Below, piece after piece: positions 1 through 37,743 of a stretch of 37,743 nt of DNA. The stretch lies in assembly GCA_944381355.1 (NCBI GenBank), contig CALWKV010000023.1, positions 1 through 37,743 of the forward strand, read 5' to 3'. A program made the translations under genes and the position numbers. Each line of letters starts with the position of its first letter. Position 1 is the first letter of the stretch. The stretch is from an uncultured Christensenellaceae bacterium (GTDB lineage Bacteria > Bacillota > Clostridia > Christensenellales > UBA3700). The notes beneath the pieces were generated by a model. The model had not been told where the DNA came from. It ran no database searches and saw only the letters and a program-made list of their open reading frames with translations.

Positions 1-644
1 GCTTCAGCTTCAACGTCAAGGGCGGCAGATGCGAGAACTGTCAGGGCGACGGTATTATCAAAATAGAAATGCACTTCCTTTCCGACGTATACGTGCCCTG
101 CGAAGTCTGCGGAGGAAAGAGATACAACCGCGAGACGTTGCAGGTCAAGTACAAGGGCAAGAGCATTTACGACGTGCTGGAAATGACGGTCGGCGAAGCG
201 TGCGAGTTCTTCAGGAACATTCCTCAGATATACAACAAGATCAAGACTCTCGACGACGTAGGACTTTCGTATATCAAACTGGGTCAGCCTGCGACTACTT
301 TGTCGGGCGGCGAGGCACAGCGCGTAAAACTCGCGACAGAGCTTTCCAAGCGCAGTACAGGCAAGACGATTTATATCCTCGACGAGCCGACTACGGGTCT
401 GCACAGCGCGGACGTCAAGAAGCTCATTTCGATATTGCAACGCTTTGTCGAAGGCGGCAATACCGTGGTTGTTATCGAACACAACCTCGACGTGATCAAG
501 GTCGCAGACCATATCATCGATCTGGGGCCCGAAGGCGGCGACGCGGGCGGCACCGTAATAGCTGAAGGCACGCCCGAGCAGGTCGCTGAAAATCCCGTCA
601 GCTTTACCGGACAGTATCTGAGAAAAAAACTCGGAAGGCAGTAA
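1..644 (+). CDS. uvrA: Excinuclease ABC subunit A (3' part, truncated by window start)
   Basis: Frame 3 reads [17 protein letters not shown]...[14 protein letters not shown]...[15 protein letters not shown]...[10 protein letters not shown]...[10 protein letters not shown], the UvrA C-terminal zinc finger and ABC motifs; stop TAA at 642-644. Confidence 0.98.
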
Positions 645-677
645 AAACGGGAAAGCAGATATTTTAAAAGAAAGCCG

Positions 678-706
678 TTGACAAAGGTTCAACGATAAGT
701 TATAAT
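678..706 (+). promoter_or_regulatory. Consensus sigmaA promoter
   Basis: TTGACA (678-683), 17-bp spacer, TATAAT (701-706). No ORF downstream before the terminator at 851-882. Confidence 0.9.
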
Positions 707-721
707 ATCTGTGAAGTGTTG

Positions 722-836
722 AAAACAAACCTGATTCTGGCACCGCCACAGCAGCGGCAGCAAGGCTGAACAGGCAGCCAAAACAACCTGATTCTGGCAC
801 CGCCATAGCAGCGGCAGCAAGGCTGAACAGGCAGCC
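722..836 (+). repeat. Direct tandem repeat, 2 x ~57 nt
   Basis: AAAACA(A)ACCTGATTCTGGCACCGCCA(C/T)AGCAGCGGCAGCAAGGCTGAACAGGCAGCC at 722-779 and 780-836; one substitution and one A indel. Confidence 0.97.
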
Positions 837-850
837 CGAAAATCGACACT

Positions 851-882
851 CGAGGTCGTCCGTAGGACGGCCTTGTTTTTTT
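851..882 (+). terminator. Intrinsic terminator
   Basis: CGAGGTCGTCC-GTA-GGACGGCCTTG hairpin (G-U pairs work on the + strand) followed by a 7-T run. Confidence 0.85.
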
Positions 883-951
883 GTCGACTGCGTTGCGATT
901 TTAAGTTTTTCGCAAAAAGAAAAAGAGCGCATAAGTTTGTGCCCTTTTGCG

Positions 952-1332
952 TTACAGCACGTTTTTCCATTTGTAGGAAAGCAGATTTTTGGAGTTTTCC
1001 GCCATAGCCATGATGACTTCGCAACGCGTGATCGAGTCGTCGTACATTTCGGCTATCTGGGAGCCTTTGAGTTCTCCGATCTCCTTTGCGATGTCTTTGA
1101 TATCCGTGTTGGGGCAGGCGAACTCGAGCAGGTCGCGTTCTTTTCTCCAGTCGTTTTCAACGTGCTCGGTCATTTTCAGCGCTTCATCGTAATCGCCCGA
1201 GAGCAGAAGTTTCTGGATTTCTTCGCAGTCGCTTCTCAGATCGTCGAAAGAGCGGCTGATGAACACCTGCTCGCAAATTCCGAGTGAAAGGATAACAACT
1301 GCAAGTACGACGGCGAGGATTATCTTATTCAT
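952..1332 (-). CDS. DUF4363-family small membrane-anchored protein
   Basis: N-terminal hydrophobic anchor and helical body with W..E..LLEF..P; overlaps the stop of the DUF421 gene, the usual clostridial pairing. AGGAG RBS before ATG 1332. Confidence 0.7.
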   Translation of the reverse strand: MNKIILAVVLAVVILSLGICEQVFISRSFDDLRSDCEEIQKLLLSGDYDEALKMTEHVENDWRKERDLLEFACPNTDIKDIAKEIGELKGSQIAEMYDDSITRCEVIMAMAENSKNLLSYKWKNVL

Positions 1333-2005
1333 TTTCAAGCTCCTTTGCGCTTCCCGTTTCGCACGCGGACTTGATGGGCTGGAGGAAATAATCTCCGCCG
1401 TTTTCCGCCGTCAGCAGGAGCACGTCTTTCGTGCGCAGGCTTTTGCGTTTCAGAAGCGCCAGCACCTTTTCTTCCGACATATCGGCTTTTTTTATGTTGT
1501 TGCTCATCGTCTTGCCTTCGCATATCAGCGTGTAGGGGAGTTTTTCGCGCGCGCTTTGTCCGCTTTCTTTTTTTACGATAGAAATGTCGCCGTTTGTCTC
1601 CGCAATAGCGTACTGTACCTCGGCGGGAGAAAAACAGCCGCCCCCTCTCAACGCTTCCATGAGGTCGCTGACCGTCATGTCGAGAGAGGATATCGCCTTG
1701 TAGTCTATCCCTTGAGGATTCATAACTATCACGGGCTTGCCGTTGACGAGGTTGCGTATCCTGAGAGAATGTTTGACCGCCTTCGTCACTATGAATTCTA
1801 TGATGAACAGCGTGAATATCGGCACTAAGCCGTACAATACGGGCACCTGTGTGTCGGACATGGGTATGCAGGCGAGTTCTGCGACGATAAGCGTTATCGC
1901 AAATTCAAAGGGTTGCAGTTCGCCCAGTTGCTTTTTGCCCATCAGACGCATCGCGATCAGCAGAAACACGTATATGATTATCGCTCTGGTAAATACTGTC
2001 AGCAT
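1325..2005 (-). CDS. DUF421 (YetF-like) membrane protein
   Basis: R..I.Y..LL..MRLMGKKQLGELQPFEF, ING.P.IV and AIAETNGDISI motifs typical of DUF421. Confidence 0.9.
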   Translation of the reverse strand: MLTVFTRAIIIYVFLLIAMRLMGKKQLGELQPFEFAITLIVAELACIPMSDTQVPVLYGLVPIFTLFIIEFIVTKAVKHSLRIRNLVNGKPVIVMNPQGIDYKAISSLDMTVSDLMEALRGGGCFSPAEVQYAIAETNGDISIVKKESGQSAREKLPYTLICEGKTMSNNIKKADMSEEKVLALLKRKSLRTKDVLLLTAENGGDYFLQPIKSACETGSAKELENE

Positions 2006-2010
2006 GATTT

Positions 2011-2039
2011 TAGTCTGCGTAAAAGCGCGCGCTTTATTC
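2011..2039 (-). promoter_or_regulatory. Putative forespore sigma (SigG/SigF-like) promoter of the DUF421 operon
   Basis: Minus strand GAATA-N17-CAGACTA, 5 nt before the ATG, no SD. Confidence 0.45.
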
Positions 2040-2105
2040 TGAAAAGCGGTTTTGTGCTGAGTCTGTGAAAAATCGCACTATTATTGCGCAAATACGTCAA
2101 AAAAG

Positions 2106-2134
2106 ATGACAACGCGGCTGATAGGTGATATAAT
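2106..2134 (+). promoter_or_regulatory. sigmaA promoter of the folate S-component gene
   Basis: ATGACA-N17-TATAAT with extended -10 TG; the predicted start lies just before the riboswitch. Confidence 0.75.
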
Positions 2135-2139
2135 GCAAT

Positions 2140-2236
2140 CAGCAGAGTAAGCACAACGCGTCAAGTGTTGAAGGATGGGATGTCGCCTTCAAACGAAAAT
2201 CCCGCGCGGTTTGCGGTGTTGTGTTGCGTCCGCTGT
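2140..2236 (+). ncRNA. Tetrahydrofolate (THF) riboswitch
   Basis: GCAGAGTA...GCGTCAAGTG...GGATGGGATGTCG...AACGAA...GCGGT...GCGTCCGCTG matches the THF aptamer consensus and lies upstream of a folate-type ECF S component. Confidence 0.93.
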
Positions 2237-2305
2237 AAAATATTATTACCATAAAATTTTATTGCAACGGCTCTGCTGTATCACTATTTTAAGGAGGACT
2301 GCGCT

Positions 2306-3043
2306 ATGAGAAGCAGGACACAGAAAATAGCTGATATGGCAATTTTTATCGCCCTCGGAGTGGTGTTAAATCTTTGTTCATTTCAGTCGTTCGGCACGTA
2401 TCTGGGAAGGATAAGTCTCGTTTATCTCTTTTGTTACCTTTCGGGATTCATTCTTGGACCGTGGCAGGGGTTTGCTGTCGCGTTTATCGCCGATCTTATC
2501 CCCGGGATATTTTTTCCGACGGGACCTTATTCTATAATTATATCGGTCAGCAACGCGACTATGGCGCTTATTGCGGGTTGTTACGGCAGATATACAGACT
2601 GGAAAGTCGTTTGGAAGCTGCTTGCGACTGCGGCGACGTCGTTTGTGGTCTGCACGCTTACTCTCACCGTTATCGGAGAAGTAAACAGCCTGCTGATAAT
2701 CCCTGTCGGAGAGTATGAAGCGGCAAGCCTATACAGTATGTATCCTTATACGCTTGCTAAAGTCATCATCGGCGAGGGGTGGGGAGTGAAAGAGCCTTAT
2801 TTCCAGATGATGCTTGCCAAGGCGATACAGCAACCGCTGTGGATCGTGCTTAATTCTTTGGTTACGTACGTGATTTACGCGAGACTTCAGCCGATACTCA
2901 AAAGGGGCGGCTACGTTGCGTCGGAGGAGCGCAAGAACGCGCAGGGCAACGGGCGTTCGCGTTATGACGGCGTTGTTATCGCGGGTAAACCCGCAGAGGA
3001 AAATCCGCCGTCTGCCTGCGACGGAGTAGTGATCGGCAAGTGA
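2306..3043 (+). CDS. folT: Folate-family ECF transporter S component
   Basis: A.FIAL.VVL...G.ILGP..G..VAFIADLI...FFPTGPY pattern, about 6 TM segments, AAGGAGG RBS, THF riboswitch upstream. Confidence 0.85.
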   Translation: MRSRTQKIADMAIFIALGVVLNLCSFQSFGTYLGRISLVYLFCYLSGFILGPWQGFAVAFIADLIPGIFFPTGPYSIIISVSNATMALIAGCYGRYTDWKVVWKLLATAATSFVVCTLTLTVIGEVNSLLIIPVGEYEAASLYSMYPYTLAKVIIGEGWGVKEPYFQMMLAKAIQQPLWIVLNSLVTYVIYARLQPILKRGGYVASEERKNAQGNGRSRYDGVVIAGKPAEENPPSACDGVVIGK

Positions 3044-3075
3044 CACGATGACAGGCATAGTACCCGTATACAATT

Positions 3076-3102
3076 AAATTCCCCGCGCTATGCGGGGAAT
3101 TT
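3076..3102. terminator. Bidirectional terminator hairpin
   Basis: AAATTCCCCGC-GCTAT-GCGGGGAATTT between convergent genes. Confidence 0.75.
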
Positions 3103-3130
3103 CATAATAAACGTATTTAAAAGTGCGGTA

Positions 3131-4666
3131 TCATTTCGCTCGGCAAGGCGATTTTTCTGCGCTTTTTTTCTTGCGCTTTCCTGACGAAAAGAACTGTATA
3201 TCGTCTTTGGCTATACAGCCGCTTGCCCATACGTAAACGGCATATCCTGCTGTCAGAGCAGAGACCGTTACTGCAAGAGAGAGAATATCGGATATTTCTG
3301 CAAGCAAAGAAGAGAGAGGGGAAAGACACAGCGCGGCAACGGCGCAGAAAGCGTACGCCAGAAGTGCGTGAAACAGCTGTTTTTTGTCGAGTTTCACGTT
3401 CTTTGACAGCGTGGTCAGATTTATCGCAAGGGCAAGAGTATGCGACAGGGTGATCGCAATGAAATAAGCGTATACGCCGACAAACCATACCGTGGAAAAA
3501 AGCGTTGCGAGAAGAAGGGCAAGTCCCGCAGTATGGCTTGCGAAAGTCGCGTTTTCTTTGCCGAGAGAATTGAGGGCGGATACGCAAAGCCCGTTGGCGC
3601 CCATAGGAAGCATCGCTATCGCCGCGACGCAGATATAGCGACCCGCGAGTTCGTCGTCGTAGAGGAGTCGCCCGAGGACAACGCCCGCGCTTGCAAAAAG
3701 CGCAAAGAAAAACCCGCTGGCAACGCATGAAAATTTTATAGATTGAGACAGCGCAGAGCCGATCTTGTTGAGTTCTTTGCCTGCATTGAGAGAGGCGAAT
3801 TCCGGGATTATCACGACCGCGAGCGAGCCTGTTATCGCCGTCGGCGCAAACAGCAAAGGCACGACCATGCCTGTTGCCCTTCCCAGTTCTGCCGTGGCTT
3901 CTCCTGTAGTCAGTCCGCATCCTTTGCAAAGCATCAGAGGCAAAGAGAGAGATATCAGCGTGGAGACAAGGCTTCCGCAAAGTCTGGTTGCTGTCAACGG
4001 AGCAGAGCTTTTGACGACCTGAGAAAAGCCTGACGGTCTGCGCATTCTGCCGCCGCAAACGAAAAACATGGCAATCAGCATTGCAACCACCACGACGTCG
4101 CCCGCGACCATGGCGTAGGCATATGCCTCCTGTACGTTGATTGCCAGAAGCGTACCCGAGAGGAAAAGCACGGAAAATAGTATCTTCGCGATCTCGTCCG
4201 TCAGTTCTGTCGCCGCGTATACGCCGTAATTCTTATTTCCCCAGAACCAGCCGCGCAGACAGGAGTACAGCGCAGTCGTTGCGAGAAGCGGCAGCATTAT
4301 ATAGAAAACGGGCACGCACCTTTCGTCTGAAAAAAGCATTGGTGCAAGCGACGGAAAAGCCGCGAAAACCGCGCACGACAGCAAAGCGAAAGACAGAGAA
4401 AGCGTCGTTGCCGCGCAAAGCAGGGAGTCGCTTTTCGAGCGGCTGTTCAGAGCGCTGTTTTCCGCCACGAGACGAGAAAGAGTCACGGGCACGCCGCTCG
4501 AACTTATGCAGGCGAGCGTTGCAACGACTGATATCGCGATCTGGTAAACGCCCAGTATTTCTGCGCCGAGTACCCTTGACAGGTATATTTTGAATATAAA
4601 AGATATGATCCGAGTGATGGTCGCTGCGGCAGTGACCAGAGCGAACGATCTGAATATTTTTTTCAT
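3131..4666 (-). CDS. SpoVB/MurJ-like polysaccharide flippase (MOP superfamily)
   Basis: ITRIISFIFKIYLSRVLGAEILGVYQ...SSGVPVTLSRLVAE N-terminus typical of the SpoVB family; about 14 TM segments. Confidence 0.85.
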   Translation of the reverse strand: MKKIFRSFALVTAAATITRIISFIFKIYLSRVLGAEILGVYQIAISVVATLACISSSGVPVTLSRLVAENSALNSRSKSDSLLCAATTLSLSFALLSCAVFAAFPSLAPMLFSDERCVPVFYIMLPLLATTALYSCLRGWFWGNKNYGVYAATELTDEIAKILFSVLFLSGTLLAINVQEAYAYAMVAGDVVVVAMLIAMFFVCGGRMRRPSGFSQVVKSSAPLTATRLCGSLVSTLISLSLPLMLCKGCGLTTGEATAELGRATGMVVPLLFAPTAITGSLAVVIIPEFASLNAGKELNKIGSALSQSIKFSCVASGFFFALFASAGVVLGRLLYDDELAGRYICVAAIAMLPMGANGLCVSALNSLGKENATFASHTAGLALLLATLFSTVWFVGVYAYFIAITLSHTLALAINLTTLSKNVKLDKKQLFHALLAYAFCAVAALCLSPLSSLLAEISDILSLAVTVSALTAGYAVYVWASGCIAKDDIQFFSSGKRKKKSAEKSPCRAK

Positions 4667-4731
4667 ATTATATGATATTACTCCGATCGCGGCAATATTT
4701 TAATAACAGGGAAAAACGGGGAGGAAATTTC

Positions 4732-5028
4732 ATGAAAACTGTTTTGTATACGGTCAAGGATGGAGAAAGACTAAGTCAGATAGCCGAAAGATTTCACTCG
4801 GCGGAAGCCGCGATCAGGGCGAAGAACAGTCTCAGAGGAGAGCCGTTTGAAGGAATGAAACTTCTTATTGACGAACAGGAAGCGTTCGGATATACGGTGA
4901 GACCTTTCGACACGGTGGGTGTGATAGCCGCAAAATTCAATACGACAAGCGAAAAGATCAGGGAACTTAACGAAATAGACGAGGTATTTGTCGGGCAGAG
5001 GATACTTGTGCCGTCCGACAGCAGATGA
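4732..5028 (+). CDS. Small protein with two LysM domains
   Basis: YTVKDGERLSQIAERF and YTVRPFDTVGVIAAKFNTT...GQRILVP; GGGGAGG RBS before ATG 4732. Confidence 0.88.
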   Translation: MKTVLYTVKDGERLSQIAERFHSAEAAIRAKNSLRGEPFEGMKLLIDEQEAFGYTVRPFDTVGVIAAKFNTTSEKIRELNEIDEVFVGQRILVPSDSR

Positions 5029-5248
5029 TTTCTTTGACGATATGCAAAGAAGCCGACAAAGCCGATTGTCGGTGCGAATGGCAACTTTGCACATATCGGG
5101 CGCTTTCCTCGCGACGCTCTTACGATGACGCCGCTCTTTTATAGGTCAAGTTCTGCAAAACAGGCGTTGTCGCATTTTTCGCAGAAAAACGAGACATATG
5201 ACCGACATGCGTCAGGAATACCGTGCGAGCAGAGAGGAGCGTGTTGAG

Positions 5249-5282
5249 AAAAAAGACGACTGCGTCTGCAGCCGTCTTTTTT
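5249..5282 (-). terminator. Intrinsic terminator of the large lipoprotein gene
   Basis: Minus strand AAAAAAGACGGCTGC-AGAC-GCAGTCGTCTTTTTT, 15 nt after the stop. Confidence 0.8.
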
Positions 5283-5297
5283 ATTTAAAGAAAAGTA

Positions 5298-8200
5298 TTA
5301 TTTCGTATACTTGTCTTTCTTGCTCTTTGCGGGAGCGTCGGACTGTTTTCTGGAGCCGCTCTTGACGAGCTTCTTGCTCTTCTTGGAGAACTTCCTGAAC
5401 AGCACCACGATCACAGCCACGATGATGAGCGCGCCGAGAACGCCGGAGGAGATCCACAGCCACAGATAATCCGCAGCGGGATTGGTCGGGTCGGTCGGCT
5501 CGGTTTCTTCGGGTTCTTCTTCTGCGTCGGCGTCGTCCTGCGTGAATACGATGCGGTAGTTGTTTGCTACGAGTTCGTCAGCGATCAGCGATTCGTCGAT
5601 CGTATCCTCGGTTTCGCCTTCAACGGGCTTTCTGTCTATGAAGTCTTCTTCGCTTATTTCGTCAACGGTGAAGTTGTCGAAGAACGCATATCCCTTGACG
5701 AAGTTTTCTTCGTCCTCGTATCCGAGCGAAAGCGTCAGAGTAGCGGTCGGGGTGACGTCTGCGTCCGTCTTTACATAGAAGTTGTACTGAGTCCAGCTGC
5801 CAACGGTCTCGGTGCCGTCATCGGCGTAAGTCGAGGTGTTGACTGCGCGCTTGACGTCGTTGTCCTCGGTGCGGGTCAGCTTGCCGAAGGTGTAGCTGAG
5901 GTTGTTCAGCTTGAGAGCGATCGTCGCGCTGTCGTCCTTTTCCAGTCCGTAGGTCAGCACCCATACGCTTATTCTGTAATAGGTGTCGCCCTTGAGGGTC
6001 AGAGAGGACGAGGTGTACTTGTAGGCGTTGGCGTTCTTGTTGTAGATAACGAGTACGTTGTCGCCCACGTTGTTGGTGTCGGTATTGTTGTAGACCGCGT
6101 TGACGATCACGCTGTCTTCAGCGTTGTCGGGGTCGAGGTCGAGGAGAGACCAGTCGCCCTCTTTGCGGTTGAATACGCCTGCAGTCAGATCAACGTCGTC
6201 GGTGCTTGCGTCGTCGTCGATCTTGGCACCCGTCCAGTTGGAGGGAGTGGACGCCGCGCCTTCAGAAGTCGTATAGCTGTCGAAAGAGTCGGTATTGAAA
6301 GATCTCTCAAACACCGTCTTGCCGAGCGAGCCGTCAGAAGTAGCGGCATCGAGAACCGCGTTGTAAGTCATCTCTGACAGAGTGGTGTACGACGCCATCG
6401 TGAAGTATGCGGTCTTGACTTCGCCGGGCAGACCGTTTTCGCTACCTATATAAAGGTTGAGGTTTGCGGAGACGGAAGTCGCGCTGGTCCTGACAAGGAA
6501 GGTGTACTGCTGCCAGTCGGTGCCCATGTCGGTAGCCGTTATCGGAGATACCGAGTAGTTGGCGCTTTTTGTGGTCGTATCGAGAGATACGGTCATGACA
6601 GAGTTGGCTTCCATCTTTGCCCATACGGAAACGAGATAGTAAGAATCCGAGGACAGAGATATCGTGTTGGACTTGTATCCGAAGTAAGCCGCGTCGCCGC
6701 TTATCGCGAGGACGTTGGGGTAGTCGGTCGCGTTGATACCAGCCATATTCATCGAATCGTAGAAAGTAGCTTCGTCAACGGTAAGACCCGCGGCAGCCTT
6801 CTGATCTGCGTTGGTGATATCGAGAACGCCCGCGGTAACGTCGCCGTTCTTAAGAGAATCGGTATTGCTTGCCGTCCAGTTGGTGGGAACGCCGAGCGCG
6901 CCGGTCAGAACGCCGTCTGCATTGTAAACATCGTCGCCGTAGGTCTCCATCGTGGACTTGACGTCAACGTTCTTGAAGTAGCCGTTGGAAGAAACTTCCG
7001 CGCTGCCGCCCGTAGAAGTGAAGGAGTAAGTCTTGAGCACGGTCGAAGTGCTTGCCGACGAATAATCGGACGCGGTGATCTTTTCTACGGTCGCGGTGGA
7101 AACGAACGCGTATCCCATAACGAACGATGAGGAGTCGTTTGCAGTGCCGCTTCCGAGGCTGATGTCGAAGCCTATCTTAGCGGCTTCGGAGCCGGTCTGA
7201 ACGAAGAATCTGATCTCCGTGTAATCGGCGTTGTTGGCGCTCTTGTAGTCGGAGAGATTTTCTGTGTTCAGAGACGAGAAGGTGGACAGAGTTGTCTTGG
7301 AATCTTCAAAATCCTTTTCGTCGTCGTAACTGACGAGAGAGACCGTCAGACCGGAAGAACTGTCGATGTCCTTTGTCTTTATCCACATCGTAAACGTGTA
7401 ATAAGAGTTGGGCAGTACCGTGTAAGAACCGTCGCTGACCGTACCGTCCTCTTTTTCATATATATTTGAAAGAGTATAGACGGAGGGCAGATAGTTGTTG
7501 ATCACGAGCACAGAGGTCGCGAGAGAAGTCGGGGTCTCGGGGTTGTCGATAGAGGAGTAGCTGCCGTTTGCCCAGTTTGCCGTGTCGACTACGCCGAAAG
7601 AGCTTCTTCCGGTGATAGCGTCCTCGCCGCCCGCTTCGCCGAAGTTGGCGAGATTGAGCAGAGAGTCTGCGGTCAGCTCGCTTGCAAAGCTGTGTTTGAA
7701 TACCGTCTCGCTCTCGGTAGCCGCGGCAAATTCTTCAGCGGTAATTTCGGTGAGACTCATATCGTCTGCAAAGAAGATGCCTTGTACGTGCGTGGAAGTG
7801 TCGTCTGCACCGCCTTCGCCCAGCCAGAACTCAAGGTATACGTCCTGATATCTGAACTGATTGGATTCTACGTAAATGTCGATCTGTTTCCATTCGCCTG
7901 CGGTGTTGATGTTTTCAGCCGCAAAATATACCGTGGAATCTGTCGTGCCGTCTGTCAGTTTTATCGACATGCCTTTGCTCTGATCGGCGATGACCGTTCT
8001 CACCCAGATGCTGAGCCTGTAATATTCTTCGCCGCCGATGAAGCGCGTCGCAACCGTGCTTCTTATGCCGTAGGCGGTCGCTTTCTTGTTCTGCTGATAA
8101 TATATCCTGCCCTGAGAGCCGTCGTGCGTCGTGACAGCTATGTCGGTAGCCGACGCGCTGTCGGTCACGGTAGCGGTCTCCGCGGTCTTGAGGATGCCTT

Positions 8201-9137
8201 TGGTTATATAGTCCGAAGCGGAGGGAGCGTCGTCACCGTTGCCCGTGCCCTTGACGCCCGTGTACTTGCTGGGAGTGTAGGGGGAGGAGGTGGACGTCGT
8301 ATAGTCGAAGTCTGCGTCAGAGAGCTTCATCGTATACTTGGCTACGCTTTCGGTCTCTTTGAGTGCGCTGAAATCCTGAGCAGTCCATGCGGTCTCGTCC
8401 TCTTCGACGTCGGAGAGGTTTTCAAGCGTAACGCTGTCGAAGAACGCCCAGCCCTTGGTCATGGATTTCTCCATCTTGGAGCCGTTGCCCAGAGAGAGGA
8501 CCACGGTGATCGTCTGAGAGGAAATGTCGCTCGTCTCGATATAGACGTTGTATTCTTTCCATGCGCCCTCGGTGTCTATGGCTTCAAACGCCGCATAAGC
8601 CGCGCCGTTCACATAGATATAAGCGCCGCTTTTGCCTTCGTTGTACTCGCTGTCGCTCTTGTCGATGCCGATAGTCTTGACCCATACGCTGAGCTTGTAG
8701 TAAGACGACTTGTCCAGCGTTACGCTTGCGGACGTGTACTTGTAGACCGTTGCGACTTTGTTGTATATCATAAGGATATTGTCGTCTTCGCCGATCTTGC
8801 CCGGGTTTGCCGCGCCGCCGTAAGTCTTGCTGTTGGCGCGGTAAGTCTTGTCCTCGGTGCTGATGACGCCCGCGATAAGATTGTCGCTGCCGGTAGGGGT
8901 CTTATAGCTGTCGCTGGAGCTGGTGGAGGAGCCTGCCGCACCCGTCCAGTTGGTCGGGATCTGAGGATAGCTCGTGCCGTCAGCGCCGCTGAAACTGCCG
9001 TTGGTGAAAAGTTCGGAAGTAGATTCTTCTGTCGGACTCGTCGTAGTGTCGTCATTGCAAGCGACGAAAGATGCGACGAGAAGGATGCAGAGAATTGCCG
9101 AGATCACTGTGAGCAAAATTTTCTTGTTCCTTTTCAT
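5298..9137 (-). CDS. Large surface lipoprotein (1279 aa) with about five repeated CBM4/9-like beta-sandwich domains and a C-terminal TM anchor
   Basis: Signal peptide ending in a lipobox-like SFVAC; five YY-x-x-S/T-x-W-x-K/R/L repeats; acidic/Pro linker, hydrophobic helix and Lys-rich tail at the C-terminus. The domain identity is an inference. Confidence 0.8.
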   Translation of the reverse strand: MKRNKKILLTVISAILCILLVASFVACNDDTTTSPTEESTSELFTNGSFSGADGTSYPQIPTNWTGAAGSSTSSSDSYKTPTGSDNLIAGVISTEDKTYRANSKTYGGAANPGKIGEDDNILMIYNKVATVYKYTSASVTLDKSSYYKLSVWVKTIGIDKSDSEYNEGKSGAYIYVNGAAYAAFEAIDTEGAWKEYNVYIETSDISSQTITVVLSLGNGSKMEKSMTKGWAFFDSVTLENLSDVEEDETAWTAQDFSALKETESVAKYTMKLSDADFDYTTSTSSPYTPSKYTGVKGTGNGDDAPSASDYITKGILKTAETATVTDSASATDIAVTTHDGSQGRIYYQQNKKATAYGIRSTVATRFIGGEEYYRLSIWVRTVIADQSKGMSIKLTDGTTDSTVYFAAENINTAGEWKQIDIYVESNQFRYQDVYLEFWLGEGGADDTSTHVQGIFFADDMSLTEITAEEFAAATESETVFKHSFASELTADSLLNLANFGEAGGEDAITGRSSFGVVDTANWANGSYSSIDNPETPTSLATSVLVINNYLPSVYTLSNIYEKEDGTVSDGSYTVLPNSYYTFTMWIKTKDIDSSSGLTVSLVSYDDEKDFEDSKTTLSTFSSLNTENLSDYKSANNADYTEIRFFVQTGSEAAKIGFDISLGSGTANDSSSFVMGYAFVSTATVEKITASDYSSASTSTVLKTYSFTSTGGSAEVSSNGYFKNVDVKSTMETYGDDVYNADGVLTGALGVPTNWTASNTDSLKNGDVTAGVLDITNADQKAAAGLTVDEATFYDSMNMAGINATDYPNVLAISGDAAYFGYKSNTISLSSDSYYLVSVWAKMEANSVMTVSLDTTTKSANYSVSPITATDMGTDWQQYTFLVRTSATSVSANLNLYIGSENGLPGEVKTAYFTMASYTTLSEMTYNAVLDAATSDGSLGKTVFERSFNTDSFDSYTTSEGAASTPSNWTGAKIDDDASTDDVDLTAGVFNRKEGDWSLLDLDPDNAEDSVIVNAVYNNTDTNNVGDNVLVIYNKNANAYKYTSSSLTLKGDTYYRISVWVLTYGLEKDDSATIALKLNNLSYTFGKLTRTEDNDVKRAVNTSTYADDGTETVGSWTQYNFYVKTDADVTPTATLTLSLGYEDEENFVKGYAFFDNFTVDEISEEDFIDRKPVEGETEDTIDESLIADELVANNYRIVFTQDDADAEEEPEETEPTDPTNPAADYLWLWISSGVLGALIIVAVIVVLFRKFSKKSKKLVKSGSRKQSDAPAKSKKDKYTK

Positions 9138-9200
9138 TTAACCACCTTTGTGTTATTGATTTCCTATTATAAACAGGCGCGTGCCTGCCTAACTCTAATA

Positions 9201-9229
9201 ATTATATAGTACGCGCAAGATAAAATCAA
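9201..9229 (-). promoter_or_regulatory. sigmaA promoter of the large lipoprotein gene
   Basis: Minus strand TTGATT-N17-TATAAT. Confidence 0.65.
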
Positions 9230-9322
9230 ATAAAAACGCGTATATTTATTATAAACTTTACGCGTTACAAACAAAAGTAAAATATTGTTAAAACACAGTT
9301 AAAACATTGCGATGAAAAACGT

Positions 9323-9757
9323 TCACCGCCTGCTGCTCCTGCCTCGCGCCGCGGGGTAGTGAAAGCCGAGCGCGCGAATTTGCGTAAGAAACGAAAACGC
9401 GCGCGATACCAACATTACCGAAGCAAGGCATATCAGAAATACCGCAAACCCTTTGGAAATACCGTCCGACGGTATTTTCTGAGCGGCGAAAGAGGAAAGC
9501 GCGCAGGTCGCCGACGCGGGAATGGCGATAAGCAAAGCCTTTTTTATGTCGAGCAGTTTGTTTTTTGCATGAATGACGCAGGCGATTATACTCATGGGAA
9601 TAAAGGAGATCAGATTTATCGCGGCGGCTTGTTTTGCGTTGACGTCGAGAAAAAGCGTGAGTACGGGAATAAGCAGAGTTCCTCCTCCCAGACCCATGCC
9701 TCCCATTATTCCCCCCGCAAGCCCTGCGAGAATATAAAATATCACATTGTGCGTCAT
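9323..9757 (-). CDS. Sulfite exporter TauE/SafE family, half-size protein
   Basis: GLAGGIMGGMGLGGGTLLIPVL...A.AINL.SFIP; 4-bp overlap with the upstream half-gene. Confidence 0.88.
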   Translation of the reverse strand: MTHNVIFYILAGLAGGIMGGMGLGGGTLLIPVLTLFLDVNAKQAAAINLISFIPMSIIACVIHAKNKLLDIKKALLIAIPASATCALSSFAAQKIPSDGISKGFAVFLICLASVMLVSRAFSFLTQIRALGFHYPAARGRSSRR

Positions 9758-10146
9758 CTTGTCAGCATCCTTATTCCTGCGGCAAGCATTACGGCGTAAA
9801 ATATAAATTCGAGCAGTCCTGACGATATCTTTTTCAGCAGAAAAGAGCCGACGATGCCTCCTGCTACGACCGCGCCTCCCACATAATATCCGAAAGACGG
9901 GTCAAAATTCCCGTTGGCGATGTATATCGCGGCACTTATAGCCGAAAGAGGTAAGATCGCCGCCACAGCCGTCGCGTGTGCTTTTTTCGTGTCCTCTCCG
10001 CAGAAAAGCGTGTACGCAGGCACGGCGAGCATTCCTCCTCCGCCGCCGAACAGACCGTTGGCGACTCCCGTCAGCAGGGCAGAAAAAACTGTTGCCGTAA
10101 CAGCGGTTTTTTTATGCGTGGCAATAAACTTTTTCAGCTTTTCCAT
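9754..10146 (-). CDS. Sulfite exporter TauE/SafE family, half-size protein
   Basis: TGVANGLFGGGGGMLAVP...KKAHATAVAAILPLS motif. Confidence 0.88.
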   Translation of the reverse strand: MEKLKKFIATHKKTAVTATVFSALLTGVANGLFGGGGGMLAVPAYTLFCGEDTKKAHATAVAAILPLSAISAAIYIANGNFDPSFGYYVGGAVVAGGIVGSFLLKKISSGLLEFIFYAVMLAAGIRMLTR

Positions 10147-10152
10147 ATGGTT

Positions 10153-10181
10153 TATCGTGTGTAGCGACGCGTGAAATATTC
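10153..10181 (-). promoter_or_regulatory. Putative SigG/SigF-like promoter of the tauE pair
   Basis: Minus strand GAATA-N17-CACGATA, 6 nt before the ATG, no SD; same geometry as at 2011-2039. Confidence 0.4.
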
Positions 10182-10297
10182 TTCGGTTGCAGATATGAAC
10201 TTATGTAAATATGAAAATATTCCTGAACGATGATTCCGACAGCTTACGCATGCAGATATGAAAAGACGTAGATATGACGAATCTTTTACCGTTTAGT

Positions 10298-10326
10298 GCA
10301 TAAATCCTCTGCGGGGTGAATATTGT
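10298..10326 (+). promoter_or_regulatory. Putative SigE-like promoter of spoIIID
   Basis: GCATAA-N15-AATATTGT; spoIIID is SigE-dependent in characterised sporulators. Confidence 0.4.
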
Positions 10327-10352
10327 GTACAAGAAATGACGAGGGGCTTGAG

Positions 10353-10643
10353 ATGTCTGATTTGGTTGACGAGAGAGCGGCAAAGGAAGGGGAATATATC
10401 GTGCTGAACGGGGCAACGGTGAGAGAATGCGCCAAGGCGTTCGGCGTAGGTAAAAGCACCGTGCACAGCGACGTCACGAAAAAGCTGAGGACTGTCGACC
10501 CAGATCTCGCGGACGATGTAAAGAGGGTGCTTGAAGTTAATCTGTCTCAAAGACATCTGAGAGGAGGAGACAGCACCAAAAGAATGTACGAACAAAGAAA
10601 AACCCGCGTCATACCGACACGGGCAGGAAAAATATCAGATTGA
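10353..10643 (+). CDS. spoIIID: Sporulation transcriptional regulator SpoIIID
   Basis: YIV...ATVR..AK.FGV.KSTVH.DVT..L......LA..V..VL..N...RH.RGG..TK..Y signature; GAGGGG RBS. Confidence 0.95.
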   Translation: MSDLVDERAAKEGEYIVLNGATVRECAKAFGVGKSTVHSDVTKKLRTVDPDLADDVKRVLEVNLSQRHLRGGDSTKRMYEQRKTRVIPTRAGKISD

Positions 10644-10672
10644 CGCAAAGAAGGCAAGCGACGGAGAAAACT

Positions 10673-11434
10673 TCATTCGTCGTCGCGCATGTCCTTGCGG
10701 ACGTAATTCACGCACTTGTCCCAGAGGTTGTTGCGATCGGGATTGTAAAGAGCCGAAAGCATGAGCTTTTTTGCGTCCTTAAAACGGGAGTCAAGTTCTT
10801 CGACAAGGTTTTTCATATCTTCGCGGCGCGTGTGCTTGTCCACGGGACACGGGTTGTGAACGATCGGCAGATCGTATCTTCTGCAAAGACCTGCAAGATA
10901 TTTTTCCTCCGCATATATAAACGGACGTATCAGAGTTATACCCGTTCTGTCCATAACGCTGACGGGCATGAAAGTCGACAGCCGTCCCTCGTGCAGCAGG
11001 CTGAGGAAAAACGTGTCCAGTATGTCATCCGCATGATGCGCGAGAGCGAGTTTGTTGCAGCCGTGCGCTATCGCCGCAGAGTTGAGTGCGCCGCGGCGCA
11101 TTTTGGAGCACAGACTGCACGGAGATTTTTCTTTGCGTTCGTCGAATATTATCTGCGCGATCTGCGTGTGTTCTATCACGAGCGGAACGTCTACGCTTTC
11201 GCAATACGCGCAGAGTTTTTCCACTTCGGACTTGTTCGTGTCCGAAAATCCGAGATCGATATTGATCGCAACGAGTCCGAATTTTTCGGGCGCGAATTTT
11301 TTGTACGCGGCGAGTACCGCGAGCAGAGCCGTGCTGTCTTTGCCGCCGCTTACCCCCACGGCGATTTTGTCGCCGTCGGATATCATGTTGTAGTCGTTTA
11401 TCGCCTTTCTCGTGAGGCTGAGAAGTCTTTGCAT
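10673..11434 (-). CDS. ttcA: tRNA 2-thiocytidine(32) synthetase TtcA family
   Basis: PP-loop VGVSGGKDS, SPCSLCSKMRRGAL, LAHHADD, LIRP, NPCP. Confidence 0.9.
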   Translation of the reverse strand: MQRLLSLTRKAINDYNMISDGDKIAVGVSGGKDSTALLAVLAAYKKFAPEKFGLVAINIDLGFSDTNKSEVEKLCAYCESVDVPLVIEHTQIAQIIFDERKEKSPCSLCSKMRRGALNSAAIAHGCNKLALAHHADDILDTFFLSLLHEGRLSTFMPVSVMDRTGITLIRPFIYAEEKYLAGLCRRYDLPIVHNPCPVDKHTRREDMKNLVEELDSRFKDAKKLMLSALYNPDRNNLWDKCVNYVRKDMRDDE

Positions 11435-11440
11435 AACAAT

Positions 11441-11469
11441 ATAATAGAATAAATCCGGGTTTATTGCAA
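11441..11469 (-). promoter_or_regulatory. sigmaA promoter of ttcA (leaderless)
   Basis: Minus strand TTGCAA-N17-TATTAT-N6-ATG. Confidence 0.6.
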
Positions 11470-11495
11470 CAAAAAATAATATTTAGAGCATAGCG

Positions 11496-11524
11496 TTGAC
11501 TTAACAGGAAAGATTCTATATAAT
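11496..11524 (+). promoter_or_regulatory. sigmaA promoter
   Basis: TTGACT-N17-TATAAT immediately before the small multidrug export family gene. Confidence 0.7.
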
Positions 11525-11526
11525 AT

Positions 11527-12384
11527 ATGAGTAAAACTATGACAGACGCTATCATCAATTTTTTTGAGAATACTCTTAAGAACGACGTGCTGACTCTGAT
11601 CGTCATCGCCGTCATTCCCATTATCGAGCTGAGGGGAAGCATTCCCGTCGGTGTCGCGATGGGCATGCCTCTCTGGGAATCGTTTTTATGGGCGTGGATC
11701 GGTTCTTCGCTCGTATGCCCGATACTTCTTCTGATATTGAGACCCGTGCTTGACTGGATGAAAAAGACGAAGTGGTTCCGTTCGCTCGCTCTTGCGGTCG
11801 AAGGCACTTTCCGTTCGAGGGCGGACAAAGTGGTCAACGAAGCAGAGAGGAACGACCCGAAAAAGATGAAAAAGAAGATGTTTGGCGTTTACGCTTTCGT
11901 TGCCGTTCCTCTGCCTCTGACGGGAGTGTGGACGGGCACTGCCGTTGCGGCGTTTCTCGACATGCCGTTCTGGAAGGCGCTTGTCAGCGTGATTCTGGGC
12001 AATCTGACGGCGGGAGCGATTGTCACCACGCTGACGTATTTCTTCAAGGATTACGTCGATATCATTCTGACAGTTTTCCTGATAATAGTGCTTGCGGTGC
12101 TCGTTTTCTATATCTGTATGGTCGCTTTCAAGATATACAAGAACAAAAAGGCTGAAAGCGTGAAAAAAGACGCAGACGTTTGCTCCGGGCAAGACTCCGC
12201 GGACGAGAAGTGCAAAGAGAACCTTTCAGAAGAAAGCGCTCCCGTCGCAGACGCAGAGTCTGACGGCGAGACAAAAAGACGGGGAGGGGAACAGGCTGTC
12301 AAGGACGAGGCTCCTCCGCAAAAGGACGACGCAGACGAGCCGAGAGAGCTGGTTGCAAAAACCCAACGGGACAGGCGCGAGTAG
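11527..12384 (+). CDS. Small multi-drug export family (COG2426-like) membrane protein with acidic C-terminal tail
   Basis: IPIIELRGSIPVG and FVAVPLPLTGVWTG motifs. The true start may be ATG 11539, given the promoter position. Confidence 0.88.
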   Translation: MSKTMTDAIINFFENTLKNDVLTLIVIAVIPIIELRGSIPVGVAMGMPLWESFLWAWIGSSLVCPILLLILRPVLDWMKKTKWFRSLALAVEGTFRSRADKVVNEAERNDPKKMKKKMFGVYAFVAVPLPLTGVWTGTAVAAFLDMPFWKALVSVILGNLTAGAIVTTLTYFFKDYVDIILTVFLIIVLAVLVFYICMVAFKIYKNKKAESVKKDADVCSGQDSADEKCKENLSEESAPVADAESDGETKRRGGEQAVKDEAPPQKDDADEPRELVAKTQRDRRE

Positions 12385-12510
12385 AGCGGCGGGAAGATCG
12401 GAACGATCTCTGACGGAGCATAAACAGAAGTTGCGCGAAAACTATCCTCCAACCGGGCGTTGATCGCGCAGGAGCGTAGCGATCGGTAGACGGGATTTAC
12501 GGGAATAAAT

Positions 12511-12539
12511 AAGGACGGGGAGCTTGCCCCGTCCTTTTT
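12511..12539. terminator. Terminator hairpin between convergent genes
   Basis: AAGGACGGGG-AGCTTG-CCCCGTCCTTTTT. Confidence 0.8.
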
Positions 12540-12552
12540 GAGTTTTGATTTT

Positions 12553-13437
12553 TTATATTTCTCTGTCGGAACACAACAGTACCACAGCGAGCATCCCCGC
12601 TCCGACGTGAGATCCGATGACGGAGCCTACGTCGAAGATCATCGTGTTTGAGACGCCGAGTTCTTCCTTGACGATTTTCTCGAGAGCGAGTGCGTCGTCG
12701 TATGCGTCCGCATGACCTATGGCAACGAGTTTCTGTTGTTCCGGGGGGAGCATTTTCTTTTTGGCAAGTTCGACAACGCTGCGAATGGCACGCTTTTTGG
12801 AAATCGCTTTGGTTACGGGGATCAGCTGACCTTCGCTGTCTATGTGAAGTATCGGCTTTATGTGCAGGGTGGAGCCTATGAACGCCTCTGCCTTGCTGAC
12901 TCTGCCTGTGCGGCAGAGGTGATTTATATCCTCGATGGTAAAGAATCCGCACGCTTTACCCGAAAGCTCCTGTGCAAGAGCTACGCATTCGTCATAGCTG
13001 GCGCCGTCGTCTCTTGCTCGCAGAGCATAATATGCGATAAGACCTTCTACGAAACATGCGGCTTTAGAATCTATGACCGTGATCCTGCGCTCGGGGAATG
13101 CCTTCATCAGTTCCTGCGCCGCTGCAAATATCTGATCGAAAGTGCCGCTCAGCCTGGAAGAAAAACCTATATGGATTATGTCGTGTCCCGCTTTGAGTAT
13201 GGGAATGAAAAACTCCGTCGCGGTATATGCCGTGACCATTGCGGTGGTCGGAAGATCTTCTTTTGACTTAGCGTTGCGGCAGGCGTCGTAAAATTCTTTC
13301 GGGGAAAGTTTTGAGTTCTCGCCGTCGTAATCTTTGCCGCAGACGCTGTACGACATCGGTATAACCGCAAAGTCTTTTTCCTCGAGTGAAGAAGGGTAGT
13401 CGCTGGTCGCTTCTGTCGTGATAAAATAGTTACACAT
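12553..13437 (-). CDS. DegV family fatty-acid-binding protein
   Basis: TSDYP, PTTA, FSSRLSGT, VIDSK, L...GRVSK, IKPIL and IGSHVGAG motifs; start taken at MCNY after an AAGGA RBS. Confidence 0.92.
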   Translation of the reverse strand: MCNYFITTEATSDYPSSLEEKDFAVIPMSYSVCGKDYDGENSKLSPKEFYDACRNAKSKEDLPTTAMVTAYTATEFFIPILKAGHDIIHIGFSSRLSGTFDQIFAAAQELMKAFPERRITVIDSKAACFVEGLIAYYALRARDDGASYDECVALAQELSGKACGFFTIEDINHLCRTGRVSKAEAFIGSTLHIKPILHIDSEGQLIPVTKAISKKRAIRSVVELAKKKMLPPEQQKLVAIGHADAYDDALALEKIVKEELGVSNTMIFDVGSVIGSHVGAGMLAVVLLCSDREI

Positions 13438-13504
13438 ATAAAACATCCTTGTTGTTTTTATTACATTTATTGTGAATACGTACGCTTTTTGTACGGATAA
13501 TATC

Positions 13505-13533
13505 ATAATACATTATCAATAAAGATAAGTCAA
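13505..13533 (-). promoter_or_regulatory. sigmaA promoter of degV
   Basis: Minus strand TTGACT-N17-TATTAT. Confidence 0.6.
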
Positions 13534-13919
13534 TTATAATTTATTTAAGGCGGTTTTTTGATTTTTAAGTCGGGCAGGAGTGTAAAGACGTTGACTCACG
13601 GCGGAATTGTTCGATCCGGAAAAGACTTTCGGCGGTTCAGGAACAAAAGAAACCCGCGTATGATTTTCTGCCTGAACGCCGATCGGTCGGGGAAAACCGG
13701 AACGCAAAAAAGTGCACGAATACAATGTCAAAACGGCGTTATTTTTATCGAAAAGTGCGGTTTAATGCAAAAATTATGGACATATTTGGGTTTTTATGTT
13801 CAAATATAATTTTATTTGCCGCGACATTTTACTTGATTTTTACGCACATTTAATATAAACTATACATTGACCCGAGGAAATTAATAATAAAAAGGGTAGT
13901 TGTTATAAAGGAGAAGAAT

Positions 13920-14924
13920 ATGAAAAAGTTTACCGCAATCATTGCAATTATTCTCGTGGTAGCGTTTGTCGGTGTCATCGCTGTCGGCTGTAAGGACGAA
14001 GTTCCTACCGACTTGGAGACCAGACCTTATTACGCCGAAGGTTTCGGCGATACCACAGGTCTCACCCCCACGAAGGCTATCAGCGCAGATATGTCCGCAG
14101 TAGATATGCTTCTTGCAGGCGTTGACAACTATTACGGCGCAGATTACGTCGCATCTCTCAGCGAAGGCAAGATCACGACCGAAGTTATCGGTATCAGCCT
14201 TACCCAGTTCGTTCAGTCTATGACGATCAGAGAGGGCAGCGCTAACGGAGATTACCGTCAGTTCAGCGACAACCAGTCCGGCAGTATCAAGGACGACTCC
14301 TCGCTCCCCATCGAGATACTTATCAGGGAGGAGACCGGCTATACCAAGACCGGAAGCACCGAGGACATAAAGTTCCACAGCGGTCTGAAGAAGGAAATGG
14401 GTGCAGGCACGATCGACAGAAACGGCGAGACTGCATATGCGATCTTCTTTGACGAGGGCAAGACTTTCCAGGCAACCGAGACTTTCACCAACATCAATGA
14501 TTACGCTGATGCTAAGGCGGCTAACCCCACCAAGATCTGGATGTACGAGATCGACGCCAACACCGTTATCGCAGACAAGTGCACGGCTCCTACTCCCGTT
14601 GACGGCGGCTACACCTTTAAGATCGTGGCAGACCCCAACACCTCTACGACCGAGTATCAGAAGCAGATGATGTACATGCTCAAAGAGCAGTCCGGTATCA
14701 GCCCCAGCGCGTTCAGATTCGACGCTATCGAGCTTGACATAACGATGAGCGACAACGGCTTCATCACCAAGGTCGACCTCGTTGAGACCTACACGATGAC
14801 CCTCAAAGTCATCTTCACCATCAACATCACGATCAGCCTCAAGTCCACGAGATATATCTCCTACAAGGACACCGAGACCGGTATGACCCCCGCAGATCTC
14901 GACACCTATATGGCTAGATTCTGA
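13920..14924 (+). CDS. Hypothetical lipoprotein
   Basis: MKK, hydrophobic core and IAVGC lipobox; AAGGAG RBS; strongly biased codons; own promoter (TTGATT 13833-N17-TAAACT) and terminator. Confidence 0.85.
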   Translation: MKKFTAIIAIILVVAFVGVIAVGCKDEVPTDLETRPYYAEGFGDTTGLTPTKAISADMSAVDMLLAGVDNYYGADYVASLSEGKITTEVIGISLTQFVQSMTIREGSANGDYRQFSDNQSGSIKDDSSLPIEILIREETGYTKTGSTEDIKFHSGLKKEMGAGTIDRNGETAYAIFFDEGKTFQATETFTNINDYADAKAANPTKIWMYEIDANTVIADKCTAPTPVDGGYTFKIVADPNTSTTEYQKQMMYMLKEQSGISPSAFRFDAIELDITMSDNGFITKVDLVETYTMTLKVIFTINITISLKSTRYISYKDTETGMTPADLDTYMARF

Positions 14925-14942
14925 TAAGAAAAAAGAAAGATA

Positions 14943-14974
14943 AGATATCCGTCCGCAAGGGCGGATATTTTTTT
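14943..14974 (+). terminator. Intrinsic terminator
   Basis: AGATATCCGTCC-GCAA-GGGCGGATATTT plus T run. Confidence 0.85.
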
Positions 14975-15299
14975 GTCTGAGATTTGTACCGCGCGGGATT
15001 TCTGCGCGCGGGGTCATTTTTGAAAGCCTTCTTTTTTACGCACAAAGAGATGCGGGAGTCTGCGCGCCGTATCTGCCGTACGGCGCAGTCATGACGGGAG
15101 AAAATGCAAGGCTGAATATGCGTGATCGGATAACGGAGTTTTAAGCGCAAGGTCAGAAAAGGCGAGAGCCTTAGCGGCTGCTTGTCGCAGGAGGGACAAA
15201 GAGAGGAGTATGCTTTGTCTGAAAACGCAGTTCTTTTTGAAAAATAAGGTCAAATGAATATCTGTTACGTGCGCGGGTGCGAAGAAATTCTCAAAGTAC

Positions 15300-15328
15300 T
15301 TGATTATACGCGCAAAAGATAATATAAT
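15300..15328 (+). promoter_or_regulatory. sigmaA promoter of the PAP2 operon
   Basis: TTGATT-N17-TATAAT. Confidence 0.65.
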
Positions 15329-15360
15329 AGTGTAGGGTGCGATACTGCAATTTCGGAACA

Positions 15361-16290
15361 ATGAAAAACGAAGAGAGATTTTCTAAAACAATATTCTGGA
15401 TCGTCAACGCGATAGGCTTTGCATTTTTTATCGCGCTGATGGCGGTTGCGACGAAATACGATCTCGAAATAAACCACGCGTTGTCTGACGGGGACAGCTT
15501 TTTTGCCGATCTGTTTGCGATAATCGGGGAATTTCCCGCATACGTCGCAATGCCCGTAGGCGGCGTTATCGTGCTGTTCAACGCGAATATCCCTAAAGAG
15601 AAGTATCAGCGCGTGATAGTATGCATCGTCGGATGCCTGGCAATATTCGGAGGCTGGTTTTTCTTCCTTTATGCGGGGACTAAACTTACTGACGTGCCGC
15701 ATCTTCTCGGTTTTTCGTTGGTAGGAACCGCGGGGCTGGGCGCGCTGACTTTGTGGGTCGGATCTTTCGTGAACAAGCAGACTATGAGAAAGCTGTTCAA
15801 ATACGGAGTTTTTCTTATCGTGTTCACTCTCGTCACTCTTGCGGTTATTCAGGCAAGCAAAAACATTTTCTGCCGCATGCGTTACCGCGATATGCTCAAA
15901 GAGGGCAATTTCGACGGATTTACGCCGTGGTACAAGGTGAATATCAACAGGGAAAATCCCAATCCCGATTACCATTACACATCGTTCCCGTCGGGACATA
16001 CGTCCAGCGCCGCGCACGTGTTCGTTCTATGCGTGCTTTGCGACCTGTATCCCGAGTGGAATAAAAAATGGGTGCGCGTACTGGTAAACGGTTGTTGCGT
16101 CGCTTTTACCGCAGTCGTTGCGATCGCCCGCATAGTCGACGACGCGCATTTCCTGTCGGACGTTCTTGTCGGCGGGTACGTGACTTATCTGATATACGTC
16201 CTTTGCAGATATCTCTTTTTCGGCAAAGGCAAATACAATTTCCGCATTGCGGAAAATATTAGAACGGAAGGGGAAAACGTTGGACAATAG
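15361..16290 (+). CDS. PAP2-family membrane phosphatase
   Basis: KNIFCRMRY / FPSGH / ARIVDDAHFLSDV three-part PAP2 motif; multiple TM segments. Confidence 0.9.
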   Translation: MKNEERFSKTIFWIVNAIGFAFFIALMAVATKYDLEINHALSDGDSFFADLFAIIGEFPAYVAMPVGGVIVLFNANIPKEKYQRVIVCIVGCLAIFGGWFFFLYAGTKLTDVPHLLGFSLVGTAGLGALTLWVGSFVNKQTMRKLFKYGVFLIVFTLVTLAVIQASKNIFCRMRYRDMLKEGNFDGFTPWYKVNINRENPNPDYHYTSFPSGHTSSAAHVFVLCVLCDLYPEWNKKWVRVLVNGCCVAFTAVVAIARIVDDAHFLSDVLVGGYVTYLIYVLCRYLFFGKGKYNFRIAENIRTEGENVGQ

Positions 16291-17155
16291 AAGATTATAC
16301 GTATGGTCGGCATTCGTTGCCGCGGCAATATTGGTATTTTTCGCAGTAGGAACGCTGTTCGATCTTAAAGTGTCCGAGCTGCTCTATATGAGAGACAATA
16401 TGTTCGGGAAGATCTACGAGGCGATAGGAAAGATGCCTGCTTTCGTAATATCTGTGTTCGCGTGCTTCGGTCTCGGAGAAAACGCGGCAAAGAACGAGAA
16501 AAACAATATCAAAAGATATGTGTTTTACATTCTCGGGTATCTGGTAGGGATCGTTACTTTCATCGATCTCGGTGAATTGCTGTTTGAAAGCACAAAGATC
16601 GCTCTTGCTCTTGGCGCGGTTCTTTCATTGCCCTTGTCAGGCATAGTTTATGCTATAATCAGACGTATATCTGCCGAAAACCTTGCGGCTCTCAAAAAAT
16701 GGGCGCTGGTCGTCCTTTTCTCGGTAGCTGTCGTCGGTGTGCTTGTCTTTGGGCTGAAGACGATCTGGGGCAGGGCGCGTTATGTCGATACGCAGATATC
16801 CGACGCAGAGTACTCTCCCTGGTATAAGCTTGTGCGCGTGGACGGAGACTCTTTCCCGTCGGGTCATGCTGCGTTCGGAGGAACGCTTTTCCTGCTTCTG
16901 CCGCTCTGCGGTATATCGGAGAAATTCAGGGGCAAGGAAAAAACGGTATTTTTGATAGCCGTATTGTTTGTGGCAGTAGTGATGCTGGCGCGCATAGCCG
17001 ACGGTCATCATTATCTGTCCGACGTATCGGCAGGATTCGGCATAGCATTTGTTACCGAGTGTCTGGTGATGCGTATTGCATATGGCAAGAGACTTGAAAA
17101 TATTACGTTCAATACCGACAATAAACTCGAAAGGTTGCTCGATGCAGTATTTTGA
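16280..17155 (+). CDS. PAP2-family membrane phosphatase (paralog)
   Basis: KTIWGRARY / FPSGH / ARIADGHHYLSDV; TTG start after AAGGGG, overlapping the upstream stop. Confidence 0.9.
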   Translation: MDNRRLYVWSAFVAAAILVFFAVGTLFDLKVSELLYMRDNMFGKIYEAIGKMPAFVISVFACFGLGENAAKNEKNNIKRYVFYILGYLVGIVTFIDLGELLFESTKIALALGAVLSLPLSGIVYAIIRRISAENLAALKKWALVVLFSVAVVGVLVFGLKTIWGRARYVDTQISDAEYSPWYKLVRVDGDSFPSGHAAFGGTLFLLLPLCGISEKFRGKEKTVFLIAVLFVAVVMLARIADGHHYLSDVSAGFGIAFVTECLVMRIAYGKRLENITFNTDNKLERLLDAVF

Positions 17156-18794
17156 TAAATCCATGTATCGGCATTTTGCTGACAATACAGCGCATCTGCC
17201 GGATACGAACAAATGCATATCCTATTACGGGCGTACGCTCTCCAAAGGAGAGTTCTTCCGTCATTGCGACGTTTTGGCGGAATATCTGCGTTCCGTGGGA
17301 GCGAAACAGGGGACAAACGTGGTCCTGTGTCTCCCAAATATTCCCGACGCGATCGTCGCGTTTTATGCGATAAACAAGACGGGCGCGGTAGTCAACGCGG
17401 TGCATCCGCTCGTTACGGGACAGGCTCTTGCGGGGTTTATTAAGGATATGAAGGCGTGCGCGGCGGTAATATTCGAGGAATTTTATCCGGGATACGCCGA
17501 GTATCTTAAAGACGTCGGGGTGCCGATTATCGTCGCAAGCGCGGCGGATTATCTGCCTTGTCTGTATAAACCGTTTTACAAGCTCAAGACGGCAAAAAAA
17601 GCAAAGGCTGTGCCGTACGGGGATAAGGTCGTGCGCTTTGCGGACGTGATAAACGGCAAAGTGAATACTGCCTGCGGACAAGCGCCGTTTCCCGAAATAA
17701 AGGGCAGCGATATAGCGGTATATATGCACAGCGGAGGTACGACAGGCGATTCCAAGACGGTTATGCTGGACAATTCTGCGTTCAACTGCTTAGCGGACAA
17801 TGCGCTTGCGCTTATCGGCGGCAAACCCGTAGACGACAGGGACGGCATGCTTATGGTGCTGCCGATATTCCACACTTTCGGGCTGGGGATATGTATGCAC
17901 ACGACGATATGTGCGGGCGGACAGGTAGTGCTGATGCCGAAGTTCGATCCGAAAAAGGCGTGCAAGTTGCTTGCAAGCACGTCTGCGACGTTTATCTCGG
18001 GCGTGCCCAATATGTTTGCCAAGATGATCGATTGCGGCTGTTTCAAGGGCAAGTACGTCAAAAAACTCAAGCATTGTTATTGCGGCGGCGACAAGCTGAG
18101 CAACAGCATAAAAGAGAAGTTTTATGCGGCTACCGCCGCAGCGGGCAATCCTATCAGACTCAACGAGGGATACGGACTCACCGAAGCGGGGATATGTTGC
18201 GTCAATACTCCTCAGAACTACCGCGAAGGCTCTATCGGCAAGCCGTTCAAGAATACGACTTTCGGCATATTTGACGACGAGGACAAGCCTCTCGACTGTG
18301 ACGAGGTGGGCAATCTTTGTATCAGCTCCAATACGATGATGAGCGGATATTACGGCGACGAAGAAGCGACAAAGGCGGCGTTTTTCGAGTACGGAGGACG
18401 CAAATGGGTGCGCACGGGCGATATGGGCAGGATCGACAAAGACGGTTTCGTATATTTTGTCGACCGCAAAAAGAGAGTTATAAAGATCGCGGGGAACAAC
18501 GTATTCCCGCAAGAGATAGAAAACGTGGTCAACAAGGTGGACGGCGTAAAGCGGAGCTGCGTGGTAGCTACGACGGACGGAGGCAAACCCGCAGTAAAAC
18601 TCATAGTCCAACCGGTAGAAGGCGCAGACGAAAAAGCGCTTGAAAAGAAAATCCTGCGTGAGATAAAGGCACGACTCCTGAAATATGCGACGCCTAAAGT
18701 CGTAGAATTCAGCTCGCGTCTGCCGCTTACGCAGATAGGAAAAGTGGATTACCGCAAACTCGAAGAAAGAGGAGGAGAAAATGCACAGCTCTGA
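17142..18794 (+). CDS. Long-chain fatty acid--CoA ligase / AMP-binding enzyme
   Basis: HSGGTTGDSK, EGYGLTEA, RTGDMG and IGKVDYR adenylate-forming motifs. Confidence 0.9.
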   Translation: MQYFDKSMYRHFADNTAHLPDTNKCISYYGRTLSKGEFFRHCDVLAEYLRSVGAKQGTNVVLCLPNIPDAIVAFYAINKTGAVVNAVHPLVTGQALAGFIKDMKACAAVIFEEFYPGYAEYLKDVGVPIIVASAADYLPCLYKPFYKLKTAKKAKAVPYGDKVVRFADVINGKVNTACGQAPFPEIKGSDIAVYMHSGGTTGDSKTVMLDNSAFNCLADNALALIGGKPVDDRDGMLMVLPIFHTFGLGICMHTTICAGGQVVLMPKFDPKKACKLLASTSATFISGVPNMFAKMIDCGCFKGKYVKKLKHCYCGGDKLSNSIKEKFYAATAAAGNPIRLNEGYGLTEAGICCVNTPQNYREGSIGKPFKNTTFGIFDDEDKPLDCDEVGNLCISSNTMMSGYYGDEEATKAAFFEYGGRKWVRTGDMGRIDKDGFVYFVDRKKRVIKIAGNNVFPQEIENVVNKVDGVKRSCVVATTDGGKPAVKLIVQPVEGADEKALEKKILREIKARLLKYATPKVVEFSSRLPLTQIGKVDYRKLEERGGENAQL

Positions 18795-20340
18795 ACCGCT
18801 TATTCTCGTGTTCGATATCGGTACGCAAAGTACTCGCGCACTGCTTTTCGACCTCAAGGGCAATCTGGTCGAAAAGGCGAAGCACGACGAGCCGCCATAC
18901 ATTTCGCAGAACGACAACCGAGCGGAAAAAAATCCCGTAGAAAGCTGGCAAGGCATTTGCAAAGTCTCGGGAGATCTGAAAAAACTGGCAGGAAAAAGAT
19001 GGGACGATATCGTCGGAGTAACGGCGACAAGCGTCAGAAATTCTCTGGTATTTCTGGACAAGGATTGCAACCCCACGAGAAACGCCATTATGTGGCTTGA
19101 CAAAAGAGAGGTTCATTGTCCCGATCCGATGCCGCTTCTCAACAGATTTCTCTATGCTGTGGTCGGAATGGGAGAGACCGCAAAAGTATCCAGAAAGACG
19201 TGCTATATCAACTGGGTAAGAGTCAATCAGCCCGACGTGTGGCAGAAAACGGCGAAAATCGTGATGCCGACAGCCTGGTACAACTACAATTTTACGGGCG
19301 AACTTGCCGACAGCAGAGCGGGTCAGGCGGCGAAATTTCCTTACGATTACAAAAAGCGCGACTGGATGAGTAAATACGCTCTCAACTATCCGGTATTCGG
19401 CTGTCCGACAGAAAAGATGTGTCGTCTCGTAGATCCCGGCGAAATTATCGGATACATAACAGAAAAATGCAGTCGCGAAACCGGCATAAAACAGGGGCTT
19501 CCGTTTATTGCGACAGGCGCGGATAAGGCGTGCGAGACTATCGGCAACGGTTGTTTGTCGAAAGAGGTGGCGTCTATAAGCCTCGGTACGGCGGCTTCTG
19601 TGGAGATAACTACAGACAAATATGTTGAACCCGAGACGTTTATGCCTGCTTATACTGCTGTCGCAAACGGTAAATACAATCCTGAAATACAGATTTTCAG
19701 AGGATTCTGGATGGTGTCGTGGTTCAGAGATCAGTTCGCTCTCAACGAAAAGATAGAGGCAGAAAAACTGGGCGTTTCTCCTGAAAAACTTCTTGATGAA
19801 AAGCTGTCCAAAGTGCCTCTCGGAAGCAACGGACTGATGATTCAGCCGTATTGGGGGCCGGGTCTCAAGACGCCTCAGGCGAAAGGCATCATGATAGGCT
19901 TTTCGGACATACACACACGGTTGCACGTATACAGAGCGATAATCGAAGGTCTCGGCTATGCGCTTTACGACGGACTTGAAAATCTTCAGAGACGCTCCCG
20001 CAACAAGATCACGAGGATCGCAGTCGCGGGCGGAGGGTCTCAAAGCGATATAATCTGTCAGATCACGGCGGATATCATGGGCAGAGAAGTCTACCGCGTG
20101 CAGACTTACGAGACAAGCGGTCTGGGCTGTGCTATCGTCGGTTTCAGCTCTCTGAAATATTACGCTTCGATAGAGGATGCCGTAAACGGTATGGTCAGGG
20201 TAAAGGATACGTTTGCGCCCGACGCCGAAAATCACGAAAAATATATGCAGTACTACAACAGAGTCTATAAAAAGATTTATGAAAGAAATCTTCCCATATA
20301 CAACGAATTATACAAGATGATGGAAAAAGACAGGCTCTGA
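18781..20340 (+). CDS. FGGY-family carbohydrate kinase (YgcE-like)
   Basis: FDIGTQSTRA, WLDKR, GADKACE, SLGTA, RAIIEG, VAGGGSQSD. Confidence 0.9.
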   Translation: MHSSEPLILVFDIGTQSTRALLFDLKGNLVEKAKHDEPPYISQNDNRAEKNPVESWQGICKVSGDLKKLAGKRWDDIVGVTATSVRNSLVFLDKDCNPTRNAIMWLDKREVHCPDPMPLLNRFLYAVVGMGETAKVSRKTCYINWVRVNQPDVWQKTAKIVMPTAWYNYNFTGELADSRAGQAAKFPYDYKKRDWMSKYALNYPVFGCPTEKMCRLVDPGEIIGYITEKCSRETGIKQGLPFIATGADKACETIGNGCLSKEVASISLGTAASVEITTDKYVEPETFMPAYTAVANGKYNPEIQIFRGFWMVSWFRDQFALNEKIEAEKLGVSPEKLLDEKLSKVPLGSNGLMIQPYWGPGLKTPQAKGIMIGFSDIHTRLHVYRAIIEGLGYALYDGLENLQRRSRNKITRIAVAGGGSQSDIICQITADIMGREVYRVQTYETSGLGCAIVGFSSLKYYASIEDAVNGMVRVKDTFAPDAENHEKYMQYYNRVYKKIYERNLPIYNELYKMMEKDRL

Positions 20341-20356
20341 TATCTGCAAAGCGAAG

Positions 20357-20396
20357 AAAAAAGGCAACTCCGCTATCAACGAGGGTTGCCTTTTTT
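20357..20396. terminator. Bidirectional terminator
   Basis: AAAAAAGGCAACTC...GGGTTGCCTTTTTT between the FGGY kinase and spoVG. Confidence 0.85.
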
Positions 20397-20429
20397 GAGG
20401 TGTTGTATTATAAAAGCGAGAAATCGTAT

Positions 20430-20708
20430 TTATACTGCTGCGGGCGCATCTGCCGCGGCTTTTTCGTATGCGGCGAGCACTTCACGGTTGATGCAGTCGC
20501 GTGTTTCGGTGTTGAGAGGATGAGCGATGTCTTTGTATTCTCCGTCGGGAGTCTTGCGACTCGGCATGGCTATGAAAAGTCCGAGCTTGCCGTCTATTAT
20601 CTTTATATCGTGAAGAACGAAACATTCGTCGAATACGACCGAAGCGACAGCCTTGAGCCTGTCGTTTTCTTTAGTGACCATTCTGATTTTTATAGCGGTG
20701 ATCTTCAT
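20430..20708 (-). CDS. spoVG: Septation/RNA-binding regulator SpoVG
   Basis: MKIT.I.IR...[40 protein letters not shown]; GAGGTG RBS. Confidence 0.97.
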
Positions 20709-20931
20709 TTGCACCTCTTAAGATTTTCTTAATATCAATATATCATAAAAAAATGAAAAAAACAATATTTTAAATAAAAAAAAACTTAAAAATTACTGAT
20801 ATTAATACATAAACACATTTATGTACATTTTCGTTATTAATGCCCGAAAAACAGTTTCAGCGATTATCCCTAAGAGGCTAACCGAGGTCGAAAGGCATGA
20901 CAATTTCGTATGTTGCGGCATATAATATGGT

Positions 20932-22293
20932 ATGCTTGAACCGACAGATTTTCATAATGTACACTTTATAGGAATAGGGGGAGTAAGCATGAAGTCGCTC
21001 GCATTGCTGTGTGTAAGAGCCGGGATGATTGTCTCCGGGTCTGACAAGGCAGACTCTCCGATTCTCGAAATTCTGTGTAAAAACGGAATTTACGCATATT
21101 GCGGCAGCAATCCTGAAGTGGTTGAAAAGGCGCAGCTCGTCGTCTATACCGCATGTATTCCGTCCGACGATCCGGAGCTGGTCAGGGCGAAAGAACTGCG
21201 CAGGGTCGTAATGGAAAGAAAAGCGCTTCTCGCGCTCGTGGAAAAGTTGTGCAAACGTACCGTAGCTGTTGCAGGTACGCACGGCAAGACAACAACGACA
21301 GCCATGATTTCGCGCATAATGGGTGCGCAGGGAGTGCGCTTTATCGGGCACATAGGAGGAGATCTGCCCGGAGGAGAGATAAGTCTGACCGATACAGGCA
21401 GAGACGTGTTCCTGACCGAGGCATGCGAATACAAACGCAGTTTTCTGTCTTTGTCTCCTGACATAGCCGTCGTGCTCAACGTAAAATTCGATCATCCCGA
21501 CTGTTACCGCGATATGACAGAACTTGAAGAAGCGTTCAGGGATTTTGCACGCAACATCAGGGAGGGGGGACTGCTGGTCGTCGATTACAACGTCAAAGAG
21601 CTGTTCGACGATATCGGGGTGAGGAAAGTTACCTTCGGTTTCAATGCGGGTTGCGATTACAGAGCGGACGACGTCAGCTACGAAAACGGCATTTACTCAT
21701 TCTCGCTTTACAGATACGGTGTCTGCACGGGAAGGTATACGACGTGTGTATACGGTAAACATAACGTTCTGAACGCGCTTGCCGCGCTTGCCGTAGCGGA
21801 CGGACTGGGTTTGGATATCGTCTATGCAGGCAGTGCGCTTGCGGATTTCGGCGGCATAAGCAGACGTTTTGAATGCAGGGGAATGCTGGAGGGCGGCGCA
21901 AGAGTAATAACGGATTATGCACACCATCCCGACGAGATCGCCGCGGCGATCAATACCGCGAGAGTGATGACAAAAGGCGATATTACGGTGTTTTTCGAGC
22001 CGCATACGTACAGCCGCACCAAGTCGATGATCGACGGGTTTGCGGACAGCTTTTACTGGGCGGACGAGGTGGTTATCCTGCCCACGTACGCGGCAAGAGA
22101 GAGCAACATCGAAGGCGGGAGCGCCTACGATCTGTATATGAGACTGAAAAAGAAAAAGCCCGAATGTCTTTATATGGACGGATACGGCGCCGCCGCCGAT
22201 TATATCAAAACAAGACTCTCCAAAAACGGTATAATTCTGCTTCTCGGCGCAGGCGGTATAGATACGGTAGCAGACATATTATTCAAAAGATAA
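20932..22293 (+). CDS. murC: UDP-N-acetylmuramate--L-alanine ligase
   Basis: HFIGIGGVSM, VAGTHGKTTTT, EACEY, DHPD, DYAHHP.EI, FEPHTYSRT. Confidence 0.95.
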   Translation: MLEPTDFHNVHFIGIGGVSMKSLALLCVRAGMIVSGSDKADSPILEILCKNGIYAYCGSNPEVVEKAQLVVYTACIPSDDPELVRAKELRRVVMERKALLALVEKLCKRTVAVAGTHGKTTTTAMISRIMGAQGVRFIGHIGGDLPGGEISLTDTGRDVFLTEACEYKRSFLSLSPDIAVVLNVKFDHPDCYRDMTELEEAFRDFARNIREGGLLVVDYNVKELFDDIGVRKVTFGFNAGCDYRADDVSYENGIYSFSLYRYGVCTGRYTTCVYGKHNVLNALAALAVADGLGLDIVYAGSALADFGGISRRFECRGMLEGGARVITDYAHHPDEIAAAINTARVMTKGDITVFFEPHTYSRTKSMIDGFADSFYWADEVVILPTYAARESNIEGGSAYDLYMRLKKKKPECLYMDGYGAAADYIKTRLSKNGIILLLGAGGIDTVADILFKR

Positions 22294-22413
22294 CCTACAC
22301 GGGCAGGAAAATTTGCAACTTTTATGACTATTGTCCGTACCGCGCTGCAAATGCCGCGGCACGGCGGTCGGAGGTAAAAGCCTTTGCGTTTTCCGCTAAA
22401 TTAACGAGACATT

Positions 22414-22437
22414 AAAACAGCCGCCCTTAAGGCGGCT
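22414..22437 (-). terminator. Probable terminator of the MDR gene
   Basis: AGCCGCC-5 nt-GGCGGCT with a T run on the minus strand. Confidence 0.6.
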
Positions 22438-22442
22438 TGCTT

Positions 22443-23411
22443 TCAGCATTTTATTATCGTTTTGAGCGGATGAGGAGGCTCTTTCGCCATTTGCCCGAAA
22501 ATCTCTGCCGCGACGGATATGTCGGCTATCCTCTCGATGAGTTTGTCTACCTTGACGACTTCTGTCGCTATCATGTTTATTCCCGTTTCGATCTCACCGT
22601 CGCCGTTGTTGAGACCGTAAATTTCCAGCCCTTTGACGAATACGGGGGAGAGGTCGGCTTTGAGCGCTTCCGTCTTTTTGTCGAGACCCGCAAGACACAT
22701 TTTGCCGCCTTCGCGCAGACACGTGAGCAGACCGTCGGCATTGGGGAAGGTGTCCATATCTATGACCATATAGTCGCACATCTTGCCCGACGTGATCTCT
22801 TTGACCTTCTGATATACGTTTTCTTCGTTGGGATTGACGGTATAATATATGCCGAGATCCTGCGCAAGATCGAGAAGTTCCTGATTCTTGTCTATGATGA
22901 CGGGTATCGCCTGATAATAGATCGCAAGCTGTCCCACGATATAGTTGAGTGCGGAGCAGCCGTTGAGAAGTATGTAGCGGGTTTTGCCTACGTCGAGCTT
23001 TTCTATTATTTTTTCTGCAAGCGCGACGTCCTCTATGAATACTACGGCTTCGTCGGATATGCCTTCGGGAATGGTGTATACTTCTGAAAGAGGACAAATC
23101 ACGTAATCGGCAAGATATCCGTTCTTATCCACGCCGCTGACCTGAAAAGTACCCGCCGCTTTGCGGTAGGGGGACAGCATCACGCGCTGACCCGTCTTGA
23201 GCGTAAAGTCGGAACTTTCGCTGACAAGACCCATGGCGATTCTTGACGGCATGATCGGATAAAAAGACGATTTGCCTCTGTACGCCGAAATGTCCGAAGA
23301 AGTGACCGAAGCGCGAGCGATGCGCACCTTTACCTGTTCGTGCGGAACGTCTTTTTCTTCGTTCACGACGGTTTCCAGTTTGCCCGGCTCTGTTAAAACC
23401 AAGGATTTCAT
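22443..23411 (-). CDS. Medium-chain dehydrogenase/reductase-fold protein lacking canonical Zn ligands
   Basis: GroES-like plus Rossmann layout (MKSLVLTEPGKL, V.VRI, IPEGISDE.A, GGKMCLAG, KTII), but TSSD/SRI where CGSD/GHE is expected. Confidence 0.8.
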   Translation of the reverse strand: MKSLVLTEPGKLETVVNEEKDVPHEQVKVRIARASVTSSDISAYRGKSSFYPIMPSRIAMGLVSESSDFTLKTGQRVMLSPYRKAAGTFQVSGVDKNGYLADYVICPLSEVYTIPEGISDEAVVFIEDVALAEKIIEKLDVGKTRYILLNGCSALNYIVGQLAIYYQAIPVIIDKNQELLDLAQDLGIYYTVNPNEENVYQKVKEITSGKMCDYMVIDMDTFPNADGLLTCLREGGKMCLAGLDKKTEALKADLSPVFVKGLEIYGLNNGDGEIETGINMIATEVVKVDKLIERIADISVAAEIFGQMAKEPPHPLKTIIKC

Positions 23412-23550
23412 ATAATTCCCTCACACTTTTAAGTGGCTCTTATAATAGCACAAAAATCAGCGGATTGCAAGGGCAAAATGCCTCTTGCCGCAGCTGCACG
23501 CTTAAATAAAACGAAATTTTTCATTCCGATAAAAAAGCCGTGTATAACGC

Positions 23551-23579
23551 TTGACTTGCAAAAAATAAATATGTATAAT
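23551..23579 (+). promoter_or_regulatory. sigmaA promoter of rpmE
   Basis: TTGACT-N17-TATAAT. Confidence 0.75.
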
Positions 23580-23615
23580 CGTATGTGCGTAAAAGAATAC
23601 AGTGAGGTGAAGAAC

Positions 23616-23819
23616 ATGAAAGAGAGCATTCAACCCAAATATCATGACGTTATCATCCAGTGTACCTGCGGCGAAAAGTTCGTTTGCGGCACCACCAAGG
23701 ACGTCGACGTCATCAAAGTAGACGTTTGCAACAAGTGCCATCCTTTCTATACCGGCAAGCAGAAGCTCGTTGATACCGGCGGTAGAGTAGATAAGTTCAA
23801 GAAGCGTTACGGTCTTTGA
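23616..23819 (+). CDS. rpmE: 50S ribosomal protein L31 (Zn-binding type A)
   Basis: [10 protein letters not shown]...CTCG...[26 protein letters not shown]; GAGGTG RBS. Confidence 0.98.
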
Positions 23820-23829
23820 TCGGCAATAA

Positions 23830-23863
23830 TGGTGCGGGGGCTTATCCCGCACCGTATTTTTTT
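23830..23863 (+). terminator. Internal terminator/attenuator after rpmE
   Basis: TGGTGCGGG-7 nt-CCCGCACCG plus T run, just before the RBS of the DUF1385 gene. Confidence 0.75.
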
Positions 23864-23877
23864 ATGGAGGCTTTGCG

Positions 23878-25191
23878 ATGAGAAAAAAGAGCGTGGGCAT
23901 AGGCGGACAAGCTGTGATCGAGGGAGTCATGATGCGCGGTAAGCGCAGTATGGCGACCGCGGTGCGCGACGAAAACGGCAACATCGTCGTCGAGAGCAGA
24001 TACATTAAGCCTGCCGAAGAAAAAAACTTTTTGTTCCGCGCCCCCTTTCTGAGAGGTATATTCAGCTTCTTCGGGACAATGGTCTCGGGAGTGGGTACTC
24101 TCATGCGCTCAGGCGAAGTCTTTGACGGAGAACAGGAACCTTCCAAGGTCGAAAAGTGGTTCGCCAGAACCTTTAAGGTCGACGTGTTCAGCGTAGTGAT
24201 GGCGATATCGGTACTTGTCGGCGTCGCGCTGTCGCTGGGATTGTTTTTCTTCCTGCCTCAGCTGATTACTACGGGTATCACACAGCTTTTCAAAATAGAC
24301 ACGCAGGCAAACGTCGGAGTACAGATAGGCATGAATTTCCTTGAGGGATTCGTGCGCATGCTGATATTCGTCGGCTATATCGCGCTGACTTCGCTGATTA
24401 AGGACATCAGGCGCGTGTATATGTATCACGGCGCGGAGCACAAGACGATCAGTTGTTACGAGCACGATCTCGAGCTGACCGTGGAAAACGCTCAGAAGAT
24501 GACGACCGTACATGACAGATGCGGCACGACGTTTATGTTCATCACGATGGTCGTCAGCGTGCTGATATTCTCGCTTACGGGCTGGAGCAGTCAGCTCTGG
24601 GTCAGATTCCTGATAAGGATCGCGCTTATCCCCGTTGTCTCGGGCGTAAGTTACGAGGTGCTGAAGTTCCTCGCCAAATTCGACAATCCGCTCGTAAGGG
24701 CGCTCAAAGCGCCGGGACTTCTGCTTCAGAAGTTTACGACGCGTCAGCCTGACGACAGCATGGTCGAAGTCGCGATCGTAGCTTTTAAAACCGTGCTTGC
24801 GATGGACGAAGATCCGACTATTCCGGAGCAGACTTTCGATACAAAGCTCCTCAAGCGCAAGGCAGTGGAAGAACTCAAAAAGACGGGCGTTTCCGACGAC
24901 AGAGTGAAAGAACTCGTATGCAAGGCTACGGGAGTACCTGTTGAAGAATACGACAATATAAGTCACGTCAGACATTCCCGCATTCAGCTCATGCTAAAAG
25001 CGGCTAAAGGCGAGATATCGGACGAAGAACTCGAAAGAGAAGTCGGAAAGCTCAATGCCGAGGCAGAGCAGAAAAAGACGGCAAACGCTCAGGAGACCGT
25101 AAGCGAACAGGCTTCTGAAGCGGATTCAAAAGAGGATCAAACGCAAAAAGAAGCCGACAGGAACGCAGACGGCGGAGACGGAGACAGATGA
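23878..25191 (+). CDS. DUF1385 domain membrane protein
   Basis: IGGQAVIEGVMMRG, YHGAEHKTI, H.RCGT.F, LQK.TT..PD motifs; usual position beside prmC/prfA. Confidence 0.93.
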   Translation: MRKKSVGIGGQAVIEGVMMRGKRSMATAVRDENGNIVVESRYIKPAEEKNFLFRAPFLRGIFSFFGTMVSGVGTLMRSGEVFDGEQEPSKVEKWFARTFKVDVFSVVMAISVLVGVALSLGLFFFLPQLITTGITQLFKIDTQANVGVQIGMNFLEGFVRMLIFVGYIALTSLIKDIRRVYMYHGAEHKTISCYEHDLELTVENAQKMTTVHDRCGTTFMFITMVVSVLIFSLTGWSSQLWVRFLIRIALIPVVSGVSYEVLKFLAKFDNPLVRALKAPGLLLQKFTTRQPDDSMVEVAIVAFKTVLAMDEDPTIPEQTFDTKLLKRKAVEELKKTGVSDDRVKELVCKATGVPVEEYDNISHVRHSRIQLMLKAAKGEISDEELEREVGKLNAEAEQKKTANAQETVSEQASEADSKEDQTQKEADRNADGGDGDR

Positions 25192-26009
25192 TCGCTCTCA
25201 GAGAAGCGCTTTCAAAGCTGGCATATATGATAAAAGACACTGCGGCTGACGAAAGCGAACCTGATTGGATCGCGTGCCACGTGCTTGGCTGCGGCAGAGC
25301 GGCGCTGAAGCTGATAAGAGAAACGGACGATGAAAGTTTCGAGAAGATGACGGCTGTCGCCAAAGAGCGCGCAACGGGAAAGCCTCTGTGTCAGATAATC
25401 GGTTATACAGAGTTTTGCGGGCTGAAGATACGCGTGAACGGCGACGTGCTCTGTCCGAGACCGGAAACAGAACTTCTCGTCGAACAGGCAATATTGTTTT
25501 TAAAGGATAGGAAAGACGCGCGCGCGCTCGACCTATGTACGGGCAGCGGCTGTATAGCGACGGCGCTCGCGGTGAATACGACTGCGGAAGTCGTTGCGAG
25601 CGATATTTCCGATAAGGCGCTCGCAGTCGCAGAGGAAAACGCAAGGCGGAGCGGCGCAAAAGTGAAATTCGTGCTGTCCGACGTTTTTGAGGACGTGGAC
25701 GGCAAGTTCGATATAATAGTGTCCAATCCGCCTTACATACCTGCCGCGGAAATAGAGAAGCTCGATCGCGAGGTCAGGGACTTCGAGCCGAGAGCGGCGC
25801 TTGACGGCGGCGAGGACGGGCTGGATTTTTACAGGACGATAGCTGCGCAGGCAGCAGGTCGTCTGAAAGAAAAAGGCGCGCTGATGCTCGAGAGCGGAGA
25901 GGGTCAGGCGCGCGAGATCGTAAAAATGCTCGACGGCTTCGATTGTACGGTTGTGCTCGACTATTGCGGCGTCGAAAGAATAGTAAAGGCGGTAAAAAAG
26001 AGTGTTTGA
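25188..26009 (+). CDS. prmC: Release factor glutamine methyltransferase
   Basis: [38 protein letters not shown]. Confidence 0.96.
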
Positions 26010-27069
26010 CAAGCTCGAGGCGATGAAAAAAAGGTTTGACGAACTGACGGTAATGATCTCCGATCCTGCCGTTATCTCTGATACCGCAACGTGGCAGAAG
26101 CTCGTCAAGGAGAGATCGCAGCTCGAAGAAACGGTTGCCCTTTATGCAGAATACCGTACGGTCGAGGATACTTTGGCTGAGTGCCGCGATATTATAGAGG
26201 ACGGCTCTGACAAAGAGATGGTCGCGCTTGCAAAAGACGAAATGTCGGAAGCAAACAAGAAAAAAGAAGAACTGACAGAGCAGCTCAAGATCGCGCTTTT
26301 GCCCAAGGATCCGGACGACGATAAAAACGTAATTATCGAAATACGCGCGGGCGCGGGCGGAGACGAAGCGGGACTTTTCGGAGCGGAACTCGTCAGAATG
26401 TACGAGCGTTTTGCAGAGCGTTGCCGCTGGAAAGTCAAAGAGATAGACTTCAGCGAGAGCGATCTCGGAGGCATAAAAGAAGCGGTGTTCATGATATCGG
26501 GACACGGCGCGTACAGCAGACTCAAGTTCGAGAGCGGCGTGCACCGCGTGCAGAGAGTGCCGGAGACGGAATCGCAGGGCAGGATACACACTTCAACCGT
26601 TACCGTAGCGGTACTTCCCGAAGCGGAGGACGTCGAAGTCGAGATCCTCGAAAATGATCTGAAGATAGACGCTTACCGTGCGGGCGGCGCGGGCGGACAA
26701 TACGTCAACAAGACGGAGTCTGCAATAAGGATAACCCATCTGCCTACGGGCATAGTCGTCACTTGTCAGGACGAAAAGTCGCAGGGCAAGAACAAAGAGA
26801 GCGCGATGAAAGTGCTCAAAACGCGCGTTTACGATTATTATCGTACCAAACAGCAGAAGGAGTACGCTTCCAATCGCAAACTGCTCGTCGGCACGGGAGA
26901 CAGATCGGAGCGCATACGCACTTACAACTTTCCGCAAGGCAGAGTCACCGACCACAGAATAGGGTTGACGCTTTATACGCTCGACGCATTCCTTGACGGA
27001 GACCTGTTCGAGATGCTGGACGCGCTTGCGATAGCGAGCAGAAACGAATTGCTTTCTTCGGGCGAATGA
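26002..27069 (+). CDS. prfA: Peptide chain release factor 1
   Basis: [12 protein letters not shown] (PxT), [28 protein letters not shown]; GTG start. Confidence 0.98.
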
Positions 27070-27128
27070 CCCGCTGAAACGTAAAACCGATAACAATTTC
27101 AGATCATACCTGATCAGAGGAGAAAGAG

Positions 27129-28520
27129 ATGATCAAATACAATAAAGACAAAAATCTGTTGATCGAGAGCAACTGGCGCCCCTTCCTTCAGGACGTGGAG
27201 CAGCCCAACCTTTTCCGCGATCTTTTCGACTACGACAGCGTGCCTAAAGTCGCGTTCAACTTCCGTCAGACCCCTATTGATATGCCTGAGGATATCTGGA
27301 TCACAGATACGACTTTCCGCGACGGTCAGCAGTCCACTTCGCCGTTTACGGTCGAGCAGATAGTCAATATCTACAAACTTCTGCACAAGCTCGGCGGCAA
27401 AAAAGGTCTCGTCAGACAGAGCGAGTTTTTCCTTTATTCCGAGAAGGACAGAGAGGCTGTCAGAAAGTGTATGGAGCTGGGATACGAATTTCCCGAAGTC
27501 ACCAGCTGGATACGCGCCAACGAAAAGGACTTCGAGCTTGTCAAACAGATGGGCATCAAGGAGACGGGTATTCTCGTAAGCTGCTCGGACTACCACATTT
27601 TCAAGAAGATGAACATGACGAGAAAGCAGGCGGCAGAAAAGTACCTCAACATCGTCAAAATGGCGCTCGACAAGGGTATCGTTCCGCGTTGCCATTTCGA
27701 GGATATCACGAGAGCGGACTTCTACGGTTTCGTCGCTCCGTTTGCTTATGAGCTGATGAAACTGCGCAAGGAGAGCGGCGTCGATATAAAGATCAGAGCG
27801 TGCGACACTCTCGGCTACGGTTTGTCTTATCCGGGCGTGACACTTCCGAGAAGCGTTCCCGGCATAATCAGCGGTCTCAAATATTATGCAGAAGTGCCCA
27901 GCGAACTGCTCGAGTGGCACGGTCACAACGACTTCTACAAGGTTGTCACCAACGCTACCACCGCATGGCTCTACGGCTGTTCTTCGGTCAACTGTTCGCT
28001 CCTCGGCATAGGCGAGAGAACGGGAAATTGCCCCCTCGAGGCGATGATGATAGAATACGCTTCGCTCAAGGGCAAGGACGACGGCATAGACTTCAAGGTC
28101 ATCACGGAGATAGCTAAATACTTCGAGGACGAACTCGGTTATATCATTCCGCCGCAGACTCCGTTTGTTGGAAAATCGTTCAATACAACGAGAGCGGGCG
28201 TCCATGCCGACGGACTTCTCAAGGACGAGGAGATATACAATATATTCAATACAGAGAAGCTCCTCGGCAAGCCTCCGCTCGTATCCGTCGACGCACACAG
28301 CGGTCTTGCGGGCATAGCATATTGGATGAACGGTTTCTATTCGCTTCCCGAGGGACACAAGGTCGACAAACACGACGAGATCGTGGTTAAGATCAAAGAA
28401 GTCATCGACAAACAGTACGAGGGCGGAAGAACTACGTATATGGGCGACGACGAGCTTGATGCGATCATCACCGCGCTCGCACCCGAACTGCATAAAAAAC
28501 TCGTGGTAAAAACCTACTGA
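27129..28520 (+). CDS. Re-citrate synthase (DRE-TIM, LeuA-like)
   Basis: ITDTTFRDGQQ, RQSEFFLY, FPEVTSWIRA, HGHND, GERTGN; pattern of clostridial Re-citrate synthase rather than true LeuA. Confidence 0.8.
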   Translation: MIKYNKDKNLLIESNWRPFLQDVEQPNLFRDLFDYDSVPKVAFNFRQTPIDMPEDIWITDTTFRDGQQSTSPFTVEQIVNIYKLLHKLGGKKGLVRQSEFFLYSEKDREAVRKCMELGYEFPEVTSWIRANEKDFELVKQMGIKETGILVSCSDYHIFKKMNMTRKQAAEKYLNIVKMALDKGIVPRCHFEDITRADFYGFVAPFAYELMKLRKESGVDIKIRACDTLGYGLSYPGVTLPRSVPGIISGLKYYAEVPSELLEWHGHNDFYKVVTNATTAWLYGCSSVNCSLLGIGERTGNCPLEAMMIEYASLKGKDDGIDFKVITEIAKYFEDELGYIIPPQTPFVGKSFNTTRAGVHADGLLKDEEIYNIFNTEKLLGKPPLVSVDAHSGLAGIAYWMNGFYSLPEGHKVDKHDEIVVKIKEVIDKQYEGGRTTYMGDDELDAIITALAPELHKKLVVKTY

Positions 28521-28553
28521 ACGGGCGTTCGGGTATAATTTTCGTAAAAGCTA

Positions 28554-28582
28554 TTGAAATCCGCTTTTGTTTAGTCTAAAAT
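28554..28582 (+). promoter_or_regulatory. sigmaA promoter
   Basis: TTGAAA-N17-TAAAAT upstream of the P-loop gene and thrC. Confidence 0.6.
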
Positions 28583-28611
28583 AGAAGTATAAACAAAACG
28601 GAGGGCAAAAC

Positions 28612-29025
28612 ATGGTAAATCTGATTTGCGGAAGCAAAGGCTCGGGAAAGACCAGCCGCATCATCGACAAGGCTAACGCCGACGTAAAAACAGCCAAGGG
28701 AGATTGCATTTTCGTCAACGACACGGACAGATATATGTACGACGTTGACCGCAATATCAAACTGATCGACGTTACCGAATACCCCGTTGCGGGCGAGGAA
28801 GCGCTTCTCGCGTTTGTGTGCGGACTTGCGGCGAGCAGAAGCGATCTGACCAATCTCTACATAGACGGCGCTTCGAGGATCGCCGGATGCGGACCCGACA
28901 AGATGAAAAAGTTCTACGACGAGTTGGGCAAGCTCGCAGACAAACTCTCATTGTCCGTGACGGTCACGGTCAGCGCTACCGCAGAAGAATTGCCTGATTT
29001 CTTATTGAAATACAAGATCATCTGA
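28612..29025 (+). CDS. Small conserved P-loop protein of unknown function
   Basis: N-terminal GSKGSGKT Walker A and later YIDG; GGAGG RBS. Confidence 0.8.
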   Translation: MVNLICGSKGSGKTSRIIDKANADVKTAKGDCIFVNDTDRYMYDVDRNIKLIDVTEYPVAGEEALLAFVCGLAASRSDLTNLYIDGASRIAGCGPDKMKKFYDELGKLADKLSLSVTVTVSATAEELPDFLLKYKII

Positions 29026-29034
29026 GGAGATAAA

Positions 29035-30531
29035 ATGAACTATATCAGCACTCGCGACAAAAGCGAGAAATGCAGCGGTGCAGAGGCCATCGTAAGAGGT
29101 CTCGCGCCGGATGGCGGACTATACGTCCCCGAGAGCCTTCCGAGGCTCGCTAAATAAGATTTTGAAAACCTTGCGAAAGAGGACTATCCTGCCCGTGCGG
29201 CTCGCGTCCTCTCGCTTTTGCTCAGCGACTACACGTACGAGGAGCTTCTTGACTATACGACCAAGGCGTATTCGCGTTTTTACGGCGACGATCCTTGTCC
29301 GCTCGTCAACGTCGACGAAGGCGTTTATGTGCTCGAACTGTGGCACGGCCCGACCTGCGCATTCAAAGACATGGCTTTGACCATGTTGCCGCATCTGCTG
29401 TCCGCCGCGAGGAAAAAGGTCGGTGAAAAGAACAAGACCCTGATCATGGTCGCGACTTCGGGCGATACCGGCAAGGCTGCGCTCGAGGGCTTCAAGGACG
29501 TCGAGGGCACCAATATCATAGTGTTCTATCCTTCCAAGGGCGTTTCGGATATGCAGAAATTGCAGATGAAGACCCAGACGGGAAGCAACGTCTGCGTATG
29601 CGCCATCGAAGGCAACTTCGACGATACGCAGAACGCGGTCAAGAATATCTTCGCAGACGAGAAGATCAACGAGGAAATACACTCTCTGGGATTCAATCTC
29701 TCGTCCGCCAACAGCATCAACTGGGGCAGACTCGCGCCGCAGATTGCCTACTATGTGTCGGCATACTGCGACCTTATAGAGTCGGGCAAGATAAAGTACG
29801 GCGACAAAGTCAACTTCTGTGTGCCTAGCGGCAACTTCGGCAATATACTCGCAGCGTACTACGCGATGCAGATGGGCGTGGGCATCAACAGACTGATCTG
29901 CGCGTCCAACGTCAATCACGTGCTGACAGACTTTTTCAAGACGGGCACATACGATATCAACAGAGAATTCCACAAGACGATCTCTCCGTCGATGGACATT
30001 CTTATTTCGTCCAATCTCGAAAGACTTCTGTTCGAGGTAAGCGGCAGAGACGACAAGCTGACCGCGGAGAGAATGAAAACGCTCAAGACTGCGGGCAAAT
30101 ACTCCGTCGGCGATAAAGAGCTGAATACGTTGCAGTCGCTGTTCTCCGTGGGCTACGCTGACGACGCGGCGACAAAGGAGACGATCGCGTTTGCGATGGA
30201 CGAGTTCGGTTATCTTATGGATACGCACACCGCAGTCGCATACGACGTGTATCTCGATTACGCGGAGAGCACCGGCGACGAGACTCCGACTGTCGTAGTC
30301 TCCACCGCCAATGCGTACAAGTTCCCCGCAGACGTCTACGAGGCTGTCAGCGGAGAGAGAGTGGACGACGCGTTCCTCGCCACCGAAAAACTCAACGCGG
30401 AGACGGGAGAGGAGATACCCGAGCCGCTCGACGGACTTAAGGACAGACCCGTGCGCTTCGAGGAAGTCATCGATCGTGCGGATATAGCGAAAAAAGTCGT
30501 TGAGTATTGCAGACAGGCGGCAAAAGAATGA
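29035..30531 (+). pseudogene. thrC: Threonine synthase with in-frame TAA at codon 41
   Basis: GAGGAG RBS and ATG 29035 give MNYISTR...GLAPDGGLYVP...LAK*DFENL, continuing in the same frame to ELWHGPTCAFKD (PLP Lys), ATSGDTG, SANSINWGRL and PSGNFGN. Stop at 29155-29157; could be a sequencing error. Confidence 0.85.
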
Positions 30532-30550
30532 CGCAAATAACGAAAAAATT

Positions 30551-30575
30551 TCCGACCGAAAGGTCGGATTTTTTT
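30551..30575 (+). terminator. Intrinsic terminator of thrC
   Basis: TCCGACC-GAAA-GGTCGGA plus 7 T. Confidence 0.85.
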
Positions 30576-30788
30576 ACCGCGATTTCAGCCCGCGACGACC
30601 TTAACTTGTTGCGTATCGTCTCGTCGGTGAGCTTTCGCCGTGTTGCGGGAGCGGACTACGGCGACAAAAAAAGGTCGTGCTTTGACGGCGGTCGGAGCGT
30701 TTACGGACTTGAGAATACGCGAGGCGCTTCGTCCCGAGCGTCCTTCCGCCGACGCGGATTCAAGAATGCGGCTTTGATAGGGTATATA

Positions 30789-30820
30789 AAAAACACGACC
30801 CGTGAAAGGGTCGCGTTTTT
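30789..30820 (-). terminator. Intrinsic terminator of the fprA operon
   Basis: Minus strand AAAAACGCGACCC-TTTCAC-GGGTCGTGTTTTT. Confidence 0.8.
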
Positions 30821-30857
30821 ATATTGTGGTGAATAAAAGAGTAAGTCGAAAGATCTT

Positions 30858-32060
30858 TTATTTTACTGCGCTTGCAAGCTGTCTGCCGTATTCTTTCGCG
30901 CACTCGAGATCTGCGTCGGTGGGTACGAAGCAGACTTTGAGTCCTTCGCCGACGACGGCAGTTTTAAGTGAGTTGAGTCTTGCGATGAGGTTTGGCACCG
31001 CCTCGCCGCTCCAGCCGTAAGAGCCGAATACCGCGACGGGCTTTTTGCGGCAGTTGATCGCGTCTGCACCCGTGAGCAGATCCCATATCGGCGGCACAGC
31101 GTCTGCGTTGAGAGTGGGAGAGCCGATCGCGCAGGCGTCGGACTTGTTGAACTTTTCACGCAGGTCCGCCATATCGTTTTTGATAATGTCGTAGGTCTCG
31201 CACGCCGCGTCGGGAATGACTTCCTGTACGCCCGCCTTTATCGCTTCGGCAAGTTTTGCGGTGCAGCCGTATGCCGAACAATAGAACACGGGGATAGTTT
31301 TGACCGCGTTTTTGACGACCTTGCTCCATTCGCGGTACTTTTCGAGCACGTAGGGGAGCTGTCCGTCCTTGGTCAGCACGGGACCGTGGCTGGGGCAAAC
31401 CGTCTCGAACGGGAATTTCGCTATCTTGCCCATACCTGCGACGACAAAGGGTTTGAAAGGTCCGAAAATCGCGTCGTAATAACCCTTGAAAGCCCTTCTG
31501 TAACCCTCGACGTCCTCGATATCCTTATCAATGATTTTCTTGCTGCTGTAATGAGATCCGAACACGTCGCAGCTGAACAAAACCTTTTCCTCCGGGCAGT
31601 AGGTGAACATACTGTCAGGCCAATGCAGGAGAGGAGAGGGCGCGAACGTCAGCGTCACGCCGCCGAGGTCGAGCACTTCGCCGTCCTTGACGGGTCTGGA
31701 ATTGAAGGGCGCGTTGACGATATTTTTCAGATAATTGAGTGCGACTGCCGTTGCAAGCACTGTGGCGTCGGGGCACAGTCTGAGTATGTCGGCGAGAGCG
31801 CCGCTGTGATCAGGCTCTGTATGGTTAAGGATTATATATTTGATATCCTTGGGGTCTGCGACTTCGCGGATATTTTTTTCGTATTCGCCTCCGAAGTCCG
31901 CGTGCGACGCTTCTACGAGCGCGACTGCGTCGCTGCCCTTGACGATATAAGAATTGTAGCTTGTGCCGAACTCCGTAGCCATTACGATGTCGAACACGCG
32001 CAGGTCGGGATTCTGAACTCCCACGCTGTAAATTTTGTCGGTGATCTTGTCTGCCGCCAT
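30858..32060 (-). CDS. fprA: Flavodiiron protein (FprA, A-type flavoprotein; O2/NO reductase)
   Basis: GTSYNSY, NHTEPDHSG, HWPDSM, SCD.FGSH and PSHGP diiron ligands; C-terminal flavodoxin domain (SAYGCT, GSPT, FGSYGWSGE). Confidence 0.95.
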   Translation of the reverse strand: MAADKITDKIYSVGVQNPDLRVFDIVMATEFGTSYNSYIVKGSDAVALVEASHADFGGEYEKNIREVADPKDIKYIILNHTEPDHSGALADILRLCPDATVLATAVALNYLKNIVNAPFNSRPVKDGEVLDLGGVTLTFAPSPLLHWPDSMFTYCPEEKVLFSCDVFGSHYSSKKIIDKDIEDVEGYRRAFKGYYDAIFGPFKPFVVAGMGKIAKFPFETVCPSHGPVLTKDGQLPYVLEKYREWSKVVKNAVKTIPVFYCSAYGCTAKLAEAIKAGVQEVIPDAACETYDIIKNDMADLREKFNKSDACAIGSPTLNADAVPPIWDLLTGADAINCRKKPVAVFGSYGWSGEAVPNLIARLNSLKTAVVGEGLKVCFVPTDADLECAKEYGRQLASAVK

Positions 32061-32081
32061 AGTATTTCTCCTCTTATGAAC

Positions 32082-32351
32082 TTAATTTATTCCGTGTTTA
32101 ACGCGGTCTCTTTCTTCTGCGCGCTTCGCGTTGTTGAAGCGGTCGAGAGTGCCGACGAGATAACCCGTGATGCGGCGTATTCTCTCAAACGGGACCGTGC
32201 CGAAAGTGTACTTCAGATCCACGTAGTCGCCGTCGACGTTTACGTCCATTGCGACGATGTTCTTGTCGGGGTATTTCTTCTTGCCGTAGTCGATATAAGC
32301 GTCGATTTCTTTCTGATCGATGTTGCCGCCGTTTACGTTAACTTTTACCAT
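32082..32351 (-). CDS. Stand-alone class III RNR (NrdD) glycyl-radical-domain protein, 89 aa
   Basis: C-terminal FERIRRITGYLVGTLDRFNNAKRAEERDRVKH is the NrdD glycyl-radical tail. Strong AAGGGAGG RBS and own ATG; no upstream nrdD remnant. Confidence 0.88.
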   Translation of the reverse strand: MVKVNVNGGNIDQKEIDAYIDYGKKKYPDKNIVAMDVNVDGDYVDLKYTFGTVPFERIRRITGYLVGTLDRFNNAKRAEERDRVKHGIN

Positions 32352-32405
32352 TGTTGTATCCTCCCTTAAATAGTGTTTAAAATCGCTTTACTTTTAACCG
32401 TTATT

Positions 32406-32450
32406 ACTATAACATATTTACGACAAATAATTATGTTGCATTTGCAACAT
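32406..32450 (-). promoter_or_regulatory. Crp/Fnr-type operator and extended -10 promoter of the mini-NrdD/fprA operon
   Basis: Palindrome ATGTTGCA-TT-TGCAACAT (32433-32450); minus-strand TGnTATAGT (32414-32406); palindrome centre at about -42. Confidence 0.75.
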
Positions 32451-32463
32451 TTTGAGGAAAAAT

Positions 32464-33114
32464 ATGGAATATAGAGAAATTAATTTGTTTGAAGGCATCT
32501 CCGAGGCGGACCTTGCGAGAATGATAACCTGCTTCGGTGCGAAGATAAAGCGTCTCAGAGAGGGAGAGGTGGTCTGCGATTACTCGGATACGGGCGACGA
32601 CGTGGGCGTCATGCTAGAGGGGAGTGCGTCGATGATACGCACGGACGAGAACGGTGAAGTGGCGGTAATGGAGCTGTTTTCGGATGGAGATATATTCGGA
32701 GAGGTGCTTGCGTTTTCCAATGCGGCGGGAGACAGCGTAAAAGTCGTAGCGGAAAGCGATTGCAAGGTTATGTTCATCAAATACGGGCAGATAACCAAGA
32801 GATGCGAAAACGCCTGCGAACATCACAGCAGACTGGTCTCCAATATGTTCGGACTCATTGCCAGAAAGACGCTTTCGCTGAGTCAGAGGATAGAGATACT
32901 TTCCAAAAAGACGACAAGGGAAAAGCTGATGTATTATTTCAATATTCTTGCAAAGAAGCATGGCAGAGAATTCGATCTGCCTATGTCGGTAACGCGCCTT
33001 GCGGAATATATATGCGCGGACAGGAGCGCGATGACGAGAGAACTTTCGCGTATGCAGGCGGACGGACTTGTCGAGATAAACAAAAAGAGAATAAAGCTGA
33101 AAAAAACCTTCTGA
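32464..33114 (+). CDS. Crp/Fnr family transcriptional regulator
   Basis: cNMP-binding-fold GDIFGE; C-terminal HTH LAEYICADRSAMTREL; CENACEHH Cys/His patch; divergent from the fprA operon. Confidence 0.93.
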   Translation: MEYREINLFEGISEADLARMITCFGAKIKRLREGEVVCDYSDTGDDVGVMLEGSASMIRTDENGEVAVMELFSDGDIFGEVLAFSNAAGDSVKVVAESDCKVMFIKYGQITKRCENACEHHSRLVSNMFGLIARKTLSLSQRIEILSKKTTREKLMYYFNILAKKHGREFDLPMSVTRLAEYICADRSAMTRELSRMQADGLVEINKKRIKLKKTF

Positions 33115-33134
33115 CTACATCGTCGCAATATGCA

Positions 33135-33168
33135 AAAAACCCTTTCCCGTGTTCAGGAAAGGGTTTTT
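33135..33168. terminator. Bidirectional terminator
   Basis: AAAAACCCTTTCC-8 nt-GGAAAGGGTTTTT. Confidence 0.85.
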
Positions 33169-33188
33169 CTATGCGGCATGTCCGACCG

Positions 33189-34526
33189 TCAGATCGCCGT
33201 GAAATGTGCCGATTCCGCAGTTATGGTCACAGCTACGGGCTGTCCGTCTCTGAGCACGTTGACCGTGACGGAGTCTCCTGCTTTGACGCCCATCAGAGTC
33301 TCCTGCGCCTTGTAGAACGCGTCTATCTTCACGGCTTCGCCGCCGTTGACGGATATGGATACGAGCACGTCTCCTTCGATGAGTTTGCCGTAAGCCGCCG
33401 TGCCTTCTCCGACTGAATATATCTTGTACGTGTAAGCGGTGCGTATCACGCCGTTTTCGTCAACGTACGTGCTGATGTCGACCACGTCTTCGGCATTGTT
33501 GGGGTATGTGTTTGCAGCGGCGGGACGGCTTATGCCGAGGACAAAACGCTGCCCGCCGTTTTCAATGATGTTGTCGGCTACCGCAACCGCAAGGGAAGCC
33601 GGAATCGCGTAACATACGTTGTCGTCGGTCGTGTCGGAGGATTTTGCGTCCGAAATCCCCATAAGCTCGCCGTATTCGTTGAACATACCGCCTCCGGAGT
33701 TTCCGCTGTTGAGCGCCGCATCGGTGCGGTAAACTCTTACGCTGGAAGAATATTTGGTCGCGATATATTCCGTTTCGACCGAAACTATGCCTGACGTTAC
33801 CGAGAACGTGTAGAGAGAGGGCGTTCCGATTGCAAAAGTTGCCTGACCGACCGTAGGAGTCGACGTGTTTACTTTAACCGCGGCGACCGTGTCCGTGAGG
33901 AACATGTCCGATTGGGCTTCTATGACCGCGATGTCGTTGCTCCGCGAAGCGCCGACTACGGTAGCGGTTATCAGATCCTCCTCTTGTACCTGATTGTAAA
34001 GATAAACTTTTATGTCGTTGCTGTAGCCGCCCGTCGAGCTGTCGAAAATAACGTGATAGTTGGTAATGATATATGCCTTGTTTTCGCTGAGCTTGTATAT
34101 TACGCCCGAGCCGGACGACGTTGAACGCGCATTTGTACAGATTATTCCGACAGAGCTTTTGAGAGCCTGCTGAACCGTGGACGTTATGCTGGGGGTGACG
34201 TCAAGTCCGAGAGACGCATAGAAATCTTCGATTGTCGATCTCGGATTGTTTTCAAGATAATAGTTTACAAGTTCATCGAGGGTAAAAGCGTCTTTTCCGT
34301 CAGTACCGTTGACACCGTCGGTACCGTCTTTTCCGTCAGTGCCGTCTGTGCCTTTCAGACTTTCGAGCCATTCGGCTTCAGTTCCTTCAAATCCGTTCTT
34401 TACTGCGATGTCGTATGCCGAGTCACCTTTGGTCTCCGTCGATAAGCACGACGCCGTCAAGGTCGCCACGAGCGCCGTTATCGCAATTATTATTACGATG
34501 CCGATCAGAGTTTTGCGTGTTTTCAT
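33189..34526 (-). CDS. HtrA/DegP-like trypsin-family serine protease with PDZ domain, probable lipoprotein, short collagen-like repeat
   Basis: Catalytic triad TNYHV / DIAV / NSGNSGG; C-terminal PDZ (GDV...ING...GDSVTV.V.R.G); LTASC lipobox-like site; GTDGTDGKDGTDGVNGTDGKD repeat. Confidence 0.9.
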   Translation of the reverse strand: MKTRKTLIGIVIIIAITALVATLTASCLSTETKGDSAYDIAVKNGFEGTEAEWLESLKGTDGTDGKDGTDGVNGTDGKDAFTLDELVNYYLENNPRSTIEDFYASLGLDVTPSITSTVQQALKSSVGIICTNARSTSSGSGVIYKLSENKAYIITNYHVIFDSSTGGYSNDIKVYLYNQVQEEDLITATVVGASRSNDIAVIEAQSDMFLTDTVAAVKVNTSTPTVGQATFAIGTPSLYTFSVTSGIVSVETEYIATKYSSSVRVYRTDAALNSGNSGGGMFNEYGELMGISDAKSSDTTDDNVCYAIPASLAVAVADNIIENGGQRFVLGISRPAAANTYPNNAEDVVDISTYVDENGVIRTAYTYKIYSVGEGTAAYGKLIEGDVLVSISVNGGEAVKIDAFYKAQETLMGVKAGDSVTVNVLRDGQPVAVTITAESAHFTAI

Positions 34527-34679
34527 AATATGCCTCCCTGAAATTCAAAAAAAAGTATATTCCTAGTCTATGAAATAAATCTTAAAATCAACGATAATTT
34601 TACCACGAAATTCGTTTGACGCGCAAGAAAAGTTGAGGCAAATAAAAATAAAAAATTATAATATAAGGTTGTAAAACGC

Positions 34680-34709
34680 TTGACACGGCGTTGCACTAAA
34701 GGTTATAAT
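34680..34709 (+). promoter_or_regulatory. sigmaA promoter of rtcB
   Basis: TTGACA-N18-TATAAT. Confidence 0.7.
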
Positions 34710-34760
34710 AGCGTTTACAAAGTCACGGAACAAAAATGCGACATAGCTGAAGGAGGCTTT

Positions 34761-35936
34761 ATGATAGAATTCGAAAACGTCAAAATATTTACAGACAGGG
34801 TGGGTGAAAACGCGCTGGCTCAGCTTCGCACGCTCTGCGGTACGGGCGTGTTCGACGGGCTTCCCATACGCATTATGCCGGACGTTCATGCCGGCAACGG
34901 CTGTGTGATAGGATTTACCGTGCCGCTCGGCGACAAGGTGATCCCCAATCTCGTGGGCGTGGATATTTCCTGCGGTATGCTCTGTGTGCCGCTCGGCAAA
35001 GCAGCGCCCGATTTCGCGGCAGTCGACGACGCGATCAGACGTTATGTGCCCTCGGGACGTGAAGTCGGAGGGTTTTCCGACGAGGCGCATGATATTATAA
35101 TGCAACTGCGCTGTTATGACAATATATGCAACAAGGCGAGAATAGAAGCGTCGCTCGGGACTCTCGGCGGCGGCAACCATTTTATCGAGATCGACGTTGA
35201 CGGCGAAGGAGGATATTATCTTATAGTACATACGGGGTCGCGCCATCTCGGCGTGCAGGTCGCCAATTATTATCAGAAGCTGGCGATCAAGTCGCGTTGG
35301 AAATTGATGAGTGCGGCACTGATAGAACGCTACAAGAGCGAGGGGAGAGACAAGGAGATCGCCTCCGCGCTTGCAGAGCTTAAGGCAGGAGACACTTTGC
35401 CCGAGGCGCTCAATTACCTCGAGGGAGAGCCTATGCTCGATTATCTGTACGACGCGAATGTGTGCGGACTCTTTGCCGATCTCAACAGAAAGAAGATCGC
35501 GTCGGCGATTCTTGCCGCGTGCTGCCCGGGCGTTAAAGTCGAGGACGGGTTTACGACTCTGCACAACTGCATAGGCGACGACGGCTACGTGCGCAAAGGC
35601 GCGATATGCGCGAGAGAGGGGCAGAGAGTGCTGATACCTCTCAATATGCGCGACGGCTGTATAATCGGCATAGGCAAGGGCAATCCCGACTGGAACTATT
35701 CTGCGCCTCACGGAGCAGGCAGACTTATGTCGCGAGCCGCCGCGAGAGCGAATATAGATCTTCAGGCATACAAGGAGAGCATGAAGGGAGTGTATTCCTC
35801 CACCGTGTGCGACGGCACTCTTGACGAAGCTCCGTCGGCATACAAGCCTTCGGAAGAAATCGTCGAACTTGTAAAAGATACAGTACAAATAGAAAAGAGA
35901 ATATTCAGCGTCTACAACTTCAAGGCATCGGAATGA
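34761..35936 (+). CDS. rtcB: RtcB-family RNA ligase
   Basis: MPDVHAG.GC.IG, GVDISCG, GTLGGGNHFIE, HTGSR, HN, SAPHGAGR.MSR, DEAPSAYK; AAGGAGG RBS. Confidence 0.95.
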   Translation: MIEFENVKIFTDRVGENALAQLRTLCGTGVFDGLPIRIMPDVHAGNGCVIGFTVPLGDKVIPNLVGVDISCGMLCVPLGKAAPDFAAVDDAIRRYVPSGREVGGFSDEAHDIIMQLRCYDNICNKARIEASLGTLGGGNHFIEIDVDGEGGYYLIVHTGSRHLGVQVANYYQKLAIKSRWKLMSAALIERYKSEGRDKEIASALAELKAGDTLPEALNYLEGEPMLDYLYDANVCGLFADLNRKKIASAILAACCPGVKVEDGFTTLHNCIGDDGYVRKGAICAREGQRVLIPLNMRDGCIIGIGKGNPDWNYSAPHGAGRLMSRAAARANIDLQAYKESMKGVYSSTVCDGTLDEAPSAYKPSEEIVELVKDTVQIEKRIFSVYNFKASE

Positions 35937-35968
35937 CGCGATGCTTTGCGGTCGGCGACAAAATTTTC

Positions 35969-36014
35969 AGCCTCTGCCGAAAGAGAGATCGTCTCATGTC
36001 GGCAGAGGTTTTTT
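35969..36014 (+). terminator. Intrinsic terminator of rtcB
   Basis: AGCCTCTGCCGA...TCGGCAGAGGTT plus T run. Confidence 0.75.
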
Positions 36015-36160
36015 CTCGGACGCGACCGCAAAGTCGGCTTTACGGATTTTTATAAAATCTATGCGCATAATAATGCGTGTAAAAAATTAAATCAATAATA
36101 ATTTCTTCGGATAAGGTGTTGCGCATTTTGAATCGAGGTTTAAAAAAGATCTTATTTTAA

Positions 36161-36189
36161 TTGCCAAAAAACACATTGTTTGATATAAT
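36161..36189 (+). promoter_or_regulatory. sigmaA promoter of pckG
   Basis: TTGCCA-N17-TATAAT with extended -10 TG. Confidence 0.7.
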
Positions 36190-36263
36190 ATTAACAATTG
36201 CGGGACCGGGTGAAAATTCGTTCCGCGACCTATTCAGAAATATTTTTATAAGGAGAATCATAT

Positions 36264-37743
36264 ATGACAGATTTGACTTCCAATAAGCAAGTGCTTGCGT
36301 TCGTCGAAGAAACAGTGAAGCGTTGCCAGCCCGACAAAGTCGTGTGGATCGACGGCTCTCAGGAACTCTACGACAAACTGACCGCAGAAGCTATCGCTAC
36401 CGGCGAGATGATCAAACTCAACGAAGAGCTTCTTCCCGGCTGTCTCTTGCACCGCACCAAGGAAAACGACGTAGCCCGCGTCGAGGGCAGAACTTTCATC
36501 TGCTCCCGTACCAAAGAGGACTGCGGCCCCACCAACAACTGGTGGAAGCCCGAAGAAGCGTATGCTACGCTTTACGGCATTCTCGACGGTGCATACAAGG
36601 GCAGAACGATGTACGTTATCCCGTTCTCGATGGGTCCCGTCGGCGGCGCTCTCTCCAAGATCGGCATTGAGGTCACCGACAGCATTTACGTCGTTCTCAA
36701 CATGAGAATAATGACCCGCGTCGGCGCAGACGTACTCAAGGCGCTCGGCGACAGCAACGACTTCGTCAGAGGCACGCACGCTAAATGCGACGTCGATCCC
36801 GAAAAGAGATATATTTGCCAGTTCCCCGAGGACAACGCGATCATCTCCGTCAACAGCGCTTACGGCGGCAACGTTCTGCTCGGCAAGAAGTGCTTCGCTC
36901 TGCGTATCGCTTCCTACCAGGGTAAGAACGAGAACTGGATGGCTGAACACATGCTCATCCTCGGCATCGAAAAGCCCAACAAGGAGACCGTTTACATGGC
37001 GGCGGCATTCCCGTCCGCTTGCGGCAAGACCAACCTCGCGATGCTCATTCCGCCCGAGGGTTACAGAAAGAACGGCTACAAGGTATTCTGCGTAGGCGAC
37101 GATATCGCCTGGATCAGAAAGGGCAAGGACGGCAGACTGTACGCGATCAACCCCGAGAACGGCTTCTTCGGCGTTGCTCCCGGCACCAACCAGAAATCCA
37201 ACCCCAACGCTCTCGCGGCTACCAAAAAGAACACCATTTTCACCAACGTTTGCCACAATCTGGAGAACAACACGGTATGGTGGGAAGGTCTCGACAAGAA
37301 TCCGCCCGAGCACGCTATCGACTGGAAGGGCAATCCCTGGAACGGCAAGACTTCTACCGAGAAGGGCGCTCACCCGAACAGCAGATTTACCGCTCCCGCT
37401 GTAAACTGCCCCTGCATCAGCCCCGAGTTCGAGAACGGCAACGGCGTTCCGCTCAGCGCGTTCATCTTCGGCGGCAGACGTGCAAAGACCGCTCCGCTCG
37501 TATATCAGGCTAAGGACTGGGAGAACGGCGTTTTCGTCGGCTCCATCATGGCGAGCGAGACCACCGCTGCGGCGGCAGGAGCTGTCGGCGTTGTAAGACG
37601 CGATCCTATGGCTATGCTCCCGTTCTGCGGTTACAACATGGGCGACTACTGGCAGCACTGGCTCGACATGGGCAAGAGCGTAGACGTAGACAAGCAGCCC
37701 AAGTTCTTCAACGTCAACTGGTTCAGAACTGACGACGAAGGTC
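36264..37743 (+). CDS. pckG: Phosphoenolpyruvate carboxykinase (GTP), truncated by window end
   Basis: Translated by hand (absent from the ORF track because it is open-ended): MTDLTSNK...DVARVEGRTFICS...YGGNVLLGKKCFALR...FPSACGKTNLAM...VGDDIAW...INPENGFFGVAPG; AAGGAG RBS. Confidence 0.96.
   Translation, partial: MTDLTSNKQVLAFVEETVKRCQPDKVVWIDGSQELYDKLTAEAIATGEMIKLNEELLPGCLLHRTKENDVARVEGRTFICSRTKEDCGPTNNWWKPEEAYATLYGILDGAYKGRTMYVIPFSMGPVGGALSKIGIEVTDSIYVVLNMRIMTRVGADVLKALGDSNDFVRGTHAKCDVDPEKRYICQFPEDNAIISVNSAYGGNVLLGKKCFALRIASYQGKNENWMAEHMLILGIEKPNKETVYMAAAFPSACGKTNLAMLIPPEGYRKNGYKVFCVGDDIAWIRKGKDGRLYAINPENGFFGVAPGTNQKSNPNALAATKKNTIFTNVCHNLENNTVWWEGLDKNPPEHAIDWKGNPWNGKTSTEKGAHPNSRFTAPAVNCPCISPEFENGNGVPLSAFIFGGRRAKTAPLVYQAKDWENGVFVGSIMASETTAAAAGAVGVVRRDPMAMLPFCGYNMGDYWQHWLDMGKSVDVDKQPKFFNVNWFRTDDEG

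What the first reader, a model, noticed from the sequence alone, without database searches (positions are those of the whole stretch)
678..882. Orphan structured ncRNA with two near-identical 57-nt domains between a perfect promoter and a terminator
Seen: TTGACA-N17-TATAAT would drive a ~170-nt RNA with no ORF. An 8-bp stem (715-722 with 843-850) closes a junction holding two repeats separated by AAAAC linkers. Each repeat can form CCGC-[CA(C/T)AGCA]-GCGG (the only substitution falls in this loop) and GGCTG-[AACAGG]-CAGCC. The upstream CCTG(A)TTC is complementary to GAACAGG, giving an alternative fold or pseudoknot. The next gene is convergent, so a cis riboswitch is unlikely. I do not recognise it as 6S, SRP, tmRNA, RNase P or a known ribozyme. 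Inference: a highly expressed trans-acting RNA, e.g. a bivalent protein sponge. The promoter-repeats-terminator layout also resembles type III antitoxin arrays, but no toxin gene follows.
Basis: partly seen in the sequence, partly recalled or inferred. Interest (0 to 1): 0.78.

Follow-up and report, generated by a model that had tools for sequence, protein, structure and literature searches.

The report
Orphan interlocked-pseudoknot RNA, antitoxin-like
A short, strongly promoted RNA gene made of two interlocking pseudoknot units sits alone after uvrA here, but in related gut bacteria the same RNA lies just ahead of toxin-like genes on mobile elements, so it is probably an undescribed RNA antitoxin kept as an orphan.

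Summary
A 12/12 consensus promoter (678-706), an 8-bp closing stem, two 57-nt tandem units (723-779, 780-836) and a strong terminator (851-882) are all present. No Rfam family matches.

The element is a real RNA gene. It occurs in 9 of 74 genomes of one Christensenellaceae-like family, and in none of 150 other genomes sampled from the order. It has one or two units and always its own promoter and terminator. The closing stem, one hairpin and the pseudoknot covary.

In two-unit RNAs the pseudoknots are crosswise: the 5' CCUG of unit 1 pairs with the loop of unit 2, and the reverse. Unit number varies between near-identical strains, so the duplication is not an assembly artefact. In this genus the units are better conserved (92-100%) than the flanking genes (74-90%).

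In three other locus types the RNA and its terminator directly precede a PBECR4 nuclease or a Fic gene on mobile DNA. One of these sits next to a canonical AbiQ type III module.

My best reading (about 0.4) is a type III-like RNA antitoxin, orphaned here; no such toxin was found in this 78%-complete genome. There is no expression data and no binding evidence.

The parts
678..706 (+). Sigma-70-type promoter TTGACA-17-TATAAT; the transcription start is inferred at about 713
   Evidence: 12 of 12 matches. An equivalent TTGAC(A/T)-17-TATAAT stands before every homologue read.
715..722 (+). P1 closing stem, 5' strand
   Evidence: Pairs with 843-850. Across 7 two-unit RNAs, 2 of 8 pairs change on both sides and 85% of cells are paired.
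723..779 (+). Unit 1 (57 nt)
   Evidence: Direct repeat family D1. R1 covariance model scores 91.0 bits.
730..733 (+). Unit 1 5' pseudoknot strand CCUG. It pairs with the unit 2 hairpin loop at 828-831 (crosswise).
   Evidence: 100% of cells paired and 2 of 4 pairs changed on both sides in the crosswise model. The within-unit model gives 89.3% with 3 unpaired cells.
740..761 (+). Unit 1 hairpin Pa: GC, a bulged A, then CCGC; 7-nt loop; GCGG, CA, GC
   Evidence: Predicted by RNAalifold. A G-C to A-U change on both sides occurs in G057. The loop varies in sequence and the stem is extended in G057 unit 2.
764..779 (+). Unit 1 hairpin Pb: GGCUG, 6-nt loop AACAGG, CAGCC. Loop bases 771-774 pair with 787-790.
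   Evidence: The stem is invariant in all copies, so it has no covariation evidence. Loop pairing shows 100% of cells paired and 1 of 4 pairs changed on both sides.
780..836 (+). Unit 2 (57 nt): pseudoknot strand 787-790, Pa 797-818, Pb 821-836 with loop 826-831
   Evidence: R1 scores 91.2 bits. Unit 2 Pa shows 2 changes on both sides and one G-U.
843..850 (+). P1 closing stem, 3' strand
851..882 (+). Intrinsic terminator: stem-loop 851-875 and T7 at 876-882. Its base (AGGUC...GACCUU) is conserved among homologues.
   Evidence: 11 pairs, 7 G-C. Homologous terminators.
927..942 (.). Second, weaker terminator-like hairpin. It is probably the original uvrA/DUF4363 terminator that predates the RNA cassette (inferred).
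   Evidence: RNA-free genomes of the genus have only one short hairpin between uvrA and DUF4363.

Best explanation
This is the gene for a small RNA of about 170 nt that belongs to no described family.

Structure. A P1 stem encloses two 57-nt units. Each unit has two hairpins (Pa and Pb) and a 4-nt strand that pairs with a Pb loop. In two-unit RNAs these pairings are reciprocal between the units, so the RNA folds as one interlocked pseudo-dimer. One-unit versions make the same pairing within the unit (or, untested, between two molecules).

Origin. The ancestral setting is a mobile cassette with the layout strong promoter, RNA, intrinsic terminator, toxin-like effector gene. This is the layout of type III toxin-antitoxin operons.

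Proposed function (inferred, not shown). The abundant RNA neutralises the effector, which is made only by terminator read-through. The copy in this window has lost or never had the effector gene. It is kept under purifying selection and acts in trans, for example as an orphan antitoxin or immunity RNA against such effectors arriving on mobile elements.

Shown: the gene anatomy, conservation, covariation, unit-number variation, and adjacency to effector genes elsewhere.
Inferred: expression, binding, neutralisation, and the role of the orphan copy.
For: 1. Real, selected RNA gene.
- It is present in 9 of 74 genomes of the family, spread over 4 of 11 genera. Each copy has its own near-consensus promoter and terminator.
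- Within the genus, G000 versus G009/G001/G014/G005 identity is 100/92/92/94% for the unit. It is 89/79/74/82% for the uvrA 3' end, 90/79/77/78% for DUF4363, and 76/46/25/53% for the downstream spacer.
- Unit spacing is 57 or 58 nt in different genomes, which excludes a reading frame running through both units.

2. Structure.
- RNAalifold recovers P1, Pa and Pb.
- With the crosswise pseudoknot, 97.0% of 264 cells pair and 7 pairs change on both sides; 0 of 500 shuffles reach the covariation score.
- The crosswise model beats the within-unit model through two independent discriminating changes: G043 has CCCG/CGGG, and G074 and M031 have CCUA/UAGG.
- A one-unit variant with the same flanks as M031 (L036) joins the unit 1 5' strand to the unit 2 loop and stays complementary.

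3. Type III-like cassette.
- In L038 the promoter is at 870-898, the terminator at 1042-1070, and the ATG of a PBECR4-domain protein at 1091.
- In G057 the promoter is at 1916-1944, the terminator at 2102-2125, and the PBECR4-like ATG at 2147. Directly upstream sits a second module of the same layout whose toxin matches ToxN_toxin (Pfam) and AbiQ (PADLOC).
- In G041 the terminator, the ribosome-binding site and the first codons are homologous to those of L038. They are followed by a Fic gene that shares the L038 C-terminal tail.
- The setting is mobile: a TraG/VirB4-like ATPase, ParA and a UPF0236 transposase flank the G057 cassette, and ParA-like and UPF0236 genes flank L038.

4. No conserved alternative pairing links P1 to the terminator. 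This is from my reading of 10 homologues, and it fits a constitutive terminator.
Against: - No toxin partner was found here. G000 has no match to ToxN_toxin, Fic, PBECR4 or the tail-bearing protein. The genome is only 78% complete.
- Three of six locus types (this genus, G074, and G043 apart from an unrelated-looking Fic with its own promoter) are housekeeping intergenic sites with no co-transcribed effector.
- The effector differs between cassettes: PBECR4 nuclease in some, Fic in another. This is hard to reconcile with active-site occlusion by one conserved RNA.
- No defining toxin family of type III systems follows the RNA.
- A P1 stem closes the whole RNA and there are only 1-2 units. Processed type III repeat arrays do not look like this.
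- Related toxin clusters (ToxN in 6 of 74 genomes, VapD-like in 10 of 74) lie mostly in genomes without the RNA.
- The PBECR4-like protein is very rare: 8 relatives in the 5.8-billion-protein collection. The adjacency therefore rests on a few related cassettes.
- Covariation rests on 12 distinct RNAs. Pb never varies. For the five one-unit RNAs, 188 of 500 shuffles reach the observed score.
- There is no transcript evidence.
Confidence: 0.4

Rival explanations
1. A trans-acting small RNA with a host function unrelated to toxins. It could be a protein sponge, scaffold or base-pairing regulator. Its adjacency to effector genes elsewhere would then only reflect a small cassette landing in variable regions.
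For: - It is an orphan and under selection at a housekeeping site in at least 5 species of the genus, and also in G074.
- It carries a strong promoter.
- A GGCA(C/G)C word recurs three times per unit at 17-nt spacing (my reading). That could be a protein-binding array.
- Toxin families do not co-vary with the RNA across the 74 genomes.
Against: - It is found in only 9 of 74 genomes, and in 5 of 15 in the genus counting G000. RNA-free relatives have an empty site. It is therefore dispensable and looks like an accessory gene.
- Three locus types share a homologous terminator, ribosome-binding site and start region leading into an effector. That is more than chance adjacency.
- No target or partner was identified.
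Confidence: 0.25
2. A riboswitch-like sensor or leader. Each unit would be an aptamer for an unknown ligand or signal that governs read-through of the terminator into the effector gene. Orphan copies would act as ligand sponges or small RNAs.
For: - The architecture is aptamer-like: a P1-closed junction, a pseudoknot, and many invariant junction nucleotides (41 of 60 columns invariant in 12 units).
- One or two tandem copies occur, as in some tandem riboswitches (recalled).
- A terminator follows P1 within 0-8 nt.
Against: - I could find no conserved antiterminator or alternative pairing between the aptamer 3' part and the terminator in the 10 homologues read.
- The orphan copies with a convergent downstream gene are the best conserved.
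- There is no match to any Rfam riboswitch.
- A consensus promoter with a long T-run terminator suggests a discrete abundant RNA.
Confidence: 0.15
3. A catalytic or otherwise autonomous RNA module, such as a new self-cleaving ribozyme class. Such RNAs typically occur in tandem, near mobile or toxin genes in bacteria, and as multicopy elements in eukaryotes.
For: - Seven eukaryote-looking metagenome contigs carry a multicopy element of about 90 nt. It shares the 24-nt Pb region exactly, a 9-nt stretch and other words, and has a Pa hairpin with a different, complementary stem sequence.
- There is a mobile-element context in bacteria.
Against: - There is no match to any ribozyme family, even at E up to 10, or in the eukaryote-looking contigs at E up to 1.
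- The pseudoknot strand is not complementary in the eukaryote-looking copies.
- Those contigs were selected by the 24-nt pattern itself.
- There is no evidence of cleavage.
Confidence: 0.07
4. A non-functional remnant or an assembly artefact of a duplicated segment.
For: It is a MAG from short reads, the two copies are near-identical, and there is no expression evidence.
Against: - Independent assemblies carry two-unit forms: 7 distinct sequences, and contigs of two further runs.
- The structure shows compensatory changes.
- Conservation exceeds that of the neighbouring coding sequence.
Confidence: 0.02

Closest known systems
Type III toxin-antitoxin antitoxin RNAs (ToxI, AntiQ, CptI, TenpI)
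   Same: - In homologous cassettes the operon layout matches: one promoter, short tandem RNA repeats, a Rho-independent terminator, then the toxin gene. This layout is as described in passages of PMC5086642.
- The RNA units are pseudoknotted.
- The context is mobile or defence-related.
- In G057 the cassette lies directly beside an AbiQ/ToxN-type module of the same layout.
   Different: - The downstream proteins are a PBECR4 (BECR-fold) nuclease or Fic, not ToxN, CptN or TenpN.
- The units are 57 nt, there are only one or two, and they are enclosed by a P1 stem and interlocked. They do not look like a processable array.
- The copy in this window has no toxin gene at all.
- Processing and binding are untested.
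   Same: A 4-bp complementary pairing between a single-stranded segment or loop of one module and a loop of another module holds modules together. The pairing is supported by covariation rather than by sequence conservation.
   Different: - In pRNA the pairing is between separate molecules forming a ring on a phage prohead. Here the two modules are covalently linked in one transcript in two-unit forms.
- There is no sequence or context similarity, and no phage match.
Tandem-aptamer riboswitches such as glycine (recalled)
   Same: Two similar structured domains lie in tandem with tertiary contacts between them, upstream of a terminator.
   Different: - No Rfam match.
- No expression platform with alternative pairing was found.
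- The window copy regulates no downstream gene.
Orphan antitoxin or immunity genes of toxin systems (general concept, recalled)
   Same: The neutralising partner is retained alone, under selection, in genomes that lack the toxin, while relatives carry the full cassette on mobile DNA.
   Different: Known examples are proteins or antisense RNAs. An orphan structured RNA antitoxin would be unusual, and it is not demonstrated here.

Membership tests
Type III toxin-antitoxin system | Antitoxin gene is a tandem array of short direct nucleotide repeats | tested here: met
   Two 57-nt repeats in the window. Homologues have one or two. One-unit forms fit an 'array' only weakly.
Type III toxin-antitoxin system | A Rho-independent terminator separates the repeats from a downstream toxin gene in one operon | tested here: not met
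   The terminator is present, but the next gene in the window is convergent. The feature is met in homologous cassettes L038, G057 and G041.
Type III toxin-antitoxin system | Toxin is an endoribonuclease of the ToxN/AbiQ, CptN or TenpN families | tested here: not met
   No ToxN_toxin match in G000. The effectors after the RNA elsewhere are PBECR4 or Fic. CptN and TenpN were not searched separately.
Type III toxin-antitoxin system | Toxin processes the repeat RNA into monomers that bind and inhibit it | not testable with these tools
   This needs biochemistry. No RNA run was available.
Type III toxin-antitoxin system | Antitoxin monomer folds as a pseudoknot | tested here: met
   The 4-bp pseudoknot has 100% of cells paired and changes on both sides.
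Any Rfam 15 family (including 6S, SRP, tmRNA, RNase P, riboswitches, ribozymes) | Covariance-model score at or above the family's gathering threshold | tested here: not met
   No hit in 600-960 at gathering. The four hits at E up to 10 score 6-16 bits against thresholds of 45-112.
Transcription-terminating riboswitch | Mutually exclusive aptamer/antiterminator/terminator pairings upstream of a regulated gene | tested here: inconclusive
   No conserved alternative pairing was seen by eye in 10 homologues, and there is no regulated gene in the window. No dedicated computation or ligand test was run.
Protein-coding repeat | A conserved open frame through the repeats | tested here: not met
   No + strand ORF of 30 aa or more. 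Unit spacing is 57 or 58 nt among homologues. Substitutions are compensatory. Open frames on the minus strand are not consistent across homologues.

The most novel reading that the evidence does not exclude
This would be a new RNA architecture: two 57-nt modules locked together by reciprocal (crosswise) 4-bp pseudoknots, in effect a covalently linked kissing dimer. One-module versions may dimerise in trans. The RNA would serve as an immunity or antitoxin factor for nuclease or Fic effectors carried, and perhaps delivered, by conjugative elements, so that orphan chromosomal copies like this one protect cells that lack the element. The conserved core also turns up as a multicopy small element in eukaryote-looking contigs, which would make it a cross-domain RNA module.
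Probability: 0.12. Interest if true: 0.85.

Novelty: new variant of a known kind. Interest (0 to 1): 0.62.

Why it matters
If the best reading is right, RNA-antitoxin (type III-like) logic extends beyond the three known toxin families to BECR-fold nucleases and perhaps Fic enzymes. It would also give the first case of an orphan structured RNA antitoxin maintained on a chromosome.

Independently of function, the RNA is a compact natural example of two modules interlocked by reciprocal pseudoknots, with natural one-module and two-module variants. That makes it attractive for RNA structure work.

It comes from uncultured gut Christensenellaceae-like bacteria, whose RNA biology is unexplored. Two of my literature searches found nothing on it.

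Tried and rejected
- Rfam: searched at gathering and at E up to 10. Nothing credible.
- Earlier findings of this scan: searched by sequence. Nothing found.
- RNA-seq: no RNA holder was listed. The one 'RNA-Seq' run (X1) is probably DNA and only held relatives' units. There is therefore no evidence on expression, ends or processing.
- Wider homologue hunts:
  - Order-level covariance-model search hit only the own genome, 1 of 151.
  - Viral contigs gave 0. Blastn against plasmids and phages gave no match.
I scanned 75 and 77 of these with the model, leaving out loci already known. The best scores were 24.4 and 24.5 bits, so they are chance hits.
- The search for related loci with the PBECR4-like alignment found no relative.
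- Co-occurrence of the RNA with ToxN or VapD clusters across the family: not seen.
- Inverted repeats flanking the cassette (I1): not conserved in homologues, so there is no evidence of a transposon-like border.
- Antisense pairing of the RNA to the effector start region: a 7-nt match in L038 only, not conserved. Rejected.
- Single-sequence folding with 3' flank gave a spurious long-range stem and was not used.
- Literature: 'PBECR4' gave 1 unrelated paper (listing only). The type III plus Fic search gave reviews only (listing). I read passages of PMC5086642 only. No supplements were consulted.

Full report
OBSERVATION

The window starts inside the 3' end of uvrA, whose stop codon is at 642-644. 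A 12/12 consensus promoter follows at 678-706 (TTGACA-17-TATAAT). It is the only promoter-like site in 500-1100, where shuffles give 0.4 on average.

Downstream lie two 57-nt direct repeats at 723-779 and 780-836, 95% identical. They are bracketed by an 8-bp stem, 715-722 with 843-850. A terminator follows directly: 851-875 with 11 pairs, 7 of them G-C, then T7.

The next gene is convergent. It is a DUF4363 protein at 952-1338 on the minus strand, followed by a DUF421/YetF-like gene. No + strand ORF of 30 aa or more lies in the element.

The single-sequence fold is only modestly better than shuffles (z -2.07). The case for function has to come from comparison with relatives.

KNOWN FAMILIES

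Rfam 15 gives nothing for this region at gathering thresholds. The four matches at E up to 10 score 6-16 bits against thresholds of 45-112. This scan's earlier notes hold nothing similar.

DISTRIBUTION

The element is single-copy in its own genome, which is 1.6 Mb in 123 contigs and 78% complete. BLAST found it in 4 of 14 other genomes of the genus.

I built covariance model R1 from 12 units. It hit 9 of 74 genomes of the family:
- genus g1: the own genome plus 4 of 14 others
- g3: 2 of 8
- g10: 1 of 9
- g9: 1 of 23
- the other seven genera: 0

In a 151-genome sample of the order it hit only the own genome. Record titles of the matching public contigs name Christensenellaceae or Christensenella sp. 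MAGs and one 'Candidatus Caccalectryoclostridium' MAG.

A pattern scan of metagenome contigs added four bacterial loci: L030, L031, L036 and L038. Viral contigs, plasmids and phages gave nothing.

IT IS A SELECTED RNA GENE

Every homologue I read has its own TTGAC(A/T)-17-TATAAT promoter and a terminator whose base (AGGUC...GACCUU) is conserved while its top varies.

In genus g1 the element always lies between uvrA and DUF4363. Five RNA-free genomes of the genus have only a short hairpin there. The cassette of roughly 230 bp is therefore a presence/absence difference.

Identity between G000 and four relatives:

| Region | G009 | G001 | G014 | G005 |
|---|---|---|---|---|
| RNA unit | 100% | 92% | 92% | 94% |
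| uvrA 3' end | 89% | 79% | 74% | 82% |
| DUF4363 | 90% | 79% | 77% | 78% |
| Promoter spacer region | 91% | 61% | 66% | 61% |
| Downstream spacer | 76% | 46% | 25% | 53% |

The orphan RNA is thus better conserved than the neighbouring coding sequence. Unit spacing is 57 nt in some genomes and 58 nt in others, which excludes a reading frame through both units.

UNIT NUMBER VARIES

G009, G005, G041, L030 and L036 have one unit. G000, G001, G014, G043, G074, G057 and L031/L038 have two.

G009 has flanks about 90% identical to the window's (uvrA 3' end 89%, DUF4363 90%) but only one unit. Contigs of two further runs (one study) span 560-1000 with two units. A contig of another run has the same flanks with exactly 57 nt missing. 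L036 is the one-unit form of the L031/L038 locus.

The duplication is therefore real and recurrently gained or lost. It is not an assembly artefact.

STRUCTURE

RNAalifold on seven two-unit RNAs independently predicts P1, a hairpin Pa in each unit and a hairpin Pb in each unit.
- Pa is an outer G-C and C-G pair, a bulge, four pairs, and a variable 7-nt loop.
- Pb is five invariant pairs with a 6-nt loop.

P1 covaries: 2 of 8 pairs change on both sides and 85% of cells are paired. Pa shows G-C to A-U changes on both sides. Pb never varies, so it is neither supported nor contradicted by covariation. One counter-example exists: G041 breaks one of the two outer Pa pairs.

THE CROSSWISE PSEUDOKNOT

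With the unit 1 5' strand paired to the unit 2 Pb loop, and the unit 1 Pb loop paired to the unit 2 5' strand, all 56 pseudoknot cells pair. Three of 8 pairs change on both sides.

With within-unit pairing, 3 cells are unpaired and more G-U pairs are needed.

The discriminating changes are two independent events:
- G043 has CCCG in unit 1 and CGGG in the unit 2 loop.
- G074 and M031 have CCUA in unit 1 and UAGG in the unit 2 loop.

G057 changed all four strands together and does not discriminate.

The one-unit L036 combines the 5' strand of unit 1 with the loop of unit 2 and remains perfectly complementary. All five one-unit RNAs keep 20 of 20 pseudoknot cells paired. With so little variation, however, 188 of 500 shuffles do as well.

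The sample is small (12 distinct RNAs) and the sequences are related. This is good but not overwhelming evidence.

CONTEXT ELSEWHERE

I count six locus types.
- Three are housekeeping intergenic sites: this genus; G074, between an esterase gene and a convergent GerA-type operon; and G043, after an aminotransferase gene and before a Fic gene that has its own promoter.
- In the other three, a gene starts about 20 nt after the RNA's terminator with no room for a promoter.

The three co-transcribed cases:
- In L038 and G057 the gene encodes a PBECR4-domain (barnase/EndoU/colicin/RelE-like) nuclease.
- In G041 the terminator, the ribosome-binding site and the first codons are homologous to those of L038. 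After a 14-codon stub, a Fic gene follows. Its last 60 residues resemble the L038 tail (BLASTP E 2e-5 for the single comparison).

Mobile-DNA setting:
- The G057 cassette lies in a conjugative-element-like region with a TraG/VirB4-like ATPase, ParA and a UPF0236 transposase.
- L038 has a ParA-like ORF upstream (by eye, from the translation) and a UPF0236 gene downstream.

Directly upstream of the G057 cassette is a second module of the same layout. It has a promoter at 804-832, an untranslated stretch with two 18-nt repeats 57 nt apart, a terminator at 949-979, and an ATG at 1001. Its protein matches ToxN_toxin (Pfam) and AbiQ (PADLOC), a bona fide type III toxin family.

Both Fic proteins match PADLOC SoFic/PDC-S04 models.

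INTERPRETATION

The promoter, repeat RNA, terminator, toxin-like gene layout is the one passages of the type III review describe as defining (PMC5086642). Its occurrence next to a canonical module makes a type III-like RNA antitoxin the best single reading for the family. The window's copy would then be an orphan kept for trans-protection.

I hold this at about 0.4 for the following reasons:
- The window genome shows no ToxN, Fic, PBECR4 or tail-bearing protein, though it is 78% complete.
- Half the locus types lack a co-transcribed effector.
- The effector domain was swapped from nuclease to Fic under the same RNA.
- The RNA is P1-closed and interlocked rather than an obviously processable array.
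- Related toxin clusters occur mostly in RNA-free genomes.
- The PBECR4-like protein is so rare (8 relatives) that the adjacency rests on a few related cassettes.

The rivals are:
- a host small RNA or protein sponge (0.25)
- a riboswitch-like leader (0.15; weakened by the lack of any conserved antiterminator and by the orphan copies being the best conserved)
- an autonomous or catalytic RNA (0.07)
- a remnant or artefact (0.02)

The remaining probability is unassigned.

AN UNEXPLAINED SIDE OBSERVATION

Seven metagenome contigs look eukaryotic. They have no ORF longer than 135 codons, contain telomere-like CCCTAA runs and microsatellites, and are 41-47% GC.

Each carries one copy of a conserved element of about 90 nt behind conserved upstream boxes. 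The element shares several features with the bacterial unit:
- the exact 24-nt Pb region
- a 9-nt stretch before Pa
- other shorter words
- a Pa hairpin with a different but complementary stem

R1 scores these copies at 35.6-40.4 bits.

The contigs were selected by the 24-nt pattern, the pseudoknot strand is not complementary in them, and no Rfam family matches. I cannot say whether this reflects homology, transfer or convergence.

VERDICT

The function of the orphan copy remains inferred.

Noticed in passing
window 2141-2237 (+), with the gene at 2306-3043 (+): A THF (tetrahydrofolate) riboswitch, 68.8 bits against a gathering score of 36. It lies upstream of an ECF-transporter S-component gene. 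This is an ordinary folate-transporter arrangement.
   Followed up: partly
L028, L029, L032, L033, L034, L035, L037 (metagenome contigs); e.g. L029 1593-1698: Eukaryote-looking, non-coding contigs each carry a conserved element of about 90 nt with conserved upstream boxes. Its core closely resembles the bacterial RNA unit: an exact 24-nt stretch plus more, with R1 scores of 35.6-40.4 bits. No Rfam match. The origin and meaning are unexplained.
   Followed up: partly
L047 (G057) 804-1001: The AbiQ/ToxN-like gene in G057 has its own promoter, an untranslated leader with two 18-nt repeats spaced 57 nt apart, and a terminator. This is a likely type III antitoxin region with the same 57-nt period as the RNA studied here.
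   Followed up: partly
L173 (G005:C7) 865-2873; L038 1091-2020; L020 461-1402: Unrelated toxin-like proteins share a C-terminal module of about 60-70 residues ending in a Lys/Gly-rich tail. They are the PBECR4-like protein, a Fic protein, a VapD-family protein and a 310-aa protein without a Pfam hit. They lie next to UPF0236 transposase genes. This looks like a polymorphic effector set with a common tail of unknown role.
   Followed up: partly
window 927-942: A second, weaker terminator-like hairpin lies between the RNA's terminator and the DUF4363 stop codon. It is probably the original terminator of the convergent uvrA/DUF4363 pair.
   Followed up: partly
window 5298-9137 (-): A 1279-aa ORF with no Pfam family at E up to 1e-5.
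   Followed up: no
window 34680-35936 (+): An RtcB RNA ligase gene, about 34 kb from the RNA. No link to the RNA is shown.
   Followed up: no

What the first reader, a model, noticed from the sequence alone, without database searches (positions are those of the whole stretch)
30858..33114. Candidate oxygen-damage 'spare part' system for class III ribonucleotide reductase: mini-NrdD + flavodiiron reductase + Crp/Fnr sensor
Seen: an intact 89-aa ORF (32082-32351) with its own strong RBS, whose last ~35 aa are the NrdD glycyl-radical tail (RRITGYLVG...AEERDRVKH). It has no catalytic barrel and no cysteines, so it lacks the Zn-binding CxxC pairs that normally precede this tail; an unrecognised ~50-aa N-terminus takes their place. 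It sits 21 bp upstream of fprA on the same strand and divergent from a Crp/Fnr regulator. Established: O2 cleaves activated glycyl-radical enzymes at the radical Gly, and pyruvate formate-lyase is rescued by the autonomous glycyl-radical cofactor GrcA/YfiD; flavodiiron proteins reduce O2/NO. Inference: this protein is the GrcA analogue for NrdD, induced together with an O2/NO scavenger to restore dNTP synthesis after oxygen exposure. I know of no characterised spare part for class III RNR, but cannot check the literature.
Basis: partly seen in the sequence, partly recalled or inferred. Interest (0 to 1): 0.88.

Follow-up and report, generated by a model that had tools for sequence, protein, structure and literature searches.

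The report
Stand-alone radical tail for anaerobic ribonucleotide reductase
A conserved 89-residue protein carries only the radical-bearing tail of the oxygen-sensitive enzyme that makes DNA building blocks; relatives of it replace that tail in bacteria whose enzyme has lost its own, so here it is probably a separately regulated spare tail made together with an oxygen/nitric-oxide scavenger.

Summary
Window 32082-32351 (-) encodes a Cys-free 89-aa protein. Residues 55-86 match only the last 30 positions of the NrdD profile, above Pfam's cut-off. It lies 21 nt upstream of a flavodiiron gene and is divergent from a Crp/Fnr gene.

It is not a decaying fragment:
- It belongs to a large family of roughly 85-115-aa proteins with a conserved N-terminal fold.
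- Within the genus, dN/dS is about 0.1 for the N-domain and 0.03 for the tail.
- Its tail is 33/33 identical to the tail of the genome's intact NrdD, with 12 synonymous codon differences.

Eight related genomes from four families have an NrdD that stops before the tail. There the small protein is the only tail found. In four of five tested, no other ribonucleotide reductase was found. In other genomes the gene sits between nrdD and nrdG. The family therefore looks like a trans-acting glycyl-radical subunit.

In this genome NrdD keeps its own tail, so the small protein is a second copy. A 16-bp palindrome is invariant across the genus and recurs in another family upstream of rubredoxin-flavodiiron-mini operons. 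This points to co-regulation with O2/NO detoxification. Rescue after oxygen damage is a plausible inference but is untested. A June 2026 review states that no spare part is known outside pyruvate formate-lyase.

The parts
32082..32351 (-). Gene for the 89-aa stand-alone NrdD-tail protein ('mini-NrdD'), stop codon included
   Evidence: ORF. PF13597 tail-only match. Family of ~85-115-aa proteins.
32190..32351 (-). N-terminal domain, residues 1-54: predicted strand-helix-strand-strand fold with no known family
   Evidence: AlphaFold2 pLDDT 86-92 over residues 1-50. No Pfam/NCBIfam hit. No PDB fold match at E<=0.001. Not aligned to NrdD by hhalign. dN/dS about 0.105 within the genus.
32085..32189 (-). 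Glycyl-radical tail, residues 55-89, with the RxxGY motif
   Evidence: 33/33 identical to the tail of the genome's NrdD, with 12 synonymous and 0 non-synonymous codon differences. hhalign probability 99.6 over 40 columns. dN/dS about 0.03.
32163..32165 (-). Codon of Gly63, the presumed radical glycine (aligns with Gly748 of the genome's NrdD)
   Evidence: Codon table. Invariant in 90 of 90 aligned family members.
32360..32365 (-). Shine-Dalgarno GGGAGG of the mini gene
   Evidence: Read.
30858..32060 (-). Flavodiiron protein gene (400 aa), 21 nt downstream on the same strand; presumed same operon
   Evidence: PF19583/PF00753 plus PF00258. Best NCBIfam models are flavorubredoxin-type NO reductases, below their cut-offs. 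Syntenic in all 13 genus genomes that carry the mini: the window plus 12 loci.
32434..32449 (.). 16-bp palindrome TGTTGCA-WW-TGCAACA; presumed operator of the Crp/Fnr regulator
   Evidence: Invariant in 13/13 genus sequences while flanks vary. The same palindrome lies in the Crp-(rubredoxin-FDP-mini) intergenic regions of three loci of another family. Only exact copy in the assembly.
32406..32411 (-). -10-like TATAGT on the minus strand, 30.5 nt from the palindrome centre (class-II-like geometry)
   Evidence: My reading. The consensus scan found no sigma-70 promoter here, as would be expected if the -35 element is replaced by an activator site. Inference only.
32464..33114 (+). Crp/Fnr-family regulator, divergent (the ORF list gives a TTG at 32452)
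   Evidence: PF00027 plus PF13545. Four Cys, including a CxxxC, are conserved in 6/6 aligned orthologues from two families.

Best explanation
The 89-aa protein is a stand-alone glycyl-radical subunit of the class III ribonucleotide reductase NrdD. I call the genome's NrdD with an RITGYLVG tail 'type 1'.

Proposed mechanism:
1. The activase NrdG (radical SAM) abstracts a hydrogen from Gly63 of the flexible tail.
2. The tail then occupies the site in the NrdD barrel that is normally filled by NrdD's own C-terminal tail, and starts catalysis in trans.
3. The folded N-terminal domain replaces the Zn-ribbon as the handle of the tail.

In several Bacillota lineages this protein is the only tail of a tail-less NrdD. 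In the window's genome NrdD keeps its own tail. There the small protein is a second, separately regulated source of the radical domain. It is co-transcribed with a flavodiiron O2/NO reductase from a promoter controlled by the divergent Crp/Fnr-type regulator.

Its most likely use here is to restore NrdD molecules whose tail was cleaved at the glycyl radical by oxygen. That would make it a spare part analogous to GrcA/YfiD of pyruvate formate-lyase.

Shown here: sequence anatomy, family conservation, gene contexts, the tail-less partners, and the conserved operator.

Inferred: activation by NrdG, docking into NrdD, induction by O2/NO, and rescue after damage.
For: (1) Own genome. A full-length 778-aa NrdD with CxxC pairs and its own tail has nrdG directly downstream. 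No class I/II RNR large subunit was found (the assembly is 78% complete).

(2) Tail identity. The mini tail and the NrdD tail are 33/33 identical, with 12 synonymous and 0 non-synonymous codon differences. The tail of the second NrdD type in the genus is quite different.

(3) A real family.
- The top 120 of a capped 8000 hits are 83-109 aa with 96-100% query coverage.
- 765 cluster representatives match at E<=1e-10, and the top 150 are mostly 80-119 aa.
- Gly63 and nine other tail residues are invariant in 90/90 sequences.
- dN/dS is 0.105 for the N-domain and 0.029 for the tail over 78 genus pairs; dS is partly saturated.

(4) Trans function.
- In 8 of the 29 mini-bearing genomes outside the genus whose NrdD I checked, the PF13597 match stops at position 531-541 of 562. 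These are G506, G801, G758, G639, G463, G249, G404 and G687, from four families. There the mini is the only tail found.
- Of five of these genomes tested, four have no PF02867 match (G801, G758, G249, G404) and G506 has one.
- G687's NrdD ends at the radical-Gly position, while two congeners are intact.

(5) Gene context, counting 33 loci from 25 genera.
- nrdD-mini-nrdG(-nrdR) or mini-nrdG arrangements occur in 8 genera.
- Crp/Fnr with a flavodiiron gene (with or without rubredoxin) plus the mini occurs in 3 genera of 2 families, with different gene orders.

(6) Operator. The palindrome is invariant in 13/13 genus sequences. The identical palindrome occurs in 3/3 loci of the other family, where it lies 29.5 nt from a TACAAT -10 element in two of them (my count).

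(7) Co-variation. Cognate mini/NrdD tails share 28.75 of 33 residues against 26.9 for non-cognate pairs (permutation p=0.0007, one genome for each of 8 genera).

(8) Fold. The N-domain is modelled with confidence and the tail with low confidence, as expected for a segment that needs a partner.

(9) Docking of NrdD residues 1-747 with the mini gave the verdict 'weak support'.
- ipSAE was 0.60 (runs 0.60, 0.49, 0.65). The best of 3 controls scored 0.00.
- The pass mark was reached by 58 of 80 solved complexes and by 2 of 110 mismatched pairs. Only 7 of those 80 scored 0.60 or under, as did both mismatches that passed.
- The runs agree in at least 62% of contacts, and the partner's pLDDT is at least 68. 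My own alignments were used.
- Full-length NrdD structures with this tail in place are solved, so the pass may reflect likeness only.

(10) The question is open in print. The review PMC13450708 (passages read) says spare parts are known only for formate lyases. PMC8683613 (passages read) says they may exist for other glycyl radical enzymes.
Against: - There is no experimental evidence of any kind here for radical formation, binding, rescue or induction.
- In G249 the mini sits in the Crp/rubredoxin/flavodiiron locus although NrdD there is tail-less. The link to the scavenger genes is therefore not specific to a 'spare' role.
- 14 of the 25 genera show neither nrd nor flavodiiron neighbours.
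- Two genus genomes lack the mini: G002 (91% complete), which has the type-1 NrdD, and G005 (95% complete). It is therefore dispensable in some relatives.
- Co-variation of the tails could come from gene conversion rather than from a shared partner.
- The docking result is only 'weak support' and is confounded by solved homologous structures.
- The regulator's signal is unknown.
- RNA libraries gave no usable evidence that the mini is transcribed.
Confidence: 0.6

Rival explanations
1. The protein is a routine second radical subunit with no special link to damage. It is used alongside NrdD's own tail, for example to activate NrdD molecules whose own tail is not activated. Alternatively it is a redundancy kept on the evolutionary path between fused and split enzymes. 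Its place beside the flavodiiron gene would then reflect general anaerobic or redox regulation of ribonucleotide reduction.
For: The family serves as the sole tail in 8 genomes. One of them, G249, has the flavodiiron/Crp context. Fused, split and extra-copy states occur within single families and once within a genus (G687 against G778 and G636). In three genomes the mini lies inside an nrdD-mini-nrdG-nrdR operon with an intact NrdD. That arrangement suggests co-expression with NrdD rather than stress-specific expression. For PFL, GrcA is reported to restore activity to inactive full-length enzyme in vivo; I saw only the title cited.
Against: In the window's genus the gene is not in the nrd operon. 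It sits under a dedicated regulator with an O2/NO scavenger in 13/13 genomes. A resident cis tail should normally outcompete a trans tail unless it is missing or damaged; this is inference.
Confidence: 0.25
2. The protein is a decoy or buffer for the activase NrdG. It competes with NrdD for activation, or it stores or quenches the radical. This would lower or time class III RNR activity when oxygen or NO is present.
For: It carries a perfect copy of the NrdG substrate motif. It is co-regulated with stress genes. Its tail is modelled as flexible.
Against: Tail-less NrdDs with no other tail and no other RNR found require a catalytic role for the family, not an inhibitory one. Co-variation with the NrdD tail outside the activase motif fits docking into the barrel.
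Confidence: 0.08
3. The ORF is a non-functional leftover of an nrdD duplication that happens to remain open.
For: It matches only the last 30 profile positions of NrdD. Databases label relatives 'hypothetical protein'.
Against: It has a strong ribosome-binding site. Family length is near-constant and the N-domain is conserved across a phylum-wide sample. dN/dS is 0.03-0.1. There are 12 synonymous and 0 non-synonymous differences to the NrdD tail.
Confidence: 0.02

Closest known systems
GrcA/YfiD of Escherichia coli and Y06I of phage T4 (autonomous glycyl radical cofactors, spare parts for pyruvate formate-lyase)
   Same: Both are small stand-alone proteins that carry only the glycyl-radical tail of a large glycyl radical enzyme, beside an intact copy of that enzyme. 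Both are presumably activated by the enzyme's own activase. The proposed use is the same: replacing a tail cleaved by O2 (PMC13450708 and PMC8683613, passages read).
   Different: There is no sequence relation: the Pfam scan at E<=1 gave no Gly_radical (PF01228) hit. The tail is that of NrdD, not PFL. The N-terminal half is predicted to be a folded domain, whereas the review describes YfiD's as disordered. Members of this family also serve as the only tail of tail-less enzymes. I did not see that described for PFL in the passages I read.
C-terminal glycyl-radical domain of full-length NrdD (class III RNR; PF13597, TIGR02487)
   Same: The tail is homologous and here 33/33 identical, including the RxxGY motif and the following helix.
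   Different: It lacks the catalytic barrel, the ATP-cone and the two CxxC pairs of the Zn-ribbon that precede the tail in NrdD. A different ~54-residue domain stands in their place.
Split class II RNR of Pseudomonas aeruginosa (NrdJa/NrdJb)
   Same: It is a precedent for a ribonucleotide reductase encoded as two polypeptides (PMC4520616; title and start of abstract seen in the listing only).
   Different: It belongs to a different class and uses a different cofactor (as I recall, not a glycyl radical). The split reported here separates the radical-bearing tail from the barrel.

Membership tests
NrdD, class III ribonucleotide reductase (PF13597 / TIGR02487) | C-terminal glycyl-radical motif RxxGY followed by a conserved helix | tested here: met
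   PF13597 positions 533-562, 30.1 bits against cut-off 26.2. 33/33 identity to the genome's NrdD tail.
NrdD, class III ribonucleotide reductase (PF13597 / TIGR02487) | Ten-stranded alpha/beta barrel with the catalytic cysteines | tested here: not met
   Only the last 30 of 562 profile positions match. The NCBIfam scores of 29-46 bits are far below the cut-offs of 326-764. The protein has no Cys.
NrdD, class III ribonucleotide reductase (PF13597 / TIGR02487) | Zn-ribbon (two CxxC pairs) before the tail | tested here: not met
   No Cys in the 89 aa. The genome's NrdD has the CxxC pairs.
[quoted passage not shown] | Sequence homology to the PFL C-terminal glycyl-radical domain | tested here: not met
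   The Pfam scan at E<=1 lists only NRDD and one chance hit.
[quoted passage not shown] | Small stand-alone protein with the radical tail, encoded beside an intact copy of the cognate enzyme and its activase in the same genome | tested here: met
   Intact nrdD plus nrdG on another contig of the assembly. The same holds in the single-contig relative G010.
[quoted passage not shown] | Receives a glycyl radical from the cognate activase | not testable with these tools
   Only indirect support: a mini-nrdG or nrdD-mini-nrdG operon in 8 genera.
[quoted passage not shown] | Binds the O2-cleaved enzyme and restores activity | tested here: inconclusive
   Docking to NrdD 1-747 gave 'weak support': 0.60 against a best control of 0.00, possibly from likeness to solved NrdD structures. 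Natural tail-less NrdDs that depend on family members argue for trans function.
Flavodiiron protein, class A (neighbour gene) | Metallo-beta-lactamase-like diiron domain followed by a flavodoxin domain | tested here: met
   PF19583/PF00753 at residues 34-226 and PF00258 at residues 258-386.
Crp/Fnr transcription regulators (divergent gene) | cNMP-binding-type beta-barrel plus C-terminal Crp-type helix-turn-helix | tested here: met
   PF00027 and PF13545 above their cut-offs. Which ligand or cluster it senses was not testable. Four conserved Cys were seen.

The most novel reading that the evidence does not exclude
In many Bacillota the class III ribonucleotide reductase is in effect a two-component enzyme with an exchangeable radical cartridge. 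A dedicated small protein family (N-terminal handle plus NrdD tail) is charged by NrdG and plugs into the NrdD barrel. This has allowed repeated evolutionary loss of NrdD's own tail. In genomes such as this one it provides a regulated replacement of oxygen-destroyed tails. It would be the first spare-part system for a glycyl radical enzyme other than pyruvate formate-lyase, with a Crp/Fnr-type sensor coupling it to O2/NO scavenging.
Probability: 0.5. Interest if true: 0.9.

Novelty: new variant of a known kind. Interest (0 to 1): 0.85.

Why it matters
Strict anaerobes that rely on NrdD alone lose dNTP synthesis irreversibly when oxygen cleaves the activated enzyme. In this assembly no other ribonucleotide reductase was found.

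The June 2026 review of glycyl radical enzymes states that whether spare parts exist for any glycyl radical enzyme beyond pyruvate formate-lyase is open. This family gives a concrete, widespread candidate for the most essential of these enzymes.

The natural tail-less NrdDs are ready-made test systems for trans-activation. The family would also:
- explain thousands of 'hypothetical' or mislabelled 'anaerobic ribonucleoside-triphosphate reductase' mini-ORFs in gut Bacillota;
- correct genome annotation, because tail-less nrdD genes need not be pseudogenes;
- bear on how gut anaerobes tolerate oxygen.

Tried and rejected
- **Split enzyme in this genome: rejected.** The NrdD on contig C97 has its own tail. 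The second NrdD on C83 is cut by the contig end. In relatives that type is complete (profile 1-562) and has a different tail followed by a thioredoxin-like end.
- **N-domain derived from the last beta-alpha-beta unit of NrdD: not supported.** I suspected this by eye, but hhalign aligns only the tail.
- **Fold of the N-domain.** Foldseek against the PDB gave 0 matches at E<=0.001. The top hits (ribosome hibernation factors and others) have TM scores of 0.2-0.4 and I do not use them.
- **Regulon of the palindrome.** There is one exact site in the assembly, plus three one-mismatch sites against 18 for the reversed control pattern. No regulon could be defined.
- **Consensus scans.** No sigma-70 promoter was found in 30500-33300. 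No Rfam family was found in 30000-34000.
- **Expression**.
  - Contigs from three metatranscriptome runs of two studies cover parts of the flavodiiron gene at 99% or more.
  - Over the mini there is only a 42-nt piece with 4 differences, which may come from another organism's NrdD.
  - DNA can be present in such libraries, so this gives no evidence for or against transcription.
- **Phage collection.** 15 records matched. Two cover at least 80% of the query, and both are short, unannotated 'Bacteriophage sp.' fragments. The named Clostridioides phages match through full-length nrdD only.
- **ESM Atlas.** The nearest clusters are ~91-aa 'hypothetical protein' clusters carrying PF13597. This is a lead only.
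- **Co-variation** is modest and could reflect gene conversion.
- **Supplementary files of papers** were not consulted. They could hold transcriptome tables that mention such ORFs.
Full report
**1. Observation**

The ORF is real. It spans 32082-32351 (-), encodes 89 aa, starts with ATG and has no cysteine.
- A GGGAGG ribosome-binding site lies 8 nt upstream, and 21 nt separate its stop from the next gene on the same strand.
- Pfam's NRDD model matches residues 55-86 to the last 30 of its 562 positions, at 30.1 bits against a cut-off of 26.2. Nothing else in Pfam or NCBIfam explains residues 1-54.
- The downstream gene (30858-32060, -) has the two domains of a class A flavodiiron protein.
- The divergent gene (32464-33114, +) is a Crp/Fnr-family regulator.

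**2. The genome's own class III system**

The assembly has 123 contigs and is 78% complete.
- It holds a full-length nrdD (778 aa) with both CxxC pairs and its own tail. nrdG (171 aa) overlaps its end.
- A second nrdD is cut by a contig end. In relatives that second type is complete. Its tail is different and is followed by a thioredoxin-like extension.
- No class I/II large subunit was found in the assembly.
- The small protein's tail is identical to the first NrdD's tail at 33 of 33 residues. The codons differ at 12 positions, all synonymous. This is neither a recent copy nor a decaying one.

**3. A large, conserved family**

- A word-indexed search of proteins of 48-156 aa returned the capped maximum of 8000 hits. 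The best 120 are 83-109 aa long and cover 96-100% of the query.
- An exhaustive search of 50%-identity representatives gave 2125 hits at E<=0.001 and 765 at E<=1e-10. 116 of the best 150 are 80-119 aa.
- In an alignment of 90 members, ten tail residues including Gly63 are invariant. Two N-domain residues (Glu15, Tyr19) are conserved in 90% or more.
- Within the genus (13 sequences, 78 pairs) dN/dS is about 0.105 for residues 1-54 and 0.029 for residues 55-88. Many pairs are saturated at synonymous sites, so these values are rough.
- AlphaFold2 with this alignment models residues 1-50 as strand-helix-strand-strand with pLDDT 86-92, and the tail with pLDDT 57-70.
- The fold has no significant PDB match. 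Profile comparison aligns only the tail with NrdD.

**4. Distribution**

- Genus: 12 of the 14 other genomes carry it. G002 and G005 do not. G005 also lacks the first NrdD type.
- Among the other sampled genomes of the family and order, it was found only in G019 and G035.
- Even sample of the class: 400 genomes scored, all but the window's at least 90% complete. A narrow model found full-length matches in 10 further genomes.
- Sample of the phylum: 401 genomes. A broader model found 22 further genomes with matches that start within the first 12 model positions.

**5. The decisive comparative result: tail-less NrdDs**

I checked NrdD in 29 mini-bearing genomes outside the genus.
- In 21 of them NrdD has its own tail.
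- In 8 of them the PF13597 match stops at position 531-541. The ORF ends shortly after the Zn-ribbon, and the small protein is the only tail found. These are G506, G801, G758, G639 and G463 in one family, and G249, G404 and G687 in three others. Five further mini-bearing genomes were not checked.
- Three of the eight assemblies have one or two contigs.
- Of five tail-less genomes tested, four have no class I/II reductase. The exception is G506. The tail-less NrdD plus the small protein is therefore the only ribonucleotide reductase found there.
- G687's NrdD ends exactly at the radical-glycine position, whereas two congeners are intact.

I read this as natural complementation. Where the small protein exists, NrdD's own tail can be lost.

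**6. Gene context**

I fetched 33 loci from 25 genera. Neighbour identities were confirmed by Pfam.

| Arrangement | Genera |
|---|---|
| Between nrdD and nrdG, or directly upstream of nrdG | 8 |
| Crp/Fnr with a flavodiiron gene (with or without rubredoxin) plus the mini | 3 |
| Neither | 14 |

- The nrdD/nrdG group includes three genomes with an intact NrdD arranged as nrdD-mini-nrdG-nrdR.
- The flavodiiron group comprises the window's genus (order Crp <-> mini-FDP) and two genera of another family (order Crp <-> rubredoxin-FDP-mini).

**7. Regulation**

- The Crp-mini intergenic region holds a 16-bp palindrome that is invariant in 13 of 13 genus sequences, while its flanks vary.
- The identical palindrome occurs in all three loci of the other family. 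The regulators there are only 43-44% identical.
- By my count its centre lies 29.5 nt from a TACAAT element in two of those loci. In the window it lies 30.5 nt from a TATAGT element on the mini's strand. This is the geometry of class II Crp/Fnr-activated promoters, which I cite from established knowledge.
- Four cysteines, including a CxxxC, are conserved in six of six aligned regulators. A redox- or NO-sensing cluster is possible but is inference.
- The palindrome is unique in the assembly.

**8. Further support and its limits**

- Cognate mini and NrdD tails are more alike than non-cognate ones: 28.75 against 26.9 of 33 residues, permutation p=0.0007, one genome from each of 8 genera. This fits a shared partner. 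It also fits gene conversion.
- Docking of NrdD 1-747 with the small protein was scored 'weak support'.
  - ipSAE was 0.60, with three runs of 0.60, 0.49 and 0.65. The best of three controls scored 0.00.
  - The pass mark was reached by 58 of 80 solved complexes and by 2 of 110 mismatched pairs. Only 7 of those 80 scored 0.60 or under, as did both mismatches that passed.
  - The runs agree in at least 62% of contacts, and the partner's pLDDT is at least 68. My own alignments were used.
  - Full-length NrdD structures with this tail in place are solved, so the pass may reflect that likeness only.

**9. Interpretation**

The family is best read as a trans-acting glycyl-radical subunit of NrdD, charged by NrdG. 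I put this at about 0.85.

For this genome NrdD is intact, and the gene is tied to an O2/NO scavenger and a dedicated regulator. The most likely use is replacement of tails destroyed by oxygen. With that added, the whole statement stands at 0.6.

The main rival is routine use as a second radical subunit without a damage-specific role (0.25). It is favoured by G249, where the same stress-gene context accompanies a tail-less NrdD, and by the nrdD-mini-nrdG-nrdR operons.

**10. Comparison with what is known**

The functional analogue is GrcA/YfiD and phage T4 Y06I for pyruvate formate-lyase.
- The present protein is not a homologue of these.
- It has a folded rather than a disordered N-terminal half.
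- Unlike what I read for PFL, family members also serve as the sole tail.

Five full-text searches found no description of a spare part or a tail/barrel split for NrdD. Their terms included 'spare part', 'autonomous glycyl radical', 'split nrdD', 'truncated NrdD' and 'mini-NrdD'. Two papers whose passages I read call the question open: PMC13450708 and PMC8683613. The library omits most subscription-journal papers, so absence from print is not proven.

**11. Verdict**

I rate it a new variant of a known kind (an autonomous glycyl-radical cofactor, here for class III RNR, and also occurring as an obligate subunit). Interest is 0.85.

Noticed in passing
L052, L080, L081, L082, L086, L088, L089 (also L085, L087, L090): There is a second kind of split NrdD. 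nrdD ends just after the Zn-ribbon with a conserved short extension. A separate 46-73-aa ORF then encodes only the tail, with no N-domain. nrdG follows. The order nrdD-tail ORF-nrdG was seen in full in 7 loci from several families, and the tail ORF matches PF13597 positions 533-562. These genomes showed no other tail in the class sample. This could be a natural two-piece enzyme. Sequencing frameshifts seem unlikely because the extension is conserved.
   Followed up: partly
L083 (about 4977-5168, -) and L084 (about 4962-5150, -), genome G423: Two extra tail-only ORFs (62-63 aa) lie among genes that look phage-like to my eye: a recombinase-like gene, a methyltransferase-like gene and a long tail-fibre-like ORF. 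They come in addition to that genome's own split nrdD locus (L085). They recall phage T4's Y06I for PFL. The neighbours were not annotated with any tool.
   Followed up: no
G000 contig C83 (L006 1-831 and 1078-1854, -); complete copies in L058 and L059: The genome has a second NrdD type, cut by the contig end, with a 258-aa radical-SAM activase upstream. In relatives it is about 791 aa. Its tail differs from the first type, and it ends in a thioredoxin-like segment with a CPxC motif.
   Followed up: partly
L116 461-2737 (+), genome G687: This NrdD is truncated exactly where the radical glycine should be. The two congeners (L119, L121) are intact, and nrdG downstream is intact. It is either a very recent tail loss tolerated because of the mini, or an assembly error.
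   Followed up: partly
Family members P0043, P0065, P0121-P0124, P0130 and others; L070, L071, L072, L074: Many family members end in a short Cys-rich C-terminus (CC, CxC or CxxC within the last 3-8 residues) after the conserved helix. The window's protein has none. Tail-less NrdDs of L098 and L101 also end in CC-containing peptides. The function is unknown.
   Followed up: no
window 32464-33114 (+) and orthologues in L038, L048, L070, L071, L072: The Crp/Fnr regulator has four Cys conserved across two bacterial families: one near the N-terminus, one in the barrel, and a CxxxC just before the dimerisation helix. This may be an Fe-S or thiol-based sensor, in an arrangement I do not recognise.
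   Followed up: partly
window 33189-34526 (-): The 445-aa neighbour has a short run of GTDG/GKDG collagen-like triplets near its N-terminus, ahead of what looks like a trypsin-like serine protease with a PDZ-like end. This is read from the translation only and is conserved in synteny within the genus.
   Followed up: no
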